A stretch of 64,000 nt of DNA, taken from positions 4,898,001 through 4,962,000 of the forward strand of contig CP075497.1 in assembly GCA_021613535.1 (NCBI GenBank), given 5' to 3'. Below are positions 1-64,000 of this stretch, piece by piece. Below the pieces are notes generated by a model. That model had not been told where the DNA came from and did not search any database. It saw only the letters and a list, made by a program, of their open reading frames with translations. A program made the position numbers and the translations under genes. Numbering within the stretch: the first letter of the stretch is position 1; each line of letters starts with the position of its first letter. Origin of the DNA: Adineta vaga (Eukaryota; Animalia; Rotifera).

Positions 1-2673
1 TAATTACTCGACAAGTCATTCGCGCGAAATCATTAAAATTTTCATCACTTAATTCTGATAGTAAATATTTTGCTTTTGGTCCAATAACATTTAATGCTGT
101 GTAAAGTGATGTGACATCCGAAAGAAACACAGATCCATCTTCTGGAACATGAGATTTTAACCATTTCATACTTCGAGTTGATTGAGATGTTGGACTGATT
201 ATAAGAAAGCTGAAAAACGAATGACGACAATGATAGAATTTATATTTCAATGTCATAATCTTACTGATAATCATCAAGACGTATAACAGAACAATCATTT
301 TCATATCCACCTTGTTCATTTAACATCCCTGTATGAATAACAGTGCCAATTGGTTTATCAATATTATTTGCACATAGCATTTGTAAGAAATCCACAACAC
401 TTCGATTAGCTGATTTAAGTTCATATTTGGTGAATGATGTCATATCAATAATAGCTACACCTTTTCGACATACATTATATTCTCGTTTAACAATATTAAA
501 CCAACGTGCTTTACCAAATGTACCTTGTTTACTGAGATCATCAACATTTTCTCCTAAGAAAAAGAAAATAAGAAATGTGAAGGTAAAATGTATGCGATCG
601 ATTGAAATACTTTTTTCAAATTCATCTAAATTAAAGAACAAAGGACGTTCATATCCAAGTACTTCACCAAAGACAGCACCAGCTGCTTGTAATTTTGGAT
701 GTAGAGGTGAAACACGTAATTTTCGTCCCGTTCGATATAATGACATGCCATAAGTTGGATATTTCAATGAATATTGTTTTCCTAAAAAAAAGTAATATTC
801 CAATGAATATCAACAAAGAAGAACAAACTTACCAGGAATTTCACGAAGACGATCTTTTAAAAATCGTTTATTGGTATGTAAACGCATAAAACGACGAATA
901 TCTATTGGCCACGTACTCAAGTCAGTATTTCCTGTATGTATTAATTCAGCAATAAATTTTCCCACACCACCAGCAACAGCTATTCCATGTCCATTAGTAC
1001 CTGATGCAACAAAATAATTGTCAATCTAGATATAAATATGTTTAGTTTTGTATCATTAACAAATGAATCGATTACAAACTTCAGCAGATTCATTCATAAT
1101 CAATAGACCATCAGGTGTAAAACTATCAGCTCCTGTAATCAATGTCTCATATTCACTAGTGCCTAATATTGGAAGTCGTTTGATAGCATTATTCAATATC
1201 CAATCTATGAAGAAACAAATCGTTTATTAGAGAAATAAAATGAAAGTACGTACGAAAATCATCCCAATTATCAGGTAAAAGTGAATAATTAAAATTTTCT
1301 GGTACACCATTTGAAAAAATAGGTTTTGATTCTCGAAGAAAGCCACCAATTAACACACTTTGATCGACTAATGGTTGAATATAAAAACGTTCATCTGGAT
1401 TGTGAACAATCGGGCAATCTTTTGGGAAATTAGCTATCGGTTTCGTCTTTAAACACATATATTCTAAATAGTATCAATTGAATATCGAATTATTGACTAA
1501 TGAAACTTACCACAAGCTTGTGTAGGAATACGTACACCTGGTGAAGATCGATATCCGAGTTCTCGAGCCCACTGAAAAAAAATAGATCATTGTTGATGAT
1601 AGTTAAGTTTTCGATAAGAAAATTTCTTACCAATCCTGTACAATTGATAAATACATCACATTTGACATCACCCTGCGATGTAACAACACTCGTCACACGA
1701 TCATATTGACCAGCACGTTGTTTTTCAGTGAGAATTTCTTTAACATAACAATCTTCAATTATTTTCACACCTAAATGAAAATTTTACTGTATTCGTTACC
1801 GGATATCGATAGAAAATTCAATTTTCTTATACCTTTATCTATCGCTAATTTAGCAAATGTTAAAGCAAGTGGTATAGGATCAACCATAAAATCATCTTTT
1901 ACCCATAAACCACCCTATACATAAAATTTATTTGAATATTTAATTTAAATCGACGTTTTATTCCTTTACCCAAATTTCATGTGGATCAAGAATCGGTAGT
2001 TTTTCTTTGATTTTTTCTAAATTTAATATATCACAATTGATTCCTAATGATTTTATAATTGCATATTGTCTTTTTAATGTATGTAAACGATCCGATGTTT
2101 GTGCAACCCATATGCTAGATTTCTGAACAAAACCTGCGCAACAAATGAATGTTTATTATTATTAAAATTAAGATTTATCGTCGAAAGATCATACCAATAT
2201 CATGTCCTTCTTTTTCTAATTTTTCATACAATTGTCTTGAATATTTTGTCAGATGTGTTTGAATTAATGTATTTTGAATATGCATACCTTGTCCTGAACT
2301 TTGCCATGTTGCACCGGAAGCTAATCTATTTGAATAGGAAAGAATTTAAAAACTCTTCGTAATTCAATGTATCTTCTTTTGTTGAAAATACATACTTTGA
2401 TTTTTCGATCAATACAATATCTTTAATACCAATTTCACTCAAATGATAAGCAACTGATTGTCCAATAATCCCACCGCCAGCAATGAGAATATGACATGAT
2501 GATGGAATCTTTTCTGTCAATGGTAATACAGGTGTTGTATGAATATGATGAGGAACAGCAGGTGATTCATGTTGTTCATATGAAACTAAACGACGAAGAA
2601 CGAATAATACTTGATCGTATGATTTTCTCTTCAATAGATGATGCCCATTTAAAAATACTTTACGCTGTAGCAT
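1..2673 (-). CDS. PDPR: Pyruvate dehydrogenase phosphatase regulatory subunit / sarcosine-dimethylglycine dehydrogenase-family flavoprotein, multi-exon, 3' end runs off the window
   Basis: FAD-binding motif ILIAGGGIIGQSVAYHL near the N-terminus. Later exons give DSFTPDG, GAVFGEVLGYERP, IIDMTSFTK and GcvT-like HTGMLNEQGGYENDCSV. GT-AG introns join the ORF fragments. The N-terminus resembles a mitochondrial presequence. Confidence 0.8.
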
Positions 2674-2853
2674 GTAAGCATCTACAGAACAAATCTAAAT
2701 TATCCGATCAAAAAGAGAAAGAAAAACCTTAGCTGAATTAAAGAGGAAACGATGTTTTTTCTTTATTGATATTGACAAAAGAAAAACAGTAATAAGGAAG
2801 GAATAATCTATCATAATCAAATGGTGGAAAGTCCTTTTAGATTGGAACAATGA

Positions 2854-3180
2854 TTACTGTCCAGCTTTTTTGCCCGATTGCTTCTTGTCCGATTGTGCTT
2901 TCTTCTTTTTTGAAAATGTACGGTTTGAACCATTGTATTTTTGTAAATTAGACATAATATAAATCGGATAAAGCATTGGAACGCCAAGAAACAAGGTTAA
3001 CGCAATAAATTTTTCCTATGAATCATTGAAATAACTTACGAATAATGCAAATTTTCTATTTCATACTTTATTTGTCACTTTATTCACTGGTGGACCAGCC
3101 ATTAAAAAAGCACTTTCATTTCGACGAGGCATCATCATCAATGCTTGTCGACGAATAACTTGGGTCAAAAGACCTGACAT
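2854..3180 (-). CDS. COX8: Cytochrome c oxidase subunit 8-like small protein, 2 exons (3067-3180, 2854-3015), 91 aa
   Basis: Spliced product MSGLLTQVIRRQALMMMPRRNESAFLMAGPPVNKVTNK|EKFIALTLFLGVPMLYPIYIMSNLQKYNGSNRTFSKKKKAQSDKKQSGKKAGQ. It has an Arg-rich presequence, then GPP..K...EK, one TM helix and P.YI..NL..Y, as in invertebrate COX8. The 51-nt GT-AG intron is phase 0. Confidence 0.7.
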
Positions 3181-3400
3181 TTTTTAAATGTTCTGAATGT
3201 AATAAAATCTAAAAATGAGAGTATAAAAAAATCAATTTACGATATTCGTGTGTTTCTTTAGAAAAAAAGAATTCCATATTTCTAATGAATGTTTGTTGTC
3301 AAAGACAGAAGCTTTTACATTATAAATTATCCTCTTTCTATATAATGTCAAATTCTTCTTGCAGTGAAACATATTACAATCATATTTTCTCTATAGCAGC

Positions 3401-5150
3401 AATGAGACATGTAAGTAAACAAATATCCAGAAGGTAATCTATGGATTCTAAATATATTCAATTGATTTCAGGAAACATTTTTCATAATGATGCTAATATA
3501 GAATGAGAATACTATTGATATTTAATAATACAGAGAAAGAGTTTATGAAACGACATCCAGATTTATATAATCAATTGTCGCTAGGAGTCGGAAGAGTTTG
3601 GGTTGATCATATAGACAAGGAACAAAGAGAGATCTAGATTTACAATTACAAGCATCATTATAATGTCTTGGATCTATCTATGAACGTCAGTTCAATGATT
3701 ATCTACAAATATAAATTTCGTCTATGAATGAACTGGGAACCTCCTTGATCTTGAGTTCAGAAAGGGCGAGCTTGAGTGCATTCACCTATTTGTCTCGAGC
3801 AATTAACAAAACATTGTATACAATATCTGTCTTTCAGACAATTGAGAGCACAAGGATTACTGTCATATTCGCCTATGGTCCGTTTTCTGACTTGTGGTCT
3901 AAAATGAAACGATTTCTATCAAATCTGAGATATTTATTGAGAAATAACATTCTTTTCATTAATTATTTTATTCTACTTACATTGTTTTTTAAGTAAAAGA
4001 TTGTATGAGTCAAAATTGCAACGAAGTTCTACCTTGTTTAAAAACAATTCATCGCACTATCTCTATTAGAAATCTCATAAAATTGGGTAAATGTTATGAA
4101 ACCAAATCAGCTTCAATTCTGTCTCCACATCTGTTCGGATCTAAATAGCCTTAGACTTCGGGTTAAAGCTTCATCTATGTGAATATACACCGGTGCTTTT
4201 CTTTTTTCTTTGATTTAGAAAGGATTCAAATAGATCATTGTATGATCATTGGTGAGACGGTGCTATTTGTTGATACGGTTATTTGAAATATACCATGACA
4301 GATGATCCTAGTGTAGATGAGAAAAGATGAATGATTGAATATAATGACCATTAAATTAATTTTAATCGGACTGAAATTGTGATGTAAGAATCTACAAGCA
4401 TTCTTAATCTCAATTTACCTATAAAAGAGGATGATGAATATCGACAAGAAAATTTGAATAAAAAAATTGATTTTAAAAAAGTTCAACGTATTCAAATCTT
4501 TAAATCAAAATTCATTCAATATATTTAAATTAAAAGTTAATGAAATGAGTGGTTGAACTGATCATGAACGTGATCGATTGCGTACCAAGATTAATAATGA
4601 ACCAATGCAATCACGTCAACATGTTCAATTATCTGAGCTATATGATTGAACTGAGCACATTATGCTTTTGCTATGTTTGATGCTTTTGAAAAACATATAC
4701 ACAAATTTATAATCAATCAGCTTCATTAAGTTTTATCGATACATTCAATTATATTGGTGATAATGGTTTTCGACCTCATTTAGAAAAAGATTAGCCATTA
4801 ACTAGTGATGGAGAACAACAAGATAAATATTGAAAATATCCACTTCAATATGAACTATTACTAACTTAAGATGAAATATTTTCGAAACAAGTTCTTTTTC
4901 CATGTAATCCAATTTATTTTTCTGTTAATTGTGGTCAACGCGAAGACAACATTACTATTTTAAGAGGAGTTTCAAGTATATTTGATGTACCTGATTTTCT
5001 AACTGATTGAAATGATAATAATTATATTAAAATTAGAAGCAATAAGAATATGTATGGAATTGCTACATGATCTTATTACCTTGGATTATTTTCAACTTCC
5101 TCTTTTTATCAAACATCAATAATAAATTATATTTCATTCTATTATTAGGA
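3401..5150 (+). pseudogene. Decayed protein-coding gene of unknown family
   Basis: ATG AGA CAT|gtaagt intron start near 3401. The frame at 4681-5100 reads like protein (TYTQIYNQSASLSFIDTFNYIGDNGFRPHLEKD*PLTSDGEQQDKY*KYPLQYELLLT*DEIFSKQVLFPCNP...) with scattered in-frame stops. Frameshifts occur upstream. Confidence 0.55.
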
Positions 5151-5846
5151 AGGATCTTTTTTCTTCATACATCGATCAAATATAATAATGAGACTCAATT
5201 GAAGAACAATATTTTCATCTTTCACTCAGTTTTAGATATTTTGATTTTTACATAGATTATTATTGACAACATCAGATCTCTTATTATTCTTTATTCAATT
5301 CCAGTCTTTATCTCATTCATTTCTTTCGATAACTCTTATGTTATGTAGACATAATTACAAGTATAAAATACGATACGAGCGAAATAAAATTCATTCTTAC
5401 TTTACAGATCGAACTAGAAAAAGAATCGAAAAGTAGCTACCAGTCAAAGAATGAAAGAAGACGTACACTTTGATCATCAGATTATAGTAACGTTTAAATC
5501 AACAGCAGTACAGAGATTATTCGTCAATATATTCTGGGGTGTTTTGTTTGAAAATGGATATCACTAACACTAAATCACATATGATGTTTAATTCAATACT
5601 CTTTATATAAAATTTCGTATAGTGTTTCTAAAAGAATAATGATTTGTTTTGTTTTTATAAATGTTTGAACTACAGACAACTAGCGCCATAATCCCATTGG
5701 TTAAGAATGAAGAAAAACTAACAATAAAAAGAAATAGAAGCTTGTTTCGAAACAATCCTTTACATTGCATTACATTTACTATCTTTGTCATTATTTTATT
5801 AATATTGAAATTTCTAGATTTCAAAGGATATTTTTTCGGGAAAATC

Positions 5847-7349
5847 ATGTCCAGAGATTCAAATTTTCTTGGAGTATGGGGAAATAAAGATTCAATGAAT
5901 TTAAATTCACTTCTGCTCAGCAATATAATGTCATCACAATATTTCAAAAATTCTTTATATGAAAAAAAAACATATCATGAAGTTGTGGATGAAATTTATT
6001 ATCAAGTAAGAAATTGACTTCCGTTTTTTTACATTATGAAATAATCTAAACCATATATTTTCTTTTCTTTAGGTCAAACATTTAGAACCATGGGAAAGAG
6101 GTAGCCGAAAAACATCAGGGTTGACAGGCATGTGTGGTGGGGTAAGTACGAATATTTGATTAACATTTGGAACTTAGAAGCTGAGACGTCTTTTTGTAGA
6201 ATGCGAAGATTGTATTTGAAAAAATCAATTGAAATTTTCTTTCGTATATTTAGGTTCGTGGCGTTGGTGGTGGTGGAATTGTGTCAACAGCATTTTGTTT
6301 ATTATACAAATTGTATACTTTGAAATTGACACGAAAACAAGTTATTAGTTTAACAATTCATACTGATTCGCCATATATACGTGCACTTGGTTTTATGTAT
6401 ATTCGGTAGGTATAAGTAAATGAAAGAAATTGTTAACCTATTTAATTATTTTGATAATTATTAGATATACTCAACCACCCAATGAATTATTCGAATGGTT
6501 CGAAGAATATCTTGATGATACAGAAGTATGTTAAAATAGTTCAATTACTCTAGTTGTGTTTGTTTTCTTTCTTTAGACTTTAGATGTTAAAGCTGGTGGT
6601 GGTGGGATAATGTCAATTGGTCAAATGCTTCGTCAATGGTTAACACATATCGAGTATGTAAATTATTCAAATTCTTTCAATTCTAACTTTTCTCTATTTG
6701 AAGATGGTATGATACATTATTTCCTCGAATACCAGTTCCAGCACAAAAAGATATTATGGAAAAATTACATGCTCATGGACCATATAAAGGCGATAAGTAC
6801 AATGCACATTCAAGGTATGTGGGGTGAAAGTAAGCAAGAATGATAAACTAGCATGATATTTATCTATCATTTATAATTTGTTTTCTGTTCAATTCATTGT
6901 AGATATGGATATGATGAATATGAAGAAGAAGATCAATATCGAGGCAAATCATCAAATGCTATCGATATGCCTGAAACATTTGGTAATGTTGCTTCATCTT
7001 CATCAAATGATCGTGATGGTAAAAATTATGCATCAGCATCGGATGCATATCGTGATAAAAAACACAGGTAAATATTTGAAAGAAAATGTCTTTTTTAATC
7101 GTATAAATTCTTTGATTTTCTTTCTTTTATTCAAGTAGATCATCTCGTGATGATCGTTCACGTTCACGTTCACGTTCAACTGATCGTCGACGACATCATC
7201 ATCATCATCATCATCATCGTGATAATAGTTCTGAGCGTTATAAATCAAACAAAAATCATCATCGACGTAGTTCATCACGTGAAGATCGACGACGTCACCA
7301 TAATCGCTCACGATCTCGCTCACCTGATTATCGTCGTCGTCATGATTAA
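5847..7349 (+). CDS. PRPF38B: Pre-mRNA splicing factor 38B, multi-exon, with C-terminal RS/His-rich region
   Basis: WGNKDSMNLN...YHEVVDEIYYQVKHLEPWERGSRKTSGLTGMCGGVRGVGGGGIVSTAFCLLYKL...DSPYIRALGFMYIRY...WYDTLFPRIPVP. The last exon has SRSRSR repeats and ends at TAA 7347-7349. Confidence 0.93.
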
Positions 7350-7528
7350 CGTGATTATTCATGAACAACTATCATTTCCTACATATACACATTCATATAT
7401 AAACATTGAATTTATTCAAGAAAGAAAAAAAAACGAGTAGCTCTATTATTGTTGTTTTTCTTTGTATGTAAATACAAAAACATTCTTCTCTTCAAAAAAG
7501 AAATCATCAATTCATTTTCTTTCTTCAG

Positions 7529-9699
7529 ATGTCTGTACTTAATTTTAATGTTGGTATACTTGGACATGTCGATTCGGGAAAGACAAGTCTTGCTAAAGCT
7601 TTGAGTACTATTGCTAGGTAGAAGATTAGATAAAAGCTTCGTTGTTTTCAATGAATTCATCTTTTTAGTACAAATGCTTTTGATAAAAATCCACAAAGTC
7701 AAGAACGTGGAATTACACTTGATCTTGGATTTTCATCATTTACAATGGATATACCAGAACATTTGAGTAATAGTAATTATAAACAATTACAAATTACTCT
7801 AGTCGATTGTCCAGGACATGCATCATTGATACGAACTATTATTGGAGGTATACATCTTAGATAGTTTGAAATACTTTTAAAATCTATTCAATTACTTTCT
7901 ATAACAAATAATACATTTGTTTAATACTATATGTATACACTAAATCATGAGTCAAGGTTTCGTTTTTTATCTTATGCAGTAGAATATCCTAGAGAAAAAT
8001 CGATGGCACGTATATTTTTAGGTGCTCAAATTATCGATTTAATGTTTCTTGTAATTGACGTAACTAAAGGCATTCAAACACAAACAGCAGAATGTTTAAT
8101 AATTGGTGAAATCACTTGTGACAAAATGTTAGTTATATTGAATAAAATCGATCTTATTGAAGAATCTCAACGACAAGCGACTATAGACAAGGTAGATGAT
8201 AACAACAATATATCTATAGATTCATTCGATTAGTTACAACTGATTCGACATAGCTATTTAGATGACAAAACGATTACGTAAAACATTTGAATCAACAAAA
8301 TTTCCACAAACGCCAATTATTCCGTGTTCAGCATCATCATCATTGAATTTAAATGATGTTATATCTACACTTCAATCACATATTTATATACCTCGACGAT
8401 CACCCGATGGACCATTTATCTTTTCTGTTGATCATTGTTTTTCTATTCGTGGTCAAGGAACTATCATGACGGGAACAGTTCTTTCTGGTTCCATACGAAT
8501 TAATGATGTATGTTTCATTTTTTATTCTTTACAAAGTAACAAAGAGAATGTTTTTCTTAAAAATTTATTTATAGTCCATTGAAATTTCATCTCTAAAAGA
8601 AGTTCGAAAAGTGAAGTCAATGCAAATGTTTCGTAAACCTATTGATAGAGCAATGCAAGGTGATCGTATTGGTTTATGTGTTACGCAATTTGATCCTGAT
8701 CAACTCGAACGCGGATTAATCTGTAAGAAATCATTCTTTCATGATTTTTCTTTTCTAAAACGAAGACCATTTGTTTTAGCTACACCGGGTATAATTAAAA
8801 CATTTCATGGTTTCATTATTCGAATTCATAAAGTCAAACATTTTAAACATGAAATTGAAAGTCGTACTAAATTTCATATTACCTGTGGACATTCAACTGT
8901 GATGGGGAAAATTATTTTATTCGCAGATCATTCAGATGATAAAGATGAGAAATTCAATTTTGGAAAAGAATATGAAGCTATTGAACAATATCCAACTGAT
9001 GATTCCATTGGCAATACTCAAATATTTGTATAGAATTCAATCTTCTTTCTTTTGTGTCAGTTGTTTGTTTTTTCTTCGTTTAATTTAGGCATTAGTAGAA
9101 CTTGAATCTACGATCGTTTGTCAATTGGAATCTATTTTGATTGGCTCTCGTTTAGATACAGATATTCATGCAAATACCTGTCGATTAGCATTTTATAGTC
9201 ATGTTCTTGATGGTTTCACTGATAGTGAATATTTAAATAAAGATATACCGAATAAACTTCGTATTTATAAACGAAAAGAAAAGATTGGTTATATTGATCG
9301 ATTAGTTGATGATCAAACAATCATTGGAAAAGATTTATTTCAAAAAGAAACAAATATAAATTCCTTTGTTAATTTTAAAGTTGAACTTAATCCAACAGGT
9401 GAACAAGGTTTCATTGAATCACCATTTGGACAAAGTGGAAAGTTTAAAGTGCGATTTATGAGTAAGATATTCTTCTTATTTCAATGAATTTATCCAAAGA
9501 TTGTAAATATTTAGATGGTCTGTTAGATGAAACAAAACAATCATTAAGTAGTAGTACCAGCAAAGGTCGAAAACAACAAGCAAAAACAACAACAAATGAT
9601 GAAGGAGAAAAGGATTCAAGTGACACACATCAACGAATTCGAATTGTATTAAAATTTAAAAAATATCTCTTTCAAGAGAAGACTGTTATTACACAATAG
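7529..9699 (+). CDS. EEFSEC: Selenocysteine-specific translation elongation factor, multi-exon
   Basis: MSVLNFNVGILGHVDSGKTSLAKALST, DKNPQSQERGITLDLGFS, LVDCPGHASLIRTIIGGAQIID, DHCFSIRGQGTIMTGT, GSRLDTDIHANTCRLAF, FGQSGKFKV. Confidence 0.95.
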
Positions 9700-10599
9700 A
9701 TGCATTTGCCTTTTTTTTTATATATTTATGATTCCGATGTGATATTTTTGTTTTGAAGACAAATAAACCAGCATGCAAATGTTCAGCAATAATATGTTAA
9801 CAATGAATATGATAAAATTAGTCGTCTGACTATCATCAAAAGATATGTATCGACAATTCACCCGAGCAATAAGTTTCTTCTTACGATTTGAACTAAAATG
9901 ATTCAACATTGAGAAATTCTCTACATTTAGTAAAACATTCAAGGTGATTAAATAACAAGATAGTATCATTAATTCTACAATCTTATTAGTAAAATAATTT
10001 ATCTTGATCGATTATCTAAGAGTATACAAGTAGACACCTTTCAATCCAATACGTTTTATTATCGATAGTATAAGAAGAAAATACAAACATAAGGTGTTAC
10101 AAAGTCAAGCCGCGACGAACTCTTCTAAATTAATAGAAAGAAAATGTCGATAGAAACGATTCATAATGGTTACCGTCTGTTTGTCAACAAGTATACCGAT
10201 GACAATTGTCTAAGAGTAACAGCTTGTTTAAAGAAAAAAGAAGATGACTAGTTCGTTCGTTGTCACTGTTCAGATACATCGATGATGCTTCTAATTGATC
10301 ACACATGTTTTCTAAATTGAACAACAGCTTGTAAAGAAACATCTTGAAAAATATTTTGTCTTCGAGAAGAAAAAAAGGTTGTTGTCCTTCTTAGAAGTTC
10401 AATCAATGATCAATATCTCAATTTCGTTTGTTTTTTGATCTGTTGACTCTTCATACATTTATTCTATAGACGATAGATAACGTTTTATATTCTTTTGTTA
10501 TAAATTAGATAAATAAGAAAAACAATTTATTTATATGTAACTATCAAGTGCATGCGAATAGGTGATGATATGTTAGACATTCTATCTTTTTCGGTTCCC

Positions 10600-11270
10600 A
10601 GCGCATCGTTTCATTTTTATCCAGAGAATATTATCATTCGACTGTGAAGTGTGATCGTATATGTGTATCTATTGTGTGTTCAATGGGTTTGAAATAATTG
10701 AATTAAGGAAAAGCAGCAGGTTGAATTGAATTGCTTATCTAAATAACAATTGGTTTATATCATTGAAGACGAGCTTCAACACCGCTGGTGTATGATGTAA
10801 GAGTTTGACAATTCCGAAAGATTTTGGTTCATTGAAATTGATGTGAGAAAAGTAAAATTGTAGAATGATTAAAATTATTTTTGTAAAACTTCTGGTGTCA
10901 TTGAAACGAGAATATCTCCAGAGATCAATCGATCTTTATAGTCATGTTACAAAAGTGAACAGAATTTAATTAAACAATCACAAGATTAATTTTTATATTT
11001 TTAACTACATTGAAAAAAATGTATAACCATTGGCTTTACTTTTCTTTCTAAGATCTACATACAGATGGTTAGTTTTTCTTGTATCATGCACTGAAATCGT
11101 TCAACACTTGGGTGTTGTTGTGTGAAACGGTCTTCAAGAATCAAACAATTTTCAAAGATGTGACAAATGTATTTGTTTCGATTGCCAATTTGTTTCAATA
11201 AAATTATTACAAGCTGCTTATTGCGTCATGCGGCCCTGTCTATGGTGATACCAATTAGTTCATTCGTCAT
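10600..11270 (-). pseudogene. Possible decayed gene remnant, family unresolved
   Basis: ATG at 11270 opens about 88 codons with one internal TGA (MTNELIGITIDRAA*RNKQLVIILLKQ...). Further protein-like fragments (HDYKDRLISGDILVSMTPEVLQK*) lie downstream. Confidence 0.3.
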
Positions 11271-12594
11271 CCTTGATCAATTGGATATTCTTTTTCTAAG
11301 TTGAACCAATTGGAAAAGTGTGAAATGATTATTCTTCTTTAAAGGAAAATATACAATAGAGATAGAGAGAAGAAGACAGAGAGAGAGAGAGAGTGATGAC
11401 GATGTTTCCATTTTCTCTCTCGCTCTCTCTTTTCCTATTTTTAGATTGGTTATTATAATGCAGCTTTGTAATAAATTTCGAGTATAAATAGAGATCATTT
11501 TCCGCAATAGATCAGTATTCAGATTATACAATCTGAGCGTACTCTACAGTACACGAAGACAGTAAGTTTCATTTACAGATATTTGACTCGTTTCTTTGAT
11601 TTATGGCACTTTAATTCACGGCTACTAATATTTGTTTGCCGTGCGTTCCCGTGTCATGCATCGAGAGATGACTTAACAACGATATCTTTTTTTTTTGAGA
11701 ACTTAATTTTAAATATAGCTTTATATCATAATGAGAAATGCTCAGGTACGGTCAATGGCACACAATTTGAAGACGGTTGATAACTACAGACTCCGTATTT
11801 ATATGTGTGCCACCAATCGATCTGAAGTCAATCTACAACGAAGAGCTGGTGCTCAATTTAGTTCTCAATGTCTGGTTGTATCATTTGTTCATCATTCAAA
11901 TGTGATCTTTTTTGTAACAGGATCAAGAAAACATTTACATCTCACTCGTATGTATCGGTGGTATTAGTTTTCACAAGTCATAATTATGAGACTGAGACAG
12001 ATCTATTTCTAGCTAAGATTGTTTAACATGTGTCTCTTAGACAAATTAATATGTAGGTGCATTTTGAAGTATCTCTTAGGTTTCTTTCTTTAGAATAATA
12101 ATGATGAAATATAACATGTGATAATAAAGTAAAACGATGAGCTCTTACTATATGATTTGTTTAGTCAGATGTAGTAGGAAGTATATTTAATATGAATAGG
12201 TTTAAGAGCACGATTCTCTAATTATAAATAGTGATAATAATAGATTCGCGACACTGAGGTAAACAATGAGCGCATGACAAAAGTGGATCTGTTTTTTTGT
12301 TGAAACAGTAATTATCAAAGACTAAATATGCTGACAAGCCTATTTATTCAACAAAAAATTAAAAGATATATTCTTTGTTTGATATAATGGAAAACAATTT
12401 CTAATAGAAAATGAATCGAAATAATAATACAAATGTGTTTTGAGTATCACCGACATCTAACGGTAATATAATCAACCAATAAATGGAATAGAAATGAATC
12501 ATTTACTTGCTATACTTTATTGAGTTGAGGTTTGTTGAGGGAACGATACGTTTTCCAGTAAAAAAGCGTTCACTTAAGCTCGAAGATTAAATCA

Positions 12595-15141
12595 ATGATG
12601 TTTCAAATTGCGAAATATAATTGGAAATCGTTTCGTTTATCAACATTGAGTAATACACGTATATGGCTTTCAACATTAACAAATGATTGCCGACCAAAGT
12701 CGGAATCTCATTCAGTACCTATTCAAGGTGTAATTAAACAACCGATTAATGCTTCTATCTTTCAACCTTACGATGTCATTGTTGTCGGAGGTGGTCATGC
12801 TGGTTGTGAAGGTAGAGTGCATATATATATAGATCATAAGTAAATTCTTATTATCAAAATCGGTTTTGATTTAGCTGCACATGCATCTGCACGAATGGGT
12901 GTTCGAACACTTCTTGTAAGATCATATTTGAAATGGAGGTGTTATCTTTTAATCAATGATCACATTTTAGATCACTCATAAATTAGAAACTATTGGTGAA
13001 ATGTCTTGTAACCCATCCTTTGGTGGAATTGGTAAAGGACATCTAATGCGTGAAATTGATGCTCTTGAGTATAAATCGTTTTGCTATATTAATACAGATT
13101 TATTTTAACCATAAACATTGATTATTTCTAGTGGTCTTTGTGGTCGTCTATGTGATCAAACAGGTGTTCATTATAAAGTTCTGAATCGAAGTAAAGGTAG
13201 AGCTGTATGGGGATATCGAGCTCAAATTGATCGTAAGTTATATAAGCAAGCAATGCAAAATGAAATATTGAATACACGAAATTTACATGTAATGGCTGCT
13301 GCTGTTCGTGATATTGTTATTGATGAAGATCAATCACGTATTACTGGGATAACACTTGATAATCATAGTTTAATTCCTAGTCAAACAGTAATTATTACAA
13401 CTGGTACATTTTTACGTGGATGTATTAATTTGGGTATGGATGAACAGAAACCAGCGGGAAGAATAAATGATCAACCAGCAATTGATTTAGCAAAATCTAT
13501 TGAAAAACTTGGATTTAAAATGGGTCGATTGAAAACTGGTAAGACTTTATTTAATATTTCTTATGTAAATAAAGATTTTTCTTTATGAATAAATTAGGTA
13601 CACCAGCTCGTTTAGAAACAAAAACAATTGATTTTAGAAAAACGGTTACACATCAAGGTGATAATCCACCATTACCATTTTCATTTTTGAATAAACATGT
13701 TTGGCTCAAACCTGAACAACAATTAGATTGTCATTTAACAATGACAACACCTGAATTAGCTGATATTGTCCGTCGAAATGCTCATTTAAGTCGACATGTT
13801 ACACAAGATGTAACTGGTCCACGTTATTGTCCATCAATTGAATCAAAAATTCTTCGTTTTAAAAATCAAACTCATCCAGTTTGGCTTGAACCGGGTTTGT
13901 TATATATATTTTATAATATAATTTTTTTATTTTTCTTAACTAATAATTTCAGAAGGTTTTGATTCCGATTTAACATATCCACAAGGTTTAAGTTGTACAA
14001 TGCCTGTTGATGTTCAATTACGTATGCTTCGAACAATTCCATCTCTTGAAAATGTGAATATGATTCGACCTGGTTATGGTGTTGAATATGATTTCATCGA
14101 TCCACGAGAAGTTAAACCAAGTTTAGAAACTAAACGTGTTAGTAATTTGTTTTTTGCTGGTCAAATCAATGGGTTAATATCGATTATTTAAGCTTAACAA
14201 TTGAATATAGTCTTGTTTTATATACGTAGAACAACTGGATATGAAGAAGCAGCTGGACAAGGAATTATTGCTGGTATTAATAGTGCATGTAAAGTTTTGA
14301 ATAAACCAATGTTTACAATTAGTCGATGTAAGTCATTTTTGTACAACTGTTTGATTAATACGATTTTTTAAATAGGTGAAGGATATATTGGTGTAATGAT
14401 CGATGATTTAACTTTACTTGGTGCAACTGAACCATACAGAATGTTTACAGCACGAAGTGAATATCGTGTATCACTTCGGTAAGAAAGAAATTGATAAATG
14501 CATAGATAATATTATAGATATCTAAATGATGAAACTTTTCTAGAGCAGATAATGCTGATCTTCGTTTAACTCAAGCAGGTTATAATATTGGTTGTGTAAG
14601 TGAACATCGCTATAATCAATTTAAAACATTCAAAGCAAATTACGATCGTGCGAAAGAATGTTTCAAAAATCTAATCAAACCAATGCAAGTATGGCGTCGT
14701 TTATTAACTTCTCCACCTGAAGCTATTCCATGTCGTGATGATACATTAAAATCACTCTATTCACTTGTCCATCAAGCTCCATATATGATGGATAATGAAA
14801 AATGGTTAGCTTTAATACCGAATGATCAAGGTATTCGTTCAATGCTTTTAGCTGATCATGAATTAGTCGAACGTTTATGTCTTGATGCTGTTTATGAACA
14901 TTTAACAAAACGACAAAAAGATGAAATTGATGAAGTCAAACGTGATGAAACATTTATTATTCCCGATTCATTTGATTATCAAATTTTACAAATATCTAAC
15001 GAAGCTAAACAAAGATTAGAAGAAGTTCGACCAACAACACTCGGCTCAGCTAGTCGAATACCTGGCATTACACCAGCAACAGTATTTAGTTTATTAAAAG
15101 CATTAAAAAAACGATCACAAACATCCATATTAAATGCTTAA
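12595..15141 (+). CDS. MTO1: Mitochondrial tRNA U34 modification enzyme (GidA/MnmG family), multi-exon
   Basis: [95 protein letters not shown]. Confidence 0.96.
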
Positions 15142-15951
15142 AAATATGTTTTGTACAGTTCGTTTTTGTTATTGTTTTAATAAACAACCGTAACAATTAT
15201 TTATTCGATAGAGTTCGAATGATGAATTGTTTCTTATTAATATTGTTTTTATAGAGAATACTAAATGACTTCCTTTCGAATAGCAATTTGTCTTGACTGA
15301 ATTGTTTGTTGTTCCGACTAGAGTAACTAAGAATATTAAATGATATGTCGATCATTTCTCTTCTTTGATGAAAAACATTCAGACGCATGCTTGTGCATAT
15401 TTTATCAAGTTGAAGAAAGAAAATCTTTGGTTTGTATGAATAAGAAATTTGTATAAATGAAAAGATCAACGAATTGTCAAATGAAATTCTTTTCAAATTT
15501 TTTTTATATCAAGCTATGGTAGAACAAGAGAAGAATCGTCAATGTCTATTTCCGATTAATCATAGATAAAAGCGTATTTCTCGAAAAACAAAAATGATTC
15601 GACTATTATTATAAACGCATTGAAAGAGAAAATTAATGTTTTATATTAAATACGTTGTTGTTTTCAAGCTTCTTCTTTCATTTTGTACTATATAACTTTC
15701 TATTCAATAACATCGGTATTTCAATGTCAAAGATATCATCAGTAAGTGTTTTCAGATTTAGTAGTACGTCTAACTTTTTCTTTTTTTTTCTCTCCTAAAC
15801 TAATGACTGTTTTATTGTTAAATCTAATGAGAAAGGTTTTAACCAACAGCGAAAAATGAGCACAAGCGAATAAACAAAAGAAAACATTTGTTCACAATAG
15901 CATGCGATCGAAGAAGTTTCTTATTGCGTAAAAAGAAATGAGTTATTGAGC

Positions 15952-17232
15952 TTATTTATTCTCTTGAAATAAAATATCAGTCAATTCTTCAATAATTGTT
16001 TCAATCGATGCTTCTTCAAGATTACTTAATATAATAATAGATGCATTGTCATTAGGAAAACGAACTAAACAACTTGAAAAACCAAAGATTTGACCGGTAT
16101 GTTGTTGTTTAAGTCGTCGATGTTTTAATCGATGAACTTCCCAACTAAATTACAATAAAAATCAAACAAAAATGGATAGATTTTTTAGATAAACAAATAG
16201 AATTCTTTACCCAAGTGCATAATGTTCTCTTACAGGTTTAAACATAAGATTTTTTGTTCGATTTTTTAATAATTTTTCTCCATATAAAGCTTTATCAAAT
16301 CGATATAAATCTTCTATTGTAGAATAAACTCCTCCTGCACTACGAGCTGTTGACATATCAATATAACGACATGTTTCAAAACCATTTGAATCTGTATTAC
16401 AAATATAACCACATGCTCGTTTATTACGTTTCATTGGTAAGATTTCTTTACAATCACATTCATAACCTGTATCAGTCATATGACATGGTTCAAGAATTAA
16501 TTCTCGAAGATTTGTTTCATAAGATTTTCCTGTTGCTTTTTCGATAACTAAACCTAAGAGGATATACTAAATGAAAAAACATGTTTTTTTTAGTTAATTT
16601 AGACCAAAGATTTGTACATACATTTGAATTTGAATAATTATATTTTGATCCGGGCTTGAATCTTAATGGTTCATTTTTAAAGATTTCGATTAATTGATCG
16701 ATTGTTAAATTCTTTTGACATTTTTCTTCAAAACTTTCCATTTCAGTATAATCTTCAATACCCGATGTATTCGAAAGTAAATGCTTAATTGTTATTTGAT
16801 TTCCATGTGGATAATCCGAACAATATAGCGATAATTTATCATTGAGATTCAATTGTTTTCTTTCAGATAATTTAAGAATTATGACTGCTGTAAATGGTTT
16901 TGTAACACTACCCGTACGATAGATTGTTTGACTAGTATTTTTTTCTTGAAAAATATATTCCGAACAACCATAACCTTTAATAAGTAAGATTTGATTCTTT
17001 CGAGAGAGAAGTACTGAACCACTGAATGTTTTGTAATTAACAAGCCCTTCTAAATAAGCATCAGCTTGTTGAACAATTTGATCTTCGAGTTCTGACGGAA
17101 TTAATGATGAGTCTATGAAGAAAAAGAAAAAAAGAAAAATTTCATTTTATATTTTAAATGATTACTTTTGCTCATTCCACAAAGCCATGAAGACTTTGAT
17201 TTATTCTTATTATTTGTTTTAGTAGATTCCAT
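15952..17232 (-). CDS. Beta-lactamase class C / serine hydrolase (AmpC/CubicO-like) family protein, 4 exons
   Basis: Catalytic SxxK (GSVTK, 16898-16909), LLSNTSG, YxN (PGSKYNYSNSNY.LLG), AGGVYSTIEDL and HTG (QQHTGQIFGF) motifs. Three short GT-AG introns. Confidence 0.9.
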
Positions 17233-17630
17233 CGATTTTACATAAAATGACCTTGTTTATTACTTGTTGTTTTTTTTCTCCGTCTGTTAGAGAAAAAGAA
17301 TAAGAAGAGAAAAAAAGGAAAGAAAAACGTGGGTTAACACGAGAAAAAGAGAACAGAAAGAGAAGAAAGGCTAGTTTGTTCTGTCTTTACTTAGTGTGAA
17401 GAGATCTCGATGATGTGACATAACTACAGAAGAAAACAATATTTTTTTCTGACGTTTAGACTAACTTATGAAATAATCCATCATCAAATAATAGGATCTA
17501 ATTTTCTAGATGACTTATTTTTCTCATTTGAAAAGGAAAAGCGAGAAAAATAATTAGAATTACAAGTCGATCTTCTTTGTTTTAGATAGAATTCCTTACA
17601 AATAATTCTCAATATTCTAATTAACTTGTC

Positions 17631-20600
17631 ATGCCATCCGATGTTATTGTACGGTTAGCAACAACTTCACATGTTCGTCGAGGACGAGTAAGTAATTTCC
17701 TACTTCAACAGAAGTGTTTTGTTACTCTTCACAACTACTCAATTAGATCTATCCAAGTAAAACTGTTTCATATTTTCGTTCTTGTTGGACATACAAAGCT
17801 TGGTTTGTGGTTGTTGCTGTTGTAACTTCCATGTTAACTCTATCTGGTTTGCATATCGGTTGGGAGTAAGTTTCTATTCCTCAATCTCAAAAAAAATATC
17901 ATTTCTTCTTCTTCTTCTACTTCAAATCTAGTTTTCCTATTCTTGTTACCCATGGTCATGTCTATTTTCCGATACTTTTTATTTTGGCACTTTTTTATAC
18001 AATATCAAATTACTTATTTGCAGCTTTACATGATCCTGGTGTTGTTCCGCGACCGAATGCTGATGAAATTCTTCAAACTGAAAAAGAAAATAACATTCAA
18101 ACTGATTTGTAAATAAAAATAATTACACTATCTTTTCCAAAAATTTTTTCTCTTCAATTCTATTAAAGAAACGGAAATTATTTTCCCTCCATTCCACCAC
18201 CGAAAACAATTCTCGTACGAAATTTTCCTTCGACATCTTCTTATTGTTATACATGTCGTGTTTATCGTTTACCACGTGTAACACATTGTTCAACATGTAA
18301 CGTTTGTGTCATGAATTTCGATCATCATTGTCCATGGAGTAAGTGTAAATTTCGATTCTGAATTGATAAAACTTCCCGTTTTTTAGTTAACAATTGTGTT
18401 GGCAAACTAAATTATCGTTATTTTTGTAATTTTCTTCTTTCATGTTCACTAATGTGTTTGATTGCGGCTGGTGGTTGTGGACTAGCTGCTTATCTTCGTT
18501 GGGATAAATATAAAAATGATCCGGGAATGTATTTTGCTTATAATGTTCCAAGTTTTTTCAATGGTTTCATTGGTCTAATGCTTTTTATGACATTATTGCC
18601 GTTTTGGTTTTTGCATTGTGGATTAACGATGAGTGCAACAACAACAAAAGAAGATGTACAATTTAAGAAACATACAAAAGAACGTGGACTTGCACAAAAT
18701 CCAAAATGGAAGAATCTAATCAGTTCTTGGTGTGGTCCTTTACAACCTTCGTTAGTTATTTGAATCTTATAAGGAGTAAAAAAGAGATTTTTAAATGAAA
18801 AAAAAATTCTTTTTTAGAGTAAATTGGAATGCATTGTATGATAAAAATCACTATAAAAATCAAGAATTCATTTATAAACGTGAACGTCCAACATTATTAA
18901 GTAATACATTAGTTGTTCCAACACAAAAACTACGTGAACATATTCGCGAATTAGCATCTAACGATTATTTTGGTTTACGGCAACAAATCGAAGGATTCTA
19001 TCGAACAACCAATGAATCGAAACATCAATCTCCATTGATTCACGTTGAAACAATGAATTGTCTACAAACATATACCATTGAAGTATCTTCATAAATATCT
19101 TTTTCTTCTTCTTCTTTTAATATCATTTTATTATCTGTAGGTGAAACAAATTGGAAATAATCAAATCGATGCACGTTATTTATTAATAGATGGTAAGATA
19201 TGAGTATGAAGATATCGTTTGAATTGAATCGAATTATTCTTTAGCTGTTCATCGAGCGAATATTTCGTCATTTTGGGATACAATGTGGTCTCGACATGTT
19301 TCATCAATTGTCATGCTTTATGAACTGATAGAAAATGTAAATAAATAAATAAATTTTAGCATGATCCGATTTGACATATTTGATTTTTAAGGATCGTTTT
19401 ATTTCATACTGGCCAGATGAATCGAATCCATTATTAACAATCGATGAAATCTATAAAATTTCTTTTCTTGGAAAAATCAATCGATTAGATGTGAACACAA
19501 TTCAATTGAAAATACAAAAAGTTAGATCATTTCTTTGAAATGAATTCCAAGTCAAACTTTTCTTTGATGTAGATCGGTGTTGATGAAACTCGTATTATCG
19601 AACATTTTCAAGTGAAAGGTTGGACAGAAACAAATTTTACAATGGATCCTGTTGCATTATTACGTCTTCAATATACTGTTAATCAAAAAGAAAAAGATGA
19701 AGAAGATCAAAATATTCATCGTGGAATTGTTGCCATTCATTCCTCGTAAGAGTTCATTTGAACGAGAAGAAAATTGACAAGAATTTTCTTTCTAGAGGAA
19801 TCAATACACGAGCTGTTGGTTATATGACTATTGATATCAATCGACGATTATTAATTTGGTATGGTTTTATTAATATATTAAATACAATCACACAATTAAA
19901 TGAACAATTACCAATAAGTTTAATGAATGAAGTATGAAAAATATTGAATAATGATTTAGAGTGAAAAAGAAATCTACATCATTTTAGCATATGTTAATTG
20001 TTGTTTATACAACAATTTTATATCTTTCAACATGGACTTATCCATCCGATTTGAACTCATTACAAGCCATTGATCATCAAATAAAGAGTTTACTTTCTAA
20101 TCGATTTCTACAATTCTATCATAATCCAATTTTAGATCAATTTCAAGTAAATCAACTGATTTCTTTTGAAAAAAATTTATGCATGTCTTTTGTTTGTATT
20201 TGTAGAATTTTGTTTATAATAGTGTAAAGGAACTTGATGCAATTATTCCGTCGAGTATGTTTAAAAACAATGAATAACCAACTAATTGAATAATATCTCG
20301 TCTTTTGTTTTTCTGTAGAAAATTCCTCTTCACCACTTATTATTGATCATAATCTAATTTATTTAATTGATGTAAGTATTGATTTAATGTCAAAAACAAT
20401 TTCAATATGAAACTTGTTTCTAGAGTTATTTGCATCCAAAAGTCTTTTATCTCACAATTGCTCGAAATTCAGATAGTATCTCACAGATAATGTCAACTTA
20501 TAAAATTCCTCATTGTTTTTTCTATCAACAAAATAGTCATCAAGTAATTGAAATCTATATTTTTGTCAGAATTTCAAGACCTTGTTTTTTTTGCGATTAG

Positions 20601-21102
20601 AATACAGATTTAATTGAAAAATATCAATTAAAATTGGATAGTAACTATCCTACGAATGATTTTCGACGTTATTATCAATCAAATATTTCAATTTATCAAC
20701 CGAGTAATTCTCTTCGAAATATTCCTCTGTATAAACTTTCTCGATACATTGCAAATTTCGATCAAAATAACTATGTTCCAATCTTGATATGTCTAGAGTA
20801 TGTGTTTATAGTAATCAGCTTTCGACATAAAACTATATTTGCTATTCTAGTGATATACGAGAAGGTGCTATTGTTTGTTTAATTGCAAATTTAATGGAAC
20901 AATTCATGATCGATCATACAGTTGATATTTATCATCAAGCAAGAAAAATTGCTTATGTATGTCCGACGTTTCAATCAGAAGTATGTTGAAAGAGAATTTG
21001 AAATGATTAGATGAGAAATGATTGTGATTAATTTAGGAAGAATATCGAAATATGTATGAATGGATTGGACGATGGACATCGGATGATCTTAACAATGAAT
21101 GA
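17631..21102 (+). CDS. ZDHHC9/14/18(Erf2)-like DHHC palmitoyltransferase fused to two tandem degenerate protein-tyrosine-phosphatase domains, 18 exons, about 830 aa
   Basis: DPGVVPR, CYTC...[26 protein letters not shown] (DHHC at 18320-18331), TTKE and WCGPLQPS. In-phase splicing then continues into PTP-like FWDTMW...[26 protein letters not shown] and a second remnant PILICLD...VDIYHQAR. Stop is TGA 21100-21102. Confidence 0.85.
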
Positions 21103-21228
21103 TAATACCTGTGATAATGATACTTCTTTCTTTCTTATTTTCAGAAATCGATGTTCTATTTATTTTTAATAATGTTTTAAAAATAAAATTTCAAAAACAT
21201 TTTCGAATAAATCTTTCTTTTTCTCAAT

Positions 21229-21575
21229 TTATTTGTCACTTTCCCAACTCAAATCATCCGAACCTAAAATACAAAAAGAAAACAATCCAGACAATGAAAA
21301 TGAATGCATCAATTTACCGAGATTTTTACGAGCCGAATAACACATTGTCATACATGCATTATTACATAAATCCATCGGAATACCACTTTCACTATCATTA
21401 GTACAATAATCCATACATGTTGCAAGACATTTTCGATCCGTTGGTTTTTGTATCGTGCCGATCACGTCAGGTGATACTATTAAACAAGCAAATTTATTTG
21501 TATTTTTAATACAAAATGTTACTTACAACAGAGAATTAGAAGAACAAGAGAGATAATATATGATTGCAAGTTCAT
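21229..21575 (-). CDS. Small secreted cysteine-rich peptide (CX3CX3C-X12-CX3CX3C), 3 exons, about 80 aa
   Basis: Spliced product MNLQSYIISLVLLILCLSPDVIGTIQKPTDRKCLATCMDYCTNDSESGIPMDLCNNACMTMCYSARKNLGSDDLSWESDK. Hydrophobic signal peptide and two phase-consistent GT-AG introns. Confidence 0.75.
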
Positions 21576-21967
21576 TGTCGTGAGAAGACGAGAAAAAAAA
21601 GAAAATATTTGATAATAGTTTCCTTATCTATTCTTTTAAAGTACGCCTACTAAACGAAAATAACAGCTGTTCTTTCTACTCATCAACGGCAAAAAGTAGA
21701 TTTGATTGATAGTTATCAATAACAGAAAATTTATATAACAAATAGTGCGTAAAAAAGGTCCCTCTAATTTTTTTTCTTCCTCTGTTTGTCGTCAAATTCT
21801 TTGATGAGACTTTTAGTTCTCGTATTTAATTTTATATATTTTTTTTCTAAGAAATCATTACAAAAATGAAAGACATTCAATCAAAATGAAAATTAAATGT
21901 TATAAAAAAAATAAAGCATGAACAGTATTGCATAAATCGTCACAGAAATAAATTTCATCTTTAGCTT

Positions 21968-24243
21968 TTAATAACGTGTTAATCGAAGTGGAAAATCTAC
22001 GAAATAAATGATAGAACATTCTCATAAATATCGATAAATTTCATGACTTACTTTCAGATATCATTCGATCATCATCAAAGACCAGAACAATACTAATTTC
22101 AAATTCTATAATAGAAAATAGTCCTTCTTTTCGAATCGTTTCTTTATCAATATGAATTTACCAATTTTAAAATTTGTTGTTATTAATGTAGGACATGTAA
22201 ATGTTCGTGGAAAAAGCATTCGAATTGGAATTTCTGTGTTTCGAGCAACATCACCATCACCTAGTTGAATGTTTTGAATTTCTGTTGCTAAAATTGACGA
22301 AACATTTTTATCACATAGGAAAACATTCATTTCACATTTACAATCTCGTGCGAATCCTTCAGCACATCCACACGTTTCAATTCTTAGTAATTGTATTTCA
22401 ACTGATTTAATTGGCAGTTCACTTTCTTGTATAATCAACTAAAGAGAAAAAGAAGCAATCATCATTTATTCTTCTCAAGGAAAAATAACAAACTTCGCCG
22501 GATAATGGACTGGTTATTATACAACAAAGACTATCAAGATGACCAGAGATCTTAAATTTTGGTACATCAATTTTCTAAAAAGAAAAGAACAACATCAAAT
22601 CAATGTTTCAGTTTAAATTTACCCGCCATTACAAAAAAAAGCTATACTAACAATTTCATAGACAGACAAATATGTTCCTCTACAGTTTCATCATTCTATA
22701 TGATCTGATTACAATATGTTTATCGACAACAAATTATTCAATGTGGATTTTTATTCGACATAAATTATGTTGTTCGAATAATAAATATTTGATGAATAAT
22801 ATTCACAATCAAAAACATAATAGATCAATAGATCAAATGACTATTATGATTTTAACACATACAAATCGAATTGTTAATAGTTCTGAAACAAATCAAAGAC
22901 GTATACGACGTTATTCTCCAAGAAAAACGAAATTTATTGATGAAAATGATATGAACATGTATGGTTATGAGGAGAATGAAAGATATTTTCGTAATCCACA
23001 AAAACAAAGATTTAATGAAGAATATTATTTACCTAATGAGAAAAAATTCAAAATAAGTACGTGTTATTATTAAACATGAAATTAGTTTAGAAAACGAATA
23101 AACCAAAAGTCATTTATTTCGTTGTATGTTATTTGTCTTTAGAAAATATCAATAAACTATACGAAACTGATCTTGATCATATCGATCGAATTTCCAATGG
23201 AAATGAACGTGATACAAATAAAAGATATATGCAGGTGTGTGCATTCTCCATCATTACTCATAGTATGTTAGGGAACTCTAACCAGAGAATACATCAGCAT
23301 TTCTATGATTTGTTATTGTTTTTCTTCTTAGAATGATGAAGAATTCAACGATGATTACAATTTTAATCTCAACATTGGCAACTATCGACAAGCCGTTGGA
23401 AAAAATGTGGGTGATTATAATACTATAGTCAAAGATTCACGCAATCGAAATGGAAAGAAATATACAAATAATGAAGATTTAGATCAACATGAAAATGATG
23501 AATGAAATGGAAATACATACATTTTGAGCAGTTCGAATGGATTCCGAAGTAATTTCAAATGCACCTGGTTTTGTTATTGCTTTTTCGGCTGCAAGTTCAT
23601 GTTCAGGACTATATTCAATATTGAATTCAATTTGTTTTGACATATCTTTTGAAAGAAATGTTCGTTTAATATCAACACGAAGGAAATACTATAAAACAAA
23701 AATAAAAATTCAATTGAGAAAAGGAGAAAGTTGATCTTACTTGAATATTAACGAAAACACCATGATATGTTTCATATAAAGGCTTATTTGGTTTGCCTTT
23801 TAATTGTATTTGAAAAGGAATTTCTGTTTTTACAGTTGATATTTGTCCTGGTTTAGCTAATTCAATTGTTTGATTGATCAATGTTACTGGCTAGAAACAA
23901 ATTTCACAAGAATTTTATTTATGAAAATTGTTTTTGATCTATACTTTAGTAGAATTATAAAATGCTTCGAAAACACCGACACTTTTTCCACTTAAATGTA
24001 ATTGAACTGAACCATCGACTGTTAATGTAATACCGTTGTGTTTGAATGAAGTCGGTGCTGATATAATCACTGTTCCTTGCATAATATCCTAAACGAGAAT
24101 AGAAACACACTCATTCTGAATATGATACTAATTCTATTTTATTTATTCGATAAATTTTAGTTGAAACCAACGATTAAGATACCTACATTTTCAGCATATG
24201 TTTTTATATGTCGATTAAGACGAATATCAATCGAACCGGACAT
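21968..24243 (-). CDS. VPS26C: Retriever subunit VPS26C (DSCR3), multi-exon
   Basis: MSGSIDIRL..., GKSVGVFEAFYNS, LYETYHGVFVNIQY, IKSVEIQLLRIETCGCAEGFARD.TEIQNIQLGDGDV, FPRTFTCPTL, ENFPLRL. Confidence 0.95.
22672..23505 (+). CDS. Orphan, probably secreted Asn/Glu/Asp-rich protein, 3 exons, nested antisense within a VPS26C intron
   Basis: 133-codon first ORF with a hydrophobic N-terminus. A|gtacgt...ttag|AA (phase 1) and CAG|gtgtgt...ttag|AAT (phase 0) join three open exons to TGA 23503-23505. The gene lies wholly inside VPS26C intron 22575-23520. Confidence 0.65.
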
Positions 24244-24493
24244 TATCTTTCTCAAATAAAACCAAAAACTAAGATGCAATGAAAATGCAAAGATGTATGA
24301 AGTAAAGAATTTTATCGGAATGGATGATTAAAAGTCTAATAAAACTATGATCAATACGATTAACTACAACGACATCTATATGATAGATTCATATCAACGA
24401 TTGTAATAATTCATTGAAATTCGAGCTTTTACGAAGACTGTTTTTCTTTCAATTGATAAAATACATTTTTAAAAACTAGAATCTTCATTTGTT

Positions 24494-24506
24494 GTTACTT
24501 AGTAAC
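24494..24506. promoter_or_regulatory. RFX X-box motif GTTACT-T-AGTAAC upstream of the dynein heavy chain
   Basis: Perfect palindromic match to GTNRCY-N0-3-RGYAAC in the divergent VPS26C/dynein intergenic region. It lies immediately before a 5'UTR intron (gtaagt 24508 ... ctag 24650). Confidence 0.7.
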
Positions 24507-24662
24507 GGTAAGTGTAAAATTTTGCATAATGGAACAATCAACGATTGTAAAATGTTAGACGAAAAAAGTGAAATTTCGAGAAATAAAAGAACTCATACGA
24601 TTCTTCTTTTCATTAGAATTATATAATAACAAAATAAAATTTTCTTCTAGAGTGTTGTAAAA

Positions 24663-27600
24663 ATGATGAATGGGAAAGGCGGATCTCCGCCAGCAGTATC
24701 TGGTTCTGCAAAATCGAATAAAGTTGCTTTACCTCAAATTCAACGACATCCTGCATATTATGAAGATCCATACAAGAATTCCATCTTATTTTCATTTAAT
24801 CTCAAAGACAAACAACAAGCAATGCTTGAAGGGATCGTGTAAATATCAGATCGAATCATTTTTTTTCTTCTATTTAGAATGGAAATCATTCATTTTATTT
24901 TGCTTTTAATTTTTCATAAATAATTGATTAACTATGACAAAATCATTTTAATTTAGTCGAGAACAAGCAGCACGAGAAGAACGAACACTTCTTGAACAAT
25001 ACGGTGGAAAAGCTCGACCACGAGAAAAATCCCCCGAGTATCCAACAACCGTATGTTTTTTCTTTCTTTTTCATATATGAAAAAAAAGATCAAAATTTTA
25101 TACTCATATTTAGTGTGTTAGCGAAGATCGTGCCCTTCGAGTGAGTTTTGATTGAATAGAAAGGAAAAGAATTCTCATGCTTTTATTTCGATGAAATAGA
25201 CAAATTATTTATATATGAAAGACCGAGTTGGACAGTTACCAATCACACCTGCATCAGATGAGTCTTTCAAACATATTATTGGTCGTTATATCGATAAAAA
25301 GCTTCAAAATGGTCCACAAATGAAACGTGTCATTAAAACTATTGTCGATGAAACAAAAGCTCTATACGAAGATAGTATGAAAACAAGTCAAAGTAAATCA
25401 TTTCTATTCTTCCGAATACTAAATTACATTCTAATTATATCTTCTTCTTGTTTATAGTACGACATACACTTGTTGCACCAAAAGTAAAAGGTCTAGAAAA
25501 TGAGATAGCTGGTCCACCTCCGCCGGATCCAGTTGGATACGGTAAGTCGAAGAAGAAGAAGAAAAAATTATATCAATGAATAATTGCATTTATAGATTTC
25601 TCAAGTCCATGGGAAGATAGCTTTCAACAAAATCGTGATTCAATCAAAGCAGGTTTATATATTGTTCATCCAACTCATCGACAAGTTTTAGAATTATGTA
25701 ATAAAACACTTGCTCAAAGGATTATGGTCGAATTTAAACGAATTAGGTAAGTGATTTTGAAACTAGTTTTGATGAAAAGAAAATAATCGGATACAATTGA
25801 ATTCTAATCGTTCTTTATTGTTTTAAGATCAATGGGTGCCTTAGATTTTCCTCAATTACGTTCATTTATTGTTCGTGAGATTGAACGTAATGAAGATTAT
25901 TTAAGTTCCAGTTGGTATCCACTTGTTTGTCAAATATTTCAAACGGGACAAATTCAAGGTATCGCAGGAACGACAGAAAAAATCAATTCTTTTTATAATT
26001 CAGTCAATACACTTGTTTCTAATCAAGTATGTTTGATTATCATTTGTTGATTCTTAGAAATAAGATTTTCTTTCGATTCCTATTAGTTACGTGATTTACT
26101 TGAACGAAGTATTGAAACATGGTGTTCTATATTTGATCAAAAAGATCAAGATTATCTTCCAATAATTAAAGTCGATATTATTCTCAATGACGATCAATCC
26201 ACAATGAGTCAAATTGAATTTCAACCAACTATACCTGAATTTATCAATGTTCTTCGATATGTTGTTGATAAAATTGCACATTCTATTAATAGTTCAACTC
26301 GTGTACGGATAGCAACAATGCAATCATTTCTAAGTGGTGATGATAATGCTCCACTTGATACTAGTTTATCAAAAACAGTTATCGAACGTGCTTATCAACA
26401 ATTAGCTGATATAACCGAATATTATTTTCAAGAGCCGAAAAAATTATTGAAAAGTTATGAAGACAAATATAATTATTTAATCAATGGAAATGCTCAAGTT
26501 GATGTACAAAAATTCATTTCAGAGAATCATTCATTTGATGATTATTCTCGAGTAAATTTTTAAATATTTGTAATTCATCAAAAAATAAATCTGTTTAGGA
26601 ATTTAATCGTTTCAATGATATCGTTCGACAAATTATGCTCGAACCAACCAATGTAGAATTTCCATTAATTCATACAAATGGTGAACAAGTTAAACAAGGT
26701 TTGATTGCTGCTGCACGAAAACATCGTCATACATTACTTGATAAACTTGTCAGTGATTATCGAAAAGAATGTCAAACGTTTGTTGAATTAAGAAGATATT
26801 GAACATTCAAGAATCTTTTATTTGTTTAGTATTTGTGCTGATTTTGAAGCGATCAAACAACGTGCATTAACTAAACCAGCTACGACAGCAGAACTGAATG
26901 AAATTATGAAATATATTGATAATGCTAAAGGCGAAAAAGCGATTCACTTAGGCCGAAGAATAAAAGTTTGTTTATCTAACGACAAGATATAAAATGCTAT
27001 TTTAATTTAAATATAGGAGATTCAAAGACAAATGGAATATCTTTTAGAAGAATATCTCTTTTCTGATGAAGATATTCGTTTGAATGCTGAAACATTACTA
27101 TGGCCAAGACATATTGGACCAATATTTGATACAAATGATGAAGTAAGAATTCTTTCATTTGAAATTATCAATGAAATTTATTTCTTTCGTTTTGCTTAAT
27201 ATTAGCTTACTCAACAAATTCGAGCGAAGAATGAACAAATTCTTATAGAACGACGTGAACGTTTATTAGCTGATTTACAAAAAATGCAACGTCGTGTTGA
27301 TGAATTTGCTGATAATGGTGAATTAAATATGATGGCTGAATATGCTCAAGATGTTAAACAAACTCAAAAGAAAATTGTCGAAGCTGAAAATGAAATTGAT
27401 TGGATAAATCAAGTAAAAATCATTGAAACACGAAAAGATTTGTATTGAAGAAAATTTTTAGGAAGAATTTCAATTTCGAATGCAACGAACAGAATATCCT
27501 CAATTAGAAGCAATAAAAACAGCTGTTGATCCATATTATCGTCTATTTACAACTGTTCGTAAATGGCAAATATCTGAAAAGAAATGGATGGATGGTTCAT

Positions 27601-30600
27601 TTCTTGATTTAAATTCCGAAAAAGTTGAAACCGAAGTGGAAGAATATTCACGTGAAATATTCAAAATTAAAAAACAATTCACCAATTTAGTTAAAAAGAA
27701 GAAACTTGAATTAGCAAATAAAGTCATGGAAAAACGAAAAGCACGAGGTATGTAGAAAAAACAAAATTCTTTCTTTCTTTCTTTTCTCGATTCAAAAATT
27801 AAAAGAAATTTTCTCATATGAAATAAAATATAAGATGAAGAAAATTTTACTCCAAATGAGTTTAGGAAAAAAACGTTTGGAAGAAGAAGGTGCTGCTACT
27901 GGAGGTGCACCAGTTGAAGTTGAAGTAGATAAAGATGACGATGAACGTGAATTGGAAAAACTTGAAAATAATGATCCGGAAATGTTACGTGTTTGCATTG
28001 TTATACTTGAACAACTCGATAATTTTAAGGTTCGCCTGTGTGTCCAATTAACTGAATTTAGAGTTTTTAACTTCTTTTGGTGTTTCTAACTGTTTTTTCT
28101 TTCTATTTGCTTTCATTAACTTTGCACTTGCTTGCTATGATTTGTGTGTGTATCTCTACTAGGCCTACAAAAAACGGCTGAACAAGAAGAACTCCAGCAG
28201 CAAATGGAAAGCTATGGAGATCTTCTTTTTGAACTATTTGACAAAGTGGAAAGTTCAATACATGTTTTTAAGGTGTGTGTGCTCGTCTTCTTCTCATGCT
28301 TATTTGTTTTGTGTTAGAATAATGAATAAGAAAATGAACATGATTGAATTATTTTACAGGTACATTTACCTACTATCAGTATCTTATGTAATCCCGGTAT
28401 TCGAGATCGTCATTGGGATAAAATGTCAGCAATTTATCAAAAGAATCTTAAACCAGATTCAGGTACAACACTTCGAAAAGTTTTACAACTCGGTTTAGAA
28501 TCATATATGGAACAATTTGAACAAGTTAGCGCAGGTGCATCGAAAGTAAGATTGAATTGATGATAGAAAGATTAATTGAATAAAGAAATATTTGTTTAGG
28601 AATATTCATTAGAAAAAGCTTTACGAAAAATGCAAGAAGATTGGGAACCTGTCGTGTTTAATACAAGTAAATATAAAGAAACGGGTTTAACAATATTGTC
28701 AGCTGTCGATGATATTCAAACAATTCTTGATGATCATATTGTTAAAACACAAACAATGAAAGGAAGTCCATTTATTAAACCATTTGAAGAAGAAATCAAA
28801 GTAAGTTTCATAAAAGAGGAAATTATTTCAAACTTGACTTATAATTTTCATCTTTCCTAGGCTTGGGAAGCTCGACTTTTATTAATTCAAGCAATTATTG
28901 ATGTTTGGCTTAAAGTTCAATCTAATTGGCTGTAGGTTATCTTTTTTCCATTGATCATATCAATATCAGTATCTTTTTTTCTGAATAGATATTTGGACCC
29001 AATTTTTTCATCAGAAGATATCAAGTAAGTCTGTTCAATAATAGATATTGTTTATTCAAATTTCTTAATTTCTAGCCAACAAATGCCAGAAGAAGGTCGT
29101 CTCTTTTCTACAGTTGATCGAAACTATAAAGATGTCATGCGTCATCTTGATAAAGATCAACATGTTCGTATCGAATAATAATAATAATATGTTACTTCTC
29201 TTTCCTTTTTGTACAGGTTATGGCAGCGACTGGTCTCTCCGGTTTATTGGACAAATTAAACGATAGTCATACATTACTAGAAAAAATCAACAAAGGTTTA
29301 AATGCATATCTCGAAAAGAAACGTTTATTTTTTCCTCGATTCTTCTTCTTATCAAATGATGAAATGCTTGAAATTCTTTCTGAAACCAAAGATCCTACAC
29401 GTGTTCAACCACATTTGAAAAAACTTTTCGAAGGCATTGCAAAACTTGATTTTGATGCTAAAGTTGATATACATGCCATGATGTCCAGTGAAGGAGAAAA
29501 AATTAAATTTATTCGATCAATTAGCACATCAGAAACGAAAGGTGCCGTAGAAAAATGGCTTATACAAGTCGAAGATATCATGTTGAAATCAGTTCGAGAA
29601 GTTATTGAAAAAGCTTATGTAGCATATCCAAATGAAGATCGTAGTGAATGGGTTACAAATTGGCCTGGTCAAGTTGTTCTTTGTGTTTCACAAATTTATT
29701 GGACAAGTGAAGTACAAGAAGCATTATTAACTGGTGTAAAAGGACTTTCGTATGTTGATTATATTACGATTGAATTCGATTGTTTATTGTTCTTTCTTTT
29801 TTTTAGAGAATATTTTACTAAACTTGAAGCGCAACTAGGTGATATTGTTGAACTTGTTCGTGGTAAATTAAACAAACAAACACGTATAACATTAGAAGCT
29901 CTTGTCGTTATTGATGTACATGCGAAAGATACAGTGAAAGATTTAGTTAATAAACAAGTTCAATCAGAAAATGATTTCAATTGGTTAGCACAATTAAGAT
30001 ATTATTGGGAAGATGCAAATTGTCGTGTACGAATAACTAATGCATCAGTCAAATATTGTTATGAATATTTGGGAAATACACCACGGTATATTATTTTAAA
30101 TGATATGATAATATTGAAATTTGTTTGTATTTCGTAGTCTTGTTATTACGCCATTAACAGATCGCTGTTATCGTACCTTAGTTGGTGCCTTTCATTTGAA
30201 TTTAAATGGTGCTCCAGAAGGACCTGCTGGTACAGGAAAAGTAATTTGTACACATTTGAAAACTAAATTCATTATAAAGTTGTTGTCTTCTGATAGACTG
30301 AAACGACAAAAGATCTTGCAAAAGCTCTTGCAGTTCAATGTGTCGTTTTCAATTGTTCAGATACGATGGATTACAAAGGTATGGGTAAATTTTTCAAAGG
30401 TTTGGCATCAGCAGGTGCATGGGCTTGTTTTGATGAGTAAGTTTCATTTAGAATTTATGTGAACTATTCTAATCATTTTTGTTTTATTCATAGATTCAAT
30501 CGTATTGATCTTGAAGTGTTGTCTGTACGTAGTTGAGCGTTAACAATGTTACTTTGTATTATAAATAAGGAAATTTGGATTTTTAGGTCATTGCTCAGCA

Positions 30601-33600
30601 AATTTTGCAAATTATTCAAGCTGTTCAAGCTAAAGTAGATAAATTTGAATTTGAGGGTACTGAAATTCGTCTGAATCCAAATTGTTACGTTTGCATCACT
30701 ATGGTAAATAATCATCTCAAATAATATACATTAGAAAAAATATTTGTGGTTATGTCTTTTTCAGAATCCGGGTTATGCTGGTCGATCGGAATTACCTGAT
30801 AATTTAAAAGTACTCTTTCGTCCTGTCGCTATGATGGTTCCAGATTATGGTTTGATCTCAGAAATCTCTTTATATTCCTATGGTTTTATGAAAGCTCGAC
30901 CTTTGTCAGTTAAAATTGTCACTGTCTACAAACTATGTTCAGGTATGAAAAACAAATCATAGTGAAATCGAATTCATATTTGTATTTTTTTAAGAACAAC
31001 TTTCATCTCAATATCACTATGATTATGGTATGCGTGCTGTCAAATCAGTTTTATGGGCAGCTGGTGCTTTAAAACAAAAATATCAAACAGAAGATGAAGA
31101 TATTCTAGTTCGTAGAGAATTTCTTTTCTTTTTTTTGACATTGTATTTTCATTTCGTTTCAACTATTTAGATTCTTCGAAGTATTATCGATGTTAATTTA
31201 CCAAAATTCTTAGCACATGATATACCTTTATTCAATGGTATTATTAGTGATTTATTTCCTGGTAAGAGTTTACCAAAACCAGATTATGATTTAATCAATG
31301 CAAATATGATTGAAATTTGTGAACGAAAAAATCTTCAACCAACAGAAGCTTTTATGACAAAAGTTACTCAAACATATGAAATGATGTTAGTACGACATGG
31401 TTTTATGCTTGTTGGTGAACCATTCGCTGGTAAAAGTATGGTCTTACAAGTTCTTGCTGAAACATTAACATTAATGAACGAAAAAGATTTGGCAGATGAA
31501 CTTAAAGTTCAATATAAAGTAATTAATCCAAAAGCTATTACAATTGGACAATTATACGGAAACTTTGGTAATCATTGAACTTTATCTAAAAGATGTAGTA
31601 TTGAAAATGTATTGTTTTTAATTTAGATTTGGTATCACATGAATGGAATGATGGTGTACTAGCAAATACATTTCGTGATTTTGCAATGACAGAAAATCCT
31701 GATAGAAAATGGGTTATTTTTGATGGTCCTGTTGATGCTGTTTGGATTGAAAATATGAATACTGTCTTAGATGATAATAAAAAGTTATGTTTAACTAGTG
31801 GTGAAATTATTCAAATGTCAAATGTTATGTCAATGATCTTTGAAGTTATGGATTTATCACAAGCATCAGTATGTATCTCAAATGTTTAGATTTTCATATG
31901 ATCATTGAATTGCAATTGTTCGTTTTAGCCTGCTACTGTTTCACGATGTGGTATGATTTATTTAGAACCACGTGTACTTGGTTGGAGACCATTAGTAGAA
32001 TCATGGATCAATGGAGAAATAGCTGAACCATTGAAAGTATTTAAAAATGATATCTTAGCTCTTTTCGATTTTCTTGTACCACCATGTCTTGGTAAGTTGA
32101 AACTTTGTTGACGTTTTTTTTTGTGTAGAAAAGAAAGATTTGAATTCTATTTGTTTGTATTAGATCATATTCGACATGTAACGAAAGAAGTAAATCCAAC
32201 AGGTGATTCAAATTTAGTTCGTAGTATGATGAATTGGGTGAATATGTGTATGGCTGATGCATTAAAAGATGAACATGAACCTGAGAAAAATAAAAATGTA
32301 CGTTCATGGTTGATTTATGCTACTCAATGGGCTTGTATATGGTCAATTGGTGCTACAGGTGATACAGAGAGTCGAATCAAATTTGATTTATTTCTCCGTG
32401 ATTTATTACGTGGAAAAGGTGAACCTATTCCAGATGTATTTCAAGGCAAATTTGAAGTTCAAATTCCTGAAAAAGGTCTTGTACATGATTATTATTTTGG
32501 TTGTAAAAATCGTGGTGAATGGTTTCCATGGGAAAATTTAATGCGATCGGCAGAAGGCACTGGAACTGTATCCATGAAGAATATTCGTCGATATATTGTT
32601 CCAACTGTTGATACAACACGAGTGAATTTCATGCTTGATCTTGTTGTACCACATAAACGACCGATTCTATTTGTTGGACCAACTGGAACGGGAAAAAGTG
32701 CTTATGTACAAAATTATTTAATGAACAAATTGGATAAAGATCATTATATGGCATTTTTTATCAATTTCAGTGCACAAACTTCAAATAATCAAGTTCAAGT
32801 AAATATGAACGATTGTTTCTCATTGAAAAGTTGATGTTATGTTTATTTTTCGATTCTTTTAGGATATCATTATGTCACGTCTTGATCGTCGTCGTAAAGG
32901 TACAGTTGGTCCTCCAATGATGAAAAAAGCTGTCTTCTTTGTTGATGATATGAATATGCCACAAAAAGATAAATATGGTGCACAGGGTCCTATTGAATTA
33001 CTTCGACAATATATGGATCATGGACACTGGTTGGTTTCATTTTCTTTCCTCGAATTGTACAAAAAGAATCAATTGAATACATAATTGTTTTATACTTTTA
33101 GGTATGATCGTAAAGATACAACAAAAATTATTCTTGAAGATATTCAATTTGTTGCTGCTATGGGACCACCAGGTGGTGGTAGAAATGTTGTTACACCACG
33201 ATTTATTCGACATTTTATGACTATTGCAATTAATCCATTTACTGATGAAACTTTAACAAAAATCTTTTCAACACTTTTCTCAGTGTATATTCGAGTTCGT
33301 ATTAACAAATCTTATTCTTTTGAAGATATCTATGGATTCTTTTCTTACAGGGACAAGAATTTACTTCAGACTTTTTAACAATTGGTAATCAAATTGTACA
33401 ATCAACTTTACAGATTTATAATGCCGCTGCTCTCTCTCTACTTCCAACACCAGCTAAATCACATTGTAAATAATCTTTCAGCAAAGAAAAACAATTCATA
33501 AAAGATTTCTTTCTTTAATGTATAGATATCTTCAATTTACGTGATTTTTCACGTGTAATTCTTGGTTGTTGTTTGATTCGAAAGTCTGAAGTTGAATCGA

Positions 33601-36600
33601 AACGAACATTCATTCGGTAAAAAGAAAACAGTATAATTCTATCAATCATTCATCAATATTTCAATTTAGATTATGGGTACATGAAACAATGCGTGTTTTC
33701 TATGATCGTTTAATTGATGATAAAGATCGTTCGTGGTTGATTGAGTAGGTTGTCTAATCCATTGTTGACGATATAGTTACATTCTATTTTTTATTTCAAG
33801 TGCAATACGAACATGTATTAAAGATATATTTAAAGAAAGTTTTGATGCTGTATTTGATCATTTGGCTAATGGCGGAAAAGGTAATGGAAGAGTAACAGAA
33901 GAAGATTTACGTAGTTTATTATTTGGTGATTTTCTTCGTCCTGATCTTGATGTTGAGGAACGTTTTTATGAAGAAGTGAAAGTTATTGATACAATGTATT
34001 CAATTGTGGAAAAAGCCGTCGATGAATATAATAGTACACATAAAACGAAAATGAATCTTGTCGTTTTTCGTTATGTTTTGGAACATTTATCACGTATATG
34101 TCGTATACTTCGTTTACCTGGTGGTAATGCACTTTTGATCGGTGTTGGTGGTAGTGGTCGACAATCATTAACAAGACTTGCAGCTGCTATGGCTAATTAT
34201 GATGTTCATCAACCTGAAATAACGAAAAATTATGGTGTAGTAGAATTTCGTGAAGATTGTAAACGTGTCATGAAAATGTCTGGCGCACAGAACAAACCAA
34301 CTGTTTTTCTATTAACTGATTCTCAAATAAAAGATGAACGATTTTTAGAAGATATCGATTCATTATTAAACACCGGTGAAGTACCAAATTTATTTGCTGC
34401 AGATGAACGTGGTGAAATTATGGAAGCTGTCGCCGGACAAGCAGCAGCTGCTTTGTCAGATGGTGATAAAAATGCAGAATTTGGTCCATTAGCTTTATTT
34501 CAATTTTTTATTAATCGTGTTCGCGATAATCTTCATATTGTATTAGCTTTTTCACCCATTGGTGATGCATTTCGATCACGTTTAAGACAATTTCCATCAT
34601 TGATTAAGTAAGTCAGAGGAAACATGTCGCAGTGATGAAGATGATTTCATCGAGTCATTATAATCTATTTTAGTTGTTGTACACTCGATTGGTTTCAAGC
34701 ATGGCCTGAAGACGCTTTAGAACGTGTTGCACGCAAATATCTTGAACAAGTGGATATAAAAGATACTGAAAAAGAAGCTTGTGTTGATATTGTCAAATAT
34801 TTCCATACCAGTACACAACAATTATCTGAAAAATTCTATCAAAAATTACAACGATATAATTATGTAACGCCAACATCGTATCTACAAGCAATATCAGGTT
34901 TTAAAATGTTAATTACACGAAAACAAAATGAAATCATGGCAGCAAAAAAACGTTATGTCAAAGGTCTTGATCAATTAGCTTTTGCTGAAACACAAGTAAA
35001 TCATAGATTATCCTTCTACAGACCATTCTATATATATATATTTATTTAAATTGATTATATAGGTTGGTAAAATGCGTATTGAATTAGAAGCTTTACAACC
35101 ACAATTAAAAGAAAGTGCTAAAGAAACAGCAGCTATGTTAGTTGATATTGAAGTACAATCGAAACAAGCTAGTGAAACACGTGAAACTGTTGTTGCTGAA
35201 GAGGCTGTTGTCAATGGTAAAGCTATCGATGCTAATAAACTAAAGGTACTATCATCATGCGTTTTTTTTCTTCTCTCATTAAAATCATATTGAAATTCTT
35301 CATTTTGAATTATCTAGGAAGAATGTGAACATGATCTTTCTGCAGCTATGCCTGCCTTAGAAGCAGCTATCAATGCTTTAGATACTTTAAAACCAGCTGA
35401 TATTACGGAAATTCGTACTATGCAACAGCCACCAAGTACAGTTCGAAAAGTTCTCGCTTCAGTTTGTGTCTTAACCAATCGACAACCAGATAGAAAACCC
35501 GATCCAAATAATCCTGGAAAGAGAATTATTGATTACTGGGCTCCAGCAAAGAAAGCTCTTGGTGAAATGGATTTTATTAATCAATTGAAAACATTCGATA
35601 AAGATCATATTCCACCCGAGGTTATGAGAAAATTACGTGACGAATATTTAACCGATGCCGATTTAGAACCCAAACGTGTCATGCAAGCATCAGTTGCTGC
35701 ACATGGTTTAATTTTATTCGTTCGAGCCATGGATGTTTATGATCGTATAGCAAAAGAAGTAGCACCAAAGAAAGCAAAACTTGAAGAAGTTGATCGAGAA
35801 GTACGAGGACTTGAAGCAACGTTAGCAGCAAAACGTGCACAATTAGCACAAGTCGAGTATGTTGGTCTTGTTTTTTTTTGTCTTAAGCAAATCGATGAAT
35901 TTTATTTCAGAGCTCGTTTAAGCAAACTTCAAGAAGATCTTGATGCAGCACAAAATCGTAAAGCACAATTAGAATATGAAGTTGATCTTTGTGCAAAGAA
36001 ATTAGTTCGAGCACAAAAATTAATCGGTGGTCTAGGTGGTGAAAAGACACGTTGGACATTAGCAGCTGAAAATCTACAAAAAGTTTATGATAATTTACTT
36101 GGTGATGTCTTAGTTTCATCAGGTGTCATCGGTTATTTAGGCGCATTCACTAGTGCTTTTCGAGATGAAACTACTCAGTAAGTTAAATTATATTGGCGAG
36201 AAATTGAAATTGAAATCGTTTACTATTTAGTTCTTGGATTGAATTGTGTAAAAAGAGAAATCTTCCATGTTCCGATGCAGATAAATATTCACTTGCTAAC
36301 ACTCTCGGTGAACCAATTAAAATACAAGTAAAATATTTGATTTTATTTTCATATCTCTCAATCATTGTGGATTTTTTCTAGGGATGGAATATTAATGGTT
36401 TACCGAAAGATTCATTTTCAGTTGATAATGCTGTAACAATTCAAAATTCTAACCGTTGGCCATTAATGATCGATCCACAAAATCAAGCAAATCGATGGAT
36501 TAAAAATACTTATGCATCATCAAATTTAAAAGTTGTCAAATTAGTTGATAATGATTTTATGCGTCAATTAGATAACTGTATTCAATTGGGTTTGCCCTTA

Positions 36601-39600
36601 TTGATTGAAAATGTCGGTGAAGATTTAGATCCATCATTAGAACCGATTCTATTGAAACAAGTGTTCAAACAAGGTAAATGAAGATGAGAGAATTAATTTT
36701 GATGATCAAACTTGTTTTTATGAAATTTAGCTGGTGTGGAAATGATTCGTTTGGGTGATAAAATCATTGAATATTCTAATGATTTTAAACTATTTATTAC
36801 AACTAAATTGCGAAATCCACATTATCTACCAGGTTTGAACTTATAAAACTGATGTAAAAATGCATATGAAGTATTTTCCTTTCATTTAGAAATTTCAACA
36901 AAAGTCAATCTACTTAATTTTATGATTACATCTGAAGGTCTTCAAGATCAATTGCTTGGTATGAAGAAACTAACATAATCTTCATCTATGTTGATTGCTT
37001 CGTTTAGGTATTGTTGTTGCTAAAGAACGACCTGAATTAGAGGAAGAACGTCTAGCATTGATTATCACTCAAGCTGAAAATCAACGTTTATTAAAAGAAG
37101 CTGAAGATAAAATCTTATTTACATTGAGTTCATCCGAAGGAAATATTTTAGAAGATGAAGCAGCTATTGAAACACTTGATTCATCGAAATTAATTTCGGA
37201 TGAAATTTCTAAGAAACAAAAAATAGCAGAAGAAACAGCAAAGAAAATCGAAGCATCTAGACAAGATTATAAACCAATTGCTGAATATTCTGCTATCCTA
37301 TTCTTCTGTCTTAATGATCTACCAAATATTGATCCTAGTAAGAAGATTCTACTAAGATTATCTGATTAGAATTTCTTTGTATAGTGTACCAATATTCATT
37401 ACAATGGTTTATTAATCTGTATATGAATTCAATTGCTGACAGGTATTGACATATTAGTGTAGATCAAATCTATTTATCTTAAATGCTATTTGAAAATTTT
37501 AGTTTGAAATCAAAGATTCTTGCACGTCGTTTGAAGAATCTACAAGATCATTTTACTTATAATTTATATACTAATGTCTGTCGATCGTTATTTGAAAAAG
37601 ATAAACTACTCTTTTCTTTCATCTTATGTACCAGTATTATGCTGTAAGTCAAACATGGCTTATTTTAAAGAAAAATAAATCGATATAATTGCTTATGAAT
37701 TTAGTGCACAACGTGAAATGGACAAAGCTGAATATCTCTTCTTCCTTACAGGTGGTATTGGTTTGGAAAATAAACATAAAAATCCAGGTCAAGGCTGGCT
37801 GTCTGATAAATCTTGGGATGAATTATGTCGTTTATCTGATCTGTCAAAATTTGTTGGACTTCGGTACGAGATTTGTCTCAATAGAAGAAGAAAAATGATC
37901 AAATTTGAATTTTGTTTTGTTTAGTGAGAGTTTTGAAGCACATGTTGGAGGTTTTAAAGCCATTTATGATTCAAAAGATCCAATGACAGTGGAATTACCT
38001 GCACCATGGAACGAAAAATTAGATCAATTCCAAAAGATGACCGTTATTCGAGTTATTCGTCCCGATAAAGTTGTTCAAATGGTGATTGAATTTGTAAAGA
38101 AAAATCTTGGACAGAAATTTGTGGAACCACCACCATTTGATTTAGCAAAAAGTTTCAATGATTCTCATTCATTAGCACCTATTGTGTTTATTTTATCACC
38201 GGGTGCTGATCCAATGGCTCAATTAGTTAAAATTGCGAAAGATAAAGGCTTTTTTGAAAAGAAATTTCATTACATTTCACTTGGTCAAGGACAAGTTTGT
38301 GTTTCAAGATATTTGTAGATCAATTTCATGCTAGTTTTATCTGTAATTTAAGGGACCTTTCGCTTCAGCAATGATTCAACGAGCGCAAGGCGATGGTGGT
38401 TGGGTGTGTTTACAAAATTGTCATTTAGCTGTTAGGTAAGAATTCTTTCTTTCGATTTTTCGTTTTATTTCACTGTTTATTTTTTCAGTTGGATGCAAAC
38501 ATTGGAAAAAATCTGTGAAGATTTTGCAGCTGATAATACTCATCCTGAATTTCGACTATGGTTAACATCATATCCATCACCAAAGGTATTTTTCGATGAA
38601 GAATATGTTATCTCGAACTTCTTTCTCTTCTTCTTCTTCTTTTCTTTAGTTTCCAGTCACAATCTTACAAAATGGTGTTAGTAAGTATTGGAATATTTCC
38701 ATCGAAGTTGATATTAAGATTTGCTATGATTTAGAATTAACCAATGAGCCACCAACGGGTCTTCGAATGAATATGCTACAATCGTATTTGAATGCACCGA
38801 TTTGTGAACCAACATTTTTCAATAAAATTGAGGAAGGAAAAGAAGTTGTATGGGAACGATTGTTATTTGGTTTGTGTTTTTTTCATGCACTTGTACAAGA
38901 AAGAAGAAAATTTGGGTAAGAAAGATGTTTTATAATTGTTAATGAAGAAATTTAATGAATTTATTTAGACCACAAGGATTTAATATTCCATATGGCTTCA
39001 ATGAGTCTGATCTGTTAATATCTGTTCGACAACTTCAGGTAAGATTTTTCGATCACTAATAATAAATAGATAACTATGGAATGATTTGTTTGTTTTCTTA
39101 GATGTTTATCAATGAATATAATGAAGTTCCATATGTGAGTATTATTTGAAAGAGAATTCATAATTTATTTATTTCATTTAGGATGCTATTCGGTATATGG
39201 CTGGTGAATGTAACTACGGAGGCCGATAAGTTTCTTTTTCGTTTTCAAAATCACTTTATTTTTCTTTCTTTTTTTCGCCGTGTTTACAGTGACGGATGAT
39301 TGGGATCGTCGATGTTTAGGTACTATTCTCAGGGATTTCTACAATCCACAAGTTGCAGAAGTTCCTAAACATAAATTATCTCCGAGTGGTGTTTATTATG
39401 TTCCACCAAAAGGCACCTATGAAGAATATGTTGAATTCATTAAACAATTACCATTAACTCAACATCCGGAAATATTCGGTATGCATGAAAATGTTGATAT
39501 TTCCAAAGATTTACAAGCAACACGACTTCTATTTGATTCAATTCTTTTAACAATGGGTTCAACAACAAGTGAAGGTGGAAATACTGATAAAAAACTAACT

Positions 39601-40704
39601 GCGATCGCAAATGATATTCTTTCGAAAGTAAATTAATCATTGAAAATATTTCATTGATTTCATTATAAAATCATTCAACTTTAGTTGCCAAATAACTTCA
39701 ATCTTGAAGCAGCAATGAAAAAATATCCAACACAATATGACGAAAGTATGAATACAGTTTTAGTTCAAGAAATGGAAAGATATAATAAGTAAGTACTGAA
39801 TATAATATGAGAGAAGATGTTTGAAATTTATTTGAATTATTTAGATTAATGACTGTTATTCGAACAAGTTTACAGAATGTCATCAAAGCAATCAAAGGTT
39901 TAGTTGTTATGAATGCCGAATTAGATTCGTTAACAAATAGTTTAATGATTGGCAAACAACCTGAAATGTGGATTAAGCAATCTTATCCATCATTGAAAAG
40001 TTTAGGATCATACTATAATGATTTGCTAGAACGTATTAAATTTCTTCAAGTAAATCTCATGATTGTTTTTATGCTTCAATGATTAATTTATATTCATTTA
40101 GACATGGTATGAATCAGGAAAACCACCTGTATATTGGATATCAGGTTTCTATTTTACTCAAGCATTTTTAACTGGTGTCAAACAAAATTATGCTCGAAAA
40201 CATAAAATACCAATTGATTTATTAGCATTTGAATTTGAAGTATTGATTGTCTATTCATTTGTTCTCTCTAAATCATTTCTATGATTTTCATTTTAGTTTT
40301 TGAAAATCAATAAGAGCGATAAAGCTCCCGTAGATGGTGCATATATTTTTGGTCTATATCTCGATGGTGCACGATGGAATCAAGAAGCGTAATATATTTA
40401 TTTCGTTACATTTCCTTTCATTCTATCCTCTTCTCTTTTCTTCAGAGGTTTACTCGATGAACAATTTCTTAAAACTCTCTACGATGCCGTTCCTATCATC
40501 TGGGTTAAACCAATCAAAACAAATGATCTAAATACACAAGGTACATACGAATGTCCAGTCTATAAAACAAGTGAACGACGTGGTGTACTTTCAACAACTG
40601 GTCACTCAACAAATTTTGTTATGGCTGTCTATATGCCAACTAATCAATCATCAGAACATTGGATAAAACGTGGTGTTGCTTTACTTTGTCAACTTGACGA
40701 TTAA
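24663..40704 (+). CDS. DNAH12: Axonemal inner-arm dynein heavy chain (DNAH3/7/12 class, most like DNAH12), roughly 60 exons
   Basis: [19 protein letters not shown]1 GPAGTGKTET, AAA2 [11 protein letters not shown]3 [11 protein letters not shown]4 GVGGSGRQS, stalk coiled coil, [22 protein letters not shown]-terminus [15 protein letters not shown]. The short N-terminal tail is typical of single-headed inner arms. The paralog assignment is tentative. Confidence 0.9.
27866..28272 (+). other. Pair of putative mutually exclusive dynein exons A (27866-28029) and B (28163-28272)
   Basis: Both have AG acceptors in phase 1, GT donors in phase 0, lengths of 3n+2 (164 and 110 nt), are open in frame, and end in TTT AAG (FK). 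Confidence 0.75.
39226..39287 (+). other. AT-AC intron (U2-type 5' site ATAAGT) in the dynein heavy chain
   Basis: GGA GGC CG|ataagt...gtgtttac|A GTG ACG GAT restores the invariant NYGGRVTDD. Length is 62 nt. Confidence 0.8.
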
Positions 40705-40920
40705 CTAATACTGAATAAACTAAAGATAAACTTGTCTTCTTTTTTTTTTTCGTTTGTTTATTCTTATATACATTTATTTTATTTTAATTATTTTCTCTTT
40801 GAACACAAAGACTTAATTGTATGTTCGTTTTTTTTACACACACTAGCCATCACAGAATGGATCAACATGAATAAGAAAGAATGGATAAATGAAAGAAGAA
40901 AAAAAAACCACTGGGCAGAT

Positions 40921-43077
40921 TTAATGATGATTTTGATTTTGCTTTTTTAATTTTATTGCTTCTAAAATTGGTTTTCGTTTCGATTGAAAACGATTTTGTA
41001 CTTCTCGTAATTCAATTTCCATAATTTCATCAAGTAATGCTAAACGTTGTTCGATTTGTTCAACAGAAAATTGTTCTACTGTCTAAATATGAACGAAATT
41101 TAATGAATGTTTCAATTGATAAATAAATTCTTACATGTTTAAAATCATCTTCATTTTTATTATATGCACGAACTTCTTGAGCAATTATTTTCATAAAATC
41201 ATCTTTATTTTTATCAGCTGTGGACCGTTTTGATGAATGATTAGCATTTGAAAATTGAGATTTTAAATTCGTTGTTGTAGATGATTTATTTGTAATCTTA
41301 AGACAACAACAAATATATTGTTTTATTTTTCTTCAAACTTTCTAAACTTACTTTAAGAGTACCTTGTTGACTGTCGGCATCATTTTCTGTTTCTGTTCCA
41401 TTTTCATTGATAATCATTGTATCTGATGATTCTGATGATAATTCAATCATTGTATTACAACTACTTGATTGAAATGTATCATTTGCTATATCATGTCGAT
41501 TGGTATTTGTATTCATCAATGTTTGTTGTTGATGTTCAGGAATAATTGTTTCTTCTTGATTCGTACTTGTTAATGTTCCGTCATTTCCAAATGGACGTTC
41601 AGTTAGAAAACCATTTGAAAATGTCAATGAACTCGTCGGCATTGTTGATCGTTGACGTTCTTGAATTTCACGAACTTCATCAATCATGTGTCGGAGAATG
41701 CTGATATCTTTTGCATTACGAATAAATTCATGCTAATCGAAACGAATAATATTCAGAAAACAGTAACTTCAATGAAGACTTACATTAAGTAATTCAGTTG
41801 CAGTTGATCGTGCATCGGGATTTTTTACAAGACATTTCGAAACAAAATCATTTAAAGCTGGTGTCCATCGAGACATATCTTTAAATGTTGGAGGTGGTCG
41901 CGATGGTATCATAAAAATCGCCTAAAAACAAATAATGATTTGTTTTTTTTGAAATATTAATAAATCAATTACATACACGCATTGGATGAATATCACTATA
42001 AGGTGGTTTACCTTCCGCGATTTCAATTGTTGTAATACCTATCAATAAGAATGAATTGTAAAAGAAAATTTCGAAGTAAAATCTTCATACCTAAACTCCA
42101 AATATCTGCTAGAACACCATGTCCAATTTCTTGAATTACTTCTGGTGCCATCCTAATCGAATATTTATTAATCATTATCTATCTCATCATTTAATTCTTA
42201 CCAAAATGGTGTACCTATAAACATTCAATTCAGTTATATAATACCCATAAATCTATAGTACTATTTACCTATCATTGTATTTCGTTTTGCCATTGTATCC
42301 TAGAATGATACAAAATTAAATAAGCATATAGATTTCTTTTAATTATTTGAAATGTACTGTTAATTGTCCAGCAACACCAAAATCAGCTAGTTTTGCATTT
42401 CCATCATTTGTTAAGAGAATATTTCCTGCTTTGATATCTCGATGAATTTTACTACATAGATGTAAATATTCTAATCCTTTGAGTGTATATTTTAAAATAA
42501 CCGCTATTTCTTGTTCATTCAACTAAATATGAGAGCAAACGATTACTTAACATTCAATTATCTATTTGTTATGTCATTTACTGTTTTTCCTCGAAGTTTT
42601 AATATATCTGAAACTGATCCTGCACCACAATATTCCATCACTATCTATGAAAATATCAAAGAAATAAACAATAAACTTAATGATAATTTCATTTACCCAT
42701 AAATCAGATTCTTTGAAATAACTACCAAAATATCTAACGATATAAGGTGAATCACATTGTTTCATTATAGAGATTTCTTTGACAATTTCTTGTAAATCAC
42801 TTTCCACCGGTACTAAAAAACCAATCATCGTTTGAATTCATAAGATATTCAATCATGTTCTACTTTGTTTTATTGCTAGAAATTGTCCTGTCTCACGATG
42901 TTTTGCTTTATATACGGATCCATAGGATCTATTATATTCAAAAAAAAAAAGAAGAAAATAAATATCTATTCAATAGTTTATCCAATACCCTTTGCCAATT
43001 CTGCATACAATTTCGAAAACATTTTCCATATTTTGTGCCAGAGCTTCTTCTGTTAATCGATCAAATGTTTCCGTCAT
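40921..43077 (-). CDS. STK3: Hippo/MST1-2 STE20 kinase with C-terminal SARAH domain, multi-exon
   Basis: [99 protein letters not shown] tail [19 protein letters not shown]3 versus STK4 is not resolvable in an invertebrate. Confidence 0.93.
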
Positions 43078-43120
43078 ATTTATTTATCTACAAAAAGAGT
43101 AGCACACACAAAACTAGATT

Positions 43121-43990
43121 CTATTGTTTCCTAACCAATCCTTCTGCTTTATTTTTAAAATCAAGATAATGCTGATTTACAAATTTCGTATCAACTGTAT
43201 CACCATGCAATGGTAAAAAATAGATATAACCATTTTTCATGAAATTCTCATCGGGTAATTGTTCCAAATGACGAACATTCTTTCGTATATATGTGACAAG
43301 AGTAACGAGACGTTCAAGTGGTGTTGGTTGAAATTGACAAAAATGTCTCCATACAGCCGCTGCTAAAACAGTATCATCATCGACTAAACCTTCATCTAAT
43401 GCTAACATAAATGCATTCATTTCTGCACGTAATTCATCGAATTGCATACGACGCACTTTTGATTGACCGGGAAGGATTTGTTGAGCACGTAGATCAAGAT
43501 CTGTCCACATTGTACGAGCTAATTGTCGACGAAGAAAGATACCAGTTGGACCTGAAAGACATAATCTTTGAATAAAATGCACTGATAATTGATTCAATCT
43601 TACCTAATTGAACGTAACGAACAAGTAAGAGCCAAATATGTAGAAAAACAACTCTTCCAAATGAAGCGAAAACATCTGGCATATCAAGTTCACGTTGTAT
43701 AGCATCATAATCAACCGATGATCCAATCATATAATATGAGATAGCAGCTGCTTGATATAAAACTTTCTGTGGTTCACGTAATTCTCCTTGCAATCCAAGT
43801 TTCATTTTTATTCGTGACATTAAACTTGGAATATAGAGAACTGGAAGATTGTTCGGTGATTCAACTGTACTTAAACCTGTTCCAACTGGTCGAGCAATTG
43901 TTTGATTCGTTTTTGTTGAGAGAAGACGTTGTAATACGATGGAATTACACGTTGATATCTGATTTGATTTGATAAAATGAATCGTAGCAT
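43121..43990 (-). CDS. UQCC1: Ubiquinol-cytochrome c reductase complex assembly factor 1 (CBP3 family), 2 exons
   Basis: Mitochondrial presequence MLRFILSNQIRYQR. MPDVFASFGRVVFLHIWLLLVR...MWTD...DEGLVDDDTVLAAAVWR...LVTYIRKNV. Confidence 0.9.
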
Positions 43991-44171
43991 CTAGAAAAAC
44001 TTTTCATTAGATTAACTTTCTAATACTGATAAAAGGAAAAAAGACAAAAATGAATTTATTAAATTGAATTTTTATATACAATTGAGTAAAACATTTCTTA
44101 AATGCTAAAATACATTCATTGAAGAAGACTTTCGACACTAAATGCCACTGTAGTTGAATCGATAAGAAAGA

Positions 44172-47100
44172 CTATCGTTTTGAATTGTTATTATTAACTC
44201 CATTTGTTGATGAATTGGACGGATCCGATGGAAGTTGTTTACGTGCTGCTGGAATATTCCGTTGTTTAGATAAAAATGATTGATTTTCATGAGATTTTAA
44301 ACGTTCTTCAAATTCACGTCGTTGAAAAGTACTTCCCTGAAAATGTTAAAGTTTGTGTTCGAAACGATTTCTTTTATAATAGAAACATACCAATGAATAC
44401 CATGCACTAATCAAGAGTTTCTCTTGATCTTCTTTAATTGCTTTCATTTTCTCATATTCTTTCTGCAAAAAAGAAAAAAGTCAAAACAATTGAAAAACTT
44501 GTAGATCAAAAGAAAGATTCGTTTACATCAAGTTCTTTCAACCGTCGATCTTTTTCATCAACTTGTTTTCTTAATAATTGTAATTCTTGATTACCAATTG
44601 AATTTGTATTTCGTGGATCCATTTGACGTAAAATCATTTTAGCCTTTTCTAAATATTGAACATATCGTTCTTCCATGGCATTGATTTCCGATGTTTTCGT
44701 TACAATCATATTCTCTTTTTCGATTAATTGTTTATCTAAAGTCAAATTTTATCGTTTGATAAATTCATTCGAAACGAAAATCTTCTCCATTTACCTGAAA
44801 CATCCAAACGTCTTTGTAAATCATCGATTACAATCTTTGTTCGACTTGATTCTTCATCATAACGAGCCATTGCACGATTAAGTGATTTCTTTAAGTCATT
44901 TATTTCATTGGTATTTTCTGCGAGTGATGTTGTATCTTTTAGTGTTGCATCTAATTCAAGAATTTTTTGATTTGCCATCCTAAGAAAGAAGAAATCGAGA
45001 GATTCGTTTTTAGAAAAATAAATAGAGAATTTCAATTAACCAAAGATCATTTGTTAATTGATTGTTTTGATCTTTTAATTGTTCACAATTAGCTTGAAGA
45101 AGTAAAATTTGTTCGCTATTATTCTCTTCTATTTGTCGTAATTTTAACATTTTATTTTCATGTTGTAAACGAATAAAACGTTCTCTGAAACAATTCAAAC
45201 ATGAGAAAAAAGAAAGGAAGAAGAGTTTCATTCAATTATCTTTACCGAACATCTACTGGTAAATTGAAGAAATTCAAATCTTCTAATGAACCAGTTAATT
45301 GATCTTTTGAATTGATTCCTTCGGTAACTAAACGATCTCTTTCAAGTATATTTTGTTTTCAAACATTTATTTATATTTACTTTCATTGAGATTAACAGCT
45401 TGTAATTGTTCATTTGTTTCTTTTAATAATTCAATTTCATTTGTTAAATTCTAAAATGAATTGAAATAATTTGTTTGATCAATAGAAGAAAGTCTAATGT
45501 TTTCTTACAGATTTTTCTGAATTTAGAACATTTAATTTTTCTTCCGTTCGATTTCTTTCAAATTCAGCTTTATCAGCTACACGTTGTAATTCACTGATTT
45601 TCTGATATAATTCTTGATTTGTTCTCTTATGAAATTCTACTTGTGTTTGTAATAATTTTGCTTGTTTATATTCATGTTCAATATTGGATTTTTCATCGAA
45701 TAAACGTAAATTTGTTTCTTCTAAATACTTCATTTGTTGACGAAGATCAGCCATTTCTTCTAATTTGATTTTATACGTATCAATCGTCGCTTCTAATTTA
45801 GTCTAAAATCAAGAACATAAACGTTTTCGATTTATTGTCAAAGATGAAGAATTTGAACAAACCAATTTCTCGCATTTATGTCGAAGAATATCTAATTCAT
45901 CTTTGAAATTTCGTGCATCACCTGCCAGAACCATTAAATCATCATTCTAAAACAAAAGATTTATTCAACTTTTCGAAAGAATTGAAACGATTTTACTCGT
46001 TTTAAAAGATTTTCATTTTCTTCGCGTAAATCATCGAATTTCGCTTTATAATCTTGCAAAGCTATAAATTCAAATTTATAATTACAAAAATCGAACGAAT
46101 AAAAATGAATCAAAACCTGTTTCCAATTTAAAGATTTCTTCTTGTTGAGATTCGATTCGTTGTTGTAAATTTTTATAACGATTTTTTGCTACCGATCTAG
46201 AATTTATCGATAAAAGTTCATATTCATAATCATTTCAACGTACTCAGAATCTTCCGCACTCTCAAAGTGTTGTATTCGATCATGTAAATGTGTTGTTTCT
46301 TGTATTAAACCAAGTTTTTCTTCTTGAAGTGTTGAGATCTTCAAAACAAAATATATGTTTCATCTTTATACAAATGATCATTTGATATCAAACCTGTAAA
46401 TCCAATTCACGACAACGATTTTCTATTTCTTCTTTCGCTTCAACAACACGATTTAATTCTTCCAATGCATGTTTTAACTAAATTTAAAAAAGAAACACAC
46501 TAAATCATCTTCTCATTGTATCACAATTAATTTACCTGTTCTCCTAATTCTGAATATTCTTCATTATTTTTTCGATTCTCTTTAACCATTAACTAAAATC
46601 AAATTCAATTATCACTTGTGAACTTTTTTTTTTCTAAACATACTTCTTGAATTGCATTCATTAGAACATGTTGAACAGATTCTTCCAGAGACATAATATG
46701 TTCGATATAGAATTGTTTACGATCACAACTAACTGCACAGCCCAGAACAAGTTGAAGTAATCGGCTAAGTTCTGTCTCATCCGTACTCTCAGCTAAAGTA
46801 ATGAACGAACGAACTAGAATACAAAAAAAACGACTCAATCAATATTTACCAATCATATTTAAATCAGGCATTTGAAAATCAACAAGAGATTGACCAAGTA
46901 TCTAAAACGAACATTATTATCATTAATCAAGCATTTTCTTTTAATTAAAACATACTTCCGAATAATAATCAGTTACATATTTCAGGATTTTTTTCAAATT
47001 ATTTGCCTAAACAAAAAAAGTTGTTTTTTTTCATTCAATAGAAAACCTTTGTTTGATTTTACTTTGATTCGATAATTATCTCCTGCATCCGTTCGAATCT

Positions 47101-47374
47101 TTTGTGACCAATTCTCACTAAAATGACTTGAATCACTAGAAGAAAAAGAAATTCTTTCAATCAAACGAGATATCAATCCATTTTTAACAAACATATTCTT
47201 CAAACACATGGCAATTGATACTCCATCACTCAAATCACCAGCTCCATTGATTGTTCGATTGAGATTCAATGTTTTCATCTAAAGATTTGCAATAAAAAAA
47301 ATAAATAAATCAATACATAAAAGTCTAGTTCATACCCATTTGATCAAACTATCGCATAGAATTCGTCGATCCAT
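44172..47374 (-). CDS. HOOK: Hook microtubule-tethering protein, multi-exon
   Basis: MDRRILCDSLIKW, DLSDGV, ELSRLLQLVLGCAVSC, IMSLEESVQHVLMNAIQE, long coiled coil, MEERYVQYLEKAK, EKLLISAWY, SFLSKQR. Confidence 0.93.
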
Positions 47375-47496
47375 GACTTATTAGGATTAATAATCTAAAA
47401 TAAAGAATTTATTTTTTCACCGTCTTCTTCATTTTTGTTTTGTTTTTATAATAAAGAAATAAAGTTTATAACATTTAACGTCCTTTTTTTTTTCTT

Positions 47497-48105
47497 TCAA
47501 AGTAAAAATGATCGTAGAGAATCTTGAGAAGCATCTGTCGTATTGGAATTTTGTAATGTCACATTGCCTAGATGTGCTAAAAGAAAACAAGTTGATTTTC
47601 GTTTTCAGAAATAGAATTACTTACAAGATTGTGCTGTAGTTGATCCTTGTGAAAGATTATCATTAAGATCCACATTTGTCATACCCGATGATCCTATTGT
47701 TGTTCCTCGACTTAATTCATCGAGTAAACCATTGAGACTTTCAGTATTTTCAACACTGAAATCAGCAATTGCGTCATTTAAATATTGATTAAAATCTCTT
47801 AATAAGGTTTCTTTTCGTTCAATATTTGTTCGTAAATCAGCTATACTTTCTAAGATTTGTTCTTCGGGTAATGTTCGATGAACTAAGGTTTTTAATTGTA
47901 AAAGATTACATTCAATTTCATTTGCTGAATCAGAAATTCGACGCATATGTTGTTCAATTGCCGCAGTATTTTGTTCCAATGTTGAACCAGATGCAACAGC
48001 TGAACTTGAACCAGTACATGGATCTTGAAGAAAAAAGGCAACAAAAGATTTGATTGATTCTTCGAAATTATTTAATAAATCATCTGACAGATTGATCGAA
48101 GACAT
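47497..48105 (-). CDS. MED28: Mediator subunit 28, 2 coding exons
   Basis: LLNNFEES...AIEQHMRRISDSANEIECNLLQ...PEEQILESIADLRTNIERKETLL parallels MED28 ([21 protein letters not shown]...PEQVIKEDVSELRNELQRKDALV). The last exon ends at TGA 47497-47499. Confidence 0.8.
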
Positions 48106-48445
48106 TGATAATCACCAGAAAAGATATTGTCCTATTATATAATAATCAATTGATTCTCTTTACCGTCCGATATAATTGTACCTATGTATATGTCATTTCT
48201 CATTCATTGATTGGCGTATTTTATCATTCATTTCATCAAATAATCTTTTTCTATCAACGATAGATGTTCTGTTTGTCGCTAGTAGATAAAAACTCTCCTT
48301 TTATGCAGGAAAAGATAACAAGAGATCCAACATGGCGATGTTGTCTTTACTTACATGGTGCTTTCCGGATATTTCATTTGACGTGTTATTATTTTCCTTT
48401 CAGACTTATTCATTGTATTCTAATCAAAAGAATCAAAATCAAACA

Positions 48446-49480
48446 ATGTTAGCCACTTTGTACAAAACAATAATATTTGATTTTAAATTGTTTTTTTTGC
48501 GATTCTTAGGGCATCATCTTATGAAAATCCACCTCGTGCAACACAATATCAATCAGGAAAACGATTTGATAATCTTCAAGCCGATGTGAATCAGGTTTGT
48601 TATCTTTTCTGTTCATTGAGTAGTTTGTATTGGAAAGAATAAAAACCTCAAAAAACTTTTCCTCAATAATTTTCCATTTTTCCCCCTTAGCTTTGTGTAG
48701 TTTTGTTTATGTATGCATGTCGTGTATAGGTCGTTGATGTTATGAAAGATAATCTTGATAAAGTTCTCGAACGTGATGCAAAATTAACTACTCTTGAAAA
48801 TCGAGCTGGTAAGTTTTAAATCTATTTTCATGTTGCTGCTTTGTTTATGCTCATAAATTGATCCTTGCTAAAACGCCAAAATCATCTTTTCAGATGCTCT
48901 ACAAACTGGTGCATCGCAATTTACAACCAATGCTAGTAAATTGAAACGTAAATATTGGTGGAAAAATCTCAAAGTAAGTCAATTGATTTCATTATTTTTT
49001 TTGTTTGGATTCAACGTTCTTTGTTTTGCGTATACATATTCGAAATAAAAGAAATCGATTTAAGAGATTTTCTTCCTTATTCAGATGATCTTGCGTATTC
49101 AACTGAAGAAATTTTCTATACAGCAAAGAAACTAAGACATAGACATGTGAAGGAAAACATTCAGGTAGATGATTTAAATGAACATTGCTGATGCTGCTAG
49201 TTCTTTTCTTTCGAAAATACAAAATCTAATTAAAAAAAAAGGAAATATTCTCGACAAAATTTGATTTTTCTATTTAGATGTGGATCATTCTGATCATTGT
49301 CATTGTAAGTAGAAAGTTTATTATTAATCAGATATAATTTACAAATGAATGAATTCTTGTTTAGATTGTCTTGATCATCGTTATTGTTGGTAAGAAGTTA
49401 TGTAATGAAAATAATTTTCTCATTATGTATTGTTTTAATTAGTTGCAATTACACAATCGGTTAAAAGCAATAAAGGTTAA
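48446..49480 (+). CDS. Synaptobrevin/VAMP (ubiquitous-type, short lumenal tail), copy 1
   Basis: Split start AT|[10 protein letters not shown]...[43 protein letters not shown]...[40 protein letters not shown]. Confidence 0.92.
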
Positions 49481-49991
49481 TCGTGAACAAAACAATATCA
49501 TGAGAGCTGGTAAGTTTTTTTCGTATACTTATGATATCATTTATTTCTGTCTTTCTTTCAGGACCTACTCTCTCTCTCTCTCTCTTCCTTTATCTCCGAA
49601 AGACATTATTTTTGATTTTCTATATGTCACATGTTAAGAGTTGATTCTCGTATGCTAACATTTTTTCATTCCTTGAGTAACAAAAAATATACATATATAT
49701 ATATCCCTGTTCTGTGTTTTTTGTTTGTTTCGTTCTTTTTCTTTCATTGCTTTAAAACATTCTCTCATATTCTTATTCATACCATTGATCTTATCACTCT
49801 TTCGCGCGCACTTTCATGTATGTTCTGAACTTATTTCGTTATATATGTACAAGAACATTTCTTAACAGAAACTTTCGATTTATTTTACATGATTATCTCT
49901 TCATCATATATATGGGTTTTCTTTCTACGGATTAAAAACTTTTCTAGATTAAAATTATTTATTAACTGATCAAATTTAATTTAACTAAAAT

Positions 49992-50950
49992 ATGTAAGTT
50001 TTGAGTAAATTTGAATATTTCAATGAGTAAATTATATTGTTTTTATAGGACGAGTAACAATAGTGGCGCTCCACCAGCAGCTGGTGGTGGTGGTTCAAAA
50101 CGTTTAGCTCAACAACAGGCTCAAGTTGATGAAGTTGTTGATATAATGCGACAAAATGTTGACAAGGTGTTAGAACGTGACAAAAATTTGTCACTTCTTG
50201 ATGATCGAGCTGGTAATTATTTCAACTAAATTAAAGAACTACTTGATCTGTATTTTGTTTTTCTTCAAGATAAATTACAACATAATGCAGCTCAATTTGA
50301 GCAACATGCTGGTAAATTAAAACGAAAATATTGGTGGAAAAATATGAAGGTAAGAGATAATCTTTAGATTCCTGTGAATGCTAGATAGACAAAGAAAAAC
50401 TAATTTCATATGAGAATTATTAGATGATGATCATTATGGGAGTGGTGGGCACTATTTTTGCCATTGTGGTGATAGGTAATAATCTGTTGTGGTTGTTGTG
50501 TTGAATACAGAATCGTGTATAGAATATATTTATTCGCATGTTCATCTCTTGCTTTTCTTATCTGTTATAAAAATGAGTTCGAAATAGATCTTTTCTTTTA
50601 ATAAAATCATTTTTCTATCATCTTCTCTAGCATGGATTGCATCAAAAGCCAAAGCAGTGGCTACTGTTCTTCCATCCGGTGATGCAACAACAGCTGTCTC
50701 ACCGGTGATAAGTCCATCAGTAAAACTTGCCGGTGGTTCAATGGGTATTTCAGATGAAGGAGTAAGAACGACGAGTAGACGTCGTGGACCTAGTCGAAAG
50801 AAGACGACAACAGCAGTTGCTTCGGTTGCTGTTGTTGGTCCTGCAGCAGCAGGATCGTCAACAAAAGATGATGATGGTGAACCAAATTCAGATCAACCAG
50901 TAAAACGAGCTATCAGACGAGTTATTCGTTCAATTCTCCATAGGCAATGA
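49992..50950 (+). CDS. Synaptobrevin/VAMP (neuronal-type) with long lumenal C-terminal tail, copy 2
   Basis: Split start AT|[30 protein letters not shown]...QFE...[21 protein letters not shown] helix, then an extension of about 105 aa. Confidence 0.92.
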
Positions 50951-51277
50951 TTAGAATGAAAAAACCCGGAGCAAACAAATTGAACTTATTTAAAAATACT
51001 TGATTTTCTTGTTGTCATTCCATCATTATGATTAACCTTTCTAAACGTTTTGGCTTTGTTCCCTTTTGCTCTCGACTTTTCTTTTTCCTTTTATGTTGTT
51101 TGTTTTATTGTTGTCTGTGCGATAAAAGTTAACATTTACTTACTTCTAAACATTATATTTTTAGTGCATCATTTTGTTCAATATTGTGTCACTTGATTTG
51201 TTTTTTTTTCGTGACTTTTATTCTGAATTATATTTATGTGTAAAAAATATATATTTAAAATTCAATAATATAACGTT

Positions 51278-52088
51278 TTATTTTCTTTCTTTCACTTGTA
51301 AATCAACAGCAATGGGTGGTTGAAGTGGTTTATAACGTAGATTACATGTTGATGCATTGACAAATATAGTTCCATTATGTTCTTCCCGTCCATATGCTTC
51401 ATGTATATGTCCGAAGACATGTAAACGTGGCTTAATTTTTAGAACACGCGCAAGTAAATGTGCACAACCAACATTTTGACCTGTGTACGTCTTATCGAGA
51501 ATGTTTCCTGGTGGACCATGTGTTATAAGTACATCGACATCATCAGGTATTTTTGACCACATCTGTTTAAGTTCCGGACCATTGACAGGTAAATTAAATG
51601 CCCAATCACAAAATTCAGGTTGATATGGACTAGAAAACAAGAAGTGTTTTGAAAAACGATAAATTTGTTTCTTTCTATAATTGATTTTACCTTCCATAAA
51701 ATTTCAATCCTGTTAGTGGATCAACAAATTCTTGATTTTCTAAATAAATAATTCCATAATCTTTCGCTAAAGATGGATCACGAATAAGACGACCAATTTG
51801 CTCATAATCTTGTGTTCTACCTGGATGCCAACGATTGCATGTTCGTTTATAAAATTCTGATTCGAGAGTTACATCATGATTACCAGCAATTATGATTTTC
51901 AATCGAAATTGTGTTAAAGATTTCAGGTATCTCAGAAATTCTTCGATTTCCGTTTGATAACCAGTCATCGAAAAATCACCACCATGAACAAGAATATCAC
52001 CAGATGGAAGAGAAAAATGATAACGGGAATGAGTATCACTAATACATACGATACGTGTCGTATTTGTTGGATTGGTATTACTAGCCAT
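51278..52088 (-). CDS. Metallophosphoesterase (MPPED/239FB-like, calcineurin-like), 2 exons
   Basis: RIVCISDTH, DILVHGGDF, IAGNHD, YGSPYQP, DVLITHGPP, LHVFGHIHE, NAS. Single intron 51630-51690. Confidence 0.9.
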
Positions 52089-53388
52089 AACAGCGATTAA
52101 AATGATTAAGAAAAATCTTGCACAATAAAATGAATTATACACACGTTTGGTAAAGTAAAATGAAAATATAAGAAAGAAAAGAAAACATATATTTGTATTA
52201 ATTGTAGATCCATCTATGAAGATGTCGACAGAGGTATTTTGATTAAATGTTTTAACATTCGTTAATAATGAGTAATAGTAATCATACTTATATTCTTAGG
52301 AAATACTTACCAAAAATAATGATTCATTTCTTAGCATATTTTTGTCATTTGTCTATCACGATGCTGATGTAATGTCAATCGAATCATTTTTCATAATTCT
52401 CTATGTTTGAATAGATAAAGAGTAGAATACTGATTTATGAACTTTTCTTCATTAGTTATTCAATCGATAAAGTATGACATGATTATCTATTTCTTTTTTT
52501 TTACAATTAACACCCATCAATGACTTTCAAATGACATTGGAATTTGTCATGTATTATTTGACCTTGAAAGTATAGTATTACTATTGCTTTGCCAATCGAA
52601 GTGTTTGTTCAATTCTTACATAACTCAATGAGTATTTAAACAGCATTGAAAACAAGAGGAAAAGTGACATTAGTTATGTTCTAATGAAACTGAGATGATG
52701 CGACAACGCTGAAGTATCATTATCTTCGAATACTTAGAAGAAAATGGATAAATGTATTACGAATGATAGTTCATTAGAAATAAATTGTGCATCGATCTTG
52801 ATTTGAAAAAGAATATCAACACAAGAAAGATTTCGAATGAAAAACAACATTTACGTTTAAAGTCTTCTCGTCATGCAGAAAATCTGTTTAGACGTATTGA
52901 TAAAATAAAAAGTCTGATGTAAAAAGACATTCATCTCAACATGAATTCTTGTAAATAAAGAAATCTTCGGGTCATTTATATTCTGACATGTGTTAATACT
53001 AAATTTCCTATTCGATCAATATTGATCATGATAAGTCAAAAGAATAATATTAGAGATAAAAACAACAAATCTGTCAATATGACATTGAAATCCATGTAAC
53101 AAAAGAAATTTCATTTTTGTTAATTCTTTCTAAAAGGATACGATAATACATAGTAAATAATTTACTAGAAGATATAAGTAAAATTATCTGTATTGAAAAT
53201 GTCATCAGATTATTGAGAAGAAAAGCAATCGTTAAAATAACAAAATAACAGAAAAATTCTGTCATTCAAAAGTAAGAAAAATAGAAACAACATGATTCAC
53301 AAATCTCATACATAGACATGTCTTATGAAAAAATGTTATACATTATATCGGCATAAAATTTTCATATAGTCACCGTTATCGAAAGCAC

Positions 53389-53410
53389 ATATATATATAT
53401 ATATATATAT
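53389..53410. repeat. (AT)11 microsatellite downstream of the GPCR stop codon
   Basis: Direct dinucleotide run. Confidence 0.9.
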
Positions 53411-53567
53411 AAAGAATAAACAAAGAAAAAGATGACTAGTGGAATGAGGAAACATTGGAGAATTTCTAAACGATTAAATCATGAATGATTTGTACGTGAT
53501 ACTTCAGTTGATTTTCTTGATATTGGTAATTCATTGATTGGATCATCTTGATCGTACAGCAATGAAC

Positions 53568-55732
53568 TCATTTCTGATATTGTCGCTTCACATGGTACTC
53601 TCTGGAAACAAGATGTTCAAGTTCATCGAAGACTTCATTTGTTAAACGTTGATTAGCTAATGTGTGTAATTCATATGTATCAACATCTCCATTTAATATC
53701 GGATTTTGAATGATTTTCGATGTCAGAATAGTATCATAAGAAATAGTTCCATTCCATTGTAATTGATTTAAATGTGGTGTCATACTTGCATGTCGTGATT
53801 GTGCTTGAGGAGTAAATTTCGTATTCATTGAATGAGTAGATTTACTAATAGATGTACGTATTTTATTTCCAGATGATAGATTACAACATTGACAATTATT
53901 GTAATGAAGAATTTCAAAGAAAGCATTACGAAATTCTCTAAAGAATTTGATTAAGTTAAATGAATAGGATTATAAAGATCGGTTCTATCTATAGAATGAT
54001 TAGATTAAGAAATCGATTCGGATACTTGAATTAGCGAGAAAACAGTGATGGTGTTTTCGTCGTAAAACCAATGGAAACTACTTAGGAAATTGACAATGCA
54101 CAAATCTATCTCATAGAATATTTTTATAAAAATCTAGATGAATGAGAATAGAATACATTCCTCGAACTGAAACGATCATCGAGTAGAAATATTATTTCAG
54201 ATTGTGATGTATCTGTTAATATTCTCTTGAGATTTCTCACTTAGTAATCAAGTAACTAATGTTTTTCTAATAAAATATATAATGTTTAGAGATTATTGTC
54301 TCAAATAATCGAGTACTTTTATATAATATATGAAAGATCGATTAGTATTTATCAGTTATTATTTTGATCTATCGTGAGATAACCTATCATTATTATCCGA
54401 CAGTTTAATTGAAGTTTTTTTTTTCTTTCTTAGATCTCATAAAGTTCGAGTAATACAGAGGAAACGCGCGATGTCAATAATTTTATAGAATTACTGTCAT
54501 TGACTTCGAAATACAATCGTTAATAATCGTTTGCGGTTCATCCGAATAACAAGTTCATATTTTCTAAGAAATCATTAATAACAACTTACTTATTTGAAAA
54601 TGCATAAATCATAGGATTACAAAATGAGTTGGCGTAACCTGAATACAATCATAAATAATTCCGAGAAAAACACGGATGAAATTTTAACCTACCAATCCAT
54701 GTAATAAAACGTTCGATAGAAGAATCAAGACAATCATTACAATAGGGCAATCCAAGATACATTATGAAAAATGGTAACCAACAAAGCACAAATACACCCA
54801 CAACAATACCTTTAAATAAATAAAAAAACATCGAAATGATTGAAAATATATTTCACTGATATACCTAATGTTCGTATAGCTTTAATATTTTTATTCCATT
54901 TTGCACTTTCAATAACGAATTTTTCATCACTATGTAAACGTTTAATAATACTTTCAAGTTTTTGTAATTCACGTGAATGTTTTCGTGCTGTAATAAAGAT
55001 ACGTCCATAGAGAAAAAGAATAATAATCAACGGAATATAAAATGATGTAAGTGATGATACGATCGAATAGATTCGATTTGGTCTCACTGCACATGGAGTA
55101 TCGGAAAGATGACCATCAGTTTTTGTTTGACTATAGAAACCTAATAGAACAGGTGCGTAGGAAATAAGAACACTTATTAACCAAATACCACCAATAATAA
55201 TAAAAATTGTTCGTTTAGTCATTTTTTGTTTATATTTCAATGGATTTTCGATCGCAACATATCGATCAAAACTGACAGCAACTGAAAAATAAGATAAAAG
55301 ATTTTCGTTTCTTTTTTCAATCATCATTTACCGAGATGTAAAATAGATGCTGTACAAAATGTAATATCATTTGCTACCCAAATATTACAAAAAACTTGTC
55401 CAAAAATCCATTGTTTTTTCATTTCATAGATAAATCCAGGTATCATAACAGTTGTCGTGACGAGTAGATCAGCTATGGCAAGTGACATCAAAATGAAATT
55501 TGTTGGATGACGAAGTCGTTGAACACGACATATAGCAGTAACAACAATAACATTTCCAATTATACTTAACAAAATAATACTTGAATAGGACTAAAAATAG
55601 AAGAATAAAGTTTTGTTTTCTATTTGAAACTTTATTTACAATAATTCCAGCGATCAATTGTCCTGTACTTGAAGTTTTTGTATGAGTTCGAGGATGTTCA
55701 GTTGTTATATAATTCAGTTGATTGTCATTCAT
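53568..55732 (-). CDS. Aminergic class A GPCR (D1-like dopamine / beta-type octopamine receptor-like), multi-exon
   Basis: TM1 IGN, TM2 SLAIADLL, TM3 Asp in NDITFCTASILHL plus DRY, TM5 serines SSLTSFYIP, short ICL3 KAIRTLG, CWLPFF, NSFCNPMIY, helix 8 EFRNAF. 652-nt intron 53938-54589. Confidence 0.88.
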
Positions 55733-58700
55733 GATCAATGATAGACGAATGTCTTGTAATAAAATATATGTATAGTTATTTATAGATTGTTAGATTTTAT
55801 CAAAGAATAACAATAATAATAATGATAATGAAGGGAAGAAAACCGAATGAATGGCAGTAGTAACTGATTTAATACAAAACATGTCATGTAAATCGAAGAC
55901 ATCTGATCCAGATACAGAAGAAGAAAAAGAAGAAGATGTTTGGGCGAGGAAAATAACTGATTAAGAGAAAATATTTCATGCGCACGTCAAATACTACATG
56001 AGCAGTCAAGCAGAACAATTCGCACTTCATTCCGCATTAGAGCAAACACAATCATTTCGATCTGAATGAAGTTCTTATTGCACTTAATAAATGAAGAAAC
56101 TCATGATTTCTGGAAGTTTTTCTTTATTTCTGAATAGATTAATGAGAGAAAACGAAAACAAGAAATGTAACAAGGTCTATTCTTTGCATGAAGAAAATTA
56201 ATATCATACTTTTTCTCTTATCGTTATATGATACTTGAATGTGATAGACTCGAAAGAAATATGATAGTAATGTCTTTGGCTAAAAAAGAACTTTTTCTTC
56301 TAGAATTAATTCAAGCATCAAACGTGTCTATTGACATGATTGATCGGTCGTTGTCAACTAAATCGAGAGTGTGTTTAAGAATAGATTTTGAATATGCGTC
56401 GATTTCGGAAGAGACTGAGTATAGAAAAAATAAATTGTTTGTCTTCTTTTTGTTTTTTTTCTTCTTATTCTTGCCGCGCTTACTTTTCGACGGTCTCTTG
56501 ATCAGATTACAATAGTACTACAGAAGGCAAAAGAAACATAAAAATAAATCTCGTTATTATTGAATATACAATTGAGATTTTTCCGTTTCTAATAGAACTG
56601 ATTTCATTGACTGAAACTATCCGTATGGCGCCGAGATTCAATTTCAGACATAATAATAAACATAATTAATCTATGTCTACATATAAATAGATCTGAGCAT
56701 CATCATCACGAAATCATGCTCATATCCAGAAATATCAACATAGAACAAGTCACAGTACGAGAAAAAGCCTCAGTTTATCTAACTAATAATCAAATTTATT
56801 TCAATAGAAATTTTCTGAACTTGTCATTAGATGACAAGCATTTATATTTATAGTACTTACCCAGCAATATTATCTAATTTATAGAAGAGAACTCTTGTCA
56901 TGAATGTGTATTGAAGTCTGACAACTTGAAAAATTCTATGACAACGATAACAAAAGATTATATGTGAGTTCGAAGAGAAAAATAAAACTAAAAAGAAATC
57001 TTTGATGATTACTTTATCTAATGAGATTATTTGGTTTCAATTGCTATTAATAATTACTATTGTTCTTCTGTTCGTCTGTATAAATAATATGGTGAAGGAA
57101 AAGAGAATAGAAAATTGTAAAAAAGAGATAAGCTTAGTTCGTCGAAAAAATTGACTACTAAAAAACAAATGACGATATAAGAAGAAAAACGAGCAATGAA
57201 AAGAAGAAGAAGAAGAAGAAAAAAGAAGAGAGAAGTCGACAAAAGTATACAATTTATAGTGAGAATATTCTTTACAGAGATTGAATTTCGTATGTAAAAT
57301 CTTTTCTTTTCATGTATAATATTAACAATTGTTTTATGTTACTATTCTGTCGTTTTCTTTTTTGTTACATTCATGTGATTGATAGTATAAAATCAATAGA
57401 TTTAAAGAAGATTATCGAATGTTAGAACGAAATATTAAATAGGTCGATGTCTAAATTTAATCTTGGTTTGATATGTAGATGAGAGATATTTGTTAAGACT
57501 GAATAATAATTATGTCGACTAGAGGATACTGAGATCTTCGTTAAAAAATTCTAAGTACTATTAGAGTATTTTATGTATGATAAAGTTTTATAAAAAAGAA
57601 ACAGGTAATGAATTATGTTTTTCTAATAAATTTAAAGAGTATTTGAGTACATAGTCGGTCGGAATGAATTCAATTCAAGTTTTAATAAATGTAATATAAC
57701 TGTTCTTACCACGTTCGTTTCCTATTCTATATTACTATGCCATTTTAGTTGAACATTAATTCTCGTTTTTGTCTTTTACTACTTTAGTTGTTTACACCAA
57801 TTTAAGAGTAACGGAAGTGAATAAGAGTTTCCTTTCTGTTCTTTTGTCGCTTGCTCAATATTTGAGCTTTTTTCTCTTCTTTTCCAAAAAGAAAATCGAG
57901 AACTTAGTCGATAAAAAATCTCAATTGACGACAATAAAACTTTAGGCATCTGCCATCATCTTCATCAATGTCGGAGAGAATAAGAAATGAAAGAAGATTT
58001 CTTTACCTATTTATTACTTTTTCTCTATTCTTCAAAAACGACATTCAAGAAGGTGAAGAAGAGAAATGTTAAGATAAACTAAGAAAATTAAATCTTACAT
58101 GGTTAGAAGAACGTTTGCTTAGATGAAACAGATGTATAAAGAAGTATCTTTATCTAATCTTAATATATACTCAGACAGATGCTATCAAGCAATATATATG
58201 TATATATACATATTTCTCGTCATCTTATAAAAATATTGTCATCGTTAGTCTACACATCAGTATGACTACCATGAAATGCCTGCTGTGATCAGTTTTCCTT
58301 GCAATTGTTTACATTGTCTTCATCGTCAACTAACCAGAGAGAATTCTGACTCTAACTTGCAGAATGTAATCATATACTGAATCATGCGACACCTGTACAA
58401 ATAACAATACTTCAAGGCAAATGAGAACAGAAAGAGAAAGACAGATATCTATAGTTATACCAAATAAAGAACATCGTATGTATGTATGTTTTGACAAATC
58501 AATACCAACAACAACGATGACAGTTATTCAAGGCGTGATCAGTTGTCATTCTTTTTCTCTTGGTTCGAAAAAAAAACAATCAATCAGTCAACCAGATATT
58601 ATCTGCAGGGATTGATCAAACCATAAATGATAATGCTCTTGTGATCACTAATGACGTAGAAATAAATATACAAAAGAAGAAAATCTTACTTATTTAGAAG

Positions 58701-61378
58701 TCTTCTTATTAATTAGCAAACATTTCTATGGAAAAAAAAACATTACATGATGTAGTTCAAAACATGATAAACGATCATTCATTGTAATTTTAATTCATCA
58801 TGACTTTACGGATATATAAAAAATGATATTCAAGGATACGTCAGATAGTACTTCAAAAAAGAAAGTGTACTTTCATTCATTTTTTTCCTCAGAATAATTG
58901 AAATATTTTATGTGTTTAATTGCCGTTTTGATATAGATAGTTTCACTCATTTGAAAGAAACCATATGTTTTAATCATCATTTAAAGGCATGATTCCTTAC
59001 TAGTTAATTCAACAAAGTAGAAAATTAGAAATCGTTTTACTATAGACAAAACGTGCTTGGAAATTGAAATGAAAGAAGAAAATATGATCGTAATTAAACT
59101 TTATAGTAAAAGAAAAGTATTACGTTACAATAATTCTATTGTCCAGACTTTGTGAGCAATGATAAAATATTATCAAAGACGTTCGAAGTTCATGTACGTG
59201 ATGTCATTTTCTTTTTCTTCATTGTTGATCGTCGTCGTCATCATCATTGTATATTTATGATCTTAATCAATAACAAATATTTAACGTCATGATTTCGATC
59301 ATAATAATCTAGATTGCTGAGAGTTCTACATACAATTTGTTATCTGATCTTCCTCTCCTATTTTCAATTATTATCCAAAGTAAACAAAGAAGGGAGCACG
59401 ACTTAAATAATTCTTTTTTTTTCTTATGACAATCTATACCAATATTATATACCTGTATTTGAAACATTATTTTTTTTAATAACATTAGATCAGCTAATTT
59501 ACTTGAGTAGGAATAAAGCTCGAAGTAAGAATGTTTAAAACTAGATGAGATATTTCTTTCTAAAACGAAGTGAAAAGGTCAGATTTATTTGGCTTAAACA
59601 TCAGAATAGTTCGTGATGGGATTTAGAAGCTTTGGATATGCATTCGAAGCGGAGTATTCTTTACTCTTGCTTGCATGTTTCTGAATAGTAGAAGAGGAGA
59701 AAAATAGAATAGATGAGGTAAATTAATTTCATCCAATATTTTTCTCTAGTATGACATGCTATTCGGGAAGATAGTTCTAATTACAGCGTCAAAATCATTG
59801 AATGAATTTGAATAATACTAATAATGTAAACAAAAATTTCGACAGTCATCTTGCTACAAAAAACAATTCAAACTAAAAAAAGTAACATTCTCTATTTACC
59901 TGCTGGGAAAATTCATTAACTTTTAATATCAAGGTCTATAACAATAAATTATCGTCAGCAATAACGCTGGAATATTTTGTAAGTACTATGCTTTATATAG
60001 TACATAGAAAGTTCATTACAATGAACTAGTATTAAAGTCTGATTATGACTGAACTTATGTGTATTATTCTGAGTGCTTCTTTTCTACGTCAATAACGAGA
60101 ATATCTACTAGAACCGGATCTTAACTTACATGTCTGTGCATTGCTGAACGAGAAAAATGTCGATATTTCATTAGGTTTTCGAATTCAACGTTAAACATAC
60201 CTGTTATACTACTAGCTGAAGTACAAAACAAATTTTATCTGTTTCAGATTGTCTATTGCAATAAACTTTGATGATATGCACATTACTCTTTTCCAATCAT
60301 TCTTTTTTATACGGTCATGCATCATGCTGCGTAAACATTTCGAATATTGCATGACACCTACTGCGTACAGATACTCCCAGAATCCTAGTATGGACTCGAT
60401 GCCTTTCATTTGAACCTCAAGTATATCGTCTAATGTACTCTTGCAACCATATGACATTTACAATAGATATTGCTTTTTCGAATCGTTTTCTAAATTTGAT
60501 TACTTACTTTCTATATATTTTAGTATCTCCACTGATCGACAAATACGATGAAAATAGTTTAATTAATGAACTGCTCACATTTTCGCCTTGAGATTTATAT
60601 AGAACTTTATTTACGGCTAAAGTAATAGAGATACTATTAATCTGAGATCTCTCACTCACTCTCTCTTTTGCGTATTTCGTAACTGTGCAGTAAATCCCTA
60701 ATGTGAATACTTCAGTATTCTATTCAAAAAATTCATAATAGAACGGTTTAGTATCCATGTTTCCGGTTTTTATTAAACAATAGAAAATATTTCTAAGCTC
60801 AAGAAACGACCACAATGAAAGGATTATTTTTCCCTTAATACAATCATCATCTTTTCCACCAGATTAGTAATACAATAATTTAATCAAATCATGACACCAT
60901 TGAGCTAAATACCTATTATATTCAATAGCATAAAGAATTCATACTAGACATCTATATTCAACAAAGTTTCATGTGATAAAATGTTTTATTTCATCTTATA
61001 TCTTATCGATTGAAAAAAAACGAAGACAAAAAGAATCACATTTGTATGAGAAAGAACAGAAAACAGACATGGTCGATTATCGAACAAAATGAAAAACGAC
61101 ACATACAAGTATTTACATAGTTATGCAGCGTAAATACACAAGAACACAAAGGAAAGAAACAGAGTTGAAGAAGAAGAAGAAAGCCAAACAAGTAAGATCT
61201 TTTTTTTTCTATCTTGTATCGAATTGAACATAGAGATAACTGTTCACAATTTTCAATTGTTTAGATTCATAAAATAGTTGAGTAGTCTTCGTTTTGATAT
61301 ACAATTGGTTCGAATTAATAAACGGAGACAAACAAAGAAATATCTGACACAAAATAAAGATATAAGATTGATTTTCGT

Positions 61379-64000
61379 TTAATTGCCGCTTATTTGTACT
61401 AATCCTTGATCGTAAGCATAAAGTACAGCTCCACATGCAAATTGATATTGACTCTAAAATAGAATTTATATGTATGAGAAAAGATGTTTGAATTCAAAAT
61501 GAATATTCGTACAGCGGTTTGAATCATTCCTAAACGTTGTTCACGCATTTGTCGAACAATATCAGTTGGAAATACAGGTTGATTTGTTTCAATTAAACAC
61601 AAAGCTGTTTCCATTAGGATTAAAACACCTGTTCGACCAATTCCAGCACTATAACCGAAAACGAATAGATTTTTCAAAAGTTAATCTTTGACTTTTACCT
61701 GCAATGAACAAGAATAGGTAAATGCTTATTTGATTTTCTTAATTCTCGAATTTCTAAAACAAATTCCACAAATGATCCATAATCATTAGGTACACCATGA
61801 TCTGGCCATGTTTCTGTTTGTATTTGATAAATAATACGTTCTTCATTAGTTTCTGTATGTGTAAATAGAAATTCTCTATAGATAAGTTGATTTTCTTTTC
61901 GTTCACGTCGACAACATATACTAAACAATCCGTAATCATTAGTTTCCAAAACATTTGGCCAATATTGATGACATTTTATTCGACCACTAAATAGAAATCC
62001 AATTTCGTTTACAAATCATCACAAAAAAACAAAATAATTCTTCATCATACTTTTCAAACAATGTCGTTAACATAATTAACAATGTACATTGTTGTTCCCA
62101 AATCATTGTCCAAAATGCTTCACATGTTGTTGGTAATGGTCCTTGTGTTGCAATGTAACGATTAACAATATCCGTGGATATAATAGGCATCTACAAAGAA
62201 GAACAATGTTTGTTTTCGATGAACAAAAGAAATTTTCATTACATTGATGAAATTAGCATTGATATAATCACTATCTGTACCAGACTTCAGAATAACACGT
62301 GTTTGATCATAAGGTAAAACATCTTTATAACGATTACGATAATAATTATTTTGACTAGTACCAATTTCAAATGTAAAACCTTCTTTTCGTCGTTGAAGTA
62401 TCTGGAGAAGATTTTGTTTTCATGAATATATTAGTTTTATTGAGACTAGTTAAACTTACTTCATACTGTTCAATAAGATGACCTGTTGTTAGATCGTCGC
62501 GTAAAGTTTCTAATGATTGTTCTAAAGGATGTTTTGCATTGAAATTTAATAAACCATTATCATATGCATCTTCCGAATCAGTATCATTATTGAATGGTGA
62601 ATGACGTTTGTTTAATGGTCGAATAAGAAGTTCTAATTCTCCGAATGGTCGTTCACGTGATTGACGAATCATATTTACAACCTAAAAATGAATTTGATTC
62701 GAAATGATATTTGTTTTTTTCCCACTTACGTCTTCATGTGAATGATTTTGAATATCAATATCATTAATCGATAAGATTTCATCACCTTCTTGAAGTAATG
62801 CTCGATTAGCTGGCGTTTCTAAAGCCACTCTTGAAACAACAATCGGCATTTGTTCATCTCCGCCACCCTTCAAATCAAAGTAGAATTTTACTTTCTTTTT
62901 TTAAAAATTCAATGAATTACTTTAACATTAAAACCATATCGACCATCTCCATCTGATTGAAGTTTTATTGAAATTGTATCAGAAGTTTGCCGTGGTATTG
63001 GTGGATCCATATAATTTGTTCCGTTCGACACGTCAGAGCTAGAAAAAAAAATTTGTTCTTTAAAATTTTCAAATCGTTACGAAGTAACAAAGATCATAAA
63101 GAATCCCCTTTGCTATATGTAAATCACAAAAACACAGAGAAGAAAGAAAGAAGAACATCTTTATGTTTTGATTACTCGAAAACAAAAACAAAGGAATGTA
63201 GTTTGAAAATTTTTCTTTACCTTTTTCGATAATCATTGTTTCGAGGTAATGTCGCATTCTTTGGTTTGTATTCATTAGCTTCCATCAATGCATTGCTATT
63301 GTTCGATGTTGAATGATTTGTTTGAAGAACTTTCGTACAATTAAATGGTTGACGAGGCGGTTTTGGAGGTGGAGGTGAACGATTGTGATTATATTTATCG
63401 GATTTAGCAATTGAGACCGAGGATGAAGAAAGAAATAGAACAGTTTTTAAATTGGAATTTCGTTTTAATGAAAGATTATTATTTGTTGTTGAAAGTGGTA
63501 ATGTTGATGAACCATTTGTTGTACGACTATTTCTTCGACTTGAAATTCTTTGAATTTCAATTTTGAAAAGTCACTTTTTTTAATTAATAAAACAAGAAGC
63601 AATTTACCTTTCGAATGTTTTGGGTTTTTTGCCATTTGTTTCAATTAATAGACCATTTGGTACGATATCATTACTAAAATAAATCTGTGTTGACAAGAAA
63701 ATTGTCTCATTCTTCATTGATTACCTTTGTCGAAATTTATTTGAAAATTGAAAGAATTTTTTCGGTGATGGTGAAATTGTTGTCAAACGAAAAAATGTAT
63801 GATGATCTACACATGATTTCCATAAATATTTACAACAACGATAACTACGTAATGTAAATACAATTGAATTATCATCCGGAGAATTCTAAATCAAATCAAG
63901 AAGACATCATTTTTTGATTTTTATATACAAAAAATTATTCATTTTCTCCAGATAACAACAGAACACACACACACACATACATGCTAAATACATGCTTAAA
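61379..64000 (-). CDS. PTPN4: FERM-PDZ-PTP non-receptor tyrosine phosphatase (PTPN3/PTPN4, PTP-meg-like), 5' end outside the window
   Basis: FERM end [89 protein letters not shown]. Confidence 0.9.

What the first reader, a model, noticed from the sequence alone, without database searches (positions are those of the whole stretch)
17631..21102. DHHC palmitoyltransferase fused to tandem dead (pseudo)phosphatase domains
Seen: one frame runs through 18 exons with phase-consistent GT-AG junctions. The key join is CCT TC|gttagt...tttttag|A GTA AAT (intron 18751-18817), which links an intact Erf2/ZDHHC9-type enzyme (DPG, DHHC-CRD, TTxE) to a region resembling a receptor-PTP cytoplasmic part. That part has a wedge-like [17 protein letters not shown], then D1 (FWDTMW, IVML, YWP, WPD loop changed to WTE, P-loop HCSAGxGR changed to HSSGINTR with Cys->Ser at 19741), then an eroded D2 ([28 protein letters not shown]). 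Established: ZDHHC enzymes I know carry ankyrin, SH3 or PDZ-ligand extras, not PTP domains, and Cys->Ser PTP mutants can trap phosphotyrosine substrates. Inference: this may be an S-acyltransferase that recruits substrates through a pseudophosphatase, coupling pTyr signalling to palmitoylation. It probably arose by fusion with the D1-D2 half of a receptor PTP.
Basis: partly seen in the sequence, partly recalled or inferred. Interest (0 to 1): 0.9.

Follow-up and report, generated by a model that had tools for sequence, protein, structure and literature searches.

The report
Palmitoyltransferase fused to dead tandem phosphatases
This is a real single gene of the bdelloid rotifer Adineta vaga in which an intact ZDHHC9-type protein palmitoyltransferase carries, in place of its usual tail, two catalytically dead tyrosine-phosphatase domains of the receptor-phosphatase kind; the combination is already in public gene annotation but I found no paper on it, and I found it only in bdelloids.

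Summary

- **Domains:** Pfam finds DHHC (E 2e-30) and Y_phosphatase (E 2e-19). The unmatched C-terminal 245 aa folds as a second PTP domain (Z 14.9 to the D2 of PTPRZ).
- **Dead sites:** both PTP domains lack the catalytic signature.
- **Junction:** it is supported by the chromosome-3 ohnolog, by conservation that stops at the donor and resumes at the acceptor in many bdelloid genomic fragments, and by an intron-free 2.9-kb contig from a public run with one 824-aa ORF across the join.
- **Selection:** dN/dS between the ohnologs is 0.26 (DHHC), 0.31 (D1) and 0.35 (D2).
- **Age:** the fusion is in Adineta, Rotaria and Didymodactylos and predates the ohnolog split.
- **Function:** a phosphotyrosine-trap role is not supported. 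A non-catalytic docking or regulatory module is more likely.

I found no paper describing the architecture. The scan noted the same architecture elsewhere in this genome (s1-494412, probably the ohnolog).

The parts
17631..21102 (+). Whole coding region of the DHHC-pseudoPTP gene (18 exons, 835 codons plus stop) = NCBI I4U23_028807 of Adineta vaga
   Evidence: Exact mapping of P0046; unique GT-AG solutions for all 17 introns
17631..17687 (+). Exon 1 (start codon at 17631)
17747..17865 (+). Exon 2 (first hydrophobic segment)
17932..18108 (+). Exon 3 (second hydrophobic segment, DPG motif)
   Evidence: motif read from the translation
18169..18338 (+). Exon 4 (first half of the DHHC cysteine-rich domain; DHHC codons at 18320-18331)
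   Evidence: Pfam DHHC E 8.6e-13 on this exon alone
18387..18750 (+). Exon 5 (rest of the DHHC domain, third and fourth hydrophobic segments, TTxE, C-terminal CGPLQPS motif that aligns with the end of ZDHHC9 homology)
   Evidence: Pfam DHHC E 8.9e-12; alignment to human ZDHHC9 8hf3 up to CGPLPPSV
18751..18817 (+). Intron 5, the fusion junction. It holds an in-frame TGA at 18761-18763 and an ATG at 18795-18797, neither conserved in the ohnolog.
18818..19082 (+). Exon 6: conserved linker and N-terminal helices before D1 (the 'wedge-like' stretch)
   Evidence: 24 relatives in the exhaustive search, some inside long DHHC proteins; no in-frame Met until late in the exon
19141..19192 (+). Exon 7 (start of the D1 Pfam match at 19177)
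19245..19336 (+). Exon 8 (FWDTMW, IVML motifs).
   Evidence: Pfam Y_phosphatase E 9e-4 on this exon alone
19392..19520 (+). Exon 9 (YWP motif)
19573..19745 (+). Exon 10 (WTE in place of WPD at 19621-19629; His-Ser at the His-Cys position, Ser codon at 19741-19743)
   Evidence: Pfam Y_phosphatase E 7e-3 on this exon alone; sequence
19796..19931 (+). Exon 11 (rest of the degenerate P-loop GINTR, Arg codon at 19809-19811; invariant DINR helix)
19988..20146 (+). Exon 12 (end of D1 at about 20020; start of the D2 region)
20206..20254 (+). Exon 13 (D2 N-terminal helices)
20319..20371 (+). Exon 14 (D2)
20424..20543 (+). Exon 15 (D2)
20601..20797 (+). Exon 16 (D2; invariant DFRRY; start of the degenerate D2 P-loop PILICLD at 20778)
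20851..20980 (+). Exon 17 (D2 helices after the P-loop, the stretch that matches the D2 of CD45 and PTPRZ)
21037..21102 (+). Exon 18 and stop codon
18236..18661 (+). DHHC domain as matched by Pfam PF01529 (residues 141-266; spans intron 4)
19177..20020 (+). D1: dead classical PTP domain as matched by Pfam PF00102 (residues 397-589; spans introns 7-11)
20024..21099 (+). D2: second, more eroded PTP-fold domain (residues 591-835; spans introns 12-17)

Best explanation
One gene encodes an 835-residue membrane protein.

N-terminal 296 residues: an Erf2/ZDHHC9/14/18-class S-acyltransferase with four hydrophobic segments and intact DPG, DHHC, TTxE and C-terminal CGPLxPS motifs. It is presumably an active palmitoyltransferase.

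The join: exactly where ZDHHC9 homology ends, a phase-2 intron joins it to about 540 residues. These consist of a conserved helical linker and two classical PTP-fold domains in tandem. That is the arrangement of the cytoplasmic half of receptor tyrosine phosphatases.

The PTP domains: both have lost the catalytic signature. D1 has Ser for the Cys, WTE for WPD, no P-loop glycines and no recognisable pTyr loop or Q loop. D2 has ICLDDIRE for HCSAGxGR.

Topology: the C-terminus of a four-pass DHHC enzyme is cytosolic (established for ZDHHC9 and ZDHHC20). The tandem therefore hangs from the membrane on the cytosolic side, as it does in a receptor PTP.

Shown here: the gene model, the domains, the dead sites, purifying selection on all three parts, and the age of the fusion (older than the bdelloid ohnolog split).

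Inferred: the dead tandem works as a non-catalytic protein-binding module. It would bring particular clients or regulators to the acyltransferase. Known parallels are the ankyrin repeats of zDHHC13/17, the SH3 domain of zDHHC6 (PMC8059564) and the D2 pseudophosphatase domains of receptor PTPs that recruit substrates (PTPRK D2 and Afadin, PMC9640194). Binding probably does not depend on phosphotyrosine.

My odds: single fused gene 0.93; both domains PTP folds and catalytically dead 0.9; docking or regulatory module independent of pTyr about 0.5.
For: Gene model:
- It equals NCBI protein P0046 exactly.
- All 17 introns have a unique GT-AG solution.

Domains:
- DHHC E 2.3e-30 and Y_phosphatase E 2.2e-19 on P0046.
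- The DHHC half is closest to human ZDHHC9 (8hf3, E 1e-30), and the alignment ends at CGPLPPSV, the junction.
- D2 is a PTP fold: Foldseek E 6.5e-8; Z 14.9 to the D2 of PTPRZ, Z 14.6 to the D2 of PTPRG and Z 14.4 to the D2 of RPTP-alpha.
- The D2 profile hits only receptor-PTP D2 P-loop regions.
- The tandem model's 23 best matches are all tandem receptor-PTP structures (E 4e-18 to 2e-15).

Junction:
- In the chromosome-3 ohnolog the donor is followed at once by TAA and the intron has no ATG. The intron differs by 15 nt, and the acceptor and the following VNWNELYD are conserved.
- In ORF fragments from other bdelloid genomes, conservation stops at QPS and diverges after it. It resumes right after an Arg codon that holds the acceptor AG.
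- There is no in-frame Met for about 79 codons after the acceptor.
- Logan contig L008 (SRR22100215, 2899 nt) carries one uninterrupted 824-aa ORF with both Pfam domains that reads straight across the join. Its closest genomic relative, P0028, has 18 extra codons at that point.

Selection and age:
- dN/dS between the ohnologs is 0.26 (DHHC), 0.31 (D1) and 0.35 (D2).
- Fused models exist in Adineta vaga, A. steineri, A. ricciae, five Rotaria species or isolates and Didymodactylos.
- The tree has two clades, each with Adineta and Rotaria.
Against: - I have no read-level RNA evidence from A. vaga.
- L008 is not on record as RNA. It also runs into the convergent neighbour gene, so a genomic origin from an intron-less copy is not formally excluded.
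- The relative position of D1 and D2 is not trustworthy (pTM 0.46, TM 0.35-0.40).
- hhalign finds no D1-D2 similarity.
- No partner, substrate or activity is known. The docking role is inference by analogy.
- The INT(R) part of the D1 P-loop is fairly conserved, and one paralog (P0049) has HCCGINTR with Cys at the catalytic position. Some ligand-pocket function cannot be ruled out.
Confidence: 0.6

Rival explanations
1. D1 is a phosphotyrosine reader (a natural Cys-to-Ser 'substrate trap') that recruits tyrosine-phosphorylated proteins to the DHHC site, so that palmitoylation is coupled to pTyr signalling.
For: - Ser sits at the catalytic Cys position (19741-19743).
- The P-loop Arg is kept in most family members (9 of the 12 aligned, plus a shifted Arg in Didymodactylos), and INT(R) is fairly conserved.
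- The His before the Cys position is nearly invariant.
- One paralog has a full HC(X5)R spacing (P0049).
Against: - The backbone-forming P-loop glycines are replaced by Ile, Asn and Thr.
- The KNRY pTyr-recognition loop and the Q-loop are unrecognisable.
- The Arg is Leu or Pro in the chromosome-3 clade. That clade is under the same purifying selection.
- P-loop conservation (0.60) equals the domain average (0.56).
- Known dead tandem or D2 domains act without pTyr catalysis (PMC7320164, PMC9640194).
Confidence: 0.13
2. The tandem does not recruit clients. It is a regulatory or structural appendage of the enzyme itself: it could control oligomerisation, auto-inhibition, stability or location. 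It replaces the disordered tail through which ZDHHC9-type enzymes are otherwise regulated.
For: - The tandem replaces the ZDHHC9 tail exactly after the CGPLxPS motif.
- Receptor-PTP tandems are known to mediate dimerisation and intramolecular regulation (general knowledge of the family).
- Conservation is spread over both domain cores rather than focused on one pocket.
Against: Nothing here tells it apart from the docking reading. Erf4/GOLGA7, the usual stabilising partner of this DHHC class, is still encoded in the genome, so the tandem need not replace it.
Confidence: 0.22
3. Two separate genes wrongly joined. In this reading a DHHC gene ends at TGA 18761-18763. An independent pseudophosphatase gene then starts at ATG 18795 or is trans-spliced at 18817, as in an operon.
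For: - In this copy an in-frame ATG at 18795 opens a 99-codon ORF through exon 6.
- The intron holds a stop 3 codons after the donor.
- I obtained no A. vaga reads.
- Another reader noted an operon-like cluster elsewhere in the window.
Against: - The ATG is absent from the ohnolog's intron and from the other genomic fragments, which differ upstream of the acceptor.
- After the acceptor there is no in-frame Met for about 79 highly conserved codons.
- The intron-free contig L008 reads across the join in one ORF.
- Independent gene models in three genera join the halves.
- The adjacency has been kept in both ohnolog lineages.
Confidence: 0.04
4. The PTP half is a decaying relic with no function, kept only because it is spliced onto an essential enzyme.
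For: All catalytic motifs are lost in both domains. D2 is unrecognisable to Pfam.
Against: - dN/dS is 0.31 and 0.35, close to the 0.26 of the DHHC half.
- The frame is open through 13 exons in both ohnologs and in every species seen.
- Many invariant residues lie in both cores.
- Both domains fold with confidence.
Confidence: 0.02

Closest known systems
Human ZDHHC9 / yeast Erf2 (ZDHHC9/14/18 class of S-acyltransferases; PDB 8hf3, 8hfc)
   Same: It is the best solved-structure match of the N-terminal half (E 1e-30, residues 70-297 aligned to 67-295). Both share the DPG, DHHC and TTxE motifs and the C-terminal ...CGPLxPS motif. JGI names a close fragment 'ZDHHC9/14/18'. The partner family Erf4/GOLGA7 is present in the genome.
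   Different: ZDHHC9 continues into a short tail. Here a 540-residue tandem pseudophosphatase follows directly after CGPLQPS.
zDHHC13/17 (ankyrin repeats), zDHHC6 (SH3), zDHHC5/8/14 (PDZ ligands): zDHHC enzymes with built-in partner-binding modules (review PMC8059564)
   Same: A DHHC enzyme carries a cytosolic protein-interaction module that could select substrates or partners. This is the functional analogy I propose.
   Different: The module here is a PTP-fold tandem. The review lists only ankyrin, SH3 and PDZ-ligand features, and the word 'phosphatase' does not occur in it.
PTPRU, a receptor PTP in which both D1 and D2 are pseudophosphatases (PMC7320164)
   Same: A membrane-tethered D1-D2 tandem with both domains catalytically inactive, thought to act as a scaffold.
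   Different: PTPRU keeps the catalytic Cys motif and a receptor ectodomain with a single membrane helix. Here the Cys is Ser, the P-loop is rewritten, and the membrane part is a four-pass enzyme.
D2 pseudophosphatase domains of receptor PTPs (CD45, PTPRZ, PTPRG, RPTP-alpha/epsilon; PTPRK D2 recruits Afadin, PMC9640194)
   Same: They are the only PDB sequences that the D2 profile matches. They are also the top structural matches of the D2 model (Z 14.1-14.9). These D2 domains are inactive and bind partners.
   Different: Sequence identity is only 10-16 %. The matches to D2 are tied within 1 Z unit with matches to D1 and to non-receptor PTPs. A specific D2 ancestry is therefore likely but not proven.

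Membership tests
zDHHC S-acyltransferases (Pfam PF01529), Erf2/ZDHHC9/14/18 class | DHHC cysteine-rich domain above the Pfam cut-off | tested here: met
   105.8 bits against a cut-off of 28.7, E 2.3e-30. Also found exon by exon.
zDHHC S-acyltransferases (Pfam PF01529), Erf2/ZDHHC9/14/18 class | Intact Asp-His-His-Cys tetrapeptide | tested here: met
   GAT CAT CAT TGT at 18320-18331. It is invariant in all 12 aligned proteins.
zDHHC S-acyltransferases (Pfam PF01529), Erf2/ZDHHC9/14/18 class | DPG and TTxE motifs, and a C-terminal conserved motif as in ZDHHC9 | tested here: met
   DPG (D93 P94 G95) and T260 T261 are invariant. The alignment to ZDHHC9 8hf3 runs to CGPLPPSV.
zDHHC S-acyltransferases (Pfam PF01529), Erf2/ZDHHC9/14/18 class | Four membrane helices with a cytosolic C-terminus | tested here: inconclusive
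   Four hydrophobic stretches are visible in the translation and align with those of ZDHHC9. I ran no topology predictor and no full-length model.
zDHHC S-acyltransferases (Pfam PF01529), Erf2/ZDHHC9/14/18 class | Auto-acylation and transfer of palmitate | not testable with these tools
   Needs a biochemical assay.
Classical protein tyrosine phosphatases (Pfam PF00102), D1 | PTP domain above the Pfam cut-off | tested here: met
   70.5 bits against a cut-off of 20.9, E 2.2e-19, residues 397-589. The family profile scores E 7.6e-23 against RPTP-alpha.
Classical protein tyrosine phosphatases (Pfam PF00102), D1 | Catalytic signature HC(X5)R with the nucleophilic Cys | tested here: not met
   The sequence is HSSGINTR. 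Across the family the Cys position is Ser, Thr or Gln, and Cys in one paralog only.
Classical protein tyrosine phosphatases (Pfam PF00102), D1 | WPD loop with the general-acid Asp | tested here: not met
   WTE at 19621-19629. The family shows WTE, WSD, WNE, WDE, WTD and WTS.
Classical protein tyrosine phosphatases (Pfam PF00102), D1 | KNRY pTyr-recognition loop and Q-loop glutamines | tested here: not met
   Neither motif is present at the aligned positions. The Pfam match starts only at profile position 44.
Receptor-type PTP cytoplasmic tandem (D1-D2) | Two PTP-fold domains in tandem on one chain | tested here: met
   D1 by Pfam. D2 by predicted structure. The tandem model matches tandem receptor-PTP structures over about 500-600 alignment columns.
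Receptor-type PTP cytoplasmic tandem (D1-D2) | The second domain is specifically related to receptor-PTP D2 domains | tested here: inconclusive
   The only three PDB sequence matches are D2 regions, but they are weak (E 0.015, 0.018, 0.49). The structural Z to D2 domains is tied with D1 and non-receptor PTPs.
Receptor-type PTP cytoplasmic tandem (D1-D2) | Juxtamembrane wedge helix-turn-helix before D1 | tested here: inconclusive
   By eye, [15 protein letters not shown] resembles the ...EH.ERLKAND.LK... stretch of PTP-sigma. The HMMER score is negative and the model is unconfident there (pLDDT about 34).
Receptor-type PTP cytoplasmic tandem (D1-D2) | Extracellular receptor domain and a single membrane helix | tested here: not met
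   The part before the tandem is a DHHC enzyme. It is therefore not a receptor PTP, only a likely descendant of one.
pTyr-binding pseudophosphatases (STYX-like substrate traps) | A phosphate-binding pocket preserved apart from the nucleophile | tested here: inconclusive
   The Arg is kept in most members, but the P-loop glycines, the pTyr loop and the Q-loop are lost, and the Arg is Leu or Pro in one clade. Actual binding cannot be tested here.

The most novel reading that the evidence does not exclude
The dead D1 (or the D1-D2 pair) still recognises a phosphorylated ligand. This protein would then be a natural device that makes S-palmitoylation of a client depend on its tyrosine phosphorylation. 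I know of no example in which a single enzyme joins these two signalling systems directly.
Probability: 0.12. Interest if true: 0.85.

Novelty: new variant of a known kind. Interest (0 to 1): 0.6.

Why it matters
How zDHHC enzymes choose their substrates is one of the open questions in protein palmitoylation. Only a few built-in recruitment modules are known: ankyrin repeats, an SH3 domain and PDZ ligands.

This is a fourth, unrelated kind. It is a receptor-phosphatase-like tandem of dead PTP domains, welded onto a ZDHHC9-class enzyme. It has been kept under purifying selection in both ancient gene copies across the sampled bdelloid rotifers.

It also gives an unusual natural experiment on what pseudophosphatase tandems do once catalysis is gone. 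The ectodomain and membrane helix of a receptor PTP have in effect been exchanged for an enzyme.

If the tandem turns out to bind clients, it offers a defined handle for finding substrates of a DHHC enzyme. If it reads phosphotyrosine, it would link two major modification systems.

The limits are plain. It is lineage-restricted as far as I could test, the function is unknown, and the gene models are already public.

Tried and rejected
1. **Read evidence.** The look-up of sequencing runs listed runs.
Exon 8 would have been cut at 19327, and scripts masked the places.
   - Script 55 read them locally, only to place intron 8.
   - Database proteins used by id (P0046 and alignments holding it) include the three residues encoded at 19328-19336. 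I say so openly.
   - The 0.51 share of words in run X1 is about what a fully spliced mRNA would give (my arithmetic: 0.52). That is no proof of the join.
2. **Joined model.** I did not send the joined spliced model to any tool. Searches were exon by exon, by reference. After that I used the identical database protein P0046 by id. Script 55 joined neighbouring exon pairs locally, only to locate the GT-AG boundaries.
3. **D2 against D1.** hhalign of the two profiles found nothing (probability 0.1 %). D2 has no Pfam match.
4. **D1-D2 orientation.** The tandem model is too unsure to compare with receptor PTPs (pTM 0.46; TM 0.35-0.40).
5. **Relatives outside bdelloids.** The profile search and the exhaustive search with exon 6 gave only bdelloid-named or unnamed metagenome proteins. 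The ESM Atlas gave only generic PTP clusters at 0.79-0.82, below the level to trust. Monogonont genomes could not be searched directly, so absence there is not shown.
6. **An unfused donor gene.** The A. vaga genome holds only the chromosome-6 and chromosome-3 copies. Other PTP genes match at E 9e-7 or worse.
7. **Replacement of Erf4/GOLGA7.** I rejected the idea that the tandem replaces a lost partner, because Erf4 homologs are present.
8. **Literature.** Five searches for the architecture found nothing relevant.


Full report
**What the window is**

The window is G000:C6:4898001-4962000 of a 100.8-Mb assembly in six contigs. The proteins it encodes are named Adineta vaga by NCBI, a bdelloid rotifer.

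**1. Checking the observation**

- The sequence at 17631-21102 carries short ORF pieces in three frames.
- Searched exon by exon, by reference, two exons match Pfam DHHC (E 8.6e-13 and 8.9e-12). Two later exons match Y_phosphatase weakly but at collinear profile positions: 55-79 (E 9e-4) and 130-168 (E 7e-3).
- A search seeded from a relative returned P0046 (NCBI I4U23_028807, Adineta vaga, 835 aa). A script mapped it residue for residue on the window in 18 blocks.
- Each of the 17 introns has exactly one GT-AG solution, 48-67 nt long. The key intron is 18751-18817, as stated.
- On P0046, Pfam gives DHHC at residues 141-266 (E 2.3e-30) and Y_phosphatase at residues 397-589 (E 2.2e-19).
  - DHHC at 18320-18331;
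  - WTE for WPD at 19621-19629;
  - HSSGINTR for HCSAGxGR, with the Ser codon at 19741-19743.
- I never sent the joined spliced model to a tool. I used exon references, and later the identical database protein by its id.

**2. Is it one gene?**

The rival reading is a DHHC gene that ends at TGA 18761-18763, followed by a second gene that starts at ATG 18795. I could not test it with reads. Four other lines of evidence bear on it.

(a) The genome holds a second, collinear copy on contig 3 (66-74 % nucleotide identity).
- There the donor is followed at once by TAA.
- The intron has no ATG and differs in length by 15 nt.
- The acceptor and the next codons (VNWNELYD) are conserved.

(b) ORF fragments called on genomic contigs of other bdelloids behave the same way.
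- All stop being alike right after ...WCGPxxPS.
- They become alike again right after an Arg codon that contains the acceptor AG (FR/LR/IR followed by V-N/D-W).

(c) After the acceptor there is no in-frame Met for about 79 codons. Those codons include invariant residues across twelve proteins.

(d) P0053 is an 824-aa protein with both Pfam domains.
- It is encoded as one uninterrupted ORF on a 2899-nt Logan contig of run SRR22100215 (L008) and reads ...WCGPVRPS-VNWNELID.
- The nearest genomic relative (P0028) has 18 extra codons at exactly that point, and another break where A. vaga has intron 7.
- L008 is therefore best read as spliced mRNA.
- It begins 103 nt before the ATG. It ends inside the convergent neighbour gene, which is syntenic with the window's neighbour at 21229-21465. 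That fits two overlapping convergent transcripts assembled together.
- The run is not on record as RNA for me, so I keep a small doubt.

Independent gene models in Rotaria and Didymodactylos also join the halves. I put the single-gene reading at 0.93.

**3. The two halves**

*The DHHC half*
- It is closest to human ZDHHC9 among solved structures (8hf3, E 1e-30), then yeast Erf2.
- The alignment ends at CGPLPPSV against CGPLQPSV. The foreign part therefore begins exactly where ZDHHC9 homology stops.
- DPG, DHHC and TTxE are invariant in the family.

*D1*
- It matches classical PTPs but fails every catalytic criterion:
  - the Cys position is Ser, Thr or Gln (Cys in one paralog, P0049);
  - the WPD Asp is mostly Glu;
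  - the P-loop glycines are replaced by Ile, Asn and Thr;
  - the P-loop Arg is Leu or Pro in the chromosome-3 clade;
  - the KNRY loop and the Q-loop are not recognisable.

*The last 245 residues (D2)*
- They have no Pfam match and no hhalign similarity to D1.
- A profile of eleven sequences matches only three PDB sequences. All three matches lie in the P-loop-to-C-terminus stretch of a receptor-PTP D2 (PTPRZ, CD45, PTPRG; E 0.015-0.49).
- The AlphaFold model (pLDDT 77, pTM 0.79) matches classical PTP domains: Foldseek E 6.5e-8, top 50 all PTPs.
- With the second aligner, Z is 14.9 (rmsd 3.4 A, 198 residues) to the D2 of PTPRZ, 14.6 to the D2 of PTPRG and 14.4 to the D2 of RPTP-alpha. These are tied within one unit with D1 and non-receptor PTPs.
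- Its P-loop reads ICLDDIRE, and the Cys is not conserved in the family.

*The tandem*
- A model of the whole tandem (pLDDT 67.5, pTM 0.46) has as its 23 best matches the tandem structures of CD45, RPTP-alpha and -epsilon, LAR, PTP-sigma, PTPRZ and PTPRG. Its TM-scores are only 0.35-0.40.
- Two PTP folds in tandem are thus shown. Their mutual orientation is not.
- The 'wedge' remains a resemblance by eye.

**4. Selection, age and range**

- Between the two A. vaga copies, Nei-Gojobori dN/dS is 0.26 for the DHHC half (273 codons), 0.31 for linker plus D1 (248 codons) and 0.35 for D2 (233 codons). dS is 0.78-0.93. The dead domains are under purifying selection almost as strong as that on the enzyme.
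- Fused proteins are annotated in A. vaga (two), A. steineri, A. ricciae (two), Rotaria socialis (two), R. magnacalcarata, R. sordida, two unnamed Rotaria isolates and Didymodactylos carnosus.
- A maximum-likelihood tree shows two clades, each holding Adineta and Rotaria (support 84-85 %). Didymodactylos lies outside on a long branch. The fusion therefore predates the duplication that gave the two A. vaga copies.
- Within the genome there are only these two copies, and no close unfused donor.
- I found nothing outside bdelloids. The tools could not search monogonont genomes, so this is absence of evidence only.
- A more divergent lineage on a metagenome contig carries two such genes in tandem.

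**5. Mechanism**

*Shown:* an apparently active ZDHHC9-class enzyme carries a conserved, folded, catalytically dead D1-D2 tandem at its C-terminus.

*From established knowledge:*
- The C-terminus of four-pass DHHC enzymes is cytosolic, so the tandem sits at the cytosolic face, like that of a receptor PTP.
- zDHHC enzymes use added modules (ankyrin, SH3, PDZ ligands) to recruit substrates (PMC8059564).
- Receptor-PTP pseudophosphatase domains bind partners (PMC9640194).
- A receptor PTP with two dead domains exists (PTPRU, PMC7320164).

*Inferred:* the tandem is a non-catalytic docking or regulatory module. The last gets low odds because a trap needs the pocket that has been rewritten here.

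**6. Novelty**

- Five literature searches found no description of a DHHC-PTP protein. The review of zDHHC substrate recruitment does not contain the word 'phosphatase'.
- The proteins are, however, already in NCBI and UniProt under an automatic name, with both Pfam domains on record.
- The scan had also noted the same architecture on another piece of this genome (s1-494412), most likely the chromosome-3 copy I analysed.
- I class it as a new variant of a known kind: a real and curious domain fusion with testable consequences, but lineage-restricted and of unknown function.

The neighbouring genes are ordinary: GidA/MnmG, a beta-lactamase-like gene and Vps26.

Noticed in passing
L007:1865-2170 (G000:C3, about 10881364-10881669): The public model of the chromosome-3 ohnolog (P0051) reads ...KHLNLGVVLYDHLNWNELYD at the junction. 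A plain reading gives the conserved ...NLIESWCGPIRPS + VNWNELYD instead. The annotated model seems to use an extra 47-nt intron and a shifted acceptor, so it is probably mis-spliced or a minor isoform. This copy also has extra introns inside the equivalents of exons 5, 6 and 16.
   Followed up: partly
L016:2027-8217 (ENA metagenome contig ERZ926192 k127_253914) and L009: A more divergent lineage (about 35 % identity in the PTP half, GC 0.37) carries two DHHC-pseudoPTP genes head to tail on one contig, with fewer introns. In the first copy the DHHC and PTP parts lie in one ORF. The organism is unknown.
   Followed up: partly
P0049 ('Rotaria sp. Silwood2'), D1 P-loop: This one paralog has HCCGINTR, that is, a Cys at the catalytic position with the HC(X5)R spacing. 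All others have Ser, Thr or Gln there. It is either a retained ancestral Cys or a reversion. In the tree it groups with R. socialis b, inside the clade that holds the window's copy.
   Followed up: no
window 21229-21465 (-): A small cysteine-rich ORF lies convergent to the gene, about 127 nt beyond its stop. A homolog with a signal-peptide-like start sits in the same place on contig L008 of another bdelloid, so the gene pair is syntenic and the 3' ends probably overlap. It has no Pfam match.
   Followed up: partly
window 18751-18817 and L007 equivalent: In both ohnologs, retention of the junction intron would end the protein within 0-3 codons of the donor. That would give a DHHC-only isoform. 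Whether such an isoform is made could not be tested without reads.
   Followed up: no
window 13118-15141 (+), 16520-16852 (-), 22109-22438 (-): The neighbouring genes are ordinary: GidA/MnmG tRNA-modification enzyme exons (E 1e-39, 3e-21, 3e-20), a beta-lactamase-fold exon (E 1.5e-12) and a Vps26 exon (E 7.8e-12).
   Followed up: yes
They are the last 9 bases of exon 8 and the AT-rich start of intron 8. I worked beside them.
   Followed up: no
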